This document shows, piece by piece, positions 1 to 64,000 of a DNA stretch of 64,000 nt. The stretch comes from a virus. The stretch's first letter is position 1. Each line of letters starts with the position of its first letter. Position numbers and translations under genes: made by a program. Location of the stretch: positions 1 to 64,000 of the IMG/VR virus record IMGVR_UViG_3300034122_002202; one strand, given 5' to 3'. The notes under the pieces were generated by a model that saw only the letters and a list, made by a program, of their open reading frames with translations, had not been told where the DNA came from and searched no databases.

Positions 1-72
1 AAAAGCAGTTTGCTTTGTAACACCTGTTATATAACAGATATGTTCAGCTACTTCTTCTTCCCAAAAATCCAT
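1..72 (-). CDS. 5' part of hypothetical early protein (MDFWEEEVAEH...), runs off window
   Basis: ATG at 72 just downstream of promoter motif 92-119; frame open to window edge. Confidence 0.5.
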   Translation of the reverse strand, partial: MDFWEEEVAEHICYITGVTKQTAF

Positions 73-112
73 CTCATACCTTTCTATATTATTATTCGTT
101 TTAATCTAGAAA

Positions 113-379
113 TTATTCACCCATTCTCCCTAATATTTTTAATTTCCCTCGCTCATCCACACAAACAAAATAGCTAGCCACTATCTTGCCCAACTTAGGA
201 ATGAATGGATTACCAACAGATTGCCAAATGTTAATTCTGTATCTGTTTGAATATACATTTACAACAGATGTTTGAATTACATCTTCAACTCTATCTACTT
301 GTTTGTATAGGGCTTCTAGTATTGCCCCATCACTAACTTTATCTTTTTTAGCTTCTGGTTTGTTTTCTATTGATGTCAT
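113..379 (-). CDS. hypothetical phage protein
   Basis: ORF; start moved to ATG 379 after AGGAG; stop lies inside promoter motif. Confidence 0.75.
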   Translation of the reverse strand: MTSIENKPEAKKDKVSDGAILEALYKQVDRVEDVIQTSVVNVYSNRYRINIWQSVGNPFIPKLGKIVASYFVCVDERGKLKILGRMGE

Positions 380-415
380 ACATATCTCCTTATAAAAAAG
401 TTTCAATCCTTAAAT

Positions 416-676
416 TCATACACCCTCAACTATACTAATGTTAGCTAGAATATATCGCTCGCCCTCATCATCTGTGAGTATGGATACCCTGCGAGATCCC
501 TTGACTGAGCTTTCCCATAGCAGAATAGCCTCGGCAGCAACTTTTGGTCTGTGGCTGAAATCGCCCACTTGGTAAGGTGTTGATTCATCGTCTAGAAGAA
601 TTGGGGATTTTGCATCCTTAAAATCTCCACGCATTGTCGCTACTAACTCTCCATTTGCTAAAATATTGTACTTCAT
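416..676 (-). CDS. hypothetical phage protein
   Basis: ORF with AGGAG-like RBS, coupled to upstream gene. Confidence 0.75.
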   Translation of the reverse strand: MKYNILANGELVATMRGDFKDAKSPILLDDESTPYQVGDFSHRPKVAAEAILLWESSVKGSRRVSILTDDEGERYILANISIVEGV

Positions 677-903
677 TAGTTCCTACTCCTTTCTCGATCA
701 TCTAGTGCGTATAGTTTTTCAAGTAGTTCATTGCGGGAATCATGTTGTTTCCCTGTGGATTCCTGTTCAATCAATAGTTTTAATCCAGTAATTAAAACCT
801 CAATTTCATCAAGATGTAGATATATATTACTAATGTTATTAAACTCTTTTACCACCCATGTTTTGGGATTATTTAGAATTTTGTCAAGATCTTCGGGGGT
901 CAT
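676..903 (-). CDS. small helical hypothetical protein (LxxxE..LxxKL family)
   Basis: ORF with AAGGAG RBS. Confidence 0.75.
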   Translation of the reverse strand: MTPEDLDKILNNPKTWVVKEFNNISNIYLHLDEIEVLITGLKLLIEQESTGKQHDSRNELLEKLYALDDRERSRN

Positions 904-915
904 GATTGTTCTCCT

Positions 916-1158
916 TTAATAAACTTTACTTGCAAATAGATATTCAGATAAGGCTTTAATATAACTGGTTAGTTCTAAAACATTGTCTCGATCATCTTTA
1001 TCTAGAATATCATCTTCATGTATCCGATAGAGGTTCTTATCTGCACCTGTCGCTAACCACTTCTTATAAATCTTCACAGGTTTATACAAAGTGTAAATCG
1101 CAAAGTTATTTTCTGGCGTTCTGCAAACAACCACATCGTTTTCTTTATATTTTGTCAT
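916..1158 (-). CDS. hypothetical protein, possible SH3-like barrel
   Basis: AAGGAG RBS; N-terminus resembles 4813-5127. Confidence 0.75.
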   Translation of the reverse strand: MTKYKENDVVVCRTPENNFAIYTLYKPVKIYKKWLATGADKNLYRIHEDDILDKDDRDNVLELTSYIKALSEYLFASKVY

Positions 1159-1310
1159 TTGATCTCCTTAAGTAATTGTAATTGTTCACGCAACGCTTTT
1201 ACTTCTTTACGCAACTTATCTAGTTCATTCTCATTATGTTTAATGGCAAGATGAGCAAGATCCCATCTGTTTAACTTTACAAGATTCTCAATGTCTTTTT
1301 CATTAATCAT
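1155..1310 (-). CDS. 51-aa coiled-coil hypothetical protein (MINEKDIENL...), not in ORF track
   Basis: AAGGA RBS, ATGA overlap with next gene, follows promoter 1385-1412. Confidence 0.65.
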   Translation of the reverse strand: MINEKDIENLVKLNRWDLAHLAIKHNENELDKLRKEVKALREQLQLLKEIK

Positions 1311-1417
1311 TTTCTTTCCTTGTTGTAGTGTGCTTGTGATATAAACCTAAAGCTTATCCATATCTCTGCCAGCCTTATATATACTTATTCGTGTAGAACA
1401 CAAATTTATTCAAATAT

Positions 1418-1490
1418 TGGGGGCAGATGGGAACGATCCATCAACCTAATCTTTATGAGAGATTTGCTCTAGCCATTGAGCTATGCCCCC
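1418..1490 (-). tRNA. tRNA, anticodon CAT (elongator Met or Ile2), CCA not encoded
   Basis: Cloverleaf: GGGGGCA/TGCCCCC acceptor, GCTC/GAGC D stem, AATCT-CTCATAA-AGATT anticodon arm, GATGG-ATCGTTC-CCATC T arm. Confidence 0.85.
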
Positions 1491-1501
1491 TGTTTATATA
1501 A

Positions 1502-1723
1502 CTACACTCCCAAAACTTGCTTTTTACTAAAGTTATTTTGCGGGTTATCAATTGCTTGATCTTGTATCATATTTATTAGCTTAACTGTAGAATCTATTGA
1601 TTCTCTTTCTTCTGTAGATAGATGTGACCCAAGGTCAATCCTAAGAGCAAGACTTAAAATCTTAGCTTTAATATCTTGCAACTTGTTAAAGTCCAAGTCT
1701 AAAATCATTTTTACTTTTGGCAT
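1502..1723 (-). CDS. hypothetical phage protein
   Basis: ORF with AAGGAG RBS. Confidence 0.7.
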   Translation of the reverse strand: MPKVKMILDLDFNKLQDIKAKILSLALRIDLGSHLSTEERESIDSTVKLINMIQDQAIDNPQNNFSKKQVLGV

Positions 1724-1941
1724 TTAATACTCCTTACATCGTAAAGTTTTTCAATATCTTTTCTATTCAAAGGCAAAGTTACTGGTTCGCAAAGAGCATA
1801 TACCCAGTTCCTTTCCCATCGCTCCAAGTGAATATTTGATACGCTAATACATCTCAAAGTATTCTTTTCATTATCTATGATGATCTCACCTTCATATGGA
1901 TAGCCATCGCCAAGATTAGATATCTTATGTGTGTAATCCAT
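1711..1941 (-). CDS. hypothetical phage protein
   Basis: ORF in tightly packed operon. Confidence 0.7.
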   Translation of the reverse strand: MDYTHKISNLGDGYPYEGEIIIDNEKNTLRCISVSNIHLERWERNWVYALCEPVTLPLNRKDIEKLYDVRSIKCQK

Positions 1942-1942
1942 T

Positions 1943-2224
1943 TTATAATCCCTCTACACTACAAAAGTGCCACGACCAACCGAAACCCTTTTCGATATAG
2001 CATTGGTGTTTCCTAGCTATCTTAATGATCGCATCCTTTTCTTTTCGCCCATGCTGACCATTTAGGGCGTAATAAAGCTCACCTTCTGCGACAAATACCA
2101 CTTCACCGAAATGACATTGACTTTCTTTCTTTTGCCATTCCTCTGCGGTATATACAGCAGTATCACAGTACTTAGATACAAACTTCTTTACATCTGCCAA
2201 TAATTTATCTCTAGTTTTAATCAT
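1943..2224 (-). CDS. hypothetical phage protein
   Basis: Start moved to ATG 2224 after AAGGAG. Confidence 0.75.
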   Translation of the reverse strand: MIKTRDKLLADVKKFVSKYCDTAVYTAEEWQKKESQCHFGEVVFVAEGELYYALNGQHGRKEKDAIIKIARKHQCYIEKGFGWSWHFCSVEGL

Positions 2225-2234
2225 GTTATTCTCC

Positions 2235-2513
2235 TTAAATGTAGTGGTCTTGTTCATGTTGATTCATTATTCTTGGTTCTCTCTCTTTGGTGTTTATACT
2301 GTGTATTTTCAGTACAGCTTCACCTTTTTTTCTTGGCAAAACTTTAATGGTAAAGACTTCACCATTAGCATTGAGATCGTCTGCCATCTTGCGAGCCTTA
2401 TTTATGCACTCATCAAGAGTGCCTGTCCATGATGGAGTTTGTAACCATTTGCCATCCATCCAGCCATACTTACTAATCCTTGTAATTTTGTGAGTCCATC
2501 GTCTGCGATCCAT
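2235..2513 (-). CDS. hypothetical phage protein
   Basis: Start moved to ATG 2513 after AAGGAG. Confidence 0.7.
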   Translation of the reverse strand: MDRRRWTHKITRISKYGWMDGKWLQTPSWTGTLDECINKARKMADDLNANGEVFTIKVLPRKKGEAVLKIHSINTKEREPRIMNQHEQDHYI

Positions 2514-2523
2514 GTTATTCTCC

Positions 2524-2886
2524 TTATAAAGTTGGGAAATCAAGCCCATTTTCTTCATCTGTCTGTCCATCTTCACCAATTTCGTTTGCATACTTCCAGA
2601 TTGAATCTGCTTGTTCTTCAATCTCATCTATTGCTTTTTGAATAGTTTCTTCTGAGAAGTCTTTGTCATACTTAAGTTCAAAGACATCAGTTCCTTCGTC
2701 TGAACCTTCTACGATAGAACCAAGTTTAATGCCCCAGTCCTTAAATTCGATCCAAGCACCACAGTTTGTGTACTTGTACAAATTTCTTTCGCATTGTTTT
2801 TCATTTTCAGCAGAAAAGAATTTTAATACTGTTTTAAAACCATCTTCATACTGTTCGCTATATTCTTGTTCATGTTCTTCTATCAT
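2524..2886 (-). CDS. acidic hypothetical phage protein
   Basis: AAGGAG RBS, follows promoter 2958-2985. Confidence 0.8.
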   Translation of the reverse strand: MIEEHEQEYSEQYEDGFKTVLKFFSAENEKQCERNLYKYTNCGAWIEFKDWGIKLGSIVEGSDEGTDVFELKYDKDFSEETIQKAIDEIEEQADSIWKYANEIGEDGQTDEENGLDFPTL

Positions 2887-2992
2887 TTGACTCTCCTTGT
2901 ATATTTAACATTCTGTTTTAAATCTGCACACCAAAAAAATTCCATCCCCATACTTACTTATTCGTTTCATCTGCCAAATTATTCAATCAAAT

Positions 2993-3262
2993 TTAAAAAT
3001 ACATACTTATAATGTATGAAACATGATTTTCTATATTTCCAAATGTTTTCTTTAATATCTCTTTGGTCATATCTGTACCGTTTTCCCAAACATCTTCTGT
3101 ATCTTTTACTTCTTTGAGAAATAAAGCTGCATCATCCCCTTGTAGATATACATTTGTTGTATTGTCAACTCTTTTTGATGCCTTAGAGTATAACCATAGG
3201 GTTACTGCATTAGCACTATTAGGCCAGACAGTATAGATATAAGACTTTTGTTCTTTTTTCAT
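2993..3262 (-). CDS. hypothetical phage protein
   Basis: AAGGAG RBS. Confidence 0.75.
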   Translation of the reverse strand: MKKEQKSYIYTVWPNSANAVTLWLYSKASKRVDNTTNVYLQGDDAALFLKEVKDTEDVWENGTDMTKEILKKTFGNIENHVSYIISMYF

Positions 3263-3263
3263 G

Positions 3264-3428
3264 CTATCTCCTTATGTTTAATAATATTTCTGAAATCTCA
3301 GAGTATTGTATTTCATTCAAAATTTCGGTTTCATCTGGATATAAGCACTCATTAAGCTCGTCATAGTTAGCCAAGCAATAACTAAGGACTACCCTTATAA
3401 TTTCACGCTGTCTATCGGTTAAGTTCAT
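3264..3428 (-). CDS. 54-aa hypothetical protein (MNLTDRQREII...), not in ORF track
   Basis: AAGGAG RBS; fills the gap between neighbours. Confidence 0.65.
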   Translation of the reverse strand: MNLTDRQREIIRVVLSYCLANYDELNECLYPDETEILNEIQYSEISEILLNIRR

Positions 3429-3472
3429 TGCTAACTCCTTTGCTACTGGTAAGACAAAACAGGGGTTTAAGT

Positions 3473-3658
3473 TTAATCATTTGCCACCAGCCTTTCTAAA
3501 AGTTTATTTATTTCTGCAACATCATACTTATCTGCTACAAACTCTGTTTCTTCGTCATCTTCAAGTGCATCTAAAAAGTAATTTGTGGCTTCAAGCAATA
3601 TTTTTAATTGCCATATTGATAATGATACTGGTACTGTTTTATTCTGATTGTCTGCCAT
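3473..3658 (-). CDS. small helical hypothetical protein
   Basis: AAGGAG RBS, follows promoter 3735-3762. Confidence 0.75.
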   Translation of the reverse strand: MADNQNKTVPVSLSIWQLKILLEATNYFLDALEDDEETEFVADKYDVAEINKLLERLVAND

Positions 3659-3759
3659 GTTACTCTCCTTGTTAGTCCAGCATCGTTAACTAAGGAACGC
3701 CCTTAGTTCACGCAAAGCCGTTTCCCTTAACTTAGTATTCGTTTCACACTTCAAATTAT

Positions 3760-4062
3760 TCAATAATTATTTCCAAAAACTTTATCTTTAATTGTATACA
3801 TACTGTAGTAAAGTTCATTGTTTGGTGCTGCTAAATTCAAATGTGTAGCACCAGTCTTAAAACTCCGTATGTGCTTATCATCAACAGGGTTATGTCCATC
3901 TACATAGATATATAGATCGGCACAATTAATAACGCCATGCTCATTCATTCTGCCTCTAAGTATATGTAGATATACTTTATCTATGTCTCTATAAGCATAA
4001 CCTTTGCCCACTTCTTGTCTTTTGATTCTCCATTGATTGCCCACCTGTTTAATTTCGATCAT
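3760..4062 (-). CDS. hypothetical phage protein
   Basis: AGGAGG RBS; TGA stop inside promoter motif. Confidence 0.75.
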   Translation of the reverse strand: MIEIKQVGNQWRIKRQEVGKGYAYRDIDKVYLHILRGRMNEHGVINCADLYIYVDGHNPVDDKHIRSFKTGATHLNLAAPNNELYYSMYTIKDKVFGNNY

Positions 4063-4261
4063 CGTATGTTCCTCCTTTCTCTGGATATCGCTCTGTTAAT
4101 TTAACCCCAATTACTCTGGCTATTTCTTCCAATACTTCAACCATATGACCAAACCCTTCTCTGCCAGAATCAGTCGAGCAATCCCACATTTTGTATTGCC
4201 CTTCTCTGCATGAATCATGTAGGTTTTGCAATAAGCTTTTAACTGTGTATATATTGTTCAT
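4049..4261 (-). CDS. hypothetical protein, paralogue of 4424-4672
   Basis: Shared LHDSC.E..Y..W...EGF..MV..L.EI motif. Confidence 0.75.
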   Translation of the reverse strand: MNNIYTVKSLLQNLHDSCREGQYKMWDCSTDSGREGFGHMVEVLEEIARVIGVKLTERYPEKGGTYDDRN

Positions 4262-4431
4262 TAGATTTCATCCTCAAGAGTGCTTAATCTTTCATAAAGC
4301 TTTTTTAATTCTTTTTTGTACGAAGAATCTAAATTTTTGTTGGTAACCGCCCAAAGTTCATAGCTTAAGCTATTAGTTATCATGGATATCTCATTTGGTG
4401 TTAGCTGTACACTTACAATTGAATCATTCAT
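4261..4431 (-). CDS. 56-aa helical hypothetical protein (MNDSIVSVQLTPNE...), not in ORF track
   Basis: AAGGAG RBS; TAATG coupling to next gene. Confidence 0.7.
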   Translation of the reverse strand: MNDSIVSVQLTPNEISMITNSLSYELWAVTNKNLDSSYKKELKKLYERLSTLEDEI

Positions 4432-4672
4432 TTGTTTCTACTCCTTCGCATTTGGAAAACGCAAATTCTTGTTCAAGTGCTTTAATTCTCAAGTTTAACA
4501 TATACATATGGATATATGTTTTTCCAAGTAATGTGACTATCTCTTGCAAATTTTTAACCATAGCAGAAAAGCCTTCTTTAGATGGTTCCCAAGATTCATA
4601 CTTGACCTCTGTGCATGAATCGTGCAAAGTCTGAATCATACCTTTAAGTTTTTCTTTAAATTGATCGTTCAT
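4424..4672 (-). CDS. hypothetical protein, paralogue of 4049-4261
   Basis: AAGGAG RBS; shared motif. Confidence 0.75.
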   Translation of the reverse strand: MNDQFKEKLKGMIQTLHDSCTEVKYESWEPSKEGFSAMVKNLQEIVTLLGKTYIHMYMLNLRIKALEQEFAFSKCEGVETNE

Positions 4673-4832
4673 GATTATTCTCCTTGTTAAATTTTGCTCT
4701 TAGTTCACTCAATGTTAAGGTTAGTTCTCTATTTTCTTGCCGAAAGATAAAAACGCCAAGCCCTCTTGCATCTAGCCTATAGCCAATTGATTCCATGTAC
4801 TGCAAGCACTCGTTAAGTGTTATGACTTTCAT
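4656..4832 (-). CDS. hypothetical phage protein
   Basis: Start moved to ATG 4832 after AAGGAG. Confidence 0.7.
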   Translation of the reverse strand: MKVITLNECLQYMESIGYRLDARGLGVFIFRQENRELTLTLSELRAKFNKENNHERSI

Positions 4833-5127
4833 GTTTGCTCTCCTTGTAATTTTGAACTTTGTAGTAATTTTCATTTACATAAGGAAGATCATCCTCTGTA
4901 TCAATCAACATTACGCAATCTGAAAATGGATTATATGCGTAGTCACCACACTTTATTTTTCCATAGTTTATCTTAAAGATATTCTTTTGATCAAGGACTG
5001 TGAGCAATCCTTTATAATTCTCTGCTGTCCACTTATCGTTGCCTAATTTTTCTTTAAGGGTAAACTTTTCCGCTATGCTGTCATTATCAACACGAACAAC
5101 ATCAACGCCACTTGCAAACTTACTCAT
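4813..5127 (-). CDS. hypothetical protein, possible SH3-like barrel
   Basis: AGGAG RBS; similar to 916-1158. Confidence 0.75.
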   Translation of the reverse strand: MSKFASGVDVVRVDNDSIAEKFTLKEKLGNDKWTAENYKGLLTVLDQKNIFKINYGKIKCGDYAYNPFSDCVMLIDTEDDLPYVNENYYKVQNYKESKHESHNT

Positions 5128-5129
5128 GT

Positions 5130-5492
5130 TTATTCTCCTATGTAATCCATATCTAATAATTTCATAACGCCATAAGTATGAACATTCTCTTCGCCACCAT
5201 CGTGGACAAACTCAATTTTTACTCTTACATATATGCCACCATTTTTATGAATAAGCTTTCGCCCACTTATATAGATATTGGTAGCTATTTCTGTAGTACC
5301 GAATGTGTAGCCAGTTGGCAGATAGAAGTCTGCTTTATCCCAGTCACTAGACTTCAAGCACTCTCCGAATTTCCAACCATCAGCGTGAACATAATAGCCA
5401 ACCTTGGCTTCAACCTTCCATCCATTGATCACTTTAAACTTCGGACAATCCTTTGGATTAAGTGCAATGCTCATTCTTTTTTTCATTTCCAT
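5130..5492 (-). CDS. hypothetical phage protein
   Basis: Follows promoter 5524-5551; AAGGAG near start. Confidence 0.75.
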   Translation of the reverse strand: MEMKKRMSIALNPKDCPKFKVINGWKVEAKVGYYVHADGWKFGECLKSSDWDKADFYLPTGYTFGTTEIATNIYISGRKLIHKNGGIYVRVKIEFVHDGGEENVHTYGVMKLLDMDYIGE

Positions 5493-5544
5493 CTCCTTGG
5501 TTAAGTTTAATCTCCATACTTAGTTATTCGTACAAACTCAATTT

Positions 5545-5769
5545 TTATTCAACTTTTTTTTCTTGAATATTTCCTAAATTTTCAATGTCAAAAGTTGGGT
5601 TAGGCAAGAACCTAAATTGCCCACTCCTAAAGTGACGAAGCTTTCCATCTACTTCAGAGACTATGGCGAATACATCATTTGAAAATGCCCCGCCATCTCG
5701 AACATATACAAGCAATCCATACCCAAGATTTGTTTCTACTGGCATTGGATTTCTAAATTCGTACAACAT
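5545..5769 (-). CDS. hypothetical phage protein
   Basis: AAGGAG RBS; stop inside promoter motif. Confidence 0.8.
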   Translation of the reverse strand: MLYEFRNPMPVETNLGYGLLVYVRDGGAFSNDVFAIVSEVDGKLRHFRSGQFRFLPNPTFDIENLGNIQEKKVE

Positions 5770-5782
5770 TTAATCTCCTTAG

Positions 5783-6208
5783 TTATGGAATATATTTTTG
5801 CATGATTGCATATTTACAATTATAGAACTTTCCATCATGTACATAAACTCGATCACTATAGTGCCAGTTCTTAAGGTCTTTTGAATCTGTATCGTTTAAG
5901 AAAGGAATATGCGGGAATGATCTTTTAATAATTGCAATCTTATTATCTTCCTTCTCGTTCCTGCCTTGCACATATACAAATATGCTTTTGCAAGTAATTA
6001 CATATTGATATGAGTATGTGTAAGGATAATTCGGAACTATTGGATCAAGTGTCTTAACTTCTTTACATGATTCAATACCTACAAGCTTAATGTAGACATC
6101 TTCCATATCTACCCAATCCGTTCTTGTTAGTCCATCCTTTTTCAAGGTTGTAATCTTATATCTATATGTGTTACTTATACCGCTATATTCTTTTGTGAAT
6201 GTAATCAT
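5783..6208 (-). CDS. hypothetical phage protein
   Basis: AAGGAG RBS. Confidence 0.75.
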   Translation of the reverse strand: MITFTKEYSGISNTYRYKITTLKKDGLTRTDWVDMEDVYIKLVGIESCKEVKTLDPIVPNYPYTYSYQYVITCKSIFVYVQGRNEKEDNKIAIIKRSFPHIPFLNDTDSKDLKNWHYSDRVYVHDGKFYNCKYAIMQKYIP

Positions 6209-6220
6209 GTTTGATTCTCC

Positions 6221-6688
6221 TTAAATACAAATTGGTTCAATTGAAGACTTACAGCTAATAGAAGACGATGTATAGAACAGTTCTTTGCCAGAAGAGAAGA
6301 TATTTAAGTTCTCAGCTTTGTCCATGTTTGTACCATCATGACCAGCCCAGTTCGGGGTTACTCTAGGATTGTATGACAACTTCATGTGTGTTTTTGCCAC
6401 AACTTTATTTATATGGTTAATGTTTGCTCTTCCACCAGCAGTATCATTTCTGTAGATAACTAGGTTCTCACACTCTACCCATGCACACACAGTCTTATTT
6501 GCCCCGCATTTGATCTTTGTAGCTGTAGCCACATGATTGACCAACTTGGCATTAATCATCTGTATACACACAGTAGAAGGGTCGCAATAGAATGGCTTGC
6601 CACTTGGCTTCTTTGGTGAAGCATCACCAGTAATCTGCCACTTCATGTAGTTCTCGCCCTTAGAAAGATGAAATCTTACCTTATACAT
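6221..6688 (-). CDS. hypothetical phage protein
   Basis: AAGGAGG RBS, 155 aa. Confidence 0.8.
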   Translation of the reverse strand: MYKVRFHLSKGENYMKWQITGDASPKKPSGKPFYCDPSTVCIQMINAKLVNHVATATKIKCGANKTVCAWVECENLVIYRNDTAGGRANINHINKVVAKTHMKLSYNPRVTPNWAGHDGTNMDKAENLNIFSSGKELFYTSSSISCKSSIEPICI

Positions 6689-6698
6689 ATCGACCTCC

Positions 6699-7019
6699 TT
6701 ATTTAATCAGACTTGAATCAACTAATGGATAACAATATTCGCCCAAATGAGCATCTAAAACATCAGTAAAACCACCATGTGTAACTCTATAGATATTCTC
6801 ATAGCCAGCATAGCTAATGAAATTAACAGGTCTGTCTTTAAACGCCCTCTTTAATGCTGCTACTGTTTTGTTATATGTTCTTGGCTTGCATTCATCACCC
6901 TTAAGATTCCATGATGGTTTCCACCAATATTCAATCTGGTAGACAAGTTCTTGCTTGCCCTCAATGTTTAACTCTAGGTAGTTTCTAATCCCACTAAGTT
7001 TGTATACATAAGCACCCAT
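6699..7019 (-). CDS. hypothetical phage protein
   Basis: Start moved to ATG 7019 after AAGGAG; follows promoter 7064-7091. Confidence 0.75.
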   Translation of the reverse strand: MGAYVYKLSGIRNYLELNIEGKQELVYQIEYWWKPSWNLKGDECKPRTYNKTVAALKRAFKDRPVNFISYAGYENIYRVTHGGFTDVLDAHLGEYCYPLVDSSLIK

Positions 7020-7120
7020 ATCAATCTCCTTTTGTTGTAGTTGTCTTTCCTTGCCATACTGTATTATTCGTACCAAAACCAATTTTATTCAATTTATTTT
7101 AAATATTTTTTCATACTGTG

Positions 7121-7333
7121 CTACGGTTTAATTGCACCAAATGCGTTTTCTACCCCCTCAAAGCTAAACTCTACTGTTTTATGCCCATTTAATGACATTA
7201 TTTTCACTCCATTTTTAGTGACTATGACCAAAGAACTACCCTTGATCTTCCACACCCACACTTCCTCATTAGGCAAATTAGGGTTGTTAACAGACACTAA
7301 AAAGTTGTTAGGTACTAAACTTGTTTCTTGCAT
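7121..7333 (-). CDS. hypothetical phage protein
   Basis: ATG 7333 after GGGGG; protein-like composition. Confidence 0.6.
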   Translation of the reverse strand: MQETSLVPNNFLVSVNNPNLPNEEVWVWKIKGSSLVIVTKNGVKIMSLNGHKTVEFSFEGVENAFGAIKP

Positions 7334-7543
7334 TTTTCCCCCATATTTATGCACTTTTTGACTGTTTATAATAACCAAAATTATTAATATTATCCTTACT
7401 AATATACATAGGGCAGAGAGGCTTTTTTACTATAGCGTATTAGGTGAACTAACATGGTATAAGAAAGTGGCTTCCACGCAACAAGATGTATAGTTTTGTA
7501 TACTTTGACATAAGTCCTTTGATACCATATGTTTACGGCTGAA

Positions 7544-7714
7544 TTAATCCCTCCAGAGGCATAATCTAACGAGGTTTTTGTCTTCTGGAGACACGCCAGC
7601 ATCGTGGAGAATCTTCTTGAGTCGAAGGATTTCTGTGGCTAAGACACCGATATCTAGCTCATTAATCGGGTGTTTTTTCTCTAGTTTTTGTTGATACTTT
7701 ATCGATAGTCTCAT
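7544..7714 (-). CDS. 56-aa hypothetical protein (MRLSIKYQQK...), not in ORF track
   Basis: AGGAG RBS 8 nt upstream of ATG. Confidence 0.65.
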   Translation of the reverse strand: MRLSIKYQQKLEKKHPINELDIGVLATEILRLKKILHDAGVSPEDKNLVRLCLWRD

Positions 7715-7880
7715 TTTCTATACTCCTAATAGGTAAAAAGCTCATATTCCTGCGGAAAAACACACATTTTGTGTCCATAGTGACCACCAAGGTCAAGAAG
7801 GGTTAAAAAAGGCTTAAAAAGGTGCGAATTTGTGACGATTTGCCACTCAAAAACACCATAAAGCTTATTTTTTGTCCAAA

Positions 7881-7910
7881 TGTATAGTTTTGTATAGTTT
7901 TGTATACTTT
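7881..7910. repeat. 10-bp tandem repeat TGTATA(G/C)TTT x3; two more units at 7487-7507
   Basis: Read directly. Confidence 0.8.
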
Positions 7911-8045
7911 TGAAACTTCTTTCCTTCCATACCTCATTATTCGTAATAGGTTCATATTTATTCAAATAAAAATTAAAAATATTCGTTTGAATAAAAATCG
8001 ATTTTTCACGAATACTATAATAGAAGCGTGAGGGTGACCGCCACA

Positions 8046-8091
8046 AACCCGCCTAGATGCAAGTGCTGATAGGGATCGGGGATGCGGTACG
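8046..8091 (+). ncRNA. candidate structured element A1 (hairpin + GGATNGGGGATGCGG)
   Basis: Downstream of the only plus-facing promoter (7988-8015); inverted homologue of 10704-10755; no ORF. Confidence 0.45.
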
Positions 8092-8113
8092 ACCACAAAA
8101 AAAAAGATTTTTA

Positions 8114-8160
8114 GAGCCATACCTTGGCGAACCCGCTTAATGTCGCTAAGACAAAGCAGG
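8114..8160 (-). ncRNA. candidate structured element B1 (hairpin + AAGGTATGG)
   Basis: Downstream of promoter 8201-8228; homologous to B2-B6. Confidence 0.4.
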
Positions 8161-8368
8161 AAGATCATTTCTCAAGTCGAATCGTATTGGCTATACTTTA
8201 TTATTCGTATTAGAACGAAAAATATTCAAAAGAAAAAAGAAAAAAACGCAGAGTGGAGTTAAGGGATCTCCACCCTGCCTGAGTCCTGCCAGCGAGAGGT
8301 TTGCACCAGCAGGATTGTATTAATAAGGGGATAAGCTGCCCAGTTCTTACCCCCCCATCCAAACCATC

Positions 8369-9502
8369 TTAGGCGAACATAAGTTCTTTGCCCAAGATAG
8401 AGTGAACATCCTTGGTAGTCAAGGCATTAGCTTTGTTTCTCAGGCCGATGAACTCGGATTCTGAATAGCTAGCCAAAGCACCACCAACTTCGTTAAGCTT
8501 CTCCCAAGAGGCTTCACCCATCTTTTGGCTTCCTCTCGTAAGAGAGTTGACCATACCAAAGAGAGTCTTGGCGTAGAATGGAGTTTCTTGGCGTTCAATT
8601 GACCAACCATCTTGAACAGCATCGATCTCTGCCTTAGAGAACTTGTAGGTTTGAGCTACAGAAGCAAAGAGTGGAGTCATCGAAGCACCTTCTCCGAAGA
8701 CCATCTTCTTTGTACCCAACAACTTTTCAATCATAACTGGTATGGATTGAATGTGCTTGGCAATAGAAGACTGTATCTGCCTAGACAAGATATCAAGATC
8801 AACCTTACCTCGATGCACTACGCTAACATCGTCATGTCGTACCCATCCAATCATGCCGTTAGTGCAGATTGTACGGAACACGCCAGCAGAAATGTCCAAG
8901 CGGTGCGTACCGATTTCGCTGTTCTTAATTTTAATCAAGCCACCATAGTCGCTATCATCGTCAGACTTAAGGCTAGCAGGAAGCACAACTGAGAAGTTGA
9001 TGAAGTCATCACCAGACTTATCACACGCCACCGCCTGACCGCATTCTTGTGGCAAGAACTGCTTAGTCTGGTCTAAGACCCAATTGTTATCGATAACTGC
9101 ATACCTATCTGACAAGAAAGCCCTACAGCTATCATCCTGATCATTAAAGCGGAACAACATCTCCTTGCCAAAGTCCTCTTGGAAGCTAATGTCTACCAAG
9201 TCCTTAAGGATAGCTTGGTGCTTGACATTACCAGAGTTATATAACTTGTTTAAGGTGAAACTCCCCCACTTTGTCTTACTAGCCAATTGACTAAGGAAAT
9301 GCTTAGTAGGCTTGTATAGCTTATTAGCTCGCTTGTCGAGAATATGAAACTTCTCGTCTGCGATAACAGCTTTGACCCTTGGATCTTCGCCACCTACGGT
9401 GCATAGTGCATCGTGATAGTGATCTTTGTTTTCGTTATAGCGAGCGATAACGCCAGCGTAAGCACCACCAGTAAAACCACGGACAGATCTAACAGCATTC
9501 AT
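8369..9502 (-). CDS. DUF932-family phage/plasmid protein
   Basis: RAFLSDRY and NSEIG....ISAGVFRTICTNGMI...H.G motifs typical of DUF932. Confidence 0.75.
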   Translation of the reverse strand: MNAVRSVRGFTGGAYAGVIARYNENKDHYHDALCTVGGEDPRVKAVIADEKFHILDKRANKLYKPTKHFLSQLASKTKWGSFTLNKLYNSGNVKHQAILKDLVDISFQEDFGKEMLFRFNDQDDSCRAFLSDRYAVIDNNWVLDQTKQFLPQECGQAVACDKSGDDFINFSVVLPASLKSDDDSDYGGLIKIKNSEIGTHRLDISAGVFRTICTNGMIGWVRHDDVSVVHRGKVDLDILSRQIQSSIAKHIQSIPVMIEKLLGTKKMVFGEGASMTPLFASVAQTYKFSKAEIDAVQDGWSIERQETPFYAKTLFGMVNSLTRGSQKMGEASWEKLNEVGGALASYSESEFIGLRNKANALTTKDVHSILGKELMFA

Positions 9503-9587
9503 AATAAACTCCCTGTGACTGTGTCACTATTAGTTAAAAATTTAAAACCTCTTACTACTACATTATTCGTACAAACACGAATTTTAT

Positions 9588-9773
9588 TCAACTACATTTT
9601 AAAAATCTTGGTTTTTTAGTTACAAGATTTCCATTCTCCCAAGCTCTACCTTCTGGAATTACTTGCCAGTCTTGGCCATCCACTGTAAATGTACCGCCAA
9701 ATACTGACCATGTTCCCTCATCTTTGGATTCCTGCCAAAGCCTTAACAACTCAACTTTAGTTTCTTCGTTCAT
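9588..9773 (-). CDS. hypothetical phage protein
   Basis: GGGAG RBS; ATGA coupling; stop inside promoter motif. Confidence 0.7.
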   Translation of the reverse strand: MNEETKVELLRLWQESKDEGTWSVFGGTFTVDGQDWQVIPEGRAWENGNLVTKKPRFLKCS

Positions 9774-10126
9774 TCTGTACTCCCTATTTCATAGTTATCG
9801 CCCCAATGAACATACCCATCTTTCTTGAGCATATGGAAGACTTCAGCGTAATAGATATTATGCCAGTTGAAATCCATAGCCCCACAAGCTTCGATATACT
9901 CTTCGTAAAATTCGGTCATATCTATGTAATCATAGACCGCATCGTAAATGGTATTCTGTAGAACCTCATTATCGCTATCAATTTTGCCAAGTACTTCCAA
10001 ACCATATCTCAGAGCCAATCTACCTCCGAAATGCTCAGCAAGCAGGAATAAATCGCTTTCTGGTGGCTTCTCGTAAGGTTTATCCTTGATCTCTGGCAGA
10101 CTTCCTAGCTTATCGTAACTTCTCAT
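9770..10126 (-). CDS. acidic hypothetical phage protein
   Basis: AAGGAG RBS. Confidence 0.75.
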   Translation of the reverse strand: MRSYDKLGSLPEIKDKPYEKPPESDLFLLAEHFGGRLALRYGLEVLGKIDSDNEVLQNTIYDAVYDYIDMTEFYEEYIEACGAMDFNWHNIYYAEVFHMLKKDGYVHWGDNYEIGSTE

Positions 10127-10137
10127 AGCTACTCTCC

Positions 10138-10404
10138 TTAGTTAGTAAAAACAAATAACGCATCATCTCCAACCCAACTGCCAACCATATCGCCTTCCCA
10201 CTTCAACTTCTCTGCGAAAAGCCTTGCAGCGTTTGCAAAGTTTTCCTTATATTCCAACTCGTAATCCCAACCAATGGTGAGGTTAGGTTGACGATTTTGC
10301 ATTTTACCGTTACCCAATCTGCACTTAAGGCGTTTGCCCTTTGTATCGGTAATAGGTAGAACCTTAACGAAAATAGTAGCACCACCAACAAACTTAATAG
10401 TCAT
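10138..10404 (-). CDS. hypothetical phage protein
   Basis: Start moved to ATG 10404 after AAGGAG; follows promoter. Confidence 0.75.
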   Translation of the reverse strand: MTIKFVGGATIFVKVLPITDTKGKRLKCRLGNGKMQNRQPNLTIGWDYELEYKENFANAARLFAEKLKWEGDMVGSWVGDDALFVFTN

Positions 10405-10455
10405 TTCACATTCTCCTTGTATATAGTTATTCGTTAGAACTCCAAATTTATTCAC

Positions 10456-10590
10456 TTACATTTCAAATTTTTTCACAAGTTCTCGATAAAGAAAATCGTA
10501 ATCTTCTTGCCTTATCTCATTAGCCATCAACTTATCATCCAATCTATCAACAGCTTTTTCAAATCTCACTTCTTTTTCTTGTTCGCTCAT
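10456..10590 (-). CDS. small acidic helical hypothetical protein
   Basis: ATG 10590 after AAGGAG; follows promoter 10629-10656. Confidence 0.7.
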   Translation of the reverse strand: MSEQEKEVRFEKAVDRLDDKLMANEIRQEDYDFLYRELVKKFEM

Positions 10591-10703
10591 CTCATCTCCT
10601 TTGTTTGTTGTGTCCTTCTCATACTTTATTATTCGTACGAACATGATTTTTATTCAAAAGATTTTTAAAATATTTTTTGTAATACTAAGTATTACCAGAA
10701 AAG

Positions 10704-10755
10704 CTATAGGCGTTCCGCATCCCCTATCCCTCTCCCGATACCAGAGAGGCGGGTT
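10704..10755 (-). ncRNA. candidate structured element A2
   Basis: Between promoters 10818-10845 and 10629-10656; no ORF; CCTCTC/GAGAGG stem then GATAGGGGATGCGGAACGCCTATAG. Confidence 0.45.
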
Positions 10756-10925
10756 GTTTTACATCGGCCCTCCCGATTTTTTTCAAGTTTTAGATTCTTG
10801 TTTTCCTTTCTATACTATTATTCGTTTGAACTTGAAAATTATTCAAAAAAATCTTTTTATTTTATTGGTATAACAAAGTATAACCATTTTTGGCTTTGGT
10901 GGTATGGGTAATCCGCTTGCTATTC

Positions 10926-10971
10926 GGGCATTACTTCGGGAACTCCGGTGGTATCCATAGGACACCGCCAG
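10926..10971 (-). ncRNA. candidate structured element B2
   Basis: GGTGTCC-TAT-GGATACC hairpin; close homologue of B3. Confidence 0.4.
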
Positions 10972-11041
10972 ATTAAAATTTAACTTTTTTGTTCATTGGA
11001 TAAAAGTTATAAACCAATTTCGCAATCTTTTCAGATTTCTC

Positions 11042-11071
11042 TTGACAGGTTTTTAACCCCATCAGTATAAT
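11042..11071 (+). promoter_or_regulatory. consensus sigma70-type promoter, antisense to surrounding genes
   Basis: TTGACA (11042-11047)-N18-TATAAT (11066-11071). Confidence 0.55.
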
Positions 11072-11187
11072 TGTCTAGCAGAGGGATTTACTCTCACTTT
11101 TATTAAAAGCCTATCCTATCTCCAAATAGGTTAAAAATAATCTCCATCTGTAAGAGTTCTGTACTTGAGCAAAGATAAGAATAAATA

Positions 11188-11382
11188 CTATACATTATCA
11201 CATTCCTCCAATAAAAAGTATTCTGGTACTGGTTCAAGTTCTTGCTTACCAAAGTGAAGCTTAATCCATAATTCTTTGATGTCTGCTTCCTTATAGAAAT
11301 GACCATCTTGTTTATCTAAACTTAATCTAATCAAAGAATGTTCAATCAATCTTTTCTCTGCATTACTTACTTCAATAATCAT
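11188..11382 (-). CDS. small helical hypothetical protein
   Basis: Start moved to ATG 11382 after GGAGG. Confidence 0.7.
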   Translation of the reverse strand: MIIEVSNAEKRLIEHSLIRLSLDKQDGHFYKEADIKELWIKLHFGKQELEPVPEYFLLEECDNV

Positions 11383-11671
11383 TGATCTACCTCCATAAAT
11401 ATCTTTATAAACAAAACCATAGACACATTTAAAAGAAAGCTTGCTGCGATTAATTCCATTAAGCACCTTCCTTTATTAGTTTTAATTTTTCGCCCTGTCT
11501 GCCACCCTTGACAGACTTCTTTTTTGATTTGAATACCACCATGCCCCTTGGCGTTTCGCCCCTACGCTCGAAGGGCATATTTACTAATGTAAACCGAATA
11601 GTCCTGCTCATCGTACTTCTCCTTGTAAATTATTATTCGTACAAACACACAATTTATTCAAAACTTTTTTA

Positions 11672-12019
11672 CTAATCCCGATCATATCTACTTGGTTTAC
11701 GCATAGCATTGCCATGCTCATGAATGAAATCATCAATGCCTTGTGCTTCTTCGTTCTCAAACTCTCTATCTTCAAGCATTTTTGCTACTGCTTGACAACC
11801 ATCTAAGATCCTACAGTGTAAGTAGTTAGGATAAAGCCCAGTGTGACTATCTACATACCATCCCCATTCAAACTTTTCTTCCCATGATGTAACTTTGAAA
11901 GTATTCGACTTCGTGTCATAATCAACGCCCACATTATATTCCCTGCCATTAAGCAGGAGTGGTGGCATATGCTTGCGAAACTCGGCAAAATTCTCAACTT
12001 CGTGAATGATACTGGACAT
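11672..12019 (-). CDS. hypothetical phage protein
   Basis: ATG 12019 after GGAG; follows promoter. Confidence 0.75.
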   Translation of the reverse strand: MSSIIHEVENFAEFRKHMPPLLLNGREYNVGVDYDTKSNTFKVTSWEEKFEWGWYVDSHTGLYPNYLHCRILDGCQAVAKMLEDREFENEEAQGIDDFIHEHGNAMRKPSRYDRD

Positions 12020-12101
12020 TTTTCTTTCTCCGTTAGTGTTAGTTCTCATATCTTATTATTCGTACAAACTTACTTTTTATTCAAAAAAATCTTTTTTATT
12101 T

Positions 12102-12272
12102 TTACCACCCTTGGCACTCTTCTTGCCTATCTTGTATTACCTTGCAATACTCTTGAGCTTCCTCCAAAGATTTAAACTCTTCCTCAATTTCCTCAATTTC
12201 CATCGTTTCAACGATCCAGTGACCACCAGCATCGTAATTCGCTAAAGCCCAATCGTAAATTTCTTTCCCCAT
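12102..12272 (-). CDS. small acidic hypothetical phage protein
   Basis: ATG 12272 after AAGGA; follows promoter. Confidence 0.7.
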   Translation of the reverse strand: MGKEIYDWALANYDAGGHWIVETMEIEEIEEEFKSLEEAQEYCKVIQDRQEECQGW

Positions 12273-12395
12273 CGTTCTTTCCTTTTCGTTAGTGTTGTTG
12301 TCTTCCATACTCTATTATTCGTTTGAACTCTAAAATTATTCAAAAGTTTTTTAAATTATTTTTAATTATACTAAGTTATACCTAATTTTATAAGT

Positions 12396-12439
12396 CCAGC
12401 CTCCCCCCATCCCCCCTAGATATTTCTCTAGGAGGCAAG
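12396..12439 (-). ncRNA. candidate structured element A3
   Basis: CCTAGA/TCTAGG stem then GGATGGGGGGAGGC; between tandem promoters. Confidence 0.45.
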
Positions 12440-12576
12440 CTTATTTTGTATCGATCCTTCTCGATATTATATTATTCGTTTGAAACGCAAAATTATTCAA
12501 AAAAAAATTAAAATAATTGGTATAACAAAGTATAACTTTGCAAGCTTTTTGGCAGGGCAAAGACGCTTGCTAGCAA

Positions 12577-12621
12577 GGCATACCATCAGGAACCTCGGTG
12601 GTGTCCATAGGACACACCAAG
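12577..12621 (-). ncRNA. candidate structured element B3
   Basis: TGTCC-TAT-GGACA hairpin then GGTATGCC. Confidence 0.4.
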
Positions 12622-12734
12622 CTTTTTTTTAAAGACTACTTTTTTCGTTTTCGGTATCTCACCGTGGTTTGCCCCTTAAAGTAGTAAACAGACCTATCGT
12701 TTAAACTTAATACATTTTTCTTTCCCTCTTGTTG

Positions 12735-12980
12735 TTATATTATATTATTCGTACTAGGCCCGATATTATTCAAAAAATAATCCCAATTCTTTTTAAAATC
12801 TGTATGCAGATATCGCATACAAGTTTGGGCAATGTTACGATATCCAACAATTTTGGCAACAACCTTTACTCTTGCCATATTGCATACCTTGCAATAGTGG
12901 CGTTGAAATATGTTTCCATCATCATCGGTATCTTGCCCTAGATTTTGCCACTTACCATGATTGCAATTCTTAACCTTCAT
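12735..12980 (-). CDS. small putative Zn-binding protein (CxH...CxxC)
   Basis: AAGGA RBS; CNH and CKVC. Confidence 0.55.
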   Translation of the reverse strand: MKVKNCNHGKWQNLGQDTDDDGNIFQRHYCKVCNMARVKVVAKIVGYRNIAQTCMRYLHTDFKKNWDYFLNNIGPSTNNII

Positions 12981-13016
12981 TTTACTTTCCTTTTCTTTAT
13001 GGTCACAATATGTGAC

Positions 13017-13700
13017 CTAGTGATAGATATAGGCCACATTGTTGACATTCTTATCCCAACATTTACGGCAATCGTTGCAGTTTACCTTGCTTGCACCATT
13101 GAAAGCTTCAAGGCTTGCAGGGCAAATATTCTCATGACGATCATCGGCATTAACTGGTGTTCTTATTGCAGTGCTTGTGGGCAATCCTAGCCCCTTGCTA
13201 GGCACTTGATCGACCATGTACATACTTGGCCTAACTGTAAAATTCTTGGCAAATTCGCCATGTATAGCTAAGTATTCCCGAACCATGCCATGTTCTTTAG
13301 TTGGTAACCAGAATTTAACTTCTGGCAGGGCAAGAGCAATCTCATTCATTGCCACTAACATATCTAGACTTTGAACATCGCCACTTGTAAACCACCTAAA
13401 GTATGCATTAGACTTATCTTTCATGTGCTTATATTTCTTGGCTAGTGCTTTAATAAAAGCTTGCTTCCAAGACTCCAAGTCTTCTAGTTGACCTATCCTA
13501 ACATCATCGGCTTTTTTCTTGTTGCCAAAAAGGTATCTACCTTTAAGGGCATAACATCCCTCACATATACTACCCTTAACATCGACTAGCTTGCTTCCAG
13601 TCTTGCATTGTTTAGCTGGTAAATCCCAACTAATCCAAGGCATTTTTTCAGTTTGTGAGAAATTTATTTCTAATGGCTTGATAACTTCTAAACTTATCAT
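13017..13700 (-). CDS. GP88-family (radical-SAM-like, Cys-cluster) phage protein
   Basis: CKTG..L......CEGCYA, FRWFTSGD, FWLPT, CPA...CNDCRKCW motifs. Confidence 0.75.
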   Translation of the reverse strand: MISLEVIKPLEINFSQTEKMPWISWDLPAKQCKTGSKLVDVKGSICEGCYALKGRYLFGNKKKADDVRIGQLEDLESWKQAFIKALAKKYKHMKDKSNAYFRWFTSGDVQSLDMLVAMNEIALALPEVKFWLPTKEHGMVREYLAIHGEFAKNFTVRPSMYMVDQVPSKGLGLPTSTAIRTPVNADDRHENICPASLEAFNGASKVNCNDCRKCWDKNVNNVAYIYH

Positions 13701-13763
13701 CTTACTTTCCTTGTGTTAGTGTTACTTGCTATACTCTATTATTCGTTTCAACTTTCAAATTAT

Positions 13764-13958
13764 TCAAAACTTTTCACAATTATTTTCAAATTCTTCAAGT
13801 AGTGCTTGCTCACATTCAAACTTATCGATCATCCTTGAAGTTAATTCTTCAAGATCAAATTCTTCAATTTCTTGACAAGTAGTTGGCATAAGCACTTCCC
13901 AGTTGGGTTCAATATTTTCATCATCGATCACAATTTCAAAATCAGAATCATCATTCAT
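13764..13958 (-). CDS. very acidic small protein
   Basis: AAGGA RBS; about one third D/E; stop inside promoter motif. Confidence 0.7.
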   Translation of the reverse strand: MNDDSDFEIVIDDENIEPNWEVLMPTTCQEIEEFDLEELTSRMIDKFECEQALLEEFENNCEKF

Positions 13959-14090
13959 TTTACTTTTCCTTTTCTCTAGTGTTAGTTATCCCTTATACTC
14001 TATTATTCGTTTTAACTTACAATTTATTCAAATAAAAATAAAATTATTTTAAATATATTTAGTAATACTAAATTATACCAAATTAAATTA

Positions 14091-14136
14091 GGGCAGGCTC
14101 CCCCCATCCTCCCTTAGTTGTTCACTAGGGGAGAAG
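14091..14136 (-). ncRNA. candidate structured element A4
   Basis: CTCCCCTAGT/ACTAAGGGAG stem then GATGGGGGGAGCC; between tandem promoters. Confidence 0.45.
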
Positions 14137-14280
14137 ATTTTTATTAGGTTAATCTCCAACCTCTCTATAGTATTATTCGTTTAAACTGTAAAATTATTCA
14201 AATAAAAATAAAAATATTTTGAGATAATTAGTATAACAAAGTAATACCAATTTTTGCTTTGATAGTAGTGGTAATACAAA

Positions 14281-14323
14281 GTAATACCTCGGTAAGCCCG
14301 CTAGTCTTGGTAAGACTTGCAGG
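14281..14323 (-). ncRNA. candidate structured element B4
   Basis: CCTGCAAGTCTT-ACC-AAGACTAGCGGG then GAGGTATT. Confidence 0.4.
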
Positions 14324-14493
14324 TTTTTTTTTCTTGGCCTATCGGCCGGGCTTTCTCTTCGAGAAATCCATCGAGGGGCTTTCGCCCCCCTTCTTTCTTA
14401 TTTGTTCATATAGGCTATCGCCTGATATAAACAGCTTGAATACACAATCAGGCCAAACAAGAGTAGCATATTCATTTGTTCAATGGACATGGC

Positions 14494-14700
14494 TTATGCC
14501 CCCCTCTTGGCTAATTCAGCCTTGTAAACACTAATCTGATCATAGTATTTATTAGGGTTGATGTTAAGCTTGATACATTCCCGACAATCGTCAATACTAT
14601 ATCGCAAGGATGCTACTGTCATGGCCTTGGCCTTTTTAGCTTCCACCAACCAATTGCAAACAAAGGGATCATAACTATTATTCATCTTACTACTCTCCAT
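14494..14700 (-). CDS. hypothetical phage protein
   Basis: Follows promoter 14730-14757; true start may be the second Met after GGAG. Confidence 0.7.
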   Translation of the reverse strand: MESSKMNNSYDPFVCNWLVEAKKAKAMTVASLRYSIDDCRECIKLNINPNKYYDQISVYKAELAKRGA

Positions 14701-14778
14701 GTTAATGGTTAAACTCTCTTGCTATACTATTATTCGTAACAATCACAACTTTATTCAAAAAAAACTTTTTTTATTTTA

Positions 14779-15030
14779 TTAGTCGTGGATTACTCCATCG
14801 ACTATATACCTTAGACTATAAGCCGATATCGTTTTTTCTCCATGATGGTTACCTTCATTGTATGATACTAATATATAGTATCCATTCTTAGACTTAGCTA
14901 TTCGCTCTAGTGTACCGAACCTAAATCCATCTACTTTACTATCGGCTTGACTATACTTATTAATGCTTATTCGCTTACCGATATTTTCAGAAAAAACGCC
15001 CGATACAGTACCATTTTCAATCTTAATCAT
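14779..15030 (-). CDS. hypothetical phage protein
   Basis: AAGGA RBS; follows promoter. Confidence 0.75.
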   Translation of the reverse strand: MIKIENGTVSGVFSENIGKRISINKYSQADSKVDGFRFGTLERIAKSKNGYYILVSYNEGNHHGEKTISAYSLRYIVDGVIHD

Positions 15031-15181
15031 CTTATCTATCCTTTACTTTTTATCCTTAAGGTTTAACATTGTGTTTCCCTTATGCTATATTATTCGTTTA
15101 AACTTAGAATTTATTCAAAACAATTTCAAAATATTTTAAAAATCTATTAAGATAAACATATCCAATTAGACTATGGGGTAT

Positions 15182-15225
15182 GGGCATACCTTCCCCAAGC
15201 CGACTATCTTGGTTAAGACAGTGGG
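15182..15225 (-). ncRNA. candidate structured element B5
   Basis: ACTGTCTT-AACC-AAGATAGT hairpin then GGGAAGGTATGCCC. Confidence 0.4.
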
Positions 15226-15251
15226 TTCTCATTTGGTCTTGGCCTCTTGGC

Positions 15252-15428
15252 CTATATCTTTTTTTCGTATTCATAAAACTTTTCGTACTCTCTAATAATT
15301 TCTTCTTGCTTAACAGGAAATCCATATGCAGCCCTTAATACATGGGTTTTTCTACGATCCGAAAAGTGATTATGAAACGCACAAAGACCAATGCCAGCAG
15401 CCAAAACTCGCATATTAAATTCTTCCAT
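15252..15428 (-). CDS. 58-aa hypothetical protein (MEEFNMRVLAAG...), not in ORF track
   Basis: Follows promoter 15474-15501 with GGGG RBS. Confidence 0.55.
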   Translation of the reverse strand: MEEFNMRVLAAGIGLCAFHNHFSDRRKTHVLRAAYGFPVKQEEIIREYEKFYEYEKKI

Positions 15429-15622
15429 TTTACCATCCCCTTTTTTCTAGTGTTGTTTCCCTTACCTATCATATTATTCGTTGTAACTTAGAATTTATTC
15501 AAAATAAAATAAAAATAAATAAAAGAATTTTGGTATTACCTTGTTATACCTAATTGGCATTGATAGTATAGGTAAGACAATATTAAGATAAAAATATCCA
15601 ATTCAAATCAGCCGATCTTAGC

Positions 15623-15670
15623 CTATAGGCGTACCTTCCCTAAGCCCAGTGACTTTGGTAAGACACTAGG
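15623..15670 (-). ncRNA. candidate structured element B6
   Basis: CCTAGTG...CACTGGG stem then GGGAAGGTACGCCTATAG. Confidence 0.4.
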
Positions 15671-15682
15671 TTATTTTAAATA

Positions 15683-15706
15683 CCCCCTAGCTATTCGACT
15701 AGGGGG
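15683..15706 (-). terminator. probable intrinsic terminator after sigma gene
   Basis: CCCCCTAG/CTAGGGGG stem followed by TATTT on minus strand. Confidence 0.55.
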
Positions 15707-15720
15707 CTTGACTACCTTGC

Positions 15721-16221
15721 CTAGCTTGCCATCTTTGCGATGGCCTTGGCATGTAAACCGAAAGCACTCCCTTGGCTAATATCCAGTTTGCGAGCAATTT
15801 CATCGAAGTTATATCCCTTCGATCTTAAGGCCAAGATATTGTGTTCTGTAAAGTCGATAATACCAGCATCGTAAGCATCTCGAAGATGGAAAGTTAAAAC
15901 TTCCATTGTATTAGTAGGTCGGCCTTGCAATTCAATATTATTACCATTTTCAGAATCTTCGAACTTGGTAATAGTAACTGTTTTACCTTGACGCTTATTT
16001 GTATTCAAACGCCTATTTTCGTCAATAAGAATATTCTTAAAACAAGGGTATAAAATAGTATTAAACTTATTACCAAGACTAGGGTTGAAAAGTTCATTGG
16101 CCTTGGTAACGGACATAATAGCTAAATCTTCAAAATCGGTATAACCAAGGCGTTTGGCCTTACGGCTTAACTTGTCGATGCTAGCATAAAATAATTCTAC
16201 TGAAATTTTCAATTCGCTCAT
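15721..16221 (-). CDS. phage sigma70-family RNA polymerase sigma factor (regions 2 and 4)
   Basis: DFEDL...A.ELFNPSLGNKFNT...KNILIDENRR (region 2); GYNFDEIARKLDISQGSA HTH (region 4). Confidence 0.8.
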   Translation of the reverse strand: MSELKISVELFYASIDKLSRKAKRLGYTDFEDLAIMSVTKANELFNPSLGNKFNTILYPCFKNILIDENRRLNTNKRQGKTVTITKFEDSENGNNIELQGRPTNTMEVLTFHLRDAYDAGIIDFTEHNILALRSKGYNFDEIARKLDISQGSAFGLHAKAIAKMAS

Positions 16222-16364
16222 GATACTTTTCCTTTTCCTTGTTTGCTATTTGTTGATTCTAAAAAGTAGAATCTAAAAAACAAATAACTTACTACCACTA
16301 TCCTATGGTATTATTCGACATAATCAAGAAAATATTTTAATAAAAATAAAAATAAATAAAGAAT

Positions 16365-16447
16365 TGTCATTATGGCATATGTCGTGTTTTCCGTCTGTCT
16401 ATATGGCAGTCTAGGCACGCCAAAATGGCAGGCATGTCAAAATGGCA
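16365..16447. promoter_or_regulatory. four 13-bp inverted-repeat operators TGYCA-N3-TGGCA in the divergent control region
   Basis: 16365-16377, 16396-16408, 16418-16430, 16435-16447. Confidence 0.6.
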
Positions 16448-16653
16448 GGGGTTTATTCAAAATGTTAAGATAGGTAGAATGGGTAGTTTGAAGCGGGGGG
16501 CGTTGCCACTTACCAAGCCACACTTTCCCCAATGTACTACCAAAGCCATACTTGTTCGCCCCCTAAATGCTTAATCTCACTTGCAATGCGATTGAAACAA
16601 TAGTATCATACATAAGATGTACTAATACAATTTTCGCAGAAAATGGTGATGCC

Positions 16654-16800
16654 ATGAACAAAGATGAGCCAATTGAAGTAGAGACAAGAATTAAGGTGAT
16701 AGCAGGGTGTGTATTACCAGAACCAGAACTGTTAGCCCCAACACCCCCCATTGAACAAGCGTTAGCCAGTATCGAAGAGAACATCATAAAAGATGAATGA
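16654..16800 (+). CDS. 48-aa hypothetical protein
   Basis: ATG 16654 after GGTG; overlaps start of next gene. Confidence 0.5.
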   Translation: MNKDEPIEVETRIKVIAGCVLPEPELLAPTPPIEQALASIEENIIKDE

Positions 16801-17386
16801 TTATCCGCATGGATTAAAGGAGGAAGATGTTATATTAGCTTTGAAGAAAGCAATTAACCTTCTTGCTCCAACATTTACTTTCGGATATTACGATGTGGAA
16901 GACATTAGGCAGGAAGCTTACATATTTGGACTTGAATCTTTATCTCGCTATGACCCATCTCGCCCCTTAGAAAACTTTCTTTATTCGCACATTAAAAACA
17001 GACTTATAAATTTTAAGAGAGACAAGTATCATAGAACAGATCCCCCATGTAAACTATGTCATGATTCAAACAAATGTTCAGATGGCAATTACTGCGAAAA
17101 GTATAAGGCATGGAAGAAAAGGAATTCATCTAAGCAAAATTTAATGCGACCCTTAGATATACAAACAATCTCAGACGATACAGAAAAGAACGCACACGGA
17201 AAACAATCTGTTGTAGATGAGGCGAACATCTCTGAGTGTTCTAATCTAATAGACTTGCACCTTCCTGTTGAACTTCGTTCAATATATCTTAGAATTAAAG
17301 CTGGTGAGTCTGTTCCCAAAATAAAAAAGCAAAGAGTTGAACAAGCAATTAAGGAGATCCTCAATGGCAGGAAAGAAGCTGAATAG
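16793..17386 (+). CDS. sigma70-like (probable late) sigma factor with Cys4 insert and reduced region 4
   Basis: DVEDIRQEAYIFGLESLSRYDPSRPLENFLYSHIKNRLINFKRD (region 2); CKLC...C.....C. Confidence 0.7.
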   Translation: MNDYPHGLKEEDVILALKKAINLLAPTFTFGYYDVEDIRQEAYIFGLESLSRYDPSRPLENFLYSHIKNRLINFKRDKYHRTDPPCKLCHDSNKCSDGNYCEKYKAWKKRNSSKQNLMRPLDIQTISDDTEKNAHGKQSVVDEANISECSNLIDLHLPVELRSIYLRIKAGESVPKIKKQRVEQAIKEILNGRKEAE

Positions 17387-18143
17387 AACTGATCGTGATT
17401 ATATAACTAAGCACCATGAAACTTTATCGTTAGAAGACTTAAGCTCGTTCTTGCTCAAGCCTGTGGTACTAATTGAAGAGTTTGTACAGACACTCAACGA
17501 TGAAAATCATAAAAATTTAAGAAGTAGTAAAGCTTGGAAGCAGCTTAAGCAGGAAATGGATGAGGAAGAGTTAGAATATTTTGAAGAGCAGTATGTAAAG
17601 TACATGGCCCAGTTCAGAGAAGATGTTCTCGTAACTGAGGAAACACAAATATTTTTGGTTATCAAGTTTGAAATAATGATGCATAGGAATGCCAAAAGCA
17701 AAAGAAACTCTGGCAAAGAGATAGCGAAGCTGATTAGAATGCAAGAAGAATACATGAGAAGATTTCCTGATATGCAAGGCATGTCCGAATCTGATCGTGA
17801 ATATGTGCTCGGCTTAGAGACACAGATACAAGCAGCTAAATCTTCTGAACAGGCTAGGTCTACAGAATTTATTAAACTTGAAGAGAAACATCAGGGATTA
17901 CTCAAAGACTTAAAAGCCACTAGAGATCAGCGTATTACTCGTATCGAGTCATCTAAAGAAACATACTTGGCGATTATTAAAAAACTTCAGAATGAGGAAG
18001 AGCGTGACTTAGTGGGTGGTACTATGGAAACCATGAAGCTTGCCACTAAAAAGGAAGAGAAGAAGTTAACTAGCGTTCATACATTTGATGATGGTAGTCA
18101 AGACCTACCAGTTTTAATTCCAAAGGATAAAGACGATGAATAA
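17364..18143 (+). CDS. coiled-coil protein, possible terminase small subunit
   Basis: AAGGAG RBS; N-terminal HTH-like segment, long helices; position upstream of TerL. Confidence 0.4.
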   Translation: MAGKKLNRTDRDYITKHHETLSLEDLSSFLLKPVVLIEEFVQTLNDENHKNLRSSKAWKQLKQEMDEEELEYFEEQYVKYMAQFREDVLVTEETQIFLVIKFEIMMHRNAKSKRNSGKEIAKLIRMQEEYMRRFPDMQGMSESDREYVLGLETQIQAAKSSEQARSTEFIKLEEKHQGLLKDLKATRDQRITRIESSKETYLAIIKKLQNEEERDLVGGTMETMKLATKKEEKKLTSVHTFDDGSQDLPVLIPKDKDDE

Positions 18144-19185
18144 GTTGGCACTAGTGTTTGGGGCGACAGGACAAGATGGTTCGTATCTCTGCGAAAGCCT
18201 TTTGGCAAAAAAGTACAATGTCTTAGCGGTAGCAAGACGGTCGTCAATAGATAATGGAGCAAGGCTTAATGGTTGTTCAGATCACAAAAACTTCACTCTC
18301 TTAAGAGGCGATGTCTGCGATCAATCATTTGTCTTCTCCACTATCTATAAATATACCCCTACGGAAATCTACAATCTGGCAGCACAGAGTCATGTGGGCG
18401 ATTCGTTTACGCAACCGCATCACACGATTGATGTGGATTTGAAGGGAACGCTTAATGTCTTGGAAGGGATTTTGAATTTTTCAAAATCTTCAAGACTATA
18501 TCAGGCATCAACAAGTGAAATGTATGGTTCATGCTTTTCTTATTATATTCCTATTGGTGGAATTAGAAAAGAATCTAAAACTGCTATTAGCAGAGAAGAT
18601 TTTATTAATAAAGATTGTTTTCAAGATGAAGACACTTTAATGGTTCCAAACTCTCCATATGGTGTGGCAAAACTGGCATCCCATAATTTGGTTAAAATTT
18701 ATAGGGAGTCTTATGGCTTGTACGCCTGTTCGGGCATTCTCTTCAATCACGAATCGCCTAGAAGGGGAGAGTTGTTTGTAACTAGGAAGATAACCTCTTG
18801 GATAGGTAAGTATGTTAATAAATTAACTAAAGATAAATTACAACTTGGGAATATAGATTCTCTGCGTGATTGGGGTCATGCAAAGGATTATGTTGAAGCA
18901 ATGCGTTTAATGCTTCAGTTAGACAACCCACAAGACTTTGTTATAGCTACTGGATCTACCTATTCTGTAGAAGATTTTTTAAACAAATCATTTGAAGCTG
19001 CTGGACTTGGCGATTGGGAAAAATATGTCACATTAAACAAGTCACTGAAAAGACCATTTGAGGTTGATGCTCTTCGTGGTGTATCAACAAAGGCAAGGGA
19101 AGTTCTTAAATGGAAACCACACTATAATTTTGATCTCCTTGTAAAAGAGATGGTCGAAAGCGATATCAATGGACATAAAGTATAA
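18136..19185 (+). CDS. gmd: GDP-mannose 4,6-dehydratase
   Basis: GATGQDGSYL, YNLAAQSHV, YQASTSEMYG, SPYGVAK, LFNHESPRRG, RDWGHAKDYV. Confidence 0.95.
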   Translation: MNKLALVFGATGQDGSYLCESLLAKKYNVLAVARRSSIDNGARLNGCSDHKNFTLLRGDVCDQSFVFSTIYKYTPTEIYNLAAQSHVGDSFTQPHHTIDVDLKGTLNVLEGILNFSKSSRLYQASTSEMYGSCFSYYIPIGGIRKESKTAISREDFINKDCFQDEDTLMVPNSPYGVAKLASHNLVKIYRESYGLYACSGILFNHESPRRGELFVTRKITSWIGKYVNKLTKDKLQLGNIDSLRDWGHAKDYVEAMRLMLQLDNPQDFVIATGSTYSVEDFLNKSFEAAGLGDWEKYVTLNKSLKRPFEVDALRGVSTKAREVLKWKPHYNFDLLVKEMVESDINGHKV

Positions 19186-19675
19186 AGTAATCAGAGATAC
19201 GAGAGAGCAAAACGGCTGGACTTTTATGCCAGCAAAAGCTTGTGAAGGAACTGTATCTGGAACACTAAAGACTGGTGATTATTCCATAGAGGGATATCAA
19301 GACATACTGACAATAGAAAGAAAAGGTTCTATTGCAGAACTGGCAACAAATTTAGTTGAAGATAGATTTGAAAGAGAACTAGAAAGAATGCAGTCGTTTA
19401 AATATGCATTTATGATTTTAGAATTCTCTATGGATGACTTAATCAAATACCCAAAAGGAACTGGCATACCATCCTACAAGATGAAGAGCGTAAAGCTTAA
19501 TCCATTTTTCCTATTGAAAAGATTGATAGAAATAGAATTAAAGTATAAGGTTAAAATAATCTTTTGTGAAAATCATGGGCAAACAGTTGCCTCTTCCATA
19601 TTCAAACGAGTAATTGAAAATGAAGGACCAAGAGAAGTTAAAGAGGATAATAGACCGAGCTTGGATGCTTTCTGA
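19169..19675 (+). CDS. ERCC4-domain nuclease
   Basis: DTREQ, LKTGDYSI, IERK, RFERELERM. Confidence 0.85.
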   Translation: MDIKYKVIRDTREQNGWTFMPAKACEGTVSGTLKTGDYSIEGYQDILTIERKGSIAELATNLVEDRFERELERMQSFKYAFMILEFSMDDLIKYPKGTGIPSYKMKSVKLNPFFLLKRLIEIELKYKVKIIFCENHGQTVASSIFKRVIENEGPREVKEDNRPSLDAF

Positions 19676-21749
19676 GCAGGAAATGCTTGCGGTAAATCCT
19701 CTTACAGACATTAATGATATTCAACGAATAGTTGATGTTCCATTAAATACGATCCATCCTCTTAAAAACATTTCTAAAGCAGACATGGAAAGAATGGATA
19801 TATATCTGCTAAAGATAATGAGAAATCCAGACTACTTTCCTTTTACATGCAAGCTTCTGTTTGGAATAGATATATTTCCTTTTCAACACATCATTTTAAA
19901 AGAGCTTTGGAAAAGACCATTCCCAATGATCATCGCTGGTCGTGGTGCAGGGAAAAGTTATATCCTTGCGTTATATTCTATGCTTAGACTTTTGTTTACT
20001 CAAGGATGCAAGATTGCAATCATAGGTAAAGTATTTAGGCAGAGTAAAGTTATATTTGAATACATGGAAGGTCTATGGGCAAATGGGGTTATCTATAGAG
20101 ATATATGTGGTGTTGGCAAAGGTAGAAATAATAGAGATCAAGGTCCAAGACGAGATATAGATAGATGCGAAATGATTGTTGGGGAAAGCGTTGCTATGGC
20201 ATTGCCATTGGGAACAGGTGAAAAGATTAGAGGTCAAAGAGCTAACTATACAGTTTGTGACGAGTTCGCTTCTATTAGAGAAGACATTTATCAAAATGTG
20301 GTAAGGGGTTTCTCTAGCGTATCTTCTAACCCAAGTGAAAAAGTTCATAGGCAAGCAAAAATAAGATTGATGAAACAGCTTGGGGTTTGGACTGATGAAG
20401 ATGAAGCACAGGAAAGCAAGATACTTAGAAGCAATCAAAACATAGTTTCTGGTACAGCATACTACTCGTTTAATCATTTTTATAAAACATGGTTTAACTA
20501 TAAAAGAATTATTGAAAGTAATGGCGACAAAAATTTGTTGGAGCAAATATTTCAAGGCCCAGTTCCAGATGGCTTTGATTGGAGAGATTATTCCATCATA
20601 AGACTGCCTGTGGAAATATTACCGCCAGGTTTTATGGATGCTAAACAAATAACTTCTGCAAGAATAAATAGCACTAAGGCGAATTATCTAATTGAATATG
20701 GTGCTACATTTGCAACTGATTCAGATGGTTTCTTCAAGAGAAGCTTAATTGAATCTTGCGTTTCTGGAAATCCAAGTTCACCAATTGTTTTACCTAGTGG
20801 GGAAGTTTTATTTCATGCTTCTCTTCTTGGCGATTCATCTGTGCAGCATGTTATGGCTATTGATCCAGCATCTGAAAGAGATAATTTTGCAGTAATAATC
20901 TTGGCACTTTATCCAGATCATAGACGAATAGTATATTGCTGGACTACAACTAGATCTTCGTTTAAAGAAAAAATGAAAAGTGGAATTGTAAATGAAAAAG
21001 ACTTTTACAGTTATTGCTGTAGAAAAATAAGAAATTTAGCAAAGATGTTTCCCAATATGGTTCGCATAGCTTTGGATAGTCAAGGTGGAGGTATTGCTAT
21101 TGAGGAAGGACTTCAAGATACGAATAGATTGCAGGATTCAGAAAAAGCAATCTATAAAGTAATTGACCCACTTAAAAGAAAAGACTCAGACGATAAAAGT
21201 GGTGAACATATTTTATCAATGATAAATTTTGCTGATCCAAACTGGGTAGTAGAAGCAAATCATGGATTAAGAAAAGATTTAGAAGACAAGACTTTGCTAT
21301 TTCCATACTTTGACCCAATCTCATTGACTCTTGCACAAGAAGAAGATATGGCAACAGGAAGGGTTAATATGTATGACACCCTAGAAGATTGTGTGATGGA
21401 TATAGAAGAACTAAAAGATGAGCTTTCTAGTATTGTTCATGTTCATACCCCATCGGGTAGAGATAGATGGGATACTCCAGAAAGTAGAGATCCAGATGGT
21501 AAAAAGAGCAGAACAAGAAAAGATAGGTATTCTGCATTGCTTATGGCAAATATGGTAGCTAGAGCATTTCAAAGAATTGAAGTTCAAGATGAATATACTC
21601 ATACTGGTGGGTTTGCTAGGCATGTCGCATCTCAAAATGCAGAGGATAAAGAAATGTATATTGGACCAGAATGGTTCAAAAAAGCTACCAATCATGGTTC
21701 TGGTTATGGTATAGTTGTTCCCACAAGGTGTAATAACACTATAGAGTAA
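19620..21749 (+). CDS. terminase large subunit
   Basis: Walker A GRGAGKS, IRGQR, Walker B VCDEFA, nuclease AIDPAS and KDRYSA. Confidence 0.9.
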   Translation: MKDQEKLKRIIDRAWMLSEQEMLAVNPLTDINDIQRIVDVPLNTIHPLKNISKADMERMDIYLLKIMRNPDYFPFTCKLLFGIDIFPFQHIILKELWKRPFPMIIAGRGAGKSYILALYSMLRLLFTQGCKIAIIGKVFRQSKVIFEYMEGLWANGVIYRDICGVGKGRNNRDQGPRRDIDRCEMIVGESVAMALPLGTGEKIRGQRANYTVCDEFASIREDIYQNVVRGFSSVSSNPSEKVHRQAKIRLMKQLGVWTDEDEAQESKILRSNQNIVSGTAYYSFNHFYKTWFNYKRIIESNGDKNLLEQIFQGPVPDGFDWRDYSIIRLPVEILPPGFMDAKQITSARINSTKANYLIEYGATFATDSDGFFKRSLIESCVSGNPSSPIVLPSGEVLFHASLLGDSSVQHVMAIDPASERDNFAVIILALYPDHRRIVYCWTTTRSSFKEKMKSGIVNEKDFYSYCCRKIRNLAKMFPNMVRIALDSQGGGIAIEEGLQDTNRLQDSEKAIYKVIDPLKRKDSDDKSGEHILSMINFADPNWVVEANHGLRKDLEDKTLLFPYFDPISLTLAQEEDMATGRVNMYDTLEDCVMDIEELKDELSSIVHVHTPSGRDRWDTPESRDPDGKKSRTRKDRYSALLMANMVARAFQRIEVQDEYTHTGGFARHVASQNAEDKEMYIGPEWFKKATNHGSGYGIVVPTRCNNTIE
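21727..21736 (+). promoter_or_regulatory. putative late promoter GGTGTAATAA (portal)
   Basis: Recurrent motif just upstream of structural genes. Confidence 0.6.
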
Positions 21750-21779
21750 TCCGATTGCAATCAGATTAGGGAAAATACA

Positions 21780-23924
21780 ATGTCAAATGATAAAGCAATG
21801 TTTGTAACTTGGGATGAAAATGATCCAGAATCAAAACAAAAAGCATTCGCAAAAGCCAGTCATGCAGACTCATTAAGTAGATCTGTTGCTGGTAATTCTT
21901 TTCAAAATGTTGCCACTAATCATGTTTCAGTTAGGGAATCGTTTGATCGAAGAGACTACGATTTCTTTAGACCAGGCGAGCAGATTCCTTTATTTGATAA
22001 AGACATTATGTTAGCTTGTATGCAAGCTTATGAACGCATTGGCATTGTGCGTAATGTAATAGATATGATGGCAGAATTTGCTTGTCAAGGAATAGAACTT
22101 GTTCATCCAAATGAAAAAATTCAAGATTTTTATCGAGAATGGTTTAAAAAAGTAAATGGGGTAGAAAGAACTGAGCGTATTTTAAATATGCTTTATCGTG
22201 CAGGAAATGTAATTATAAAACGATCCACTGCAAAACTTAAAAACTCAGAAGTTGAAAATTTGCAAAAAGGTTCAGCAGCAGATTTAGTTGTTGAAAAACC
22301 AGTGGCTACAGCTAAGAATGAAATTCCTTGGTCATACACGATTTATAATCCTTGTACTATTGAAGTATATGGAGAAGAGTTAGCACCATTTCTTGGGCCA
22401 AATGCATTTAGATATGGCGTTAGAATTCCAGAAATAATTGCCAAAAAATTAAAGAATCCAAAAGAAGAAATAGAAAAAGAAATGTTGTCTGGAGTACCTA
22501 CATCAAACTTCACCCCAAGTATTGCTGGTGGTAAATCAATTCCATTACCAGCAGATAAAACTGTTGCTATTTACTACAAGCGAGATGATTGGCAAGTTTG
22601 GGCAAAGCCAATGATCTATTGCATCTTAGAAGATTTGTTGATGCTTAAGAAAATGAAGCTTGCAGATCTTGCAGCATTAGATGGTGCGGTTAGTCATATT
22701 CGACTTTGGAAATTAGGCTCTTTAGAACATAGAATATTACCAACAGAAAATGCAATCGGCAGACTTGCAGATATGTTATTGAATAATGTTGGTGGTGGAT
22801 CTATCGATCTTATATGGGGTCCAGAATTAGACTTTAAAGAAACATCTACTGATGTAGCTAAATTTTTAGGTGAAGAAAAGTACAAGCCAATTTTAAATGC
22901 AATTTTTGCAGGTTTGGGTATACCACCATCTTTAACTGGTTTGCCTACTGGTCAAGGCTTTTCAAACAATTACATTAGTCTTAGAACATTAATTGAAAGA
23001 CTAGATTATGGCAGACAATTATTAGCTAGATTTTGGGAAACTGAAATAAAAGTAGTTCAGAAGGCAATGGGATTTAAGTTCCCTGCTCAAGTTGTTTTTG
23101 ATCATCAAACACTACAAGACGAAGCAGCAGAGAAGAGATTGCTTATCGACTTAATTGATAGAGATATTATTAGTGAAGAAGCAATTCAAGAAAGATTTAA
23201 CTTTGTTCCAGAAATTGAAAGTGTTAGAAGAAAAAGAGAGTTTAAGAAAAGGGAAAATGATCAAATGCCTAAGAAGGCTGGCCCTTGGCACAACCCACAA
23301 AGACTAGAAGAAATCAAAAAACTTTGGGCACAAATGGGTGTGCTTACCCCAAAAGATTTTGGGGTTGAAGCCTCTCAAGAAACAGCACCGCCAAAAGTTC
23401 CTCCAATGGGTCAAAATCCAAATCAATCTCAAGATAAACCTATTGGCATTGAAGGGCAAGGAAGACCAGTTGGCGTTAAAGATCAAGAAGTAAGAAAGAA
23501 AAAAGAAATAAAACCAAGGACTGCTGCTGAATTAGTAGAGATAATGTCTTGGGCAGAAGCTGCTCAAAAATCTATATCTGATTTAGTTAATCCAGCTTTT
23601 TTACATTCATCAAAAAAGAAATCTATAAGAGAACTATCTTCTGAAGATTTTAATTCTTTGGAAAAAACAAAGTTCCATATATTATGTAATTTAAGCTATT
23701 TGGAAAAAGTAGATAAGCAAACAATAGCAAAGATTATTAATACAGACATGAAAATTCATGACGATATAAATAAGGTGCTATCTATAGCCACTAAAAATTA
23801 TATTTCTAAAGAAGGAAATCAGCCGAATACGGAAACTAGAAGGAAAATTGAAGCATCATCTGTTGCAATTTATTTTATAGGCAAACAAGATGAAACCAAT
23901 AATTCTGATTACCCTATATCGTAG
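21780..23924 (+). CDS. portal protein
   Basis: Follows TerL; GIVRNVIDMMAEF, I..GLGIP..L pattern; 714 aa with C-terminal extension. Confidence 0.8.
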   Translation: MSNDKAMFVTWDENDPESKQKAFAKASHADSLSRSVAGNSFQNVATNHVSVRESFDRRDYDFFRPGEQIPLFDKDIMLACMQAYERIGIVRNVIDMMAEFACQGIELVHPNEKIQDFYREWFKKVNGVERTERILNMLYRAGNVIIKRSTAKLKNSEVENLQKGSAADLVVEKPVATAKNEIPWSYTIYNPCTIEVYGEELAPFLGPNAFRYGVRIPEIIAKKLKNPKEEIEKEMLSGVPTSNFTPSIAGGKSIPLPADKTVAIYYKRDDWQVWAKPMIYCILEDLLMLKKMKLADLAALDGAVSHIRLWKLGSLEHRILPTENAIGRLADMLLNNVGGGSIDLIWGPELDFKETSTDVAKFLGEEKYKPILNAIFAGLGIPPSLTGLPTGQGFSNNYISLRTLIERLDYGRQLLARFWETEIKVVQKAMGFKFPAQVVFDHQTLQDEAAEKRLLIDLIDRDIISEEAIQERFNFVPEIESVRRKREFKKRENDQMPKKAGPWHNPQRLEEIKKLWAQMGVLTPKDFGVEASQETAPPKVPPMGQNPNQSQDKPIGIEGQGRPVGVKDQEVRKKKEIKPRTAAELVEIMSWAEAAQKSISDLVNPAFLHSSKKKSIRELSSEDFNSLEKTKFHILCNLSYLEKVDKQTIAKIINTDMKIHDDINKVLSIATKNYISKEGNQPNTETRRKIEASSVAIYFIGKQDETNNSDYPIS

Positions 23925-24651
23925 ATATCATGAATTTTGTAATAGCATTGAAAACATAGAAAGATATAAAAAATTTTTCAAGGTTAAGCCAGATATATAT
24001 GTAATATGGTCTTCTCCAGAACATGGAAAGTTTTGGTTGTTTGAAGATTTAATTAAAAAAGATATCATTCAAAAGTTAATTACAAGAAAAGGCTTTCCAA
24101 ACGAAAATGGAAAACTACCAACATCTTTTTTTGAGTCTCATAACATAAGACTAGGATTAGAAACTGTATTCAGAGATCATCCAGATTCATACTGCATAGT
24201 TCAAGCAGCAGATGTAAAAATAACAGAATATGGCTTTAATGTTATAGAAAACGAAATGCTTTCTGGTGCTAGTGCTGTAACTTTTATTTGGAATAATAGA
24301 TATACATCAGATGCTTGGGCAACAAATTGTTTTGCAGTTTCATCTGCCAGAAAATTTTGGCCTCCATTTGTTGAATACGACACAATTGATACTTTAGAAA
24401 GATACTGGTATAAAGAATTTGCTAAAAATAGTAAAAAAGATTATATTACAGTACTTGGAAATCAATCTAATTTTATATTTACTCATGAACATAAAAGCGA
24501 AAAACTTCCAAAATTTTTAGATAAATTTATTAATGAAAAAGAAAGCATGGGGTTGTTTATAAAAGGGCAAAAATCTTTAATTAAAAGAATATATGATTTT
24601 TGGGTGTATTTAATAGGGAGATACTATGCCAAAGATAAAAGTAATATATGA
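23890..24651 (+). CDS. putative GT-A-fold glycosyltransferase-like protein
   Basis: IILITLYRR start, N..LG, QAAD, late LERYW and HEH; weak resemblance only. Confidence 0.4.
   Translation: MKPIILITLYRRYHEFCNSIENIERYKKFFKVKPDIYVIWSSPEHGKFWLFEDLIKKDIIQKLITRKGFPNENGKLPTSFFESHNIRLGLETVFRDHPDSYCIVQAADVKITEYGFNVIENEMLSGASAVTFIWNNRYTSDAWATNCFAVSSARKFWPPFVEYDTIDTLERYWYKEFAKNSKKDYITVLGNQSNFIFTHEHKSEKLPKFLDKFINEKESMGLFIKGQKSLIKRIYDFWVYLIGRYYAKDKSNI
24603..24612 (+). promoter_or_regulatory. putative late promoter GGTGTATTTA
   Basis: Upstream of 24626 and head genes. Confidence 0.6.
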
Positions 24652-24880
24652 TACAGAAACTTCTGATGTAGAAGTATATATGGGCAAAAAGAAAGTTGAC
24701 GATATTTACGCAGTTTTTTTGCATCAAGATATTGAAAATTCATATAAGTTTACATTGCAATTGTTTAGTGTAGACGATGGTATTCTTAAATTTAAGAATG
24801 CAGATGTTGAAAAAGAAATAGATAATGTTTTGTTTTTAAGCAAAATAACAAACTATTTTAATTTAGGAGAAAACAAATGA
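24626..24880 (+). CDS. hypothetical protein
   Basis: GGGAG RBS; ATGA coupling to next gene. Confidence 0.7.
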   Translation: MPKIKVIYDTETSDVEVYMGKKKVDDIYAVFLHQDIENSYKFTLQLFSVDDGILKFKNADVEKEIDNVLFLSKITNYFNLGENK

Positions 24881-26337
24881 AAGAATTTGCAATTTTTAAG
24901 TCAGAAATACAAGACGGACTTAAAGAAAAAATTATTTCTAGCATGTCTATTTCTTCTACATGTGAATTAGAAATTTGCGATCCTTTCCTATTAAATAAGC
25001 CACTTAGGGCAGTAGCAGAAAATAAAAACCAGATGGATCTTCATTACTTGAAATCTATTTTAGTTACTACTGGCTGGAATAAAAACGATGATGTGTTTGA
25101 TAAAGCAGAAGTTTGGACTGCAAGAAATACTCCATCTGATAAGCCATTTAATTATGAGCATGATCAAAAACAAATAATTGGACATATTACTGGATCTAAA
25201 GTAATTGACGAAGATGGCAATGATGTGGCAGAAGGAGTGAGTGTTGATGAACTACCTAAAAAGTTTCACATCTTGACTTCTGCTGTACTTTACAAATTTT
25301 GGGAAGATCCAAAAAAACAAGAAGAGATGAATGATATAATCTCTGGCATAGCAAACAACAAATGGTTTGTTTCTATGGAAGCATTATTTAATAATTTTGA
25401 TTACGCTATGGATGATGGCGTTACTGCCAAAGTAATTGCTAGAAATGAAAAGACTGCTTTTCTAACTAAACATTTACGAGCATATGGCGGTAATGGTGTC
25501 TTTAATAATATCAAAATAGGAAGGGTTTTAAAGAACATTGTCTTCTCTGGAAAGGGGCTTGTACGCAAGCCAGCCAATCCAGAAAGTATTATTTTTGATG
25601 AAACGGAAGCTTTTATTACAAGTTCGGTGTACCAATTAGATGAGACTACAAAGTCAAAGGAGATCATTATGAGTATTGAAGAAGAAAAAATCGAAAAGCA
25701 AATTGCAGAAGTTACTGAAGAAGTAGCTGCTGCTTTTCCTCCAGAAGAAAAGCCCGAAGAAGAAAAAGAAGATACTGTTGAAGATCCAGCAGTTAAAAAA
25801 GAAGAAAAGATGGGCGAAGAAGAAGCTAATTATATGGAAGATAAAAAGAAAATGATGGCTGAATCTGAAGCCATGAAAAAACAACTTGACATGGTAGTTA
25901 ATGAACTTAACAACATGAAAAAAGAAAAAATGCAAGCTAATCGTGCAGAAATGGTAATTGAAAAGTTTGGCATGAATAAAGATGAAGCTACTTTGGTAGT
26001 TTCTGCATTAAGTGCTCTTAATGACGAATCTTTTGCCAGTGCAGTTACTATGCAGTCTGATTACTTTAATAAGAAAATGTCTGAATATAAATCTGGTAAA
26101 ACTGTTAATGAAGAAGCACCAGCAAAAGATCCAGAAGAAGACAAAAAGAAAGCTCCAAGTGAAAATGTAGAAATTAGTGAAGATCCAGCAGATGTTAAAG
26201 CATCTGCATCTATCTTGGATACTGCTGAAGTTAAATCAGATGCTGCTCTTGCAACTTCAGAAAGTTCTAATGGTGTAAAGCAAGTAGCATCGCAAATTGC
26301 GTCTTATTTTGGTTTAGAAACATCGGCCACAGAGTAA
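24877..26337 (+). CDS. prohead maturation protease fused to acidic coiled-coil scaffold
   Basis: NKNDDVF, NYEH...IIGH, VSME, FSGKGLVRKPANPES; position between portal and capsid. Confidence 0.75.
   Translation: MKEFAIFKSEIQDGLKEKIISSMSISSTCELEICDPFLLNKPLRAVAENKNQMDLHYLKSILVTTGWNKNDDVFDKAEVWTARNTPSDKPFNYEHDQKQIIGHITGSKVIDEDGNDVAEGVSVDELPKKFHILTSAVLYKFWEDPKKQEEMNDIISGIANNKWFVSMEALFNNFDYAMDDGVTAKVIARNEKTAFLTKHLRAYGGNGVFNNIKIGRVLKNIVFSGKGLVRKPANPESIIFDETEAFITSSVYQLDETTKSKEIIMSIEEEKIEKQIAEVTEEVAAAFPPEEKPEEEKEDTVEDPAVKKEEKMGEEEANYMEDKKKMMAESEAMKKQLDMVVNELNNMKKEKMQANRAEMVIEKFGMNKDEATLVVSALSALNDESFASAVTMQSDYFNKKMSEYKSGKTVNEEAPAKDPEEDKKKAPSENVEISEDPADVKASASILDTAEVKSDAALATSESSNGVKQVASQIASYFGLETSATE
25669..26337 (+). 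CDS. probable nested in-frame scaffold protein (MSIEEEK...)
   Basis: AAGGAG RBS before in-frame ATG 25669 and GGTGTA motif at 25626. Confidence 0.55.
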   Translation: MSIEEEKIEKQIAEVTEEVAAAFPPEEKPEEEKEDTVEDPAVKKEEKMGEEEANYMEDKKKMMAESEAMKKQLDMVVNELNNMKKEKMQANRAEMVIEKFGMNKDEATLVVSALSALNDESFASAVTMQSDYFNKKMSEYKSGKTVNEEAPAKDPEEDKKKAPSENVEISEDPADVKASASILDTAEVKSDAALATSESSNGVKQVASQIASYFGLETSATE

Positions 26338-26352
26338 TAAAAGGAGAGACTA

Positions 26353-26817
26353 ATGGCTCTTAAATCTGACCGTAATGTACTTGAGACTGACATTTCTTTG
26401 GTTTGCAACGATGTTGTAAGCAAGGGTCTTGTTCTTGTTTATGGTACTCAAGCTTCTGGTGTTGGTAACGAAACTCCAGGAATTGCATCTTTAGTTGTAA
26501 ATCCATCTGGATATAAAGTAGCTGGTTTGACTTTGGCAAGCTTTGTAAGCATTGACCAGACTCGTCAGCATCGCAACTTTATGAAAGATGAACAAGTAGT
26601 TGGCGAAAAAGCCCCACTACTTCGCAAAGGTTATGTTGTAACTGATGCGGTAGCTGGTACTCCAGCACCAGGTGCTCCAGCATATCTTGTTGGAACTGGT
26701 GTTCTATCAACTGTAATTTCTCCTGTTGGTGTAGTTGCTACTCCACTAGTAGGGGCTTTTGCTACTGCAAAAGACGAAAGTGGTTTCGCAAAAGTGTATA
26801 TTGACCTTCCTGCATAA
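26353..26817 (+). CDS. head decoration / minor capsid protein
   Basis: AAGGAG RBS; small Gly/Val/Ala-rich beta protein just before MCP. Confidence 0.65.
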   Translation: MALKSDRNVLETDISLVCNDVVSKGLVLVYGTQASGVGNETPGIASLVVNPSGYKVAGLTLASFVSIDQTRQHRNFMKDEQVVGEKAPLLRKGYVVTDAVAGTPAPGAPAYLVGTGVLSTVISPVGVVATPLVGAFATAKDESGFAKVYIDLPA

Positions 26818-26842
26818 CTTTTAAAAAAGGAGAGATAGTTCC

Positions 26843-27835
26843 ATGAAGACACCAACTCCAGAAATGGTAGACTTGTTGAAAAAGTCAGGCAGCAACAATT
26901 ATGAAGTTGCTTGTGCTGCACAAGTTGAATTGGCCAAAGCTTTAACCCTCCCTCTTCGTCAGGGTATTGTTAACGGAGATATCGTTAGCAATATTTTTGA
27001 AACTGTAAATTTTGCTCCTGGTACTTCGGTAGAATTTCCTTTGGATTTTCTTGCTCCTGGTACTGAGAAAGATTTCGTTGCTTATACGATTCCTGCACAG
27101 GGTAAAATTCCTGAGCGAAGCGTAGAAGGCGACTATGTAATGGTTCCTACCTATGAAGTTGGTGCTTCCATCGACTTCTCCCTGCGTTATGCTAGGGATG
27201 CAAGGTGGGATATCATTGGTCGAGCAATGCAAGTTCTTGAAGCATCCTTTGTTCGTAAAATGAATAGCGATGGCTGGAGAACTATTCTTGCTGCTGGCGT
27301 TGGTCGTGGCCTTGTCATTTATGACGATGTTGCTGCTGCTGGCTACTTTAGCAAGAGGCTAGTTGCTCTTCTCAAAACTTCCATGAGGCGAAATACTGGT
27401 GGTAATAGTACCTCGATTAATCGTGGTAAGCTTACTGACCTTTATATCAGTCCAGAAAGTCTTGAAGACATTCGTGGATGGCAGATTGGTGAAGTTGATG
27501 ACTTTACCCGAAGGGAAATCTTCGTTCAAGAAGAAACTCCACTTCCAAGGGTATTTGGCGTTAACCTTCACGATCTTGATGAAATTGGCGTTGGTCAAGA
27601 ATTCCAGAAGTATTATACTGGACCTCTTGGTGCATCTATGCCAGGCAGCAAACTTGAAATTGTTATCGGCTTAGACCTCGATAAACAAGACAGCTTTGTT
27701 CATCCTGTTCGTCAAGAAATCGAAGTTTACGAAGATCCTACTTTCCATCGTCAACGCAGGATGGGTATGTATGGTTTTGGTGAACACGGCTTTGCTGTAC
27801 TTGATAACCGAAGGGTTCTTCTTGGTGCAGTATAG
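26843..27835 (+). CDS. major capsid protein (HK97 fold expected)
   Basis: 330 aa, strong RBS, high-expression codon bias, G.YG..E.G..V.D.R C-terminus, followed by terminator. Confidence 0.85.
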   Translation: MKTPTPEMVDLLKKSGSNNYEVACAAQVELAKALTLPLRQGIVNGDIVSNIFETVNFAPGTSVEFPLDFLAPGTEKDFVAYTIPAQGKIPERSVEGDYVMVPTYEVGASIDFSLRYARDARWDIIGRAMQVLEASFVRKMNSDGWRTILAAGVGRGLVIYDDVAAAGYFSKRLVALLKTSMRRNTGGNSTSINRGKLTDLYISPESLEDIRGWQIGEVDDFTRREIFVQEETPLPRVFGVNLHDLDEIGVGQEFQKYYTGPLGASMPGSKLEIVIGLDLDKQDSFVHPVRQEIEVYEDPTFHRQRRMGMYGFGEHGFAVLDNRRVLLGAV

Positions 27836-27859
27836 TGTTAAAATATTAAATAAAATAAA

Positions 27860-27889
27860 GCAGTCCTCTTTACGAGGACTGTTTTTTTT
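27860..27889 (+). terminator. intrinsic terminator after MCP
   Basis: CAGTCCTC/GAGGACTG stem + T8. Confidence 0.85.
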
Positions 27890-27931
27890 GTTATATTGGT
27901 CAAAGGATTTGAAACACTAAAGGAGATTATC

Positions 27932-28183
27932 ATGGCTAAAGAACCAACAATTTTTGAAAAAGCAGCTAATTTTGCAGTAGCATTAACTAAACATGTAGCT
28001 ACTGGAATGCCAACCTTAACAGAAGATAAGGTAAAAATACGATTAGATATTTGTGATACATGCCCCGAAGTAAATAAGTCTAGCCCTAATTGGACATGTA
28101 CGAAGTGTGGTTGTAATTTAAAGGTAAAAGCTAGTTGGGCTGGTCAAGATTGTCCTATTAAAAAGTGGCCAGCGATTACTTAA
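27932..28183 (+). CDS. small Cys-rich Zn-binding protein (DUF6171-like)
   Basis: R..IC..C, C..CGC, CP..KW; AAGGAG RBS. Confidence 0.7.
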   Translation: MAKEPTIFEKAANFAVALTKHVATGMPTLTEDKVKIRLDICDTCPEVNKSSPNWTCTKCGCNLKVKASWAGQDCPIKKWPAIT

Positions 28184-28188
28184 TATAT

Positions 28189-28198
28189 GGTGTATTTA
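28189..28198 (+). promoter_or_regulatory. putative late promoter GGTGTATTTA
   Basis: Intergenic, upstream of fibre gene. Confidence 0.65.
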
Positions 28199-28217
28199 TC
28201 TTTGGAGAAAATAAAAC

Positions 28218-31200
28218 ATGCACTTCCAAAGAAACATAACAAGAATACAAGACCAAGACGACTTTTCTGGAGTACCTACCTCTGGAGAAGCCGTTTTTTT
28301 TGATGGTGAAAATTTTATTACAGCAGATATTACTGGGTATCAAGGATCGCAGGGTAATCAGGGTTCACAAGGAAACCAAGGATTTCAAGGCATAACTGGT
28401 TTTCAAGGTTTAACTGGAGCAGGAAGTCAGGGTGATCAAGGTCTAATTGGATTGCAAGGCTTTCAAGGAACAATTGGAAATCAAGGGTTACAAGGTAATC
28501 AAGGCAATCAAGGATTTCAAGGAACAATTGGAAATCAAGGCTTACAAGGTTATCAAGGCATTCAAGGCAATCAAGGTAATCAAGGCAATCAAGGATTCCA
28601 AGGAAGACAAGGGTTTCAAGGCCATCAAGGTGATCAGGGTTGGCAAGGAGATCAAGGATTTCAAGGAAGACAAGGATTTCAAGGTCACCAAGGAGATCAA
28701 GGTTTTCAAGGAAGACAAGGATTTCAAGGAGAACAAGGATTACAAGGCATAACTGGCTTTCAAGGAATTGAAGGCGTAGCTGGAATAGATGCATTATGGA
28801 ACTTCACAGGTGCTTATAATGGCGGTGCAGCATATGCCGTAGGTGATATAGCAACCTATTTAGGGCAAACTTGGTATCGTGTAAATTCTAATGGTGGGAA
28901 TGTTGGTGATTCCCCCATAGAAGGAACTTTTTGGACATTGATTTCTGCAAAAGGAGATCAAGGAGATCAGGGAGATCAAGGCAATCAGGGTGACCAAGGC
29001 GAACAAGGTTTTCAAGGCGAACAAGGCTATCAGGGTGGCCAAGGCGAACAAGGTGATCAAGGACAACAAGGATTTCAAGGTTATCAAGGAAATCAAGGAA
29101 ATCAAGGAAATCAGGGTTATCAAGGATTTCAAGGTGAACAAGGACTGCAAGGAAATCAAGGAGATCAAGGATCACAAGGTTTAAATGGAAACTTTGGTGG
29201 TGTCACAGTTGAATACCTTATAGATACTCTTAATTATACGATAAACGATCCAGGCGATAACTATATAAGATTTAACAATTCCTCTCTTCCATCAGCTACA
29301 CATGTCATTATTGATGATAATCCAAACAACTCAACCATTGATCTTTCTTTATATTTAAATACTATTTCTGCATCAACAAGCACGATGAAGGGGCACTTTA
29401 AATTATCTAAGAAAAATGATTCTACAGTATTTGCTCTTTATGCAATTAGTTCTGCAACAGAAGAAGAACCAAGTTTTTTTGACATTATTATTTCTTATCT
29501 ATCTGGAAGTGGAACATTTTCAAATAATGATGAAGTTCTTTTAACTTTTGCAAGAACTGGAGATAAGGGAGATACTGGCAATCAAGGCAATCAAGGCAAT
29601 CAAGGCTATCAGGGATTTCAAGGAGATCAAGGATTTCAAGGAAACCAAGGGGAACAGGGTTCTCAGGGCGATCAAGGATCGCAAGGTAATCAGGGCGAAC
29701 AGGGATTTCAAGGTGATCGTGGAATTGGTGCATTGTCTTGGACATACAAGGTAAACACAACAACTCTTACAGATCTTGATCCAACTAATGATTATATAAG
29801 TTTTAATGCTGATCCTTTTACTTCGGCCACTCAAGTTAAAGTAGATGATAATCCATACGGAATAAATACTACTTTACATGATTTATTCTTAAGTATTCAG
29901 AGTGGTTATTTAACTTTAACAGATCAAGCCAATCCTTCAACATATGTTACTTATCAAATAACTTCTTGTGTAGATGGTACTTCAACAAACGATACTGAAG
30001 ATGGAAGTTATGTAATATTTAATGTGGCACTAGTTAGTACATACGGAGTAATAAATAACGAAGATTTTGTTACTCTGTCTATTGGACTTGTTGGTTCACA
30101 AGGATCGCAAGGTAACCAAGGTTCACAGGGAAATCAGGGTGAGCAAGGAAATCAAGGTTTTCAAGGCAATCAAGGCTTACAAGGAAATCAAGGTTTTCAA
30201 GGAAACCAAGGAAATCAAGGCGATCAAGGATCGCAAGGCAATCAGGGTGACCAAGGAAATCAAGGCACAACACCTTTAATTTGCACTACGCAAAACACAG
30301 GTGAATATTATTTTCAAGCAGTAGGTGAAAATTACTATCAAAGCCCTATAGCAACAGGATTGGCATTTGCTGCTGGACAAATACTGTCTGTATACGCACC
30401 CACTGATAATATTATACAGTACATGAGAATAACTTCTTATAACCCCACAACAGGGGATATAGTTGCAGTCGTTACACATTCTTTAAGCCCAGGATTTAAA
30501 ACATATAACACGCTTTCAATTTGTCTTGCAGGAAAAATTGGCGAGCAAGGTTCACAGGGTGATCAAGGTTTTCAAGGAGAACAGGGTTCCCAAGGCAATC
30601 AAGGCGACCAAGGTAACCAAGGATTACAAGGCGAACAAGGAAATCAAGGAGATCAGGGAAATCAAGGCAACCAAGGAGATCGGGGATTTCAAGGAAATCA
30701 AGGTGATCAAGGATCACAAGGTAATTATGGAGAACAAGGTTCTCAGGGTGATCAAGGTTCGCAAGGAAACCAAGGATTTCAAGGCAATCAAGGATCAGAT
30801 GCATTATGGAATTTCACAGGTGCTTATAGCGGTGGTGCATCATACTCCATAGGTGATGTAGCAACTTACTCAGGTGAAACTTGGTATCGTGTTGGTGCTA
30901 ATGGTGGTAATGTTGGAGATATTCCTTCGCCAGGATTCTGGACATTGATTGCTCAGAAAGGCGAACAGGGATTACAAGGATACCAAGGTGAACAAGGTTC
31001 ACAAGGTAATCAAGGATTTCAAGGGCAACAAGGTTTTCAAGGAAGTCAAGGTGACCAAGGATATCAAGGAACATCTGGTTCTGGAGTAACTATTCAAGGA
31101 TCAGAAACATGGGAAAACATATTTAACAATGAAACTTCTGGTTCTATACTTGGTGATATGTGGATACTTACATCTACATTGCAAGGTACTGCATCTCAAG

Positions 31201-33629
31201 CATGTCCAAATCCTTCTGGTGGTACAGCTTCTGCTGGAGATGGTGTTGTATACACAGGAACATCGCCAATTTATTGGCAAAATGTTGGTCCTATTCGTGG
31301 TCCTCAAGGATCTAATGGTTCGCAAGGAAGTCAAGGTATTCAAGGAAGTCAAGGCGATCAAGGCAGTCAAGGATTTCAAGGTCAACAAGGCTTACAAGGC
31401 AATCAAGGCTTACAAGGCAATCAGGGAGAACAAGGAAATCAAGGTTTCCAAGGTCAACAAGGATCACAAGGACATCAGGGCAACCAAGGATTTCAAGGCA
31501 ACCAAGGATTTCAAGGCAACCAAGGAAATCAAGGATATAGAGGCGAGTCTACTGGGGAAACATATTATTTTAATTACTCTGTAGCATCTGATGTGGCTGG
31601 ATATAAAGAACTTTCTATAACCCCAATTGCTACAGCCCAACAGATGGTAACAACATCATTGGCTGGAAGCACAGACAATATACTTATCGCTAGTTTCATA
31701 ACGCCACAATTAGGGTTTTCAGTTATACCAGGTGGATCTCAGTTATTCCACCAACACTTTCTAAAGCAAGCCTCAAACGACCACATTCAAACTTATATTA
31801 CAATACAATTAGCAAACTCTACTGGAACTCCAATAGGGCCAATATTATCAACAAATGCTCCAATGATAGGGTGGACTGATAGTACTAATGCAGTAGAAAC
31901 CTTAATGGATTTAGTGTTAACAACAACGACTATAGATCCTACTAATCGTATGATCGTTAAGATTTATGCAAATAACGATGATAGTAATTCTCACTCTTTG
32001 AAATGGTATACCGAAGGAACCGCATATTATTCGTTTGTAAGAACAACTGTCAGCGTAGTGCCGGTAATAGGCGAACAGGGTTTTCAAGGTTTTCAAGGAA
32101 ATCAAGGTAGTCAAGGTTCACAGGGAGAACAAGGATTCCAAGGAGATCAGGGCAGTCAGGGGGAACAGGGTTTTCAAGGTCATCAAGGCGAACAGGGATT
32201 TCAAGGTCAACAGGGTTTCCAAGGAAACCAAGGAGATCAAGGACTACAAGGAAATCAAGGTTTACAAGGAAATCAGGGTGAACAAGGCAATCAAGGCAAT
32301 CAAGGCGAACAGGGTTTTCAAGGAAATCAAGGGGAACAAGGCTATCAAGGAAATCAAGGTGAACAGGGAGATCAAGGATTTCAAGGTAGTCAAGGAGATC
32401 AAGGTTTTCAAGGTGAACAAGGATTCCAAGGAAATCAAGGAGAACAGGGATTTCAAGGTTTTCAAGGAGATCAGGGAAATCAAGGTTGGCAGGGTGAACA
32501 AGGTTCACAGGGCGATCAAGGATTCCAAGGAGAACAAGGCAATCAGGGTGAGCAAGGTTTCCAAGGAAATCAAGGCGACCAAGGTTTCCAAGGTGAGCAA
32601 GGATTTCAAGGCAATCAAGGATTCCAAGGCGAACAGGGCGAGCAAGGATTTCAAGGAGAACAAGGGAATCAAGGCGATCAAGGTTGGCAGGGCGAACAAG
32701 GCAATCAAGGAGAACAGGGAAATCAAGGTGATCAGGGATCACAGGGAGATCAAGGTAATTATGGCAATCAAGGCGACCAAGGATATCAGGGAGCAACTGG
32801 TAGCTTTGGCGGTGTAACAGTTGAATATAAAATAGATACAAATAATTATTCAATCAATGATCCAGGCGACAATTATATAAGATTTAATAATGCTTCTCTT
32901 GCATCAGCTACGCATGTTATAATTGATGATAATCCAAATAATGCAAACATAGATCTTTCTCTGTTCTTAGCTACAATCGCTGCTTCAACAAGCACTATGA
33001 AAGGTCATTTTAAATTATCCAAGAAAAATGACTCTACAGTATTTGCACTTTACACTATAAGCAATTCTTTAGAGCAAGAGCCTAGCTTCTTTGATGTCAC
33101 AATTTCTTATCTGTCTGGAATCGGAACATTTTCTAATGATGATGAAGTATTGCTCACTTTTGCAAGAACTGGGGATAAGGGCGATACTGGATATCAAGGT
33201 AGCCAAGGATTACAAGGCGTTGTTGGAACCACAGGCAATCAAGGCTCACAAGGCTATCAGGGTGTCGTAGGAACAACTGGTAATCAAGGATCACAAGGAA
33301 ACCAAGGTTATCAGGGTGTTGTTGGAACCATTGGAAACCAAGGCTACCAAGGAGTCGTTGGAACAACTGGATCACAGGGTTCGCAAGGTTTTCAAGGAGT
33401 CGTTGGAACAACAGGAAACCAAGGCTCACAAGGCAACCAAGGGTATCAAGGTTACCAAGGTGTAACTGGCCCAGTTGCCGGAACTGCTAATCAAGTTGTT
33501 TATAAAAATATAACTAACGATGCTGCTGGTTCTTCAAATTTTACTTTTGATGGAACAAATGCAGTACTTGCTGGAAGCTTATCATCTTCGGCAATAATCG
33601 GTGCGGATATAGATGGGGGTGCATTCTAA
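28218..33629 (+). CDS. collagen-like (Gly-X-Gln) fibre protein with interspersed globular domains
   Basis: Hundreds of GxQ triplets; duplicated carbohydrate-binding-like and other domains; IDGGAF end. Confidence 0.85.
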   Translation: MHFQRNITRIQDQDDFSGVPTSGEAVFFDGENFITADITGYQGSQGNQGSQGNQGFQGITGFQGLTGAGSQGDQGLIGLQGFQGTIGNQGLQGNQGNQGFQGTIGNQGLQGYQGIQGNQGNQGNQGFQGRQGFQGHQGDQGWQGDQGFQGRQGFQGHQGDQGFQGRQGFQGEQGLQGITGFQGIEGVAGIDALWNFTGAYNGGAAYAVGDIATYLGQTWYRVNSNGGNVGDSPIEGTFWTLISAKGDQGDQGDQGNQGDQGEQGFQGEQGYQGGQGEQGDQGQQGFQGYQGNQGNQGNQGYQGFQGEQGLQGNQGDQGSQGLNGNFGGVTVEYLIDTLNYTINDPGDNYIRFNNSSLPSATHVIIDDNPNNSTIDLSLYLNTISASTSTMKGHFKLSKKNDSTVFALYAISSATEEEPSFFDIIISYLSGSGTFSNNDEVLLTFARTGDKGDTGNQGNQGNQGYQGFQGDQGFQGNQGEQGSQGDQGSQGNQGEQGFQGDRGIGALSWTYKVNTTTLTDLDPTNDYISFNADPFTSATQVKVDDNPYGINTTLHDLFLSIQSGYLTLTDQANPSTYVTYQITSCVDGTSTNDTEDGSYVIFNVALVSTYGVINNEDFVTLSIGLVGSQGSQGNQGSQGNQGEQGNQGFQGNQGLQGNQGFQGNQGNQGDQGSQGNQGDQGNQGTTPLICTTQNTGEYYFQAVGENYYQSPIATGLAFAAGQILSVYAPTDNIIQYMRITSYNPTTGDIVAVVTHSLSPGFKTYNTLSICLAGKIGEQGSQGDQGFQGEQGSQGNQGDQGNQGLQGEQGNQGDQGNQGNQGDRGFQGNQGDQGSQGNYGEQGSQGDQGSQGNQGFQGNQGSDALWNFTGAYSGGASYSIGDVATYSGETWYRVGANGGNVGDIPSPGFWTLIAQKGEQGLQGYQGEQGSQGNQGFQGQQGFQGSQGDQGYQGTSGSGVTIQGSETWENIFNNETSGSILGDMWILTSTLQGTASQACPNPSGGTASAGDGVVYTGTSPIYWQNVGPIRGPQGSNGSQGSQGIQGSQGDQGSQGFQGQQGLQGNQGLQGNQGEQGNQGFQGQQGSQGHQGNQGFQGNQGFQGNQGNQGYRGESTGETYYFNYSVASDVAGYKELSITPIATAQQMVTTSLAGSTDNILIASFITPQLGFSVIPGGSQLFHQHFLKQASNDHIQTYITIQLANSTGTPIGPILSTNAPMIGWTDSTNAVETLMDLVLTTTTIDPTNRMIVKIYANNDDSNSHSLKWYTEGTAYYSFVRTTVSVVPVIGEQGFQGFQGNQGSQGSQGEQGFQGDQGSQGEQGFQGHQGEQGFQGQQGFQGNQGDQGLQGNQGLQGNQGEQGNQGNQGEQGFQGNQGEQGYQGNQGEQGDQGFQGSQGDQGFQGEQGFQGNQGEQGFQGFQGDQGNQGWQGEQGSQGDQGFQGEQGNQGEQGFQGNQGDQGFQGEQGFQGNQGFQGEQGEQGFQGEQGNQGDQGWQGEQGNQGEQGNQGDQGSQGDQGNYGNQGDQGYQGATGSFGGVTVEYKIDTNNYSINDPGDNYIRFNNASLASATHVIIDDNPNNANIDLSLFLATIAASTSTMKGHFKLSKKNDSTVFALYTISNSLEQEPSFFDVTISYLSGIGTFSNDDEVLLTFARTGDKGDTGYQGSQGLQGVVGTTGNQGSQGYQGVVGTTGNQGSQGNQGYQGVVGTIGNQGYQGVVGTTGSQGSQGFQGVVGTTGNQGSQGNQGYQGYQGVTGPVAGTANQVVYKNITNDAAGSSNFTFDGTNAVLAGSLSSSAIIGADIDGGAF

Positions 33630-35854
33630 TGCCTAGCGTTTGCGTTTCTGGTGCTGGTAACCCTGTTGCAAATGGAACCTATACACAAAGTGGCAGCGTA
33701 TGGATAAAAGATGTAAACACAAGCATAGAATATGAAAATGACTATGGTGACAGAGACTATGCTTGGATGTTACGATATCAGGGCAATTTATTATATCAAA
33801 GTGCATCAGCTTCAGCTACACCAGCAACTACTGGATGGGTAACTGTTTATGGCACTGCTCCTGCACCAACAGTTACAGCAGGAGCATGTGCAGAACCTAC
33901 TACTACAACTACTACAACAACTGCTGAACCTACTACAACTACTACAACTACTACTACAGCAGCACCTTTAGTTGACCCATACTGTGTTTCTGGTGCTGGA
34001 ACCGCTGTTGCTAACGGAACATACACTTTTGTAAATAGTTCGTACAACATGTTTATGTCTGGATATTGGCAGCATGTGAGCGAGATAAATTTGAAGATGG
34101 GCTATGGCATGATGGGGTCGTATGAAATCTACAATGATTACACTAGACTTTATTACGCATCGACCTTAACTGGCACTTGGACTGTAGATTATGGTACTGG
34201 ACCTGCACCAACAGTAGCATCAGGGGAGTGTGGAACAACTACTACCACTACTACTTCAGCACCAACTACTACAACTACTACTACTGCTGCACCAACTACT
34301 ACAACTACTACAACTACTACTACTGCTGCACCTACGACTACAACCACAACAACACTACCTCCAGATAAAATTCGTATTAAAAGATCTAGTACATCTTCTT
34401 CTGTTCCTGCTACACTTTTATTGGGTGAATTAGGGATAAATATAGTAGATCAAAAAGTTTGGGTTGGAAACAGTAGCGAAGTTCCTGTTGTGTTGTCAGA
34501 TTATCAAAATACTTTTGTATATCAAGGGGATTGGGATCTTGCTGTTAATTACAAAAAGAACGATGTGGTAAAACGGAATGGTTCTTTTTATATGACCACT
34601 CGTTCTGTTGCTAACAATGGAGTAGACCCCGCTACAGATAACGGAACAGGTGGTTGGCAAATATTTTCTAACACTGTTGGAAACCAAGGATTTCAAGGAA
34701 GCCAAGGACTACAAGGTTTGCAAGGCAATCAAGGTGCAGCAGGAACTAATGGATCTCAGGGGAACCAAGGTTACCAAGGTGTCGTTGGAACTACTGGTTC
34801 ACAAGGTTTACAAGGATTGCAAGGTGCATCAGGAAACAATGGATCGCAAGGTTTTCAAGGATTAACTGGAACAGGGAATCAAGGTTGGCAAGGTGAACAG
34901 GGATGGCAAGGACATCAAGGGGATCAAGGATGGCAGGGCGATCAAGGATTCCAAGGAAGACAAGGTTTTCAAGGTCATCAAGGGGATCAGGGTTGGCAGG
35001 GTGATCAAGGTTTTCAAGGCATAACAGGAACAGGCAATCAAGGCAATCAAGGTTTTCAAGGTATAACAGGAACAGGGAATCAAGGTTCTCAAGGAAACCA
35101 AGGTTCACAAGGCAATCAAGGAAATCAAGGCACACAAGGATTTCAAGGTCAACAAGGAAACCAAGGATTTCAAGGAAACCAAGGATTTCAAGGAAATCAA
35201 GGCACAACCGGAACGGCTGCTACTGCTGGGGGGTCTAGTGGGCAATTTCAATACAAAAATGTATCTGGGGGACTTTCTGGGGCTGCTGCATTAACTTATC
35301 AAGCTGTAGCTGGAGATGATATAGGTGTTTACGCTACTTCTAGTTCTCAAGTTCCACTTGTTGTCCAAGGAGCAACTAGTCAAACCAACAATCTTTTTGA
35401 AATTAGATCTTCAAATGCAACAGTTCTTTTATATGTTACTCAATCTGGTGGTTTAAATGTTAGTGGTGGAGACATAGTAGTAGCTGATAGCAATTTAGTT
35501 ATCAAAAATAGTGGTAATGGTCGAACAATCACAATAGCAAAACCTTCTACATTTGCAGCCAGTTATACGCTAACTTTACCTCAGAATGCAGGAACAGCTA
35601 ATTATGCACTTGTAACTAACGGGTCAGGTACATTATCATGGGCTTCAAGTGTTTTAAGTGCAACTAATCTCGCTGGTGGTGGTGCAGGGCAGATACCTTA
35701 CAATACTGCATCTGGTGCAACAAGCTTTCTTGCTGCTGGAACAGCGGGGCAAGTATTGCAATCCAATGGAACAGCAGCACCTTCTTGGGGTACACAAACT
35801 TCTAAGTCATCAGGAAGCGATATTTTCTTAGCTAACAATTTTGGAGGTTTATAA
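33629..35854 (+). CDS. collagen-like fibre protein with Thr-rich linkers
   Basis: Two VSGAG..VANGTYT domains, poly-Thr, IKRS...P..L..GEL, GxQ tract, YTLTLP...LVTNGSGTLSW. Confidence 0.8.
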   Translation: MPSVCVSGAGNPVANGTYTQSGSVWIKDVNTSIEYENDYGDRDYAWMLRYQGNLLYQSASASATPATTGWVTVYGTAPAPTVTAGACAEPTTTTTTTTAEPTTTTTTTTTAAPLVDPYCVSGAGTAVANGTYTFVNSSYNMFMSGYWQHVSEINLKMGYGMMGSYEIYNDYTRLYYASTLTGTWTVDYGTGPAPTVASGECGTTTTTTTSAPTTTTTTTAAPTTTTTTTTTTAAPTTTTTTTLPPDKIRIKRSSTSSSVPATLLLGELGINIVDQKVWVGNSSEVPVVLSDYQNTFVYQGDWDLAVNYKKNDVVKRNGSFYMTTRSVANNGVDPATDNGTGGWQIFSNTVGNQGFQGSQGLQGLQGNQGAAGTNGSQGNQGYQGVVGTTGSQGLQGLQGASGNNGSQGFQGLTGTGNQGWQGEQGWQGHQGDQGWQGDQGFQGRQGFQGHQGDQGWQGDQGFQGITGTGNQGNQGFQGITGTGNQGSQGNQGSQGNQGNQGTQGFQGQQGNQGFQGNQGFQGNQGTTGTAATAGGSSGQFQYKNVSGGLSGAAALTYQAVAGDDIGVYATSSSQVPLVVQGATSQTNNLFEIRSSNATVLLYVTQSGGLNVSGGDIVVADSNLVIKNSGNGRTITIAKPSTFAASYTLTLPQNAGTANYALVTNGSGTLSWASSVLSATNLAGGGAGQIPYNTASGATSFLAAGTAGQVLQSNGTAAPSWGTQTSKSSGSDIFLANNFGGL

Positions 35855-35856
35855 CT

Positions 35857-36303
35857 ATGCCAGTGACATCAACACCTATTTTTCCTCAAGCCCCATACTT
35901 TGTTGCAAAAACACTTGCAGCACAAACAGCATGTACAACTAGAGGCCCAACAGCAACGGCTAGCCTTGCAGCAGCTAACATCATCGAAGTTGTGCCGACT
36001 TCTACCAATGGCCTAAGAATTGATAGCATCCAAGTCAATGCTTGTTCTACTTCTTTTACTGCACCTACCGCTGGTAATATCGTAGGCATATGGGTATGGG
36101 ATGGCACTACAGCTTATTTGTTTACAGAAATACTTGTGACCGCTGTAACTCCTTCAACTACTGTTGCTGGATTTACTACTACATTGACTTTTGCCAACCC
36201 TCTTGTTTTACCATCTACATTTAAACTTTTTGCCTCCGTTAGTGTTACTACTACCGCTAGCACTACTGCATTGCAAGTTTGTGTAATGGGGGGAAGTTAT
36301 TAA
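35857..36303 (+). CDS. hypothetical virion protein
   Basis: GGAGG RBS; Thr/Ala-rich beta protein in fibre module. Confidence 0.65.
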   Translation: MPVTSTPIFPQAPYFVAKTLAAQTACTTRGPTATASLAAANIIEVVPTSTNGLRIDSIQVNACSTSFTAPTAGNIVGIWVWDGTTAYLFTEILVTAVTPSTTVAGFTTTLTFANPLVLPSTFKLFASVSVTTTASTTALQVCVMGGSY

Positions 36304-36989
36304 TGGCTGGAGCGTTTAACTATGGCATGATACCAAGCAATTCGCCAAAGGGTTCTGCGTTTCAAGCAGTCCAAGAAACTACTATATCGTCTGGTATTAT
36401 TCAAATGTTTGCTGGTTCTACTGCTCCAAATGGGTGGCTTATATGTGATGGAAGTACTGTTAGTAGAAAGACTTATGGCGATTTATTTAAAGTTATTGGA
36501 ACCACATATGGGGCTGGCAATTCCAATACTACATTTGCATTACCAGATATGAGAGGGCGATTACCCATAGGTGCTGGAACAGGCACATCTTTGACAACTA
36601 GAACTTTAGGGGCGAATTTGGGTGCAGAGACAGTAACATTAGCACAAACAAATCTTCCACCACATACCCATACCGCTACAGTTGGAACACAAAGTGCTAA
36701 TCATACTCACACAGGTACAAGCGGTGGTCAAAGTGTAAATCATACACATAGCTATGGTTTACCGATAGGAACTACTGGAGCTACAAATGGTATTATAGAT
36801 TCGCTTACTGCTAGTAGTTCGGGAACACCGCAAACAGGTGGTAATTCTGTTGGTCATACTCATTCAACTACATTCGGAACTCAAAGTGCTACGCATACAC
36901 ATACAGTTACCAATTCAAACACAGGTAGTGGAACGCCATTTGGAATTATGCCCCCATCAATAGCTATTAATTTTATTATAAAGATATAG
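36303..36989 (+). CDS. phage tail-collar domain fibre protein, copy 1
   Basis: G.I.MFAG..AP.GWL.CDG..VSR..Y.DLF.VIGT.YG...TF.LPDMRGR; five HxH motifs. Confidence 0.9.
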   Translation: MAGAFNYGMIPSNSPKGSAFQAVQETTISSGIIQMFAGSTAPNGWLICDGSTVSRKTYGDLFKVIGTTYGAGNSNTTFALPDMRGRLPIGAGTGTSLTTRTLGANLGAETVTLAQTNLPPHTHTATVGTQSANHTHTGTSGGQSVNHTHSYGLPIGTTGATNGIIDSLTASSSGTPQTGGNSVGHTHSTTFGTQSATHTHTVTNSNTGSGTPFGIMPPSIAINFIIKI

Positions 36990-36996
36990 GTGAAAA

Positions 36997-37680
36997 TTGG
37001 CTGGATCTTTTTCTTATAATTCGATACCCACTAACTTCCCTAAAGGTAGTTCTTTTGAGCCTATAAAAACACCAATCATACCGACTGGTGTAATAGAAAT
37101 GTTTGCTGGTTCTGTTGCTCCAATTGGATGGTTGATTTGTGATGGAAGTATTGTGAGTAGAGTAGCTTTTAGCGATTTATTTAAAATTATAGGCACTACT
37201 TATGGTTCTGGAAATTCTAATAGTACATTTACTTTACCAGACATGAGAGGCAGACTACCTATTGGTGTTGGTTCTGGTTCTGGTTTAACCACAAGGACAT
37301 TAGCAGCAACTCTTGGTTCAGAAACAGCGACATTAGCAGAAACCAATTTGCCTTCTCACACACATGCAACTACAGTAGGAACAGAAAGTGTTACGCATAC
37401 ACACACAGGAACAAGTGGAGGTGAAAGTGCAAATCATGTACACAACTTTTCTCATACTGCGGGTACATCTGGTTCATATGGGTTAATGGACTCAGGAACA
37501 GCTAGTAGTTCTGGTCAACCTAATACTGGTGGCATTCAGCAAAACCATACTCATGCTACTACGACAGGAACAGAAAGTGCTACCCATAACCATTCGGTGT
37601 CTAATTCTAATACTGGAAGTGGAACAGCATTTGGTATTATGCCTCCATCCATAGTTGTTAATTTTATTATAAAGATATAG
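36997..37680 (+). CDS. phage tail-collar domain fibre protein, copy 2 (TTG start)
   Basis: Same collar motif and five HxH. Confidence 0.9.
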   Translation: MAGSFSYNSIPTNFPKGSSFEPIKTPIIPTGVIEMFAGSVAPIGWLICDGSIVSRVAFSDLFKIIGTTYGSGNSNSTFTLPDMRGRLPIGVGSGSGLTTRTLAATLGSETATLAETNLPSHTHATTVGTESVTHTHTGTSGGESANHVHNFSHTAGTSGSYGLMDSGTASSSGQPNTGGIQQNHTHATTTGTESATHNHSVSNSNTGSGTAFGIMPPSIVVNFIIKI

Positions 37681-37687
37681 GTGAAAA

Positions 37688-38371
37688 TTGGCTGGATCTT
37701 TTTCTTATAATTCGATACCAACTAACTCCCCTAAAGGTAGCTCCTTTCAAGGTTTACAATCATCCATTACTCCTATTGGTGTTATAAGATTTTTTGCTGG
37801 ATCTGTAGTTCCTAACGGATGGCTTTTATGCAATGGAAGTACTGTTAGCAGAAAAGCTTATGGCGATTTATTTAAAGTAATAGGAACAACTTTTGGTGCT
37901 GGCAATTCTAATGACACTTTTACTTTGCCTGATATGAGAGGCAGGATTCCAATTTGTGCAGGAACAGGCACTTCTTTAACCACTAGAACTTTAGGGTCAA
38001 ATGTAGGAGCAGAAACCGCAACACTATCTGAAGCTAATATGGCTTCTCATACTCATACAGCCACAGTAGGAACGCAAACCGCTAATCATACACACTCAGG
38101 AACAAGTGGTACAGTGTCTGCTGATCATACGCATGGTTGGGGAAGAAATGTGGGATCGTTTGGATCATATGGCTTAAGAGATGGCACGAATAGAAGTGCT
38201 AATGGAACCCCTAATACGCAAGGAGCACATCAAGATCATAGTCATGGTACTACTACTGGAACTGAAAGTGCTAATCATAATCATACAGTTACAAATTCCA
38301 GTACTGGAGGTGGAACTGCATTCGGGATTATTCCACCAGCGATAGTTGTTAATTTCATCATAAAAGCATAG
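37688..38371 (+). CDS. phage tail-collar domain fibre protein, copy 3 (TTG start)
   Basis: Same collar motif and five HxH. Confidence 0.9.
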   Translation: MAGSFSYNSIPTNSPKGSSFQGLQSSITPIGVIRFFAGSVVPNGWLLCNGSTVSRKAYGDLFKVIGTTFGAGNSNDTFTLPDMRGRIPICAGTGTSLTTRTLGSNVGAETATLSEANMASHTHTATVGTQTANHTHSGTSGTVSADHTHGWGRNVGSFGSYGLRDGTNRSANGTPNTQGAHQDHSHGTTTGTESANHNHTVTNSSTGGGTAFGIIPPAIVVNFIIKA

Positions 38372-38379
38372 GAGCAAAA

Positions 38380-38940
38380 ATGTTAAGCTTAAGTATCATA
38401 CTGACAAATAGGATAGATAACTCTGGAATAGCAACAGAGGACATATACAACATCAATCTGATTAAAACAAATTCAGATGGTGTTTCAAGAAATATAACCA
38501 TGCCAGTTTTACTTGACTCAGAAATTGGCAAATTTATATCTAAGCTTGCTGATCAAACATGGGATTATATAGCTGCTGCACCTCCAGATGCTCTCTCTCA
38601 AGCAAAGGCGTGGTCATTTCAAAATATAGACAATGAATGGGCAGCTTTAGAAAAAGTTGGTTGGGATTCTGGTCGTGGCTATCGTTTAGGCATTTCACCT
38701 TCTGATGTGGCACTTCTTGTGGGTGTATTTTCTCTTGCAAAAGAGGCAGCAGCATTGGGCCTAGAACTTCCCAACCTAATTAGCATGGATAATACGCCTG
38801 TTGTTTTCTCGTCTATAGAAGAAATGACCGCTGTTCTTTTAGAATATGGTCAAGCTCGTTCAATCTTAGCTAGCACCTTTGCAGAAAAAAGAAAGGTAGT
38901 AGAGAATGCCACAGAAGTTGGAGTGACAGGTGTAATTTAA
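38380..38940 (+). CDS. probable tail-fibre assembly protein (DUF4376-like C-terminus)
   Basis: L..AK.....I, DN....F...E helical pattern; follows fibres. Confidence 0.5.
   Translation: MLSLSIILTNRIDNSGIATEDIYNINLIKTNSDGVSRNITMPVLLDSEIGKFISKLADQTWDYIAAAPPDALSQAKAWSFQNIDNEWAALEKVGWDSGRGYRLGISPSDVALLVGVFSLAKEAAALGLELPNLISMDNTPVVFSSIEEMTAVLLEYGQARSILASTFAEKRKVVENATEVGVTGVI
38929..38938 (+). promoter_or_regulatory. putative late promoter GGTGTAATTT
   Basis: Upstream of holin-like gene. Confidence 0.55.
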
Positions 38941-38975
38941 TGTAGGCACAACTACATTATTTGGGGGTTAGAACA

Positions 38976-39263
38976 ATGGATGATAAAGACTTTATCCTAT
39001 TAATTGAACGATTAGGTGTTTCTTGCAGCTTTTTAATATTCTTTGTTTGGACAACCTATAGAGCATCTACTTGGTTGGGTGAGAAGATCATCCTTCCTTT
39101 GCATGATAGACACATCAAATTTATAGATAGGTTGGAAAATGGTCTAGAAAGTGTGGTCAAAAGCCAAGAAAACACTATGGACATACTTAATCAGATATTG
39201 TTGAACACTAGGGAATTACACGAACTCAAAAGGAATAAAAAGGAAACTGCCAATGCAGAATGA
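38976..39263 (+). CDS. holin-like membrane protein
   Basis: One N-terminal TM helix (LIERLGV..FLIFFVW) + coiled coil. Confidence 0.5.
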   Translation: MDDKDFILLIERLGVSCSFLIFFVWTTYRASTWLGEKIILPLHDRHIKFIDRLENGLESVVKSQENTMDILNQILLNTRELHELKRNKKETANAE

Positions 39264-39366
39264 GATTATTTACACAAACGACACCATTGTTGCTGTACAA
39301 TACACTGTATTAAATAGCAATGAGTGTACTTACATATATACAAGTGGGTTTGTTTATGGCATGTGA
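39253..39366 (+). CDS. 37-aa hypothetical protein (MQNEIIYTND...), not in ORF track
   Basis: AAGGA RBS; overlaps both neighbours by a few bases. Confidence 0.4.
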   Translation: MQNEIIYTNDTIVAVQYTVLNSNECTYIYTSGFVYGM

Positions 39367-39604
39367 TTGTGCTCCAGATCAAGGTGCTGTTTATCCACCA
39401 AATTATGTTGGTGCAGCAGTAAATGCAGCTTCGTTGTTGCTCATAGAATGTGCTGATTGTTATGGGAGATGTGTTTATAAAATGCAAACTATTAATCAAA
39501 TAGCTACTTGGGTTTTAGATGCTAATACTTGTTCTGAAACAATGCCTTCTGATGGAACTAGTCCATCTTCAAGCATGAGTGTAATTTATATTGCTTGGGA
39601 ATAA
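39356..39604 (+). CDS. small Cys-containing protein (MACDC...)
   Basis: C.G.CVY.......W.L....C resembles N-terminal module of 44866 protein. Confidence 0.55.
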
Positions 39605-39606
39605 TA

Positions 39607-41607
39607 ATGAAGTTAACTGATGAGATAAAGAATAAAATACAAGAATTATATGACTTAACACCAGATGATGTTCATGGTGTTTCTTTTGGTTTTAAACATA
39701 CAAATAATATTAACACTGGAAAAGTTGGGGTTGTTTTTAATGTAATAAAAAAATTAAATGAAAATGAGTTAGGAAACAATGAAATACTTCCAAAAACTAT
39801 TCGTGTAGATGGTATTGACATAATAACAGATGTTGTAGAATCAGAACCCATAAAAGGTTTAGCTTGCTACAACGATTTATATGGTCAACCACTAGAATAT
39901 TTTAATTTTACTTCTACAAATACAAATGTTACTAGATTAAGTGGTAGTTATGGTATGATAACACCATTTCAAGGTGGTCAAGAAATATCTCGTTTTCCAG
40001 ATAAATATTCTGGGAGTTGGTTTACAACAAAACCTTATATAAACACTAATGTTGGAACGCTTGGTTTTTGGGCAACAGATGAAATAGACAATAAAGTTGT
40101 TGGTGTTACTAATGCACATGTTGCAATTTCAGACTTCATAATTGCATCAGATAGAGACACACAAAAAGAATTAGATTATACATATAATATTTATGATGAA
40201 TTAGAATGGTTTATTGACAAAAAAAAACATAGACCAGGACTTTTTAGTTTTGATAATGACAGCACTAAAAAAGTTATCCGTATAGGTTCTACTAAAAGAT
40301 ATTATCCAGTTAGTTTAACAAATGCTAACTATATTGATGCTGCACTTTATTATCCAGAAAATATAAGTCATATTAATCATATTCATACCCCAACAACTAA
40401 TCCAGATAGTTATTCTTTAGAATATCCTTTTGCAACAACAGAAGAGATAGATGATTTACTATTTAATCCAACAGAAGTTTATAGTACTGGTAGAACTACT
40501 GGCCCAAAAGGTTGGAATACTTGTAAATTACAAATACAATCTATAGGTTTTTCAACTACAATTGGTTATGACGATATAAGAGGATCTAGTGTTTCTGGAG
40601 TTTCATATTCTGATTGCATACAATTTAAATATCAGCCTAGTTATAATAATTCTTTTTGGCCAGTTTTTTCTGGAGATTCTGGATCTGCATTAGTTAAAGT
40701 TATTAATGGCGTTAAAAAAATTATAGGTTTGGTTTTTGCTGGAGGAAGATTTGATGGTATAGCTGCAAGAATAGATAGAGTTGCATCTTTAATGAAGATA
40801 AAGGCTTATGATAGTGCATCATCAACCACACCATCGACACCTACTATTTATTCAATTAGTGTTACAGACCCAAGAATAAGCCAGCCAACATTAACTATAG
40901 ATGGAAAATTATATTATCAAGCTGGATTTAGAAGTTTGGGTGGTGCAACTCCCACCCCGACTCCTACGCCAACACCTAGTCCGACTCCTAGTCCAACACC
41001 TACGCCTACACCAACACCAACACCAACACCAACACCGACTCCTACGCCAACACCAACGCCTACACCGAGTCCAACACCGACTCCTACGCCAACACCAACG
41101 CCTACACCGAGTCCAACACCGACTCCTACGCCAACGCCTACACCAACGCCAGTACCGACTCCTACGCCAACACCAACGCCTACACCGAGTCCAACACCGA
41201 CTCCTACGCCAACGCCTACACCAACGCCAGTACCGACTCCTACGCCTAGCCCAACGCCAGTTGCTATACCAGAAAACAACATAAAATATAATGCTGGCGA
41301 AACATTAGACTTAAGATTAACAGATGATTATTATGCAATAGATGGTAGGGGTATAAACTTTATTTCTGATGATTATCCAAATTTAAGTGAAGTAACATCA
41401 ATGTTTTATGTTGATGGCAAAATAAATTTTTCAAAGACAATTTCTTATATTGATAGCAAAACTTTAAGACTTGAACTTAGCAGCACAAACTTACAAAGTA
41501 TTGGTGCTGGAAGATGGTCTTATGAAATTAGATCTATTTTTCCTAGTGGTCATACTGTGACAATTAGTGTTGGCAATTTAATTATCACGCCAGCATTTGG
41601 AGATTAA
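39607..41607 (+). CDS. trypsin-like (S1) serine protease + Pro-Thr stalk + C-terminal beta domain
   Basis: Triad motifs TNAHV, IDAAL, SGDSGS, plus GRTTG; about 105-aa (PT/PS)n. Confidence 0.85.
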
Positions 41608-41610
41608 AAA

Positions 41611-44600
41611 ATGTCTAATTGTATTGATCCATTAAACATAAACTTTAAACCATCTTATGAGGGAGAACTTTTACTGTTGGGGGCATGTTCCTATACTGCA
41701 ACAGAAAAAGATGGGAATTTAATTTGGGAAGAGAATGAAGAATTGAAGGTTTATGGGGTTGGTGGTTGTAATTGTAGTGTATCACCACCACCAATATCAG
41801 ATGAAAATTTAAATCCAATACTTGCAAATTTGCCAACCTCACAAGGACAAATATATTCTACTGGAACATGTTCTGGTAATTGTGCTGAAGGAAGTACTAC
41901 ATGTCAGATTGTTGGTTTTCTTTCTAATGGTACTAATTGTGATATGGGTTGTGGATGGACTACTGAAGGTTGTGCTGAAGGATCAACTACTGAAGCACCA
42001 TTATGTTCTCCTAGTTCTTGCACTTTTAATCTGTCTGAAATTTCACCAGGAATGTATTATTATATGGAAGGCACAACATGTTTGTACGGTTGTATTTGCG
42101 ATGGAGAACGACCAGCTAGTGCAACCGAAGTGTCTCAACCTACAGTTACTTATAATTGTATACCAGCACCTACTAGTACTTCAACTTCAACTTCAAGTAC
42201 TGCTGCACCAACAACTTCAACTACTTGTAATCCAACAAGTTGCAATGGAGTTAATGCATGTTGTAATGGCGTATGTACAAATCTTAATGAAGACCAGAAT
42301 CATTGTGGTGCATGTGATGCCCCTCCATGTGCTGGCCCTTGTTGCGTTGGAATATGTTGTGCAGCAATGGAGTCATGTAGCGATGGAGTTTGTTGTCCAG
42401 CAGGGCAAGAAGGTTGCAATGGGGTGTGTTGTCCAGCAGGGCAAGGATGTTGCGATGGGCAATGTGTGACACTTCAAACTGATGCACATTGTGGTGGTAC
42501 TGGACCAGGAAGGAATGGTTGTGAGCCTTGTCTAGCAGGAAGGACATGTTGTCCTTTTAATGAATCAATAGGTATTTGCATAAATGTAAATGGCACAGAT
42601 TGGAACAATTGTGGTGGGTGTGGTGTTCCATGTCAGACTAATCAAATATGTTGTGATGGGGTGTGTGTTAGTACTGGAACTGCTGAACATTGTGCTGGGT
42701 GTGCTCCTTGTGGAGCTAATGCAACATGTTGTGGTGGTCAATGTCTTAATAATCTACCACAACAAGAATGTAATGCTTTAGTTTGGGCTGCAACTCCTGG
42801 TGGTGATAGTCCAGCATGTTATTCTGTTGGTCCAGCAAATAGTCAATTTGGTTCATGTGCAACTGGAATGCAAGTTGGTAGCAATACTTGTAATCGTCAA
42901 ATTTGTGGCGATTGTCCTTTTGAAGATTATTTAATATGTTCAACAGCATGTACTGCACTTTTAACATCTAATCCCAGTCCATCAGTTGAAGATGGCGATA
43001 CATTTTATTTTAGCACAAAAGCAGATGCAGAAGCTTTTGCTGGTGCAAATACTGGCGATTGTTTTCTTGGGTGGACAAAATTTTCTTCATCTTGTGGTTG
43101 CACTGGTTGTGAAAAGATATATTTAAATAGTCTTCCGTCTGACAGTGGTAGTGCAGGACCATTTAAAACTAAAGGATTTTGTGAATCAACCATAACCTCA
43201 AATGCATGTACAGAAGAAGAACTTCCAAATACTTATGCAGCAGATTTGACAAATAATCAATGTGGCAGTGGTGCTGCTGGTTGTTTTTCAAATGGTGCAT
43301 GTAGATGCCCTGGATCTGAGTGTCTTAGTGGTGGAACAGTTTGTGGGGATGGCGAATCTAATTTTTGTATTGGTGCATCAAGTTGTCAAGTTCAAATTAC
43401 TATAAGTTATAGTGTTAATACTGGTGGTGTAAATGTTCCACAAACATCTACTACTATAGCAAGTGGAACTATGTTGTCTCAGTATTCTCTTGTTCAAGTT
43501 GCAAATGTAATACCAGAAAACATTAATGATACAGTTTATGGTTATTTAAAATTAGAAACAAGCGATACTTTTGTTAATAGCACAGGGCAGAGTTTAGGGG
43601 CGAATGTTACTTCATCTGTTACAATTTTTCAAAACACAATAGAAAGTGAGCTTTCTGGATCGGCAACAGTAACTGTTCTTCCATATTGTCCTGCATCTCC
43701 ACCACCATCGCCCCCATCGCCCCCAAGCCCTAGTCCATCGCCTAGCCCCAGTCCGTCACCTTCACCGAGTCCATCACCTTCGCCATCGCCTTCACCTAGT
43801 CCTAGTCCATCACCTACACCGAGTCCAAGCCCGACTCCTAGTCCATCGCCAACGCCTAGCCCAACACCGAGTCCTACACCAAGCCCGACTCCTAGTCCAA
43901 CGCCTTCACCGACACCGAGTCCAACGCCTAGCCCTACACCTTCACCTAGTCCTACACCTAGTCCATCGCCATCGCCTAGCCCGACTCCAAGCCCAACGCC
44001 AAGCCCGACTCCTAGTCCAACGCCTTCACCTACACCGAGTCCAAGCCCGACTCCTAGTCCAACGCCTTCACCGACACCGAGTCCAACGCCTAGCCCTACA
44101 CCTTCACCTAGTCCTACACCTAGTCCATCGCCATCGCCTAGCCCGACTCCAAGCCCTAGTCCAACCCCTTCACCTACACCGAGTCCTACACCGAGTCCTA
44201 CACCTAGTCCATCGCCATCGCCTAGCCCGACTCCAAGCCCTAGTCCAACCCCTTCACCTACACCGAGCCCTACACCAAGCCCGACTCCTAGTCCAACGCC
44301 TTCACCGACACCGAGTCCAACGCCTAGCCCTACACCTTCACCTAGTCCTACACCTAGTCCATCGCCATCGCCTAGCCCGACTCCAAGTCCAACGCCTAGT
44401 CCAACACCTAGTCCAAGCCCAAGCCCAACGCCTTCACCTACACCGAGTCCAAGCCCGACTCCTAGTCCATCGCCAACGCCTAGCCCAACACCGAGTCCTA
44501 CACCAAGCCCGACTCCTAGTCCAACGCCTTCACCGACACCGAGTCCAACGCCATCGCCTAGCCCGACTCCTAGTCCAACGCCTTCACCTACAACTATTCC

Positions 44601-44856
44601 AAGTCCTTTAATTTACAACATTGATTATTCTGCAAGAACAACAACATCAGTAACAGTTACTTGGCGAAGTGAGATACCATTAACTAGTCGTGTTTTATAT
44701 GGAACAACACAGGTTTTATCTCCATCGACTTATCCAAATTATGGTTATCAAAATTCAACAATAGAAAATACTCAACTAACTACAACACATAGCATTACTG
44801 TCACTGGTCTTTTGCCCAACACAACATATTATTTTAGACCAGTTGGTCATATATAG
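41611..44856 (+). CDS. Cys-rich protein + about 300-aa Pro-Ser/Pro-Thr stalk + C-terminal FN3-like domain
   Basis: CCxGxC/NCGxCG repeats; TSVTVTW...SRVLYG...[17 protein letters not shown]. Confidence 0.8.
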
Positions 44857-44865
44857 GAGTTTAAA

Positions 44866-47800
44866 ATGAGTTGTTCTCAAAGTTGTACTTATTCATTCGA
44901 CACTTACTCAGGATATTGGGTTCTTGTAAACCCATGCAGTGAAGGTAGTTGTGTGTGTCCACCATCACCTCAAAGGGTTGGAACTCTTGGTGAGCAGGTA
45001 ACTTATGATTGTATACCAGATGGATCAGGAGATGATGGTTGTTTTCCATCATGTGGCGAAGGTCTTACTTGTTGTGCTTTTCAAGATGTAATACCAGGAC
45101 CATTTGCATATGAATGTGTAAATTTGTTAACAAATGATCAAAATTGTGGCAGTTGTGACAATTGGATAATTGGCACAATCTGTTGTAATGGTGTTCAAAA
45201 ATATTATTTGACTGATGAAAACAACTGTGGAACTTGTGGTCATGTATGTGCTCCAGATGAACATTGTTGTGGGGGTGCATGTGTTCCTAGATTACAAAGA
45301 TGGAATTGCTCAACTTGTGGCACAGTTTGTGAAAATAATGAAACATGTTGTAATAGTGGTTGTTCAAATATTTGGTATGATGCAGCAAATTGTGCTGGTT
45401 GTGAAAATGCTTGTCCTCCTGGTCAAATATGCAATCTTGGCGTATGTACGCCTCCCTGTCCTACTGGTACTCATCCATGTGCTGGAGAGTGCGTTTCAGA
45501 TAATGCAGAATGTGATGTCTGTAATAATTCATGCGTATACCCTTTGGGATGTTGCAATAATCAATGTGTCAATGTAAATACAGATAATTCAAATTGTGGT
45601 AGCTGTGGAAATATTTGTCCTATTGGTCAAATATGTTGTAATGGAAATTGTATAGATCCTCTAACAGATAGTTCAAATTGTGGTGATTGTGGAATAGTTT
45701 GTGAAGCAGGAAGACTCTGTTGTGATGGGCAATGCGTAACACTTAATACTAATGCAAATTGTCGTGGTTGTGGAATTACTTGTGCTGAAGAAGAAGAATG
45801 TTGTGGCAATGGTTGCACAAATACTTTAACTGATAATTCAAATTGTGGTGCTTGTGGAACTGTTTGTGGTACTGGAACGGCTTGCTGTAATGGAATCTGT
45901 ATAGATATCTTAGAAAACGATGCAAATTGTGGTGCTTGTGGAGTAACCTGTGGCGTAGGAGAAGCATGTTGTGACGGAAGCTGTATAGATATATTAAGCG
46001 ATGAATTACATTGTGGTGGTTGCACTGCTTGTGCTCAAGATGAAATGTGTTGCGATGGAATATGTAAAGAAGTATTAACAGATAGATTAAATTGCGGTAG
46101 CTGTGGAACTATTTGTCAGGGAATATGTTGCAATGGAATTTGTATAGATCAAACAATAGATAATGCTAATTGTGGTGATTGTGGAGTAGTTTGTGCAGCA
46201 GGAAGAACTTGTTGTGAGGGTCAATGCGTTTTAGATTCAGTTGCTCTATGTTGTGTAAATCCAGTTTCTTTACAGAAAAAAATAACATATTTTAAAGGTG
46301 ATAATAATAATTGTGGCAGTTGTGGAAATGTCTGTGCTATAGGAGAAACATGTTGTGATGGTCAATGTAAAAATATAAGTACTGACAATGATAATTGTGG
46401 TGCTTGTACATGGGATTGTCTTCCTCCTGCTACATGTATAGAGGGAGAATGTACCAGTCCATTTTGTGGCGGTTCATATATTCCTTGTGCGAGTGATGAA
46501 TTTGGTGATCCCTATGCGTGTTGTTTTGGAGAATGTAAAGATCTAAATTTAGATTCAGAAAACTGTGGTTCTTGTGGAAATGTTTGTGGTCCTGATGAAG
46601 AATGCTGTAATGGTCAATGTACAAACACTATGGGTGATCCTAATAATTGTGGTGCATGTGATGCTTTTCCATGTGTTGGTTCTTGTTGTTCTGGAGTTTG
46701 TTGTGATCAAGCAGAAAAAGTGTGTTGTTTTGGTGAATGTATAAATTTAAATACAGATTTTTCAAATTGTGGAGATTGTGGAGTTCAATGTGCATCAGGA
46801 GAATATTGTTGTGATGGAATATGCATAAATATAAGAATAGATATTGAAAATTGTGGGGGTTGTGCAACTCCTTGTGCAGAAGGTCAAATATGTGTTGATT
46901 GGGAGTGTGTTAATCAATCGCCTAGTCCAAGCCCCAGTCCATCACCTTCACCGAGTCCTAGCCCTAGTCCATCGCCATCGCCTAGCCCAAGCCCCAGTCC
47001 GTCACCTTCACCGAGTCCTAGCCCTAGTCCATCGCCTTCACCAAGTCCTAGCCCTAGTCCATCGCCATCGCCTAGCCCAAGCCCCAGTCCGTCACCTTCA
47101 CCAAGTCCTAGCCCTAGTCCATCGCCTTCACCAAGTCCTAGTCCAACGCCTTCGCCTACACCTAGCCCAACGCCTTCACCGACTCCAAGTCCAACGCCTA
47201 GCCCAACGCCTTCACCAAGTCCTAGTCCAACGCCTTCACCGACTCCGAGTCCAACACCTAGCCCTAGTCCAACGCCTTCACCGACTCCGAGTCCAACACC
47301 TAGCCCGACTCCTAGTCCAACGCCATCGCCTACACCAAGCCCAACACCTAGCCCGACTCCTTCGCCAACGCCTTCACCGACTCCGAGTCCAACACCTAGC
47401 CCGACTCCTAGTCCAACGCCATCGCCTACACCAAGTCCAACGCCTTCACCGACTCCTAGTCCGACTCCTAGTCCAACGCCTAGCCCTACACCTTCACCTA
47501 GTCCAACGCCTAGCCCAACGCCTAGTCCAACACCGAGTCCTACACCTAGCCCGACTCCAAGCCCAAGCCCAACGCCTTCACCGACACCTAGTCCATCGCC
47601 AACGCCTAGTCCGACTCCAAGCCCAAGCCCAACGCCTTCACCTACACCGAGTCCTACACCTAGCCCGACTCCAACTCCAACACCGACTCCAACGCCAACT
47701 CCTACACCAACTCCAACACCGACACCTACCCCAACGCCTACACCTACTCCTACGCCAACGCCTACTTCAGAAGAATATCTTGGTTATGAAATAGCTGTAT

Positions 47801-48474
47801 TTACATCTAACTTAAATCCTAATCCATCAGAAGGATTTACTTTAGGGGTTAGTCTTTCTTTGGGAAAAAGATATGAAAATTGTCAAAACATATATGCACA
47901 ATTAATAAATGGTGATGGAACAAATTATGGCGTTTCACATTCAACAGGATTTGTAAATCTTACAAACGGAAATTATCTATTTACTGGAATAATACCAACA
48001 TCATTTAGAGGTGCGATTAAGTTTTATTGTGGGTCTGAACTTTTAGGTGCTACTGCAATTAATCCAGAAGAATATGAAAATGTAGATGTTAAAGTAAGTA
48101 CAAGGTGTGCTACTTCTGGAGTAGGAGTTCCAGCATTAACAAATCCAATACCAATTAATCCAGAAGATCCTATAGAACTAAGACTCACAGATGACTACTT
48201 AACAGAAGAATCAAGGTCGATAGACATAACTTCTGTTGATTGGCCAGATCTAACTGGTTCTACTACAGACTTTATGATTGATTCTAGACCAACATTCATT
48301 AAACGAGCACAGCTACTTAATGGAACATCTTTAAGAATTGAACTTAGCAATGAAGAATTAGCACAAATTGGGGCAGGAAGGTGGTCATATGAATTTAGAT
48401 CTACATTATCTAATACCCATATAATTACGCTGTCTGTTGGCAATATAGTTATAGTGCCACCATTTACCGATTAA
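44866..48474 (+). CDS. STIG1-like Cys-rich repeat protein + Pro-Ser/Pro-Thr stalk + C-terminal domain shared with the protease
   Basis: About 19 units of DxxNCGxCGxxC-x5-CCxGxC; C-terminus LRLTDDY...[11 protein letters not shown]...SVGN. Confidence 0.8.
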
Positions 48475-48479
48475 AATAT

Positions 48480-48489
48480 GGTGTATTAT
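48480..48489 (+). promoter_or_regulatory. putative late promoter GGTGTATTAT
   Basis: Intergenic, upstream of 48524. Confidence 0.65.
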
Positions 48490-48523
48490 TAATTGAAACA
48501 ATACTCTAACCATAGAGGCTATT

Positions 48524-49054
48524 ATGTACTGGCAAGCAGAATTCATAACATTATTGAGAGTTTTACTAGACGATTTAGTTTCTCCACAACTCTATACAGA
48601 CAAACGACTTACGCAAGTAATTGCTGTTGCTGCTCAACTAGTTACTTCAGAATTAAGATTTGCAAATAATTTTCAAGTTGATATTCAAGCACTTACAATT
48701 AATCCTAGTCCAGTAGATAGGGCGACTACTAGAGATGACAACTTTATAAATTTAGTGACTATAAAATCAGCATGTTTAATAGAGCGTGGCGAGACAAGAA
48801 GGGCTGTTGGTCAAGGAATTGCTATTAGAGATGGTAGTTCTTCTATTGACTTGCGTGGAACTATGGATGGTAGAATGAAATTACTAGAAAAGGGTTGGTG
48901 TTCTGTTTACGAAGAAGTTAAACTAGAATATCAAACGGCAAGAGTTGGATTAGTAGCTGGTGCTGCTATAATGAGTCCGTTTAGAATATTTGCTGGTTCT
49001 AGAGATCAAGTTTATTATACTAGCAATGAAGGCAGAACATTTTTCCCAAGATAA
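48524..49054 (+). CDS. probable head-tail adaptor
   Basis: LRVLLDD....YTDKRL helical start; IRDGSSSIDL. Confidence 0.55.
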   Translation: MYWQAEFITLLRVLLDDLVSPQLYTDKRLTQVIAVAAQLVTSELRFANNFQVDIQALTINPSPVDRATTRDDNFINLVTIKSACLIERGETRRAVGQGIAIRDGSSSIDLRGTMDGRMKLLEKGWCSVYEEVKLEYQTARVGLVAGAAIMSPFRIFAGSRDQVYYTSNEGRTFFPR

Positions 49055-49065
49055 GGAGTAGGTAG

Positions 49066-49524
49066 ATGGCAACTCATCATATAATTAATAGCGGTGTGAT
49101 TAAAATTGGATCTTCAACTATTCAACCAACTGAAGGGCATCCTTCTGGAGAAGTAACTACTTACAATAGGGTTGATGTTAGAACATTTTCTGATATTGAA
49201 CCAGTAAATTTAAGTAGAAATTTTGGCTATTACAATGTAGATACTAGCATGAGCGATAGTCTTGAAGATGGTTCTAGTGCTATTGCTGCAACAGGAATTA
49301 GCCAACAAATCTTCCCTGCAAAATCAGGAAGAAATTATTTTTACTTTAAAAACAATTCTACTGGAATTATGCACTTGAATTTTGGTGAAGATGCTGATAC
49401 AACTACATCATATAATTTGGCAGCAAGTCAAGAACTAGTATTTGAAAATGGATTTGTTCCATTGGATGCTGTCAATGTTTATTCAGTTGAGCTATCTGGA
49501 TTGTTTGTTGCAAAACAGGCTTAA
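49066..49524 (+). CDS. hypothetical virion protein (beta-sandwich)
   Basis: AAGGAG RBS; R.YF..KN.S...L.FG pattern. Confidence 0.6.
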   Translation: MATHHIINSGVIKIGSSTIQPTEGHPSGEVTTYNRVDVRTFSDIEPVNLSRNFGYYNVDTSMSDSLEDGSSAIAATGISQQIFPAKSGRNYFYFKNNSTGIMHLNFGEDADTTTSYNLAASQELVFENGFVPLDAVNVYSVELSGLFVAKQA

Positions 49525-49554
49525 TTTAAGTTTTAGGAAGCTAAAGGAGGATTT

Positions 49555-51354
49555 ATGTTTTTAACTATTGGTATGCCTACATACGATGATTTCGATGGTG
49601 TTTACTTTACACTTCAATCTCTAAAAGCTTATCATGATCTAGAAGGTGTTGAGCTTTTAGTAGTAGATACAAAGCCAAAACTTTGTGAAGACACCAAAAA
49701 ATTGTGCGAAAGTGTTGGTGCTTCCTATTATCATAGACCTGATTGTCAGGGAACAGCACCAGCTAAAAATGCAGTATTTGAACTTGCAAAAGGTAAGTTT
49801 GTTATGTGTGTTGATTGCCATGTTTTGTTAGTCAAAGACTCAATTAAAAAACTTAAAGAGTATTTAAAGCAAAACGAAAATACAAAAAATTTAATTCAAG
49901 GACCACTTCTTTACGATGATCAAAAAAGCACATCTACGCATTTTGATCCAGGCTGGAGAGGTCATATGTATGGAACTTGGGGCAATGATCCTAGAGCTAT
50001 TTCAGAAGAAGAATTTGAAATTCCAATGCAGGGTGGTGGGCTTTATTGCTGTAGAAAAGATGCTTGGCCAAAATTTCATCCAGCATTTCGTGGATTTGGT
50101 TCTGAAGAAGGATACATTCAAGAAAAGTTTAGGCAGAATGGTGGCAAAGCAGTTTGTCTAACATTTTTAAAATGGATACATAGATTTGGCAGACCAAAAG
50201 GTGTTCCATACCCATTATCTGTTGTAGATAGAATTTTTAATTATATTGTTGGTTGGACAGAAATTGGTTGGAATCATAGAGAAGTAATTAATTATTTTAG
50301 TGGTAAAGTAACGCAAGAAGAGCTATTTAAAGCAATTTCTGATTCAGCTAAATTTATTGGCAATCCCACTCCAATAAACTCTTCAGAAAAAAATGCAATT
50401 AAAGTTAAAGCTTATGTTATTGGAAGAGAAAGTGTAACTACTGAAGAATCATTTAAAAAAATTAAATGGACTAAAGAAAAAGAATATATGTTGGGTGCAA
50501 ATTTAAAATCTGTATTAGAAAAATTTATCGCAGAAGGAAATGACTATGCGTTAATATGTAAGGGTAATTTAAGGCTAGAAAAAAATATAAATATAATGAT
50601 TGATTTTTGGCCATTAATTAAAACAGGTCAAGCAAAGATAACTATATTTGATCAGATAAATAAGTCATCTCTAAAGACAAAGCATTCTCAACTTTCTTAT
50701 AAAATTGCAGATATTGACGAACTAGACGATGCACCTTTATATTTTGTTAGCAAAGATTTTGCACAAAAAGTTCTAGATGATTACAAAGAAGGTGCAGAGT
50801 TTTCTTATATTTGTGAAAAAGAAAATATTGTTCCTTTTCTTTATACATTTGAAGAAAACATTCTTAGACTTAGAATGCAATATGTTCCTCTACCTAATGT
50901 TGATGGTGGGCTTTCAGTTGAAGCAGTAAGAGAAATTGTTTGGGCAGCAAGCAACTCGTATTGTTTAGATATAAGCTCAGAAGGTCTACAAACCACCATT
51001 GCTCTTTGCCAAAGGGGTCTTGGAGTAGTTAGAGTAGATGAATATAAAAATAAATCTAAAGAGCAATTACAAACAACAATAAAGAATTTTAGCTATGAAA
51101 ACTTTATTCTTACAGATAAAGAAGATGATTTTCAAGCACCAGAAGAGAACCCTAGAACTCTACTGATTAACTATAAAGGCTTGTCTCAAGAACTTATTGA
51201 TTTTTCATTGGTCAAACAAGAAACATTTTTAAGGTCTAAGGACTGCTTAATTATAGTCAATGCAGACCAAGAAGTTGCAGATATTTATAAAAAATCTGAA
51301 AAACTTAGTGTAATTAATTCATCAGACGATTATTTAATTTTAAAGAAGCTTTAA
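49555..51354 (+). CDS. family-2 glycosyltransferase (N-terminal) with C-terminal extension
   Basis: LTIGMPTYDD, ELLVVD, AKN, CVDCH (DxD-like), FRGFGSEE. Confidence 0.8.
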   Translation: MFLTIGMPTYDDFDGVYFTLQSLKAYHDLEGVELLVVDTKPKLCEDTKKLCESVGASYYHRPDCQGTAPAKNAVFELAKGKFVMCVDCHVLLVKDSIKKLKEYLKQNENTKNLIQGPLLYDDQKSTSTHFDPGWRGHMYGTWGNDPRAISEEEFEIPMQGGGLYCCRKDAWPKFHPAFRGFGSEEGYIQEKFRQNGGKAVCLTFLKWIHRFGRPKGVPYPLSVVDRIFNYIVGWTEIGWNHREVINYFSGKVTQEELFKAISDSAKFIGNPTPINSSEKNAIKVKAYVIGRESVTTEESFKKIKWTKEKEYMLGANLKSVLEKFIAEGNDYALICKGNLRLEKNINIMIDFWPLIKTGQAKITIFDQINKSSLKTKHSQLSYKIADIDELDDAPLYFVSKDFAQKVLDDYKEGAEFSYICEKENIVPFLYTFEENILRLRMQYVPLPNVDGGLSVEAVREIVWAASNSYCLDISSEGLQTTIALCQRGLGVVRVDEYKNKSKEQLQTTIKNFSYENFILTDKEDDFQAPEENPRTLLINYKGLSQELIDFSLVKQETFLRSKDCLIIVNADQEVADIYKKSEKLSVINSSDDYLILKKL

Positions 51355-51370
51355 TTGTATAATTATCAGT

Positions 51371-51380
51371 GGTGTATTAT
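51371..51380 (+). promoter_or_regulatory. putative late promoter GGTGTATTAT, probably giving a leaderless mRNA
   Basis: Intergenic; ATG 5 nt downstream with no RBS. Confidence 0.6.
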
Positions 51381-51385
51381 ACATT

Positions 51386-51907
51386 ATGGGCAAATTATTT
51401 ACATTATCTGATGATGTCAAAAAAATAGCTCAAGATGCTATAGATGACCTAATAGATCAATTGGGCAAGGATTGCCTATTGGTTTATCCTCCACTTCCAA
51501 ATGTTTGTGTTAACTGCGTTATAGATCCAATTGGAAATAAGTCATCAAATCATTGGACTAATGGTGGACCTATGCCATTTCCAAATAACAGTATTTGCCC
51601 TATGTGTGATGGTAGGGGGTATCATTTTTCAGAAACAACAACTCCGATAAAGCTTTTAATATCAAATAGCCCTTCTGATTGGTTTGTTAAAATTCCAGCA
51701 AACATACAGCATCCAGCAGGAACAATTCAGACCAAGGGATATATAAAAGATTTAGCAAATGTTTTGCAGTCAAGAAAAATGATTATGCAAATAAGCTTAG
51801 AGCCAATGATTAGATATACATATGAACTTGCTGGCGAGCCTATTGATCAAGGAAACATAGTGCAAAACAGATATTGGGTTGCTGTATGGAATAGAATAGG
51901 AGCTTAA
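51386..51907 (+). CDS. probable head-closure/neck protein with CxxC..CxxCxGxG
   Basis: Position and Zn-finger motifs. Confidence 0.5.
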   Translation: MGKLFTLSDDVKKIAQDAIDDLIDQLGKDCLLVYPPLPNVCVNCVIDPIGNKSSNHWTNGGPMPFPNNSICPMCDGRGYHFSETTTPIKLLISNSPSDWFVKIPANIQHPAGTIQTKGYIKDLANVLQSRKMIMQISLEPMIRYTYELAGEPIDQGNIVQNRYWVAVWNRIGA

Positions 51908-51908
51908 A

Positions 51909-52565
51909 ATGGCTTCTTTTAGATACAATGTTGAGCTTAACCAACAACAATTTGCATTAGCTGTAGCACAAGAACTAAAAGCAATTCTTGATCGAACAAT
52001 CAGTCAGTTAATTAGAAAAATAAGGCCAAGTCTTATTGCCTATATTGAAAACAAATTAAGAAAAGACCCTAATAATACATACTACTCTTTAGATATTGGA
52101 GATTTAAGAAACGATTTTGGCTTTAGGTCAGGACAAAATGCTGGAGAAAGAGTTGTAAAAGCAATATCTGGATCAATTGAACTTACAAAACTTGGACCAA
52201 CTTCAGCAAGTTTGGGCGGGGTTAGATTGCAATTGTTAAAGGGTGGCATAGAATTTTTATTAGATAAAGATTTTGGGGCTTATGATTCAAATGGAAATAC
52301 TGTAGATTGGCTAAGATGGCTATTGACTGCTGGCGACACTATAGTTGTTGCTGATTATCAGGTAATGAAAGACAAGGGTACGCCTTTAAAGGGTTCAAGA
52401 AGTGGTTACGCATTAATGATTTCTCCAAAAATGTCAAAGGGTTTTAGGGTAGACCCAAATCATTCTGGAACAATAGATGATAATTGGATAACTAGGGCAT
52501 TAGCTGCAACAGAAGTAGACATGCTAGCAAAGTTACAACAAGGCTTAGAGGAATTATTAAAATGA
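51909..52565 (+). CDS. probable tail-completion/neck protein
   Basis: Position; WL.WLL..G and GT..DNWITRA. Confidence 0.5.
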   Translation: MASFRYNVELNQQQFALAVAQELKAILDRTISQLIRKIRPSLIAYIENKLRKDPNNTYYSLDIGDLRNDFGFRSGQNAGERVVKAISGSIELTKLGPTSASLGGVRLQLLKGGIEFLLDKDFGAYDSNGNTVDWLRWLLTAGDTIVVADYQVMKDKGTPLKGSRSGYALMISPKMSKGFRVDPNHSGTIDDNWITRALAATEVDMLAKLQQGLEELLK

Positions 52566-53518
52566 GTATAAAATTTCATGGCGTAACAAATTATGGTGAT
52601 GCCTTAACTTCAGACCTATTAGAAACATCTGTCCATATGTTTATGCAGAATGGATTTTTATCTGCTGGTGCTTTTACAAATATTTATGTTCCAACAGGAG
52701 TTTACCCGACAGGAGTTGGCTCACATTCTTTACCATCTTATAAGATGAGACTTTCTAGAGATCCTAGATATGCAAATGGTTCTGTTTGGGAAGGTGCTAG
52801 ATCAGATTGGGTGTGGGAGTCTGGAGTTGAATATACCCATCAGCCTATAAGCATTAGTGGTATATATGTAAACACATCTTTTATACCTAAAAATACATCT
52901 GGACCTTCTGGATATAAGATAAATTATCCCGAAGGAAAAATTATTTTTAATTCCCCAATAGCTACAACTAGTACAGTTAAATGCGAACATTCTTATAGAA
53001 ATGTAAAGATTGTATCTGCTGATATACCTTGGTTTCAAACTATACAATACGACAGCTTTAGAGTTGATGATGTTCAATTTTCGTCTAAAGGGTCTGGTGC
53101 TTGGGATGTCCTTTCCCTAAATAGAATACAGCTTCCTGCCATAGTTTTAGAAACATTGCCATCCGTGAGCATGACACCTTATGAGCTAGGAGCTATTAAT
53201 AGGGTTCATAAACAAGATATATTAATGCATGTTTTTGCAGAAACACCTTGGGATAGAAGGCAAGTTCATGATGTTATTATTAATCAATGGGAAAAAAGAT
53301 TTTGGGGTATAGATAAGACAAAACTTTTAGCCGATCAAAAATACCCGCTTACATATGATGGGCAAATAGCTCCATCTGGATTAAATTATGGAGATATAAC
53401 AACTGATTATCAATGGAAGCTGATATCTTTTGATAAAATTAGATCTCAAGAGCAGTTTGCTGCCCCACCTATGTATAGATCTAGCATAAGAGTTACTTTC
53501 TCAATAGATTCTCTTTAA
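52562..53518 (+). CDS. probable tail terminator-like protein
   Basis: Immediately before tail tube; QLPAIVLE..PYELG. Confidence 0.5.
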   Translation: MSIKFHGVTNYGDALTSDLLETSVHMFMQNGFLSAGAFTNIYVPTGVYPTGVGSHSLPSYKMRLSRDPRYANGSVWEGARSDWVWESGVEYTHQPISISGIYVNTSFIPKNTSGPSGYKINYPEGKIIFNSPIATTSTVKCEHSYRNVKIVSADIPWFQTIQYDSFRVDDVQFSSKGSGAWDVLSLNRIQLPAIVLETLPSVSMTPYELGAINRVHKQDILMHVFAETPWDRRQVHDVIINQWEKRFWGIDKTKLLADQKYPLTYDGQIAPSGLNYGDITTDYQWKLISFDKIRSQEQFAAPPMYRSSIRVTFSIDSL

Positions 53519-53521
53519 ATT

Positions 53522-53531
53522 GGTGTATTAA
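53522..53531 (+). promoter_or_regulatory. putative late promoter GGTGTATTAA
   Basis: Intergenic, upstream of tail tube gene. Confidence 0.65.
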
Positions 53532-53581
53532 TTAAATGAGGGTTGATTTTTGGACAGAATTTTATATGGGAGATTCATAAA

Positions 53582-54682
53582 ATGGCAAATCGAAGAATAT
53601 TTTACGCTTGTCAAGCAGTAGGTATCGCAGCAGATGGTAGCAGCACTTACCAAGAAGTTCGTGGTCTTCAATCTGTTGGTATTAATACCACTTTTAATCT
53701 TCAACAAGTTTTTGAAATCGGTATGATTTCAATCTATGAAAACATTGAAGGCGTTGCAGATGTAGAAGTTACACTTGAAAAAGTACTCGATGGTTTTCCA
53801 TTGTTGTACCATCTTGGAACTCAAGGTGCTTCTAGTTCTACTTTGGTTGGTCGATCTAATAAGAAAGCAATTCTTGCTCTTTCTATTACTGACGATACTC
53901 AAGAAGCTGCTTCTGGAGTTCCAAGTTCTACTTGTATTGTTTCTGGATGCTTTGTAAGTCAAGTTTCTTACAAAATTGGCATCGATGGAAATGCTACTGA
54001 ATCAGTAACTATGGTTGCAAACAATAAAGTTTGGAATACTGGTTCTACTGGCAAGTGGACACCAAACTTCCAACCAGTAGACAATAGTGGTAGCAATCCT
54101 ACTTGGGATGCTGATCCATATGATGAGGCGACTAATTTTAGTGCTCAACGATCTGCTTCTGGCATTGCCCAAAGACAGCATCTTAATATGAGCAAATCAC
54201 TTTTCCCAACTCAGATTCCTGGTATTGATGCTTCTGGTAAAAATACTCTTAATACTACTTTAAATTGCTTTAATACATCTTTCCAATCTGCTTCTGCTTC
54301 TGCGACTCTTGGTCGTGAACAGATTCTTGAATTGGGTCGAAAAGCACCTTACTTCCGATATACTAAATTCCCAGTAGAAGTTACTGCTGAATTTGAAGTA
54401 TTGGCAAAAGGTGGAGATGATATTGAAGTAACCGAAAGTGGTTCTGCTTTCAATAGTTACAATGGTAACAACTTGAAAGATCAGACAATTAAGTTAGTTC
54501 TTACTGAAGGTACTGTTATTGATCTTGGTACAAAAAACAAGATGCAATCTTGTAATTACCAAGGTGGTGGTGTTGACGGCAATAATGCAACTGTCACCTA
54601 CTCATTCCGAACCTTCAATGACTTTACTGTTAAGCATCCAGTAGATCCTACATCTGCTTTACGAAGCACTGCTGATCTATAA
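53582..54682 (+). CDS. major tail (tube) protein
   Basis: GGGAG RBS; two-repeat beta protein (GLQSVG..VFEIG / REQILELG); followed by terminator. Confidence 0.7.
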   Translation: MANRRIFYACQAVGIAADGSSTYQEVRGLQSVGINTTFNLQQVFEIGMISIYENIEGVADVEVTLEKVLDGFPLLYHLGTQGASSSTLVGRSNKKAILALSITDDTQEAASGVPSSTCIVSGCFVSQVSYKIGIDGNATESVTMVANNKVWNTGSTGKWTPNFQPVDNSGSNPTWDADPYDEATNFSAQRSASGIAQRQHLNMSKSLFPTQIPGIDASGKNTLNTTLNCFNTSFQSASASATLGREQILELGRKAPYFRYTKFPVEVTAEFEVLAKGGDDIEVTESGSAFNSYNGNNLKDQTIKLVLTEGTVIDLGTKNKMQSCNYQGGGVDGNNATVTYSFRTFNDFTVKHPVDPTSALRSTADL

Positions 54683-54702
54683 TAGTTTGCAAACAAATAT
54701 GT

Positions 54703-54735
54703 GGGCAGCAGGGAAACCTGTTGCCCCTTATTTTT
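54703..54735 (+). terminator. intrinsic terminator after tail tube
   Basis: GGGCAGCAGG-GAAA-CCTGTTGCCC + TTATTTTT. Confidence 0.8.
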
Positions 54736-54746
54736 AGGAATATAGG

Positions 54747-55793
54747 ATGGATCAGTTTAAGAAGGAATTATATATTAGTAGAATTATTACTGGATTTTTT
54801 CGTTGTAAAATCAACGGAAAAGTCTATTTGCTTAAACAGCCAGATCGCCACACTCGCCACATCGCTCAAGAAATATTCATAGAATCATTTGAAGAAGCAG
54901 AATTAGAAGGTCTATACAATCAAGAAGAATTAGAATTCTTCATGTATAGCAATAATGTATGGGATGAAGAAAAAGAAAAACAAATCGTTCAAATGCCAAA
55001 AGATATTGAGGAATTAAAAGTAAGACTATTTGAAGCCACATTTAAAACAGAAGAACGAAAAATAATTAGAAAAATGTTAAAAATAGCAAAGCAATCATTC
55101 TCTGAACTATACAGAGAAAAAAATGCATATAATCATTTATCATGTGAGGGCATTTCCTCTATGAATAAAATGAGGTATTTAGTTGGTAAAGGGCTTTTAT
55201 TTGAAGATGGAACTAGAGTTTGGGAAGGCGATGATTTTTGGAAGCAGACAGAACCACTTTTAGAAGATGCCACTTCGGTATTTGTTGAAAATAAAATATC
55301 TGATTCTGAATTTAGAGAAATAGCAAGAACAGATCCTTGGCGATCTACATGGTCATGTAAAAAGTCTGAGGGGAGCTTATTTGGTGTTCCTGCTGTAGAT
55401 TTAACAGAAGAACAAAAAAGCGTTATCATTTGGTCATCACTCTATGATAATATATATGAGCATCCAGAATCACCATCAGAAGAAGTTTTAGAAGATGATG
55501 ATATGCTTGATGGATGGTTGATTTTGCAAAGAAGAAAAAGGGTTAAAAAAGGAGTAGAAACTGGAATAGATGGATTACTATCAAATGACAAAATAAGAAA
55601 CAGCAAAGAAATATTTATAATTGCAGAAAGCAAGGAAGATGCTAAGAAGATAGAATCTTTAAATGATATGAATGCAAGGATGATTAAGAAAGAAAGATCA
55701 CAAGCTCTAAAAAAACATGGCACTCTTGCAGAAGAAAATATGCCCGACTCCATAAGGGATATTCAAATGCAAATGAATGCTGGAGGTAAGTAA
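54747..55793 (+). CDS. hypothetical protein, possible tail assembly chaperone
   Basis: Between tube and tape measure; acidic, helical. Confidence 0.5.
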   Translation: MDQFKKELYISRIITGFFRCKINGKVYLLKQPDRHTRHIAQEIFIESFEEAELEGLYNQEELEFFMYSNNVWDEEKEKQIVQMPKDIEELKVRLFEATFKTEERKIIRKMLKIAKQSFSELYREKNAYNHLSCEGISSMNKMRYLVGKGLLFEDGTRVWEGDDFWKQTEPLLEDATSVFVENKISDSEFREIARTDPWRSTWSCKKSEGSLFGVPAVDLTEEQKSVIIWSSLYDNIYEHPESPSEEVLEDDDMLDGWLILQRRKRVKKGVETGIDGLLSNDKIRNSKEIFIIAESKEDAKKIESLNDMNARMIKKERSQALKKHGTLAEENMPDSIRDIQMQMNAGGK

Positions 55794-55794
55794 A

Positions 55795-56160
55795 ATGGAC
55801 ATATATTCACAAATGGAAGATGCTTCTAACTTTTCTAAAAAGGATGAAGAAAGAAACAGGAAAAAGTATGAGACTGAATCAAAAGCAAGATTGCAAAAAA
55901 TTATAACTACTAAGCTAAGAACATCATTTATTGGTGCTCTTTCTTCTTTTGAACAAAACTTCGGAGAGATTTGGGGATATGGAATAAGTGAAGCTGATTT
56001 AACTGACAAACAAAGAAAGTGGAGGGAACTATGGGATCTGTGTAGAACAAATGTTTTGAACAATGGTAATCATCAAATTAGATCTTGCGAAAATGAGATA
56101 ATGCAGTATATTGTTTATTGGAACAGACACCAGAATATTCTTAAGCAAAAGGAGGATTAG
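55795..56160 (+). CDS. hypothetical protein
   Basis: GGAGG RBS before ATG 55795. Confidence 0.7.
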   Translation: MDIYSQMEDASNFSKKDEERNRKKYETESKARLQKIITTKLRTSFIGALSSFEQNFGEIWGYGISEADLTDKQRKWRELWDLCRTNVLNNGNHQIRSCENEIMQYIVYWNRHQNILKQKED

Positions 56161-56162
56161 TT

Positions 56163-57035
56163 ATGAGTGTCACAAATAAGAAGCAGTTTAAGGTAACTTT
56201 GGATAGCAAAGAAATCGAACTTTGTGTTGTTCGACCTAATGTTAAGCAAAGGCAAGAAGGGCAAAAGATTTACAATAAAGCATTTAGAGATGCTGTCGAA
56301 TCTGGAGCAATTCTTCGTGGTAAAGTCAATAATGTTATGCGAGAGCAGAATCTTTGGGATGATAACAAAGAAGCTGAATATCGCAAATTATTGGAAAAAA
56401 TTAATGGGGCAGAAAGAAAGATTAAGTCTGGCGGTATTAAACTCAATCAGGCTAAGGACTTAGCTCTTGAAATGAGGAAAGATCGTGCGGAACTTAGGGC
56501 TTTAACCTCTGAGCGATCATCTCTAGATAATAATACTGCTGAAGGTCAAGCAGATAATGCCCAATTCAATTACTGGGTTAGTTCGTGTACGGTGTATTCA
56601 GAGACAGGGAAAACATATTTTAGTAATTATGAAGATTACTTAAATAGAGATGACGATCCAGCAACTGGACAGGCAGCAGGAAGTCTTGCTATGTTGCTTT
56701 ATAATCTTGATCCAGATTATGAAAAGAAGCTCCCTGAGAACCAGTTTTTATCTAAATATAACTTTGTGGATGAAGAGTTGCATTTAGTTGATAAGACAGG
56801 CCGAAGGATTGATTCTGAGGGTAGGCTAGTCAATAAGGATGGTAGGTATATTAATGAGGCTGGTGAACTCATTGATATTAACGGCAATCGAGTTAACGAG
56901 GAAGGAGATTATGTTGTTGACTTCTCTCCATTCCTTGATGACGAAGGCAAGCCGATTCAAGAAAAAGTTGAAGCTGTTAAAACAACAGAAGCACCAGCAG
57001 TTGTTGTTGAACCAGCAAAGGTCGTTGAGAACTAA
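56163..57035 (+). CDS. hypothetical protein, possible tail assembly chaperone, with (D/N)xxG repeats
   Basis: AGGAGG RBS; position before tape measure. Confidence 0.55.
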   Translation: MSVTNKKQFKVTLDSKEIELCVVRPNVKQRQEGQKIYNKAFRDAVESGAILRGKVNNVMREQNLWDDNKEAEYRKLLEKINGAERKIKSGGIKLNQAKDLALEMRKDRAELRALTSERSSLDNNTAEGQADNAQFNYWVSSCTVYSETGKTYFSNYEDYLNRDDDPATGQAAGSLAMLLYNLDPDYEKKLPENQFLSKYNFVDEELHLVDKTGRRIDSEGRLVNKDGRYINEAGELIDINGNRVNEEGDYVVDFSPFLDDEGKPIQEKVEAVKTTEAPAVVVEPAKVVEN

Positions 57036-57055
57036 ACGGACAGTATCGCATAGAT

Positions 57056-57105
57056 GGGCAGGGTTTAATCGTAGAAGTAACTACGCTTATGCTCTGCCCT
57101 TTTTT
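57056..57105 (+). terminator. long hairpin + T-tract directly upstream of tape-measure RBS
   Basis: GGGCAGGGT/GCTCTGCCC outer stem, CGTAG/CTACG inner stem, T6. Confidence 0.65.
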
Positions 57106-57119
57106 ATTGAGGTATAAAA

Positions 57120-60100
57120 ATGGCTTTTAATTTAACTGCTCAATTGAATATTGCTCTCAATAGTGCTTCTTTGAGAAATGCTTCAAGTCAGATAAATTCA
57201 GCATTAAATACAAACACGCAAATAAAGCTTGGTATTGATAGAAATAGTTCTTCTGGATTGGGGCAAATAAAGTCTCAAATTTCTGAAGCTACTGATTCTA
57301 TGGAGAACTTTGGTAGACAAGCTGGCTTTGCTGCCAAAAGGTTTGCTGCATTTGCCGTTACTGCTGGCTCAATCATTGCTTTTACTAACACAATGAAAGA
57401 AGCCGTTTCTGCTGCCGTAGATTTTGATAGAGAAATGATTAGATTAAGACAAGTTTCTTCAGACACAGTACAAGATGTTGCTGCTGTAGGTGATCAAGTA
57501 ACAAATTTATCTAAAAATTTAGGTGTTTCTAGCAAGGATTTGATTGGCGTAGCAGTAGTTTTAAAACAAGCTAACTTAACTCTTTCTGAAACTAAAGATG
57601 CCTTAGAAGCAATGGCACAAGCTGCTTTAGCACCAAACTTTGATAACCTCAAAGATACGACTGAAGGTGCTATTGCTATTATGAAGCAGTTTAAGGTTGA
57701 GGCAAAAGACCTTGGTGCAGCTTTAGGTTCTGTTAATGCTGTAGCGGGTGAGTTTGCTGTTGAAGCATCAGACATTATTGAGGCGATTAGAAAGACAGGG
57801 GGTGCATTTAAAGCTGCTGGTGGTCAATTAAATGAACTTATAGCTTTATTTACATCAGTACGACAAACGACAAGAGAAAGTGCCGAAAGTATTGGTACTG
57901 GTTTGCGAACTATATTTACACGAATACAAAGAAATGATACGGCTAACGCCCTAAAAGAAGTTGGTATAAATCTTAGGTATACAGCAGAAGAGGCTAGAGC
58001 TTTAGGAGATGTTGGATTAGAACAGCAGTTTGTTGGTCCATATGAAGCAGTCAAAAGATTATCTGCTGGACTTTCTGAACTAAGGTCAACAGACCCCCGA
58101 TTTAGTGCCATTGTTGAGCAATTAGGTGGTTATAGGCAGATCAGTAAGGTTATCCCACTTATTCAAGAATTTGCTACTGCACAGAAGGCATTGGGTATAG
58201 CTCAAGCTGGTAGTGTGTCTTTAGCTGTTAATGCTGGTCAAGCACAGGATGCTCTTGCTGTAAAACTACAGAAGTTGAAGGAAAGCTTTTTTGAGGTTGG
58301 TAGAAGTATTGTTAATAGCCCCGGCTTTAGAAGTTTAGCTGATACATTCATTGGTGCTGCCACTTCTGTTTTGTCATTAATCAATTCACTTAAAGGTTTA
58401 CTCCCATTATTTACTGCCCTTGCTGCCGTAAAAATTGGTCAAGGACTTGGCTCTTTTGCCACAGGTTTTGTAAAAGGTGCTGGTGCAGATACTTCATCTA
58501 TTAAAAAGACAGGGTCAGCTAGAAAAGCAGATGGTGGTTTTCTTAGGATGCAAAAAGGTGGCATAGTTCCTGGAAGTGGAACTGGAGATAAAGTGCCAGC
58601 TTTGCTTGAGCCAGGTGAGTTGGTTGTGCCTAGAAATCAAGTTGTAAGACAAAAGTACAATCAAGAAAACATGCCAGGAAATGCTGGAGAAGTAAAAAGT
58701 GCAACAATAAAAGGAAGACAAAGATTAAAAAACAAAGAAGGGCAAAATTTATTTTCAACATTGGATTTGCCACAAAACACACGCAAGATTTCTGTATCTG
58801 AATGGTTGTCTAAAAAAATTCCTGGAAGTGAAAATATAGATGTTGATGATGAAAAACAAGTTTCAGAATATTTAGCTAAAAAGAAAAAAAATAAATCAAA
58901 TAAAGCTAAAAAAGAAACTCATTTTACTCATGGTGATTTAGGGTATACTTATGAAATTAAAGATGCAAGTGGACAAACGACACAAACAAAACATTATTCA
59001 AATATTGGTATAGATTTACCGAGCAATTGGAATTTAGATTGGAATAAACAACCAAACCATATTTTTGTTAAAGGAAAAACGCTTCAGAATTACATTCAAA
59101 AAAGAAATGTTTTTAAGACATTCCAAGGAAAAGGATCAACATCAAGTTTATATACAACAAAAGACTTAAAAGAATTTTTTAGTAAAAAAGAAAATATAAA
59201 AAATGCAAAGTCAATATTAATTAATTCAATAAATGCAGATCAAAAATATGATATTGATCCACAGGTTTCTAATTCTTTAGAACCAGCGTTTGCTAATATT
59301 AACAATTTAATCAATAAGTTTCATGACAAAGAAGAAGGCAATCAAAATTTTGGAATAACCGCATTTTCAAAAAATAAAAAAATAATAAGAGTACCAAAAA
59401 ATACTGGTGGATCGGTTAATAGACAGAGATTTATGGAAGGTGAAGAAGTAACTCATCGTAAAGCTTTTCTCGATAATTCATTTAATCCTGGCATGAAGTT
59501 AAAGTCTGCATTGCAGGACACCCCAAGAATTATATTCAAAAGACAACCAAAGGAATATGAAAAATTCCCAAACATGGATCACACATCCCCTCATTTTGAA
59601 CAATTTTCAGAAATGTTTGTTGGTTCCAGAAAAGCATCTCAGTTTAAAAGAGCCGTTGAATATCAAAGGTTGTACCAAGAAGCACTTAAAAATAATGATG
59701 TAGAATCAGCTAATAAATACGACAAACTTAATAAATTGCCAGCCAATATGAGATTGTTGGCAGCAGCAAAAGCATTGCCTTCAGCCCAAGAAAAAGCCAG
59801 AACAAATTCGTTTGAGGATGGAAATTTTGATTATGAGAAAAATCTATTAGTTAATTATAGTGGTAAAAAAACCACAACAAGACATGAATTAGGTGCTCAT
59901 GCTGCTGCTTATGGGGCTTCAAAAGAAGGTTCTCCTTTAGCAAATTCTCTTTTTGGATCTATTGGTAGGCGTATGGGGGCATATGGCAAAGGAAGCGGTG
60001 AAACGACTCTTATTTCTGAAATGCAAGCACATACTATTCAGTCTGCAAAACAAAAAGATAAAATTAACTCTTTGAAAGAGTTTATTTCTTCAGAGAAAAT

Positions 60101-63100
60101 GGCAAAACTTTATAAAAGTGAAGCTCATGGAACACTTGCTGATTCAATGCAAAAAGGTTCTGAGATACCAACAGCAGGAGTATTGGGTGGTAGACATAAA
60201 GATATAGAAATTGATGTTCTTAAAAGAATGATGCAAGATGCTTATGGAGATAATCCAGAAGTTCTAGCTGAAAAAATGTCTCTTTTAAATCCAAGTGATT
60301 CATCTAATAGGGTTAATTTTGGTGCTCTTTTTGCAGACTCAAAAGAAACTAAAAGATATGCTTTTGGTGGAAATGTAGGCAGACAAATGTTTGCTGATGG
60401 CGATAAGGCTACTGCAAAGCCACAAAGCTTTGAAGAATTTTCTAAAGGATTAAACCCAAAACAATTGGCAGATTTTAAAGAAAAAATAAAATCAGCTAAA
60501 CAAATAATAGTAAATGCAAGAACATCTGGATCAATGAAATTAAAGTCTGTTGGATTTAATTTTCTTGGTACAAAATTTAATATGATACCAAATAAAGATC
60601 TTGCAGACAAAGGAAGTGCAAAATCAAAAGATGGAAAACCAACATATGACTTAAAAGGAGTTAAATCTTTAGATGAGCTTCTTTCTAAAATACCACCAAA
60701 TTATTCAGAAGAACTAAGAGCAAAAATTGGTAGAGCACAAGATAAGTTTCTAGGAACAAAAAATATTAAAGACCTTAAGTTTGCTTATGATTTTGGCGAT
60801 AAGCGTGGCCCATTAAATATACAGCTAGAAAAAGATGTGATAAAATTTGGAAGTATTGCTTCATTTCCTTGGAAACCAAAAACAAGAAAAGAAAAACGCA
60901 CTGAAGAATTAAGAATAGCCACAGAAAGAAACGCTAGAAAAAAAGCTGAGAATATAGATAAATCAAGACAAAAATCAGAAACGGCATCAGGATTAAGTTC
61001 TTTAATTTCATCAATAGATGAAGAAAATCAACAAAATAAATTTTACGGAATCGCTAGAGATACAAAAGTATTTGAGGGTTCAGATCAATATAAAGAGTTA
61101 CAAAAAAAATTAGCTTTAGATAGACAGCGAAGAGAAGGAAGAGGACTGCCTAATTCAACAGAAAGCGTAGAGCCAGAAAATCTAATTGGAATAAATGAAA
61201 ACTATAAAGCAATTCAACCTATTAGTGGAACATCGCCACAAGCACAAAAATTAAGAATGCAAATGGAAGAAAGGGAATTTCAAGGCCCAATTATTGGAAT
61301 AGCAAAAAACCAAAAAACTAAAAAAGAACCAAGAGTTAAAAAAACAGAAAGTGAAAGATATAAATTAGCAAGAACACAATCTGCACCAAGACAAGAAAAA
61401 ACCTTATTTGATGAAAGCGAACTTTCTAAAATAGGTACATATCAAACACAAGAACAGAAGTTTAAAGACAATGCTGATAAGATAAAGAGATTTAGGGATG
61501 CAGCAAGTGAAAGTGCTAGAGTTAAATTTAACTTAAATCCAAGACAACAAAGAAGAGCAATAGCTAATGAAAATTTGGCAGATAACTTAATGAGTTTAAG
61601 GTCTAAGGGAACTGGAAAGCCAATCGTATCACAGGCACAAGCAGTAGCACCAGCACCAGCACCAGCATCAATTGCTGCACAAGCAACAAATAGAAATTCT
61701 GCTGTTGAAAGTGTAATTCTTAAGGCTTTAGCTGGTAAACAAAGTGAATTCTGGAAAACACTTAGGGAAAAAGTAGGTGATAACGAATCTATTAATAAAG
61801 CACTTGCAAGCTTACAAGATCAAGGAAAAGTAGTAGGAGATCCAAACAAAATTGGTTTCTACTTACTTGCAGAAAAAAATAAAGTAGCTAAAACTCGAAA
61901 AACAAAGCCAGTTGTTTCAGAGCCAATAACAACTACTTCAACTAGAGCACCATCACCACAAATTCCAGAAGATTCCTATAATCCCTATGGTAAACCAAAA
62001 AAACCAAGGGCGAAAAAAAATACTGCCAGTTCTGCACAACAAAGCAATTTTTATAATGCACAAGAATCTGAATATCAAAAACTATTAGATAGCATTAATG
62101 CTCAGTCCAGATCTAAAAAAGTAAGTCGTTTTGCATCTGGTGGATTAGTACCAGGAACTGGCAATTCTGACACTGTTCCTATGGATTTGCCCGAAGGCTC
62201 TTTTGTAATTAGAAAGTCTTCAGTTAATAAGATAGGGGCAGATAATTTAGCAAAAGCCTCAAGATTCGCCAATGGTGGTATTGTTCCTGCGTTACTAACT
62301 CCTGGTGAATATGTATATAGTCCAGAAGAAGCAAGTAAAATTGGATCTTCAAAATTACATGCAATGAATAAGTTTGCCAAATTTGCTAGGGGTGGACCTA
62401 TTGGTCTTGGAAGAAGCGGTAAGTTTGATCCAAATAATCCAGATGATATTAAAAAATTAAAAGAAACTCTTGAAGAACAATTAAGGTATGAAGACCCAAA
62501 CAAAGATGAAAATACTGTACAAATAGAAGTTAAACAAAATACAGATGAAATACAAAGAAGAGCACAGCAATATACATCAGATGAAAATGCAAGACAACAA
62601 GCAGAAACAACTGTTAATAGTAGAAATGCATTGGTTGCTAGACAAAGAGGAAGGGTTGGTGCTTCACAACAAAATGTTAATGCTGCAAGATCAAATGTTC
62701 AATCTGCTACTACAGCAAGAGACTCATATATTGATGAGGCAAACACACAAAGAGGATTAGTTGCATCTAATCGACAAGAAGCCACAAGACAGCAAGCAAG
62801 AATAACATCTTTAACTGCTAGGGGTGCATCAGCAACTGACCCTAGATTGATTGCTGCTAATGCTGCTTTGATAGCAGCTACTACTGCGGAAGCAACTGCT
62901 AGAAATTTACAAGCTAGAGCAACAAGGAACGCAATTTCTGCTAACAATCAAGTTGTTGCTAATACAAACACACTTAATGGATTATTAGTTACGCATGGAC
63001 AAGAAGTAAGGAATTTAACTAGAGCCGAAAATGCAGCAACAACCGCAGTACAAGGTCTTGAGGCAGCAACACTAAAGGCTGAAGGATCAGCACAACTATT

Positions 63101-64000
63101 AGATGAATATCAACAAGATGCAGCAGGAAAAGTTTTGCTTGCTGGAAAAGTAATTGGAGAAACAAAGCCACTTTCTGGTCGTGGCTCAATGGAAAATATA
63201 TTAAAAAGAAAAGAAGCAGATTACGAAAAACAAACAGGTAGAAAAGCAGGAAAAAACGAAAGAGAAACATTAAAAGGTGATGCACTTTCTGAATATAGAA
63301 CGGCATCAGAAAAACAACTTAGAGCAAAAGCAGTACAAAGTGGTAAACCAATAAGCGAATTAAATCTTCAAGCTACTGCTGATCAATACACTAGGGAATT
63401 TTCTGAAGGAAAAAGAAAAGCTAATTATAATAAACAAGGAGAAATTATTGGAGATAGATCTTTAGCTGGAGATCTTACTGGTAATGCAAGAAGAGGAAAA
63501 ACAAATACTGATTATACTGCCGAAGGCGATTTAACTTCTAAAGGTAAAGTAAAAGACTTTGCTTCTAGAGCAATTTTTGGTGCAAAAAGAACTGACTTTG
63601 AAGCTGGATCAGAAGGGGATCAACAGTTTAAAGAATCAAGAGGAAGTACTTTAGCTAACAGACTAACTACTGCTGCCGTTGGAGCTAGTTTTTTAAGTGA
63701 AAGAATTAAGTCTTCTGGTGGAACAGTAGCGGGAATAGTTTCTAAGGGCGAAGGAGATACTGTAAAAGTAGATGAAGGTGCAGCTTCTAGTTTTAAATCA
63801 GCACAAGCTTTTGGTGCAGCACTAAGTTCAGCAAGTACATATGCTGCTGTTGCTGGTCAATCATTAGCTAAATATGGTCTAGTTGTTGCTGGTGTAGGTG
63901 CTGGATTAGCTGGAATAGTTGGTGCATTTGAAGGCTATCATAATGGAATAAAACAAGCAGAAGCAGAAATAAGAGAAGCAAAGATTGCTCAAGCATTAAA
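57120..64000 (+). CDS. tail tape measure protein (TP901-type N-terminus), >2290 aa, truncated by window edge; absent from ORF track
   Basis: GAGG RBS, ATG 57120; MAFNLTAQLN...AVDFDREMIRL...TRESAESIGTGLRTIFTRI; segments translated by hand stay in frame. Confidence 0.9.
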   Translation, partial: MAFNLTAQLNIALNSASLRNASSQINSALNTNTQIKLGIDRNSSSGLGQIKSQISEATDSMENFGRQAGFAAKRFAAFAVTAGSIIAFTNTMKEAVSAAVDFDREMIRLRQVSSDTVQDVAAVGDQVTNLSKNLGVSSKDLIGVAVVLKQANLTLSETKDALEAMAQAALAPNFDNLKDTTEGAIAIMKQFKVEAKDLGAALGSVNAVAGEFAVEASDIIEAIRKTGGAFKAAGGQLNELIALFTSVRQTTRESAESIGTGLRTIFTRIQRNDTANALKEVGINLRYTAEEARALGDVGLEQQFVGPYEAVKRLSAGLSELRSTDPRFSAIVEQLGGYRQISKVIPLIQEFATAQKALGIAQAGSVSLAVNAGQAQDALAVKLQKLKESFFEVGRSIVNSPGFRSLADTFIGAATSVLSLINSLKGLLPLFTALAAVKIGQGLGSFATGFVKGAGADTSSIKKTGSARKADGGFLRMQKGGIVPGSGTGDKVPALLEPGELVVPRNQVVRQKYNQENMPGNAGEVKSATIKGRQRLKNKEGQNLFSTLDLPQNTRKISVSEWLSKKIPGSENIDVDDEKQVSEYLAKKKKNKSNKAKKETHFTHGDLGYTYEIKDASGQTTQTKHYSNIGIDLPSNWNLDWNKQPNHIFVKGKTLQNYIQKRNVFKTFQGKGSTSSLYTTKDLKEFFSKKENIKNAKSILINSINADQKYDIDPQVSNSLEPAFANINNLINKFHDKEEGNQNFGITAFSKNKKIIRVPKNTGGSVNRQRFMEGEEVTHRKAFLDNSFNPGMKLKSALQDTPRIIFKRQPKEYEKFPNMDHTSPHFEQFSEMFVGSRKASQFKRAVEYQRLYQEALKNNDVESANKYDKLNKLPANMRLLAAAKALPSAQEKARTNSFEDGNFDYEKNLLVNYSGKKTTTRHELGAHAAAYGASKEGSPLANSLFGSIGRRMGAYGKGSGETTLISEMQAHTIQSAKQKDKINSLKEFISSEKMAKLYKSEAHGTLADSMQKGSEIPTAGVLGGRHKDIEIDVLKRMMQDAYGDNPEVLAEKMSLLNPSDSSNRVNFGALFADSKETKRYAFGGNVGRQMFADGDKATAKPQSFEEFSKGLNPKQLADFKEKIKSAKQIIVNARTSGSMKLKSVGFNFLGTKFNMIPNKDLADKGSAKSKDGKPTYDLKGVKSLDELLSKIPPNYSEELRAKIGRAQDKFLGTKNIKDLKFAYDFGDKRGPLNIQLEKDVIKFGSIASFPWKPKTRKEKRTEELRIATERNARKKAENIDKSRQKSETASGLSSLISSIDEENQQNKFYGIARDTKVFEGSDQYKELQKKLALDRQRREGRGLPNSTESVEPENLIGINENYKAIQPISGTSPQAQKLRMQMEEREFQGPIIGIAKNQKTKKEPRVKKTESERYKLARTQSAPRQEKTLFDESELSKIGTYQTQEQKFKDNADKIKRFRDAASESARVKFNLNPRQQRRAIANENLADNLMSLRSKGTGKPIVSQAQAVAPAPAPASIAAQATNRNSAVESVILKALAGKQSEFWKTLREKVGDNESINKALASLQDQGKVVGDPNKIGFYLLAEKNKVAKTRKTKPVVSEPITTTSTRAPSPQIPEDSYNPYGKPKKPRAKKNTASSAQQSNFYNAQESEYQKLLDSINAQSRSKKVSRFASGGLVPGTGNSDTVPMDLPEGSFVIRKSSVNKIGADNLAKASRFANGGIVPALLTPGEYVYSPEEASKIGSSKLHAMNKFAKFARGGPIGLGRSGKFDPNNPDDIKKLKETLEEQLRYEDPNKDENTVQIEVKQNTDEIQRRAQQYTSDENARQQAETTVNSRNALVARQRGRVGASQQNVNAARSNVQSATTARDSYIDEANTQRGLVASNRQEATRQQARITSLTARGASATDPRLIAANAALIAATTAEATARNLQARATRNAISANNQVVANTNTLNGLLVTHGQEVRNLTRAENAATTAVQGLEAATLKAEGSAQLLDEYQQDAAGKVLLAGKVIGETKPLSGRGSMENILKRKEADYEKQTGRKAGKNERETLKGDALSEYRTASEKQLRAKAVQSGKPISELNLQATADQYTREFSEGKRKANYNKQGEIIGDRSLAGDLTGNARRGKTNTDYTAEGDLTSKGKVKDFASRAIFGAKRTDFEAGSEGDQQFKESRGSTLANRLTTAAVGASFLSERIKSSGGTVAGIVSKGEGDTVKVDEGAASSFKSAQAFGAALSSASTYAAVAGQSLAKYGLVVAGVGAGLAGIVGAFEGYHNGIKQAEAEIREAKIAQAL

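What the first reader, a model, noticed from the sequence alone, without database searches (positions are those of the whole stretch)
8046..15670. Family of about 10 dispersed non-coding hairpin elements with strand-specific G-U pairing (candidate phage small-RNA or ssDNA-structure system)
Seen: ten intergenic 45-50 nt elements (A: 8046 on plus, 10704, 12396, 14091; B: 8114, 10926, 12577, 14281, 15182, 15623; a partial copy near 7771). Read in the sense of the local promoter, they share an A-rich lead, a 9-12 bp hairpin and a purine-rich tail. The tail is GGAT(N)GGGG(N)A.GC in A and TTNNNNA(A/T)GGTAYGCC in B; A2 and B6 both end ACGCCTATAG. Stem sequences differ between copies while pairing is kept. 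In all six B copies the non-Watson-Crick positions include G-U pairs on the minus strand, which would be A-C mismatches on plus, so the minus strand is probably the one that folds. All four A copies lie directly downstream of a promoter that has no ORF after it. Inference: a multicopy small-RNA family made very early, for example decoys, antitoxin or CRISPR-repeat mimics, or antitermination or processing sites. I do not recognise it as a known family.
Basis: partly seen in the sequence, partly recalled or inferred. Interest (0 to 1): 0.82.

Follow-up and report, generated by a model that had tools for sequence, protein, structure and literature searches.

The report
Hairpin-tail RNA modules in lake phage
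An uncultured lake phage and its relatives carry about ten copies of a small folded RNA element, some apparently made as short non-coding RNAs and others sitting at the ends of groups of early genes; selection clearly keeps the fold, but what it does is still unknown.

Summary
The "partial copy" near 7771 does not fold.

Covariance models built from relatives show strong covariation:
- A family: 97% of cells paired, and 14 of 14 pairs show compensatory changes.
- B family: 94% of cells paired, 7 of 11 pairs.
- Slid controls: 27-53% paired.

G-U pairs outnumber A-C by 36:3 in A and 32:2 in B. All 19 distinct B hairpins are more stable on the transcribed strand, so the sense strand folds.

Model hits cluster at 8-16 kb of the 141.8-kb genome and recur at syntenic places in 14 related lake-phage contigs. 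Rfam has no match.

A and B seem to share one module: an A-rich lead, a hairpin, and a purine-rich tail ending GGWAYGCC(Y)AUAG. A adds a 5' hairpin with an SD-like loop.

Every module is followed by a new promoter or meets a convergent module. Six promoters drive no ORF.

My best reading (0.42) is that these are RNA boundary modules of one promoter regulon, and that six of them close short non-coding RNAs. They are not ordinary terminators, because no U-tract follows them. Discrete transcripts, the factor involved and the host are all unshown.

The parts
7987..8016 (+). Only plus-strand copy of the promoter motif; it drives A1
   Evidence: Regex scan of the genome; sequence read
8024..8100 (+). 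A1: small 5' hairpin with a UGAGGG loop, second hairpin (8048-8080), tail GGGAUCGGGGAUGCGGUACGACC
   Evidence: Motif, fold, alignment with A1-type copies in L003, L004, L026, L040, L006 and L022. Not found by model R1.
8110..8166 (-). B1: hairpin 8132-8160 with a 2-nt bulge, tail UUCGCCAAGGUAUGGC. Driven by ORF-less promoter 8200-8229 and convergent with A1.
   Evidence: R3 gives only E 0.2, but homologues L003:15577-15636 and L004:15771-15830 score E 2e-6 and 3e-6.
10704..10812 (-). A2 unit, from the predicted start after promoter 10817-10846: hairpin 1 at 10763-10777, hairpin 2 at 10729-10749, tail 10704-10728
   Evidence: R1 E 1.2e-6; fold
10927..10977 (-). B3: hairpin 10944-10972, tail UUCCCGAAGUAAUGCC
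   Evidence: 72% identical to B2 over 75 nt (D9); fold. Not found by R3.
12386..12468 (-). A3 unit after promoter 12471-12500: hairpin 1 at 12449-12466, hairpin 2 at 12412-12435, tail GAUGGGGGGAGGCUGGAC
   Evidence: R1 E 4.9e-25; covariation; conserved across both clades
12573..12627 (-). B2: hairpin 12591-12624 with one bulged C, tail UUCCUGAUGGUAUGCC. Lies about 115 nt after ORF-less promoter 12744-12773.
   Evidence: R3 E 5.7e-4; compensatory lower stem in L026
14083..14168 (-). A4 unit after promoter 14172-14201: hairpin 1 at 14146-14162, hairpin 2 at 14107-14135, tail GAUGGGGGGAGCCUGCCC
   Evidence: R1 E 1.3e-7; fold
14280..14329 (-). B4: hairpin 14297-14323, tail CUUACCGAGGUAUUAC, preceded by a run of nine A
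   Evidence: R3 E 1.1e-11; sequence
15177..15231 (-). B5: hairpin 15200-15225, tail CUUGGGGAAGGUAUGCC
   Evidence: R3 E 1.4e-17
15622..15676 (-). B6: hairpin 15645-15670, tail CUUAGGGAAGGUACGCCUAUAGG. It follows a G+C-rich hairpin at 15682-15707 that lies after the sigma-like gene.
   Evidence: R3 E 1.8e-20; fold

Best explanation
A and B are two forms of one family of RNA modules. They are encoded in the leftward transcription units that start at the 24-copy promoter motif TTGAATAA-N14-ACGAATAAT.

The module has three parts:
- an A-rich lead;
- a 9-12 bp hairpin, whose base is usually C-G, C-G, U-G;
- a conserved, mostly single-stranded purine-rich tail, CUU/GAU, then a G-rich stretch, then GGWAYGCC(Y)AUAG.

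I read the module as the 3'-boundary element of these units. The hairpin would stop or protect the 3' end. The conserved tail would be the recognition site for a still unknown host or phage factor, acting in termination or in cleavage.

Four copies (B3-B6) close protein-coding units. Six copies (A1-A4, B1, B2) close units with no ORF, which would therefore be short non-coding RNAs of roughly 80-190 nt. In A these RNAs carry an extra 5' hairpin with an SD-like GAGG/GGA loop and an A-rich linker, which are probably the parts that act on a target.

Shown: folding of the sense strand, covariation, conservation, positions, and absence of a U-tract.
Inferred: transcript ends, the factor, and any action in trans.
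For: 1. Structure.
- A family: 97.2% of 290 cells are paired and 14 of 14 pairs show changes on both sides. Slid controls give 31-53%, and 0 of 500 shuffles reach the observed values.
- B family: 94.2% of 207 cells are paired and 7 of 11 pairs show double changes. Slid controls give 27-51%.

2. The sense strand folds.
- G-U versus A-C is 36:3 in A and 32:2 in B.
- All 19 distinct B hairpins are more stable on the sense strand, by a mean of 4.1 kcal/mol.
- The third pair of the B stem is U-G in 16 of 19 distinct rows.

3. One module.
- A B model aligns hairpin 2 plus tail of A2 to B (E 0.2, weak).
- The tails line up by eye, and A2 and B6 share ACGCCUAUAG.

4. Position.
- Of 10 modules, 8 are followed by a new promoter and 2 face each other.
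- Six of the 24 promoter copies have no ORF before the next promoter.

5. Conservation.
- Copies occur at syntenic places in L001-L006, L022, L026, L038, L040 and L041, and in L276, L294 and L174.
- Between the two clades, the hairpins, the linker and the tails stay alignable while the operator-like boxes and promoter spacers diverge.

6. The copies are confined to the promoter-rich region, both in this genome and in five related records.
Against: - Only (C/G)UU follows the hairpins, so the rules for intrinsic termination are not met. The same genome does use canonical hairpin-plus-U-tract terminators, for example at 8248-8278 and near 27882 and 54728. It is unclear why it would need another signal.
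- A hairpin that only protects a 3' end does not explain why the tail downstream of it is conserved.
- Contigs from RNA libraries run across B4 and promoter 14172-14201 into A4 (14126-14496), and across the canonical terminator and promoter 8200-8229 towards B1 (8155-8698). That indicates either read-through or DNA carried over into the libraries.
- No factor was identified. None of the small proteins tested in the region matches a known family with an RNA-binding role.
- The alignments used for pair counts were fitted to the models' structures, which favours those structures.
- The relatives are few and closely related (two clades), so cells are not independent events.
- A1 and B3 were not detected by the models.
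Confidence: 0.42

Rival explanations
1. Protein or ribosome sponge. The modules, above all the stand-alone A RNAs, act in trans. They present several exposed purine-rich motifs: GGA or GAGG in the loop of hairpin 1, and GGGAU(N)GGGG or GGAGG in the tail. These would titrate a host factor such as a CsrA/RsmA-type regulator, the 30S anti-SD, protein S1, or an RNA-sensing defence protein.
For: - A quarter of the promoter copies (6 of 24) make no protein.
- The single-stranded linker and tail of A3 are more conserved between clades than the stems, which covary.
- Each A RNA that R1 detects has 2-4 GGA triplets in predicted unpaired places (rows).
- Having several paralogues with the same exposed motifs but different stems is typical of sponge RNA families (own knowledge).
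Against: - No Rfam Csr/Rsm family matches at E up to 5.
- A1-type loops read UGAGGG, without GGA.
- The B tails CCAAGGUA, CCGAGGUA and UGAUGGUA lack GGA.
- GGA is expected often in any purine-rich stretch.
- The host is unknown, so it cannot be said whether CsrA is present.
- The RNAs lack the terminator hairpin with U-tail that known sponges have.
Confidence: 0.2
2. Cis-acting processive antitermination, like the put RNAs of HK022. Polymerase that transcribes an A element right after its promoter becomes resistant to the terminators downstream, whereas polymerase from the gene-proximal promoter does not.
For: - All 4 A copies lie within about 5-45 nt of a predicted start.
- They consist of two covarying hairpins, and further downstream lie B modules and a canonical terminator.
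- The tandem layout promoter-A-promoter occurs three times.
Against: - Nearly every gene has its own promoter, so read-through is not obviously needed.
- The B-like half of A also occurs at the 3' ends of units, where antitermination makes no sense.
- The hairpins are separated by a 12-14 nt A-rich linker. In put they are said to be adjacent (recalled, not checked).
- No put model was available for comparison.
Confidence: 0.08
3. Terminators for the opposite direction, or two-way terminators. An A-run before the hairpin becomes hairpin plus T-run on the plus strand, which would stop antisense transcription entering the region.
For: - B2 and B4 pass a crude hairpin-plus-T-run test on the plus strand (12623 and 14324).
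- Most B copies in relatives have a lead of 6-10 A.
- A perfect sigma-70 consensus promoter points rightwards at 11042-11071.
Against: - All 19 distinct B hairpins are weaker on the plus strand.
- The conserved U-G at the third pair becomes a C-A mismatch next to the T-run, where stem strength matters most.
- B1 and B5 lack an A-run.
- This reading does not explain the conserved tail.
Confidence: 0.07
4. A function at the DNA level. Options are protein-binding palindromes, strand-specific single-stranded DNA hairpins (REP/IS200-like or N4-promoter-like), or origin transcripts whose G-rich RNA forms a stable R-loop primer next to the AT-rich stretch.
For: - G-T pairs are also tolerated in DNA hairpins.
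- The tail G6-AU-G6-AGG of A3 and A4 recalls G-rich primer-forming sequences (ColE1 RNA II, mitochondrial CSB II; recalled).
- Operator-like boxes and AT-rich DNA follow each module.
Against: - 10 of 10 copies are in the sense of local transcription, and the one inverted copy (A1) carries an inverted promoter.
- Double-stranded protein sites would not prefer G-T over A-C.
- No HUH or Y1 transposase, and no primase context, was seen among the proteins scanned (only part of the genome was scanned).
- The type I tails are much less G-rich.
Confidence: 0.08
5. Ordinary Rho-independent terminators on the sense strand, or mimics of CRISPR repeats or of type III antitoxin repeats.
For: Stable hairpins at the ends of units. 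The hairpin-plus-tail layout superficially resembles a CRISPR repeat.
Against: - At most 2-3 U follow the stems.
- The stems differ between copies within one genome, so they cannot all match one repeat.
- The copies are dispersed, not tandem.
- No CRISPR-DR or other Rfam family matches.
Confidence: 0.04

Closest known systems
Rho-independent terminators and 3'-terminal stabilising hairpins of phage early operons
   Same: Stable G+C-closed hairpin at the end of each transcription unit, on the RNA strand, followed by the next promoter
   Different: There is no U-tract. A conserved purine-rich tail of about 17-25 nt follows the hairpin. The module also occurs behind promoters that have no gene.
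RNase III processing sites of T7 and SP82 early RNA (recalled from the classical literature; the search gave only listings of later papers that cite them)
   Same: A family of similar hairpins with conserved flanks lying between early cistrons. After cutting, the hairpin protects the upstream RNA.
   Different: The stems here are only 9-12 bp with no lower stem, too short for RNase III by the usual rule of about 20 bp. Here each unit has its own promoter.
HK022 putL/putR antiterminator RNAs
   Same: Two hairpins transcribed directly after a promoter, present in more than one copy per genome, and acting without an ORF
   Different: No sequence comparison was possible. Here an A-rich linker separates the hairpins, and half of the element recurs at 3' ends.
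CsrB/RsmY/RsmZ-type sponge RNAs
   Same: Paralogous small RNAs with repeated exposed GGA- or SD-like motifs on variable stems
   Different: There is no Rfam match, no U-tailed terminator, and GGA is not present in every loop. The host and any CsrA are unknown.
[quoted passage not shown]
   Same: Putative small RNAs in the promoter-dense early region of a roughly 140-kb phage, function unknown
   Different: Those were found by RNA-seq and are not described there as a repeated structural family. No sequence relation was tested.

Membership tests
Intrinsic (Rho-independent) terminator | G+C-rich hairpin at the end of a transcription unit | tested here: met
   Hairpins of -6.5 to -15.7 kcal/mol, placed after units
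Intrinsic (Rho-independent) terminator | Run of U directly after the stem on the transcribed strand | tested here: not met
   The tails begin CUUAGGG, CUUGGGG, CUUACCG, GUUCCUG or GUUCGCC. Canonical examples exist elsewhere in the genome.
CsrB/Rsm-type sponge RNA | Match to a curated Csr/Rsm covariance model | tested here: not met
   Rfam search of 7000-16500 at E up to 5 gave 3 weak matches, none on A or B
CsrB/Rsm-type sponge RNA | Several GGA motifs in loops or single strands | tested here: inconclusive
   2-4 GGA per A RNA detected by R1. They are absent from the A1-type loops UGAGGG and from some B tails.
CsrB/Rsm-type sponge RNA | Host encodes CsrA/RsmA, and the RNA binds it | not testable with these tools
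   Host unknown
HK022 put-type antiterminator RNA | Two stem-loops transcribed just downstream of a promoter | tested here: met
   4 of 4 A copies
HK022 put-type antiterminator RNA | Makes polymerase read through downstream terminators in cis | not testable with these tools
   Needs transcription assays
CRISPR-repeat mimic (solitary repeat unit) | Copies keep the sequence of one host repeat, stem included | tested here: not met
   Stems differ between copies of one genome and covary. No CRISPR-DR family matches on A or B.
Type III antitoxin RNA (ToxI-like) | Tandem array of about 36-nt repeats next to a toxin gene | tested here: not met
   The copies lie about 70 to 2,600 nt apart, each beside its own promoter (element coordinates). 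No neighbouring protein matches a family.
RNase III early-RNA processing site (T7/SP82 type) | About two helical turns of double-stranded RNA | tested here: not met
   Stems are 9-12 bp and the flanks do not pair

The most novel reading that the evidence does not exclude
The module is a new kind of RNA 3'-end signal that needs no U-tract: a hairpin plus a conserved purine-rich tail read by a dedicated factor. It is tied to one phage promoter regulon. The phage uses it to make a family of at least six abundant small RNAs, whose SD-like or GGA-rich single strands soak up a host translation regulator or the ribosome's anti-SD during takeover.
Probability: 0.12. Interest if true: 0.8.

Novelty: new variant of a known kind. 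Interest (0 to 1): 0.55.

Why it matters
Phage non-coding RNAs are poorly charted, and almost none has a known function. This phage lineage devotes about a quarter of one promoter class to units without genes, and it marks its transcription units with a conserved hairpin-tail module that fits no described family and does not obey the rules for intrinsic terminators.

If the module is a factor-dependent end signal, or a decoy, it would add a new element to how phages organise or protect their first transcripts. It would also give a compact, testable RNA of about 50 nt. If it turns out to be only a stabilising hairpin, it is still a clean new covariation-supported family that could be added to RNA databases.

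Tried and rejected
Known families.
- ARAGORN found only tRNA-Met at 1418-1490.
- Rfam at gathering scores found only that tRNA.
- Rfam at E up to 5 found nothing on A or B.

Close phage relatives in GenBank.
- None by megablast.
- Only remote protein hits.

Host. The epimerase gene gave 42-46% matches across many phyla, which is uninformative.

Pseudoknot between the B loop UACC and the tail GGUA. Rejected: loops change (ACCA, AUCA, AACC, UAU) while the tail stays the same.

Long-range helix GCC/GGC around hairpin 2 of A3. Rejected: it is not kept in L006 and L026, which read AGCC.

Second hairpin in the B tail. Rejected: the pairings found (CUUAG/CUAAG, UGGGG/CCCCA, CUAUG/CAUAG) are not in register between copies.

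GGTAT as a repeated strand-specific word. Rejected: 11 versus 7 for its complement in 3,212 non-coding bases, which is no bias.

Targets inside the phage for the G-rich tail. The complement occurs only at the elements themselves and at three other places.

Small proteins of the region. Eleven of thirteen had no family. The remaining matches were PHROGs of unknown function or chance-level.

Metagenome scan for the type II tail. Only L174 is an A element and L198 is doubtful.

Viral scan for the B tail. It returned 65 stretches. R3 confirmed copies in L276, L294 and L174, plus one odd hit in L293.

RNA libraries.
- Only assembled contigs were on hand, at 90-99% likeness.
- They cannot show ends, strand or level, and DNA may be present in such libraries.
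- Two contigs of one study stop at 10918 and 10892, just past B3, and one stops at 14288 inside the B4 tail. These come from a single study and I do not count them as evidence.
- Parts without cover say nothing.

Literature. The searches gave no description of such a module. I read passages only of PMC9163698 and PMC9241854; the rest I saw as listings. Supplementary files were not opened.

Earlier notes of this scan were used as leads only.

Full report
Setting.

The window is the first 64 kb of a 141,809-base virus record. Its ends overlap by 127 bases, so the true ends are unknown. It has no close relative among deposited phages. The large terminase subunit (TerL) is only about 24% identical to those of Bacillus and Microcystis siphophages. 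DNA runs that hold the stretch are lake-water metagenomes. The host is unknown.

From about 16.3 kb leftwards all genes are on the minus strand and are small. Nearly every one is preceded by the same motif, TTGAATAA-N14-ACGAATAAT:
- 17 minus-strand copies in the window by a strict pattern;
- 24 in the genome by a looser one, 21 of them between 3.7 and 16.3 kb, and one on the plus strand at 7987-8016.

Pfam recognises only DUF932, GP88 and two sigma-like proteins in the region.

The observation.

A1-A4 each start a few to about 45 nt after a predicted start. Each has:
- hairpin 1, with a purine-rich loop;
- an A-rich linker;
- hairpin 2;
- a G-rich tail.

B1-B6 are a single 9-12 bp hairpin, usually after an A-run, followed by (C/G)UU, a few bases, and RRGGUAYGCC.

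Pairs of copies are visibly related: A3/A4 are 74% identical over 103 nt, B3/B2 72% over 75 nt, and B5/B6 78% over 49 nt. The 'partial copy' near 7771 shares a stretch with the 5' half of B2 but has no partner arm.

Relatives.

A search with the GP88 protein gave six related viral contigs, L001-L006. Five of them carry the same promoter family in the same order.

A scan for the hairpin 1 sequence gave 21 stretches:
- 9 are A elements, 4 of them in contigs already held;
- 12 are unrelated coding or G+C-rich DNA.

The new ones (L022, L026, L038, L040, L041) form a second clade with L006. That clade has a variant promoter and different operator-like boxes. Later scans added L276, L294 and L174.

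Structure tests.

A covariance model was built from six A3-type sequences with my two-hairpin structure. It found 30 matches at E up to 10 in 191,255 bases, 27 of them at E of 1e-5 or better. These include A3, A4 and A2 of the window but not A1.

On the resulting alignment (22 distinct rows):
- 97.2% of 290 cells pair, and all 14 pairs show changes on both sides;
- sliding the partners by 1-3 columns drops pairing to 31-53%;
- no shuffle of 500 reaches the observed values.

For B, a model was built from eight B5/B6-type sequences and rebuilt from its 20 best hits. On those 20 hits (19 distinct rows), 94.2% of 207 cells pair, 7 of 11 pairs show double changes, and slid controls give 27-51%. The rebuilt model finds B6, B5, B4 and B2 of the window, B1 only at E 0.2, and not B3.

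Caveats: these alignments are fitted to the models, and the sequences come from two clades only.

Which strand folds.

- In the A alignment I counted 246 Watson-Crick, 36 G-U, 3 A-C and 5 other cells.
- In the B alignment (28 distinct rows with E up to 0.03) I counted 255, 32, 2 and 13.
- All 19 distinct B hairpins fold more stably as sense than as antisense RNA, by a mean of 4.1 kcal/mol. For hairpin 2 of A, 11 of 13 do.
- The third pair from the base of the B stem is U-G in 16 of 19 rows.

Distribution.

In the whole genome both models hit only between 8 and 16 kb, apart from one weak B-like hit at 91538. In five related records the hits are likewise clustered within a few kb.

One family.

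- The first B model aligns hairpin 2 plus tail of A2 to B, weakly (E 0.2).
- By eye the tails correspond: GGG-CUU-AGGG-AAG-GUACGCCUAUAG in B6 against GGG-AU-AGGGGAUGCGGAACGCCUAUAG in A2.
- A1-type copies in the second clade lose the G-runs but keep GCGGUACGACUAU.

I therefore treat A as hairpin 1 plus linker plus a B-like module. This step is inference from weak alignment.

What it is not.

It matches no tRNA and no Rfam family, at gathering scores or at E up to 5.

It is not an ordinary terminator on the sense strand, because at most two or three U follow the stems. The genome does use canonical terminators, for example after the DUF932 gene at 8248-8278 and near 27882 and 54728.

On the plus strand the A-run makes B2 and B4 look like terminators. 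However, the conserved U-G would then be a C-A mismatch beside the T-run, and every hairpin is weaker on that strand.

It is not a CRISPR-repeat mimic or a tandem antitoxin. Stems differ between copies in one genome and the copies are dispersed.

It is not an RNase III site of the T7 type, because the helices are too short and the flanks do not pair.

What it most likely is.

The anatomy is regular. Each of the ten modules is followed either by a new promoter (8) or by a convergent module (A1 against B1). Three times the order is B, boxes, promoter, A, boxes, promoter, gene.

Six promoters (7987-8016 plus strand, 8200-8229, 10817-10846, 12471-12500, 12744-12773, 14172-14201) have no ORF before the next promoter. 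The only mechanical ORF over B1/A1 is not kept in L003.

Between the two clades the boxes and spacers diverge, while the hairpins covary and the linker and tails stay nearly constant.

The simplest reading is that the module marks the 3' boundary of the units of this promoter class. The hairpin would be a block or protector, and the tail a recognition site for an unknown factor. The six ORF-less units would then be short non-coding RNAs closed by the same module. I give this 0.42.

Other readings remain open: a trans-acting sponge (0.2), put-like antitermination, reverse-direction termination, and DNA-level roles. They are listed with their tests under rival explanations.

Expression.

Four RNA libraries from three lake or freshwater studies hold contigs 90-99% like parts of the region. 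Examples are 10918-11630, 10892-11679, 8155-8698 and 14126-14496. They show that relatives of this stretch are present in RNA libraries, and that some assembled pieces bridge a module and the next promoter. They cannot show ends, strand or abundance, and DNA carry-over is possible. Discrete small RNAs are therefore not shown.

Comparison and novelty.

The closest things known are:
- terminal hairpins of early operons;
- the processing-site families of T7 and SP82 early RNA (recalled);
- put RNAs;
- Csr/Rsm sponges;
- the unexplained small RNAs of the early terminal repeat of phage K (passages of PMC9241854).

The module fails the defining test of each family that could be tested. I found no description of it in four literature searches. 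Absence from that library is not proof, and supplements were closed. I rate it a new variant of a known kind: a phage cis-element and small-RNA family. Its structure is well supported and its mechanism is open.

Noticed in passing
window 11042-11095 (+): A perfect sigma-70 consensus promoter (TTGACA, 18 nt, TATAAT) points rightwards, antisense, inside the roughly 210-nt untranslated stretch between the gene ending at 11188 and B3. A small hairpin and a T-rich stretch follow it at 11081-11103. It could be a small antisense RNA.
   Followed up: no
window 8242-8365 (-): The 3' untranslated region of the DUF932 gene folds into three strong hairpins. The first carries another GGAUGGGGGGG and the last is a canonical terminator. 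It is conserved in L003, L004 and L026. There is a weak Rfam match to BjrC80, at 32 bits against a gathering score of 80.
   Followed up: partly
window 10869-10887, 10679-10696, 12361-12379, 12519-12537, 14061-14079, 14230-14248, 14270-14288, 15533-15551: Paired boxes GTWWWAC-N3-GTWWWAC lie between each A or B module and the AT-rich stretch of the next promoter. Some contain TGGTATAAT-like extended -10 words. In the L006/L026 clade the box after B2 is replaced by GGATAT(Y)TTTATCC. They are probably operator sites.
   Followed up: partly
window 3734-16339 (promoter family) and 15721-16221 (-): The 24-copy promoter can also be read as TGAATA-N16-CGAAT, the layout I recall for ECF-type sigma promoters. 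The neighbouring 166-aa protein has a sub-threshold ECF sigma match, 20.4 bits against 21.1. The regulon may therefore be read by a phage sigma rather than the host primary sigma.
   Followed up: no
window 12707-12715 (-): Two-codon mini-ORF (ATG TAT TAA) behind a good Shine-Dalgarno sequence, right after the ORF-less promoter 12744-12773 and upstream of B2.
   Followed up: no
window 14399-14491 (-): Unlisted 30-codon ORF for a hydrophobic peptide, overlapping the stop of the upstream gene (ATG at 14491), just before the hairpin cluster that precedes B4.
   Followed up: no
genome ends (G000 1-127 and 141683-141809): The 'direct terminal repeat' is a 127-base overlap, as expected from a circular assembly. 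A further promoter-like copy lies at the far right end, so the promoter-rich region continues across the junction.
   Followed up: partly
L293 3494-3540 (+): A single B-like hairpin plus tail (CCUGC...GCGGG, CUUUGCGGAGGUAUGCC) in an unrelated G+C-rich viral contig. It lies between two genes on the opposite strand. R3 gives E 3e-4, but the locus was pre-selected by the tail pattern.
   Followed up: partly
window 7880-7910: Three tandem copies of a 10-nt unit (TTGTATAGTT-like on the plus strand) in the leader after promoter 7936-7965, with one more at 7486-7506 (family D14).
   Followed up: no
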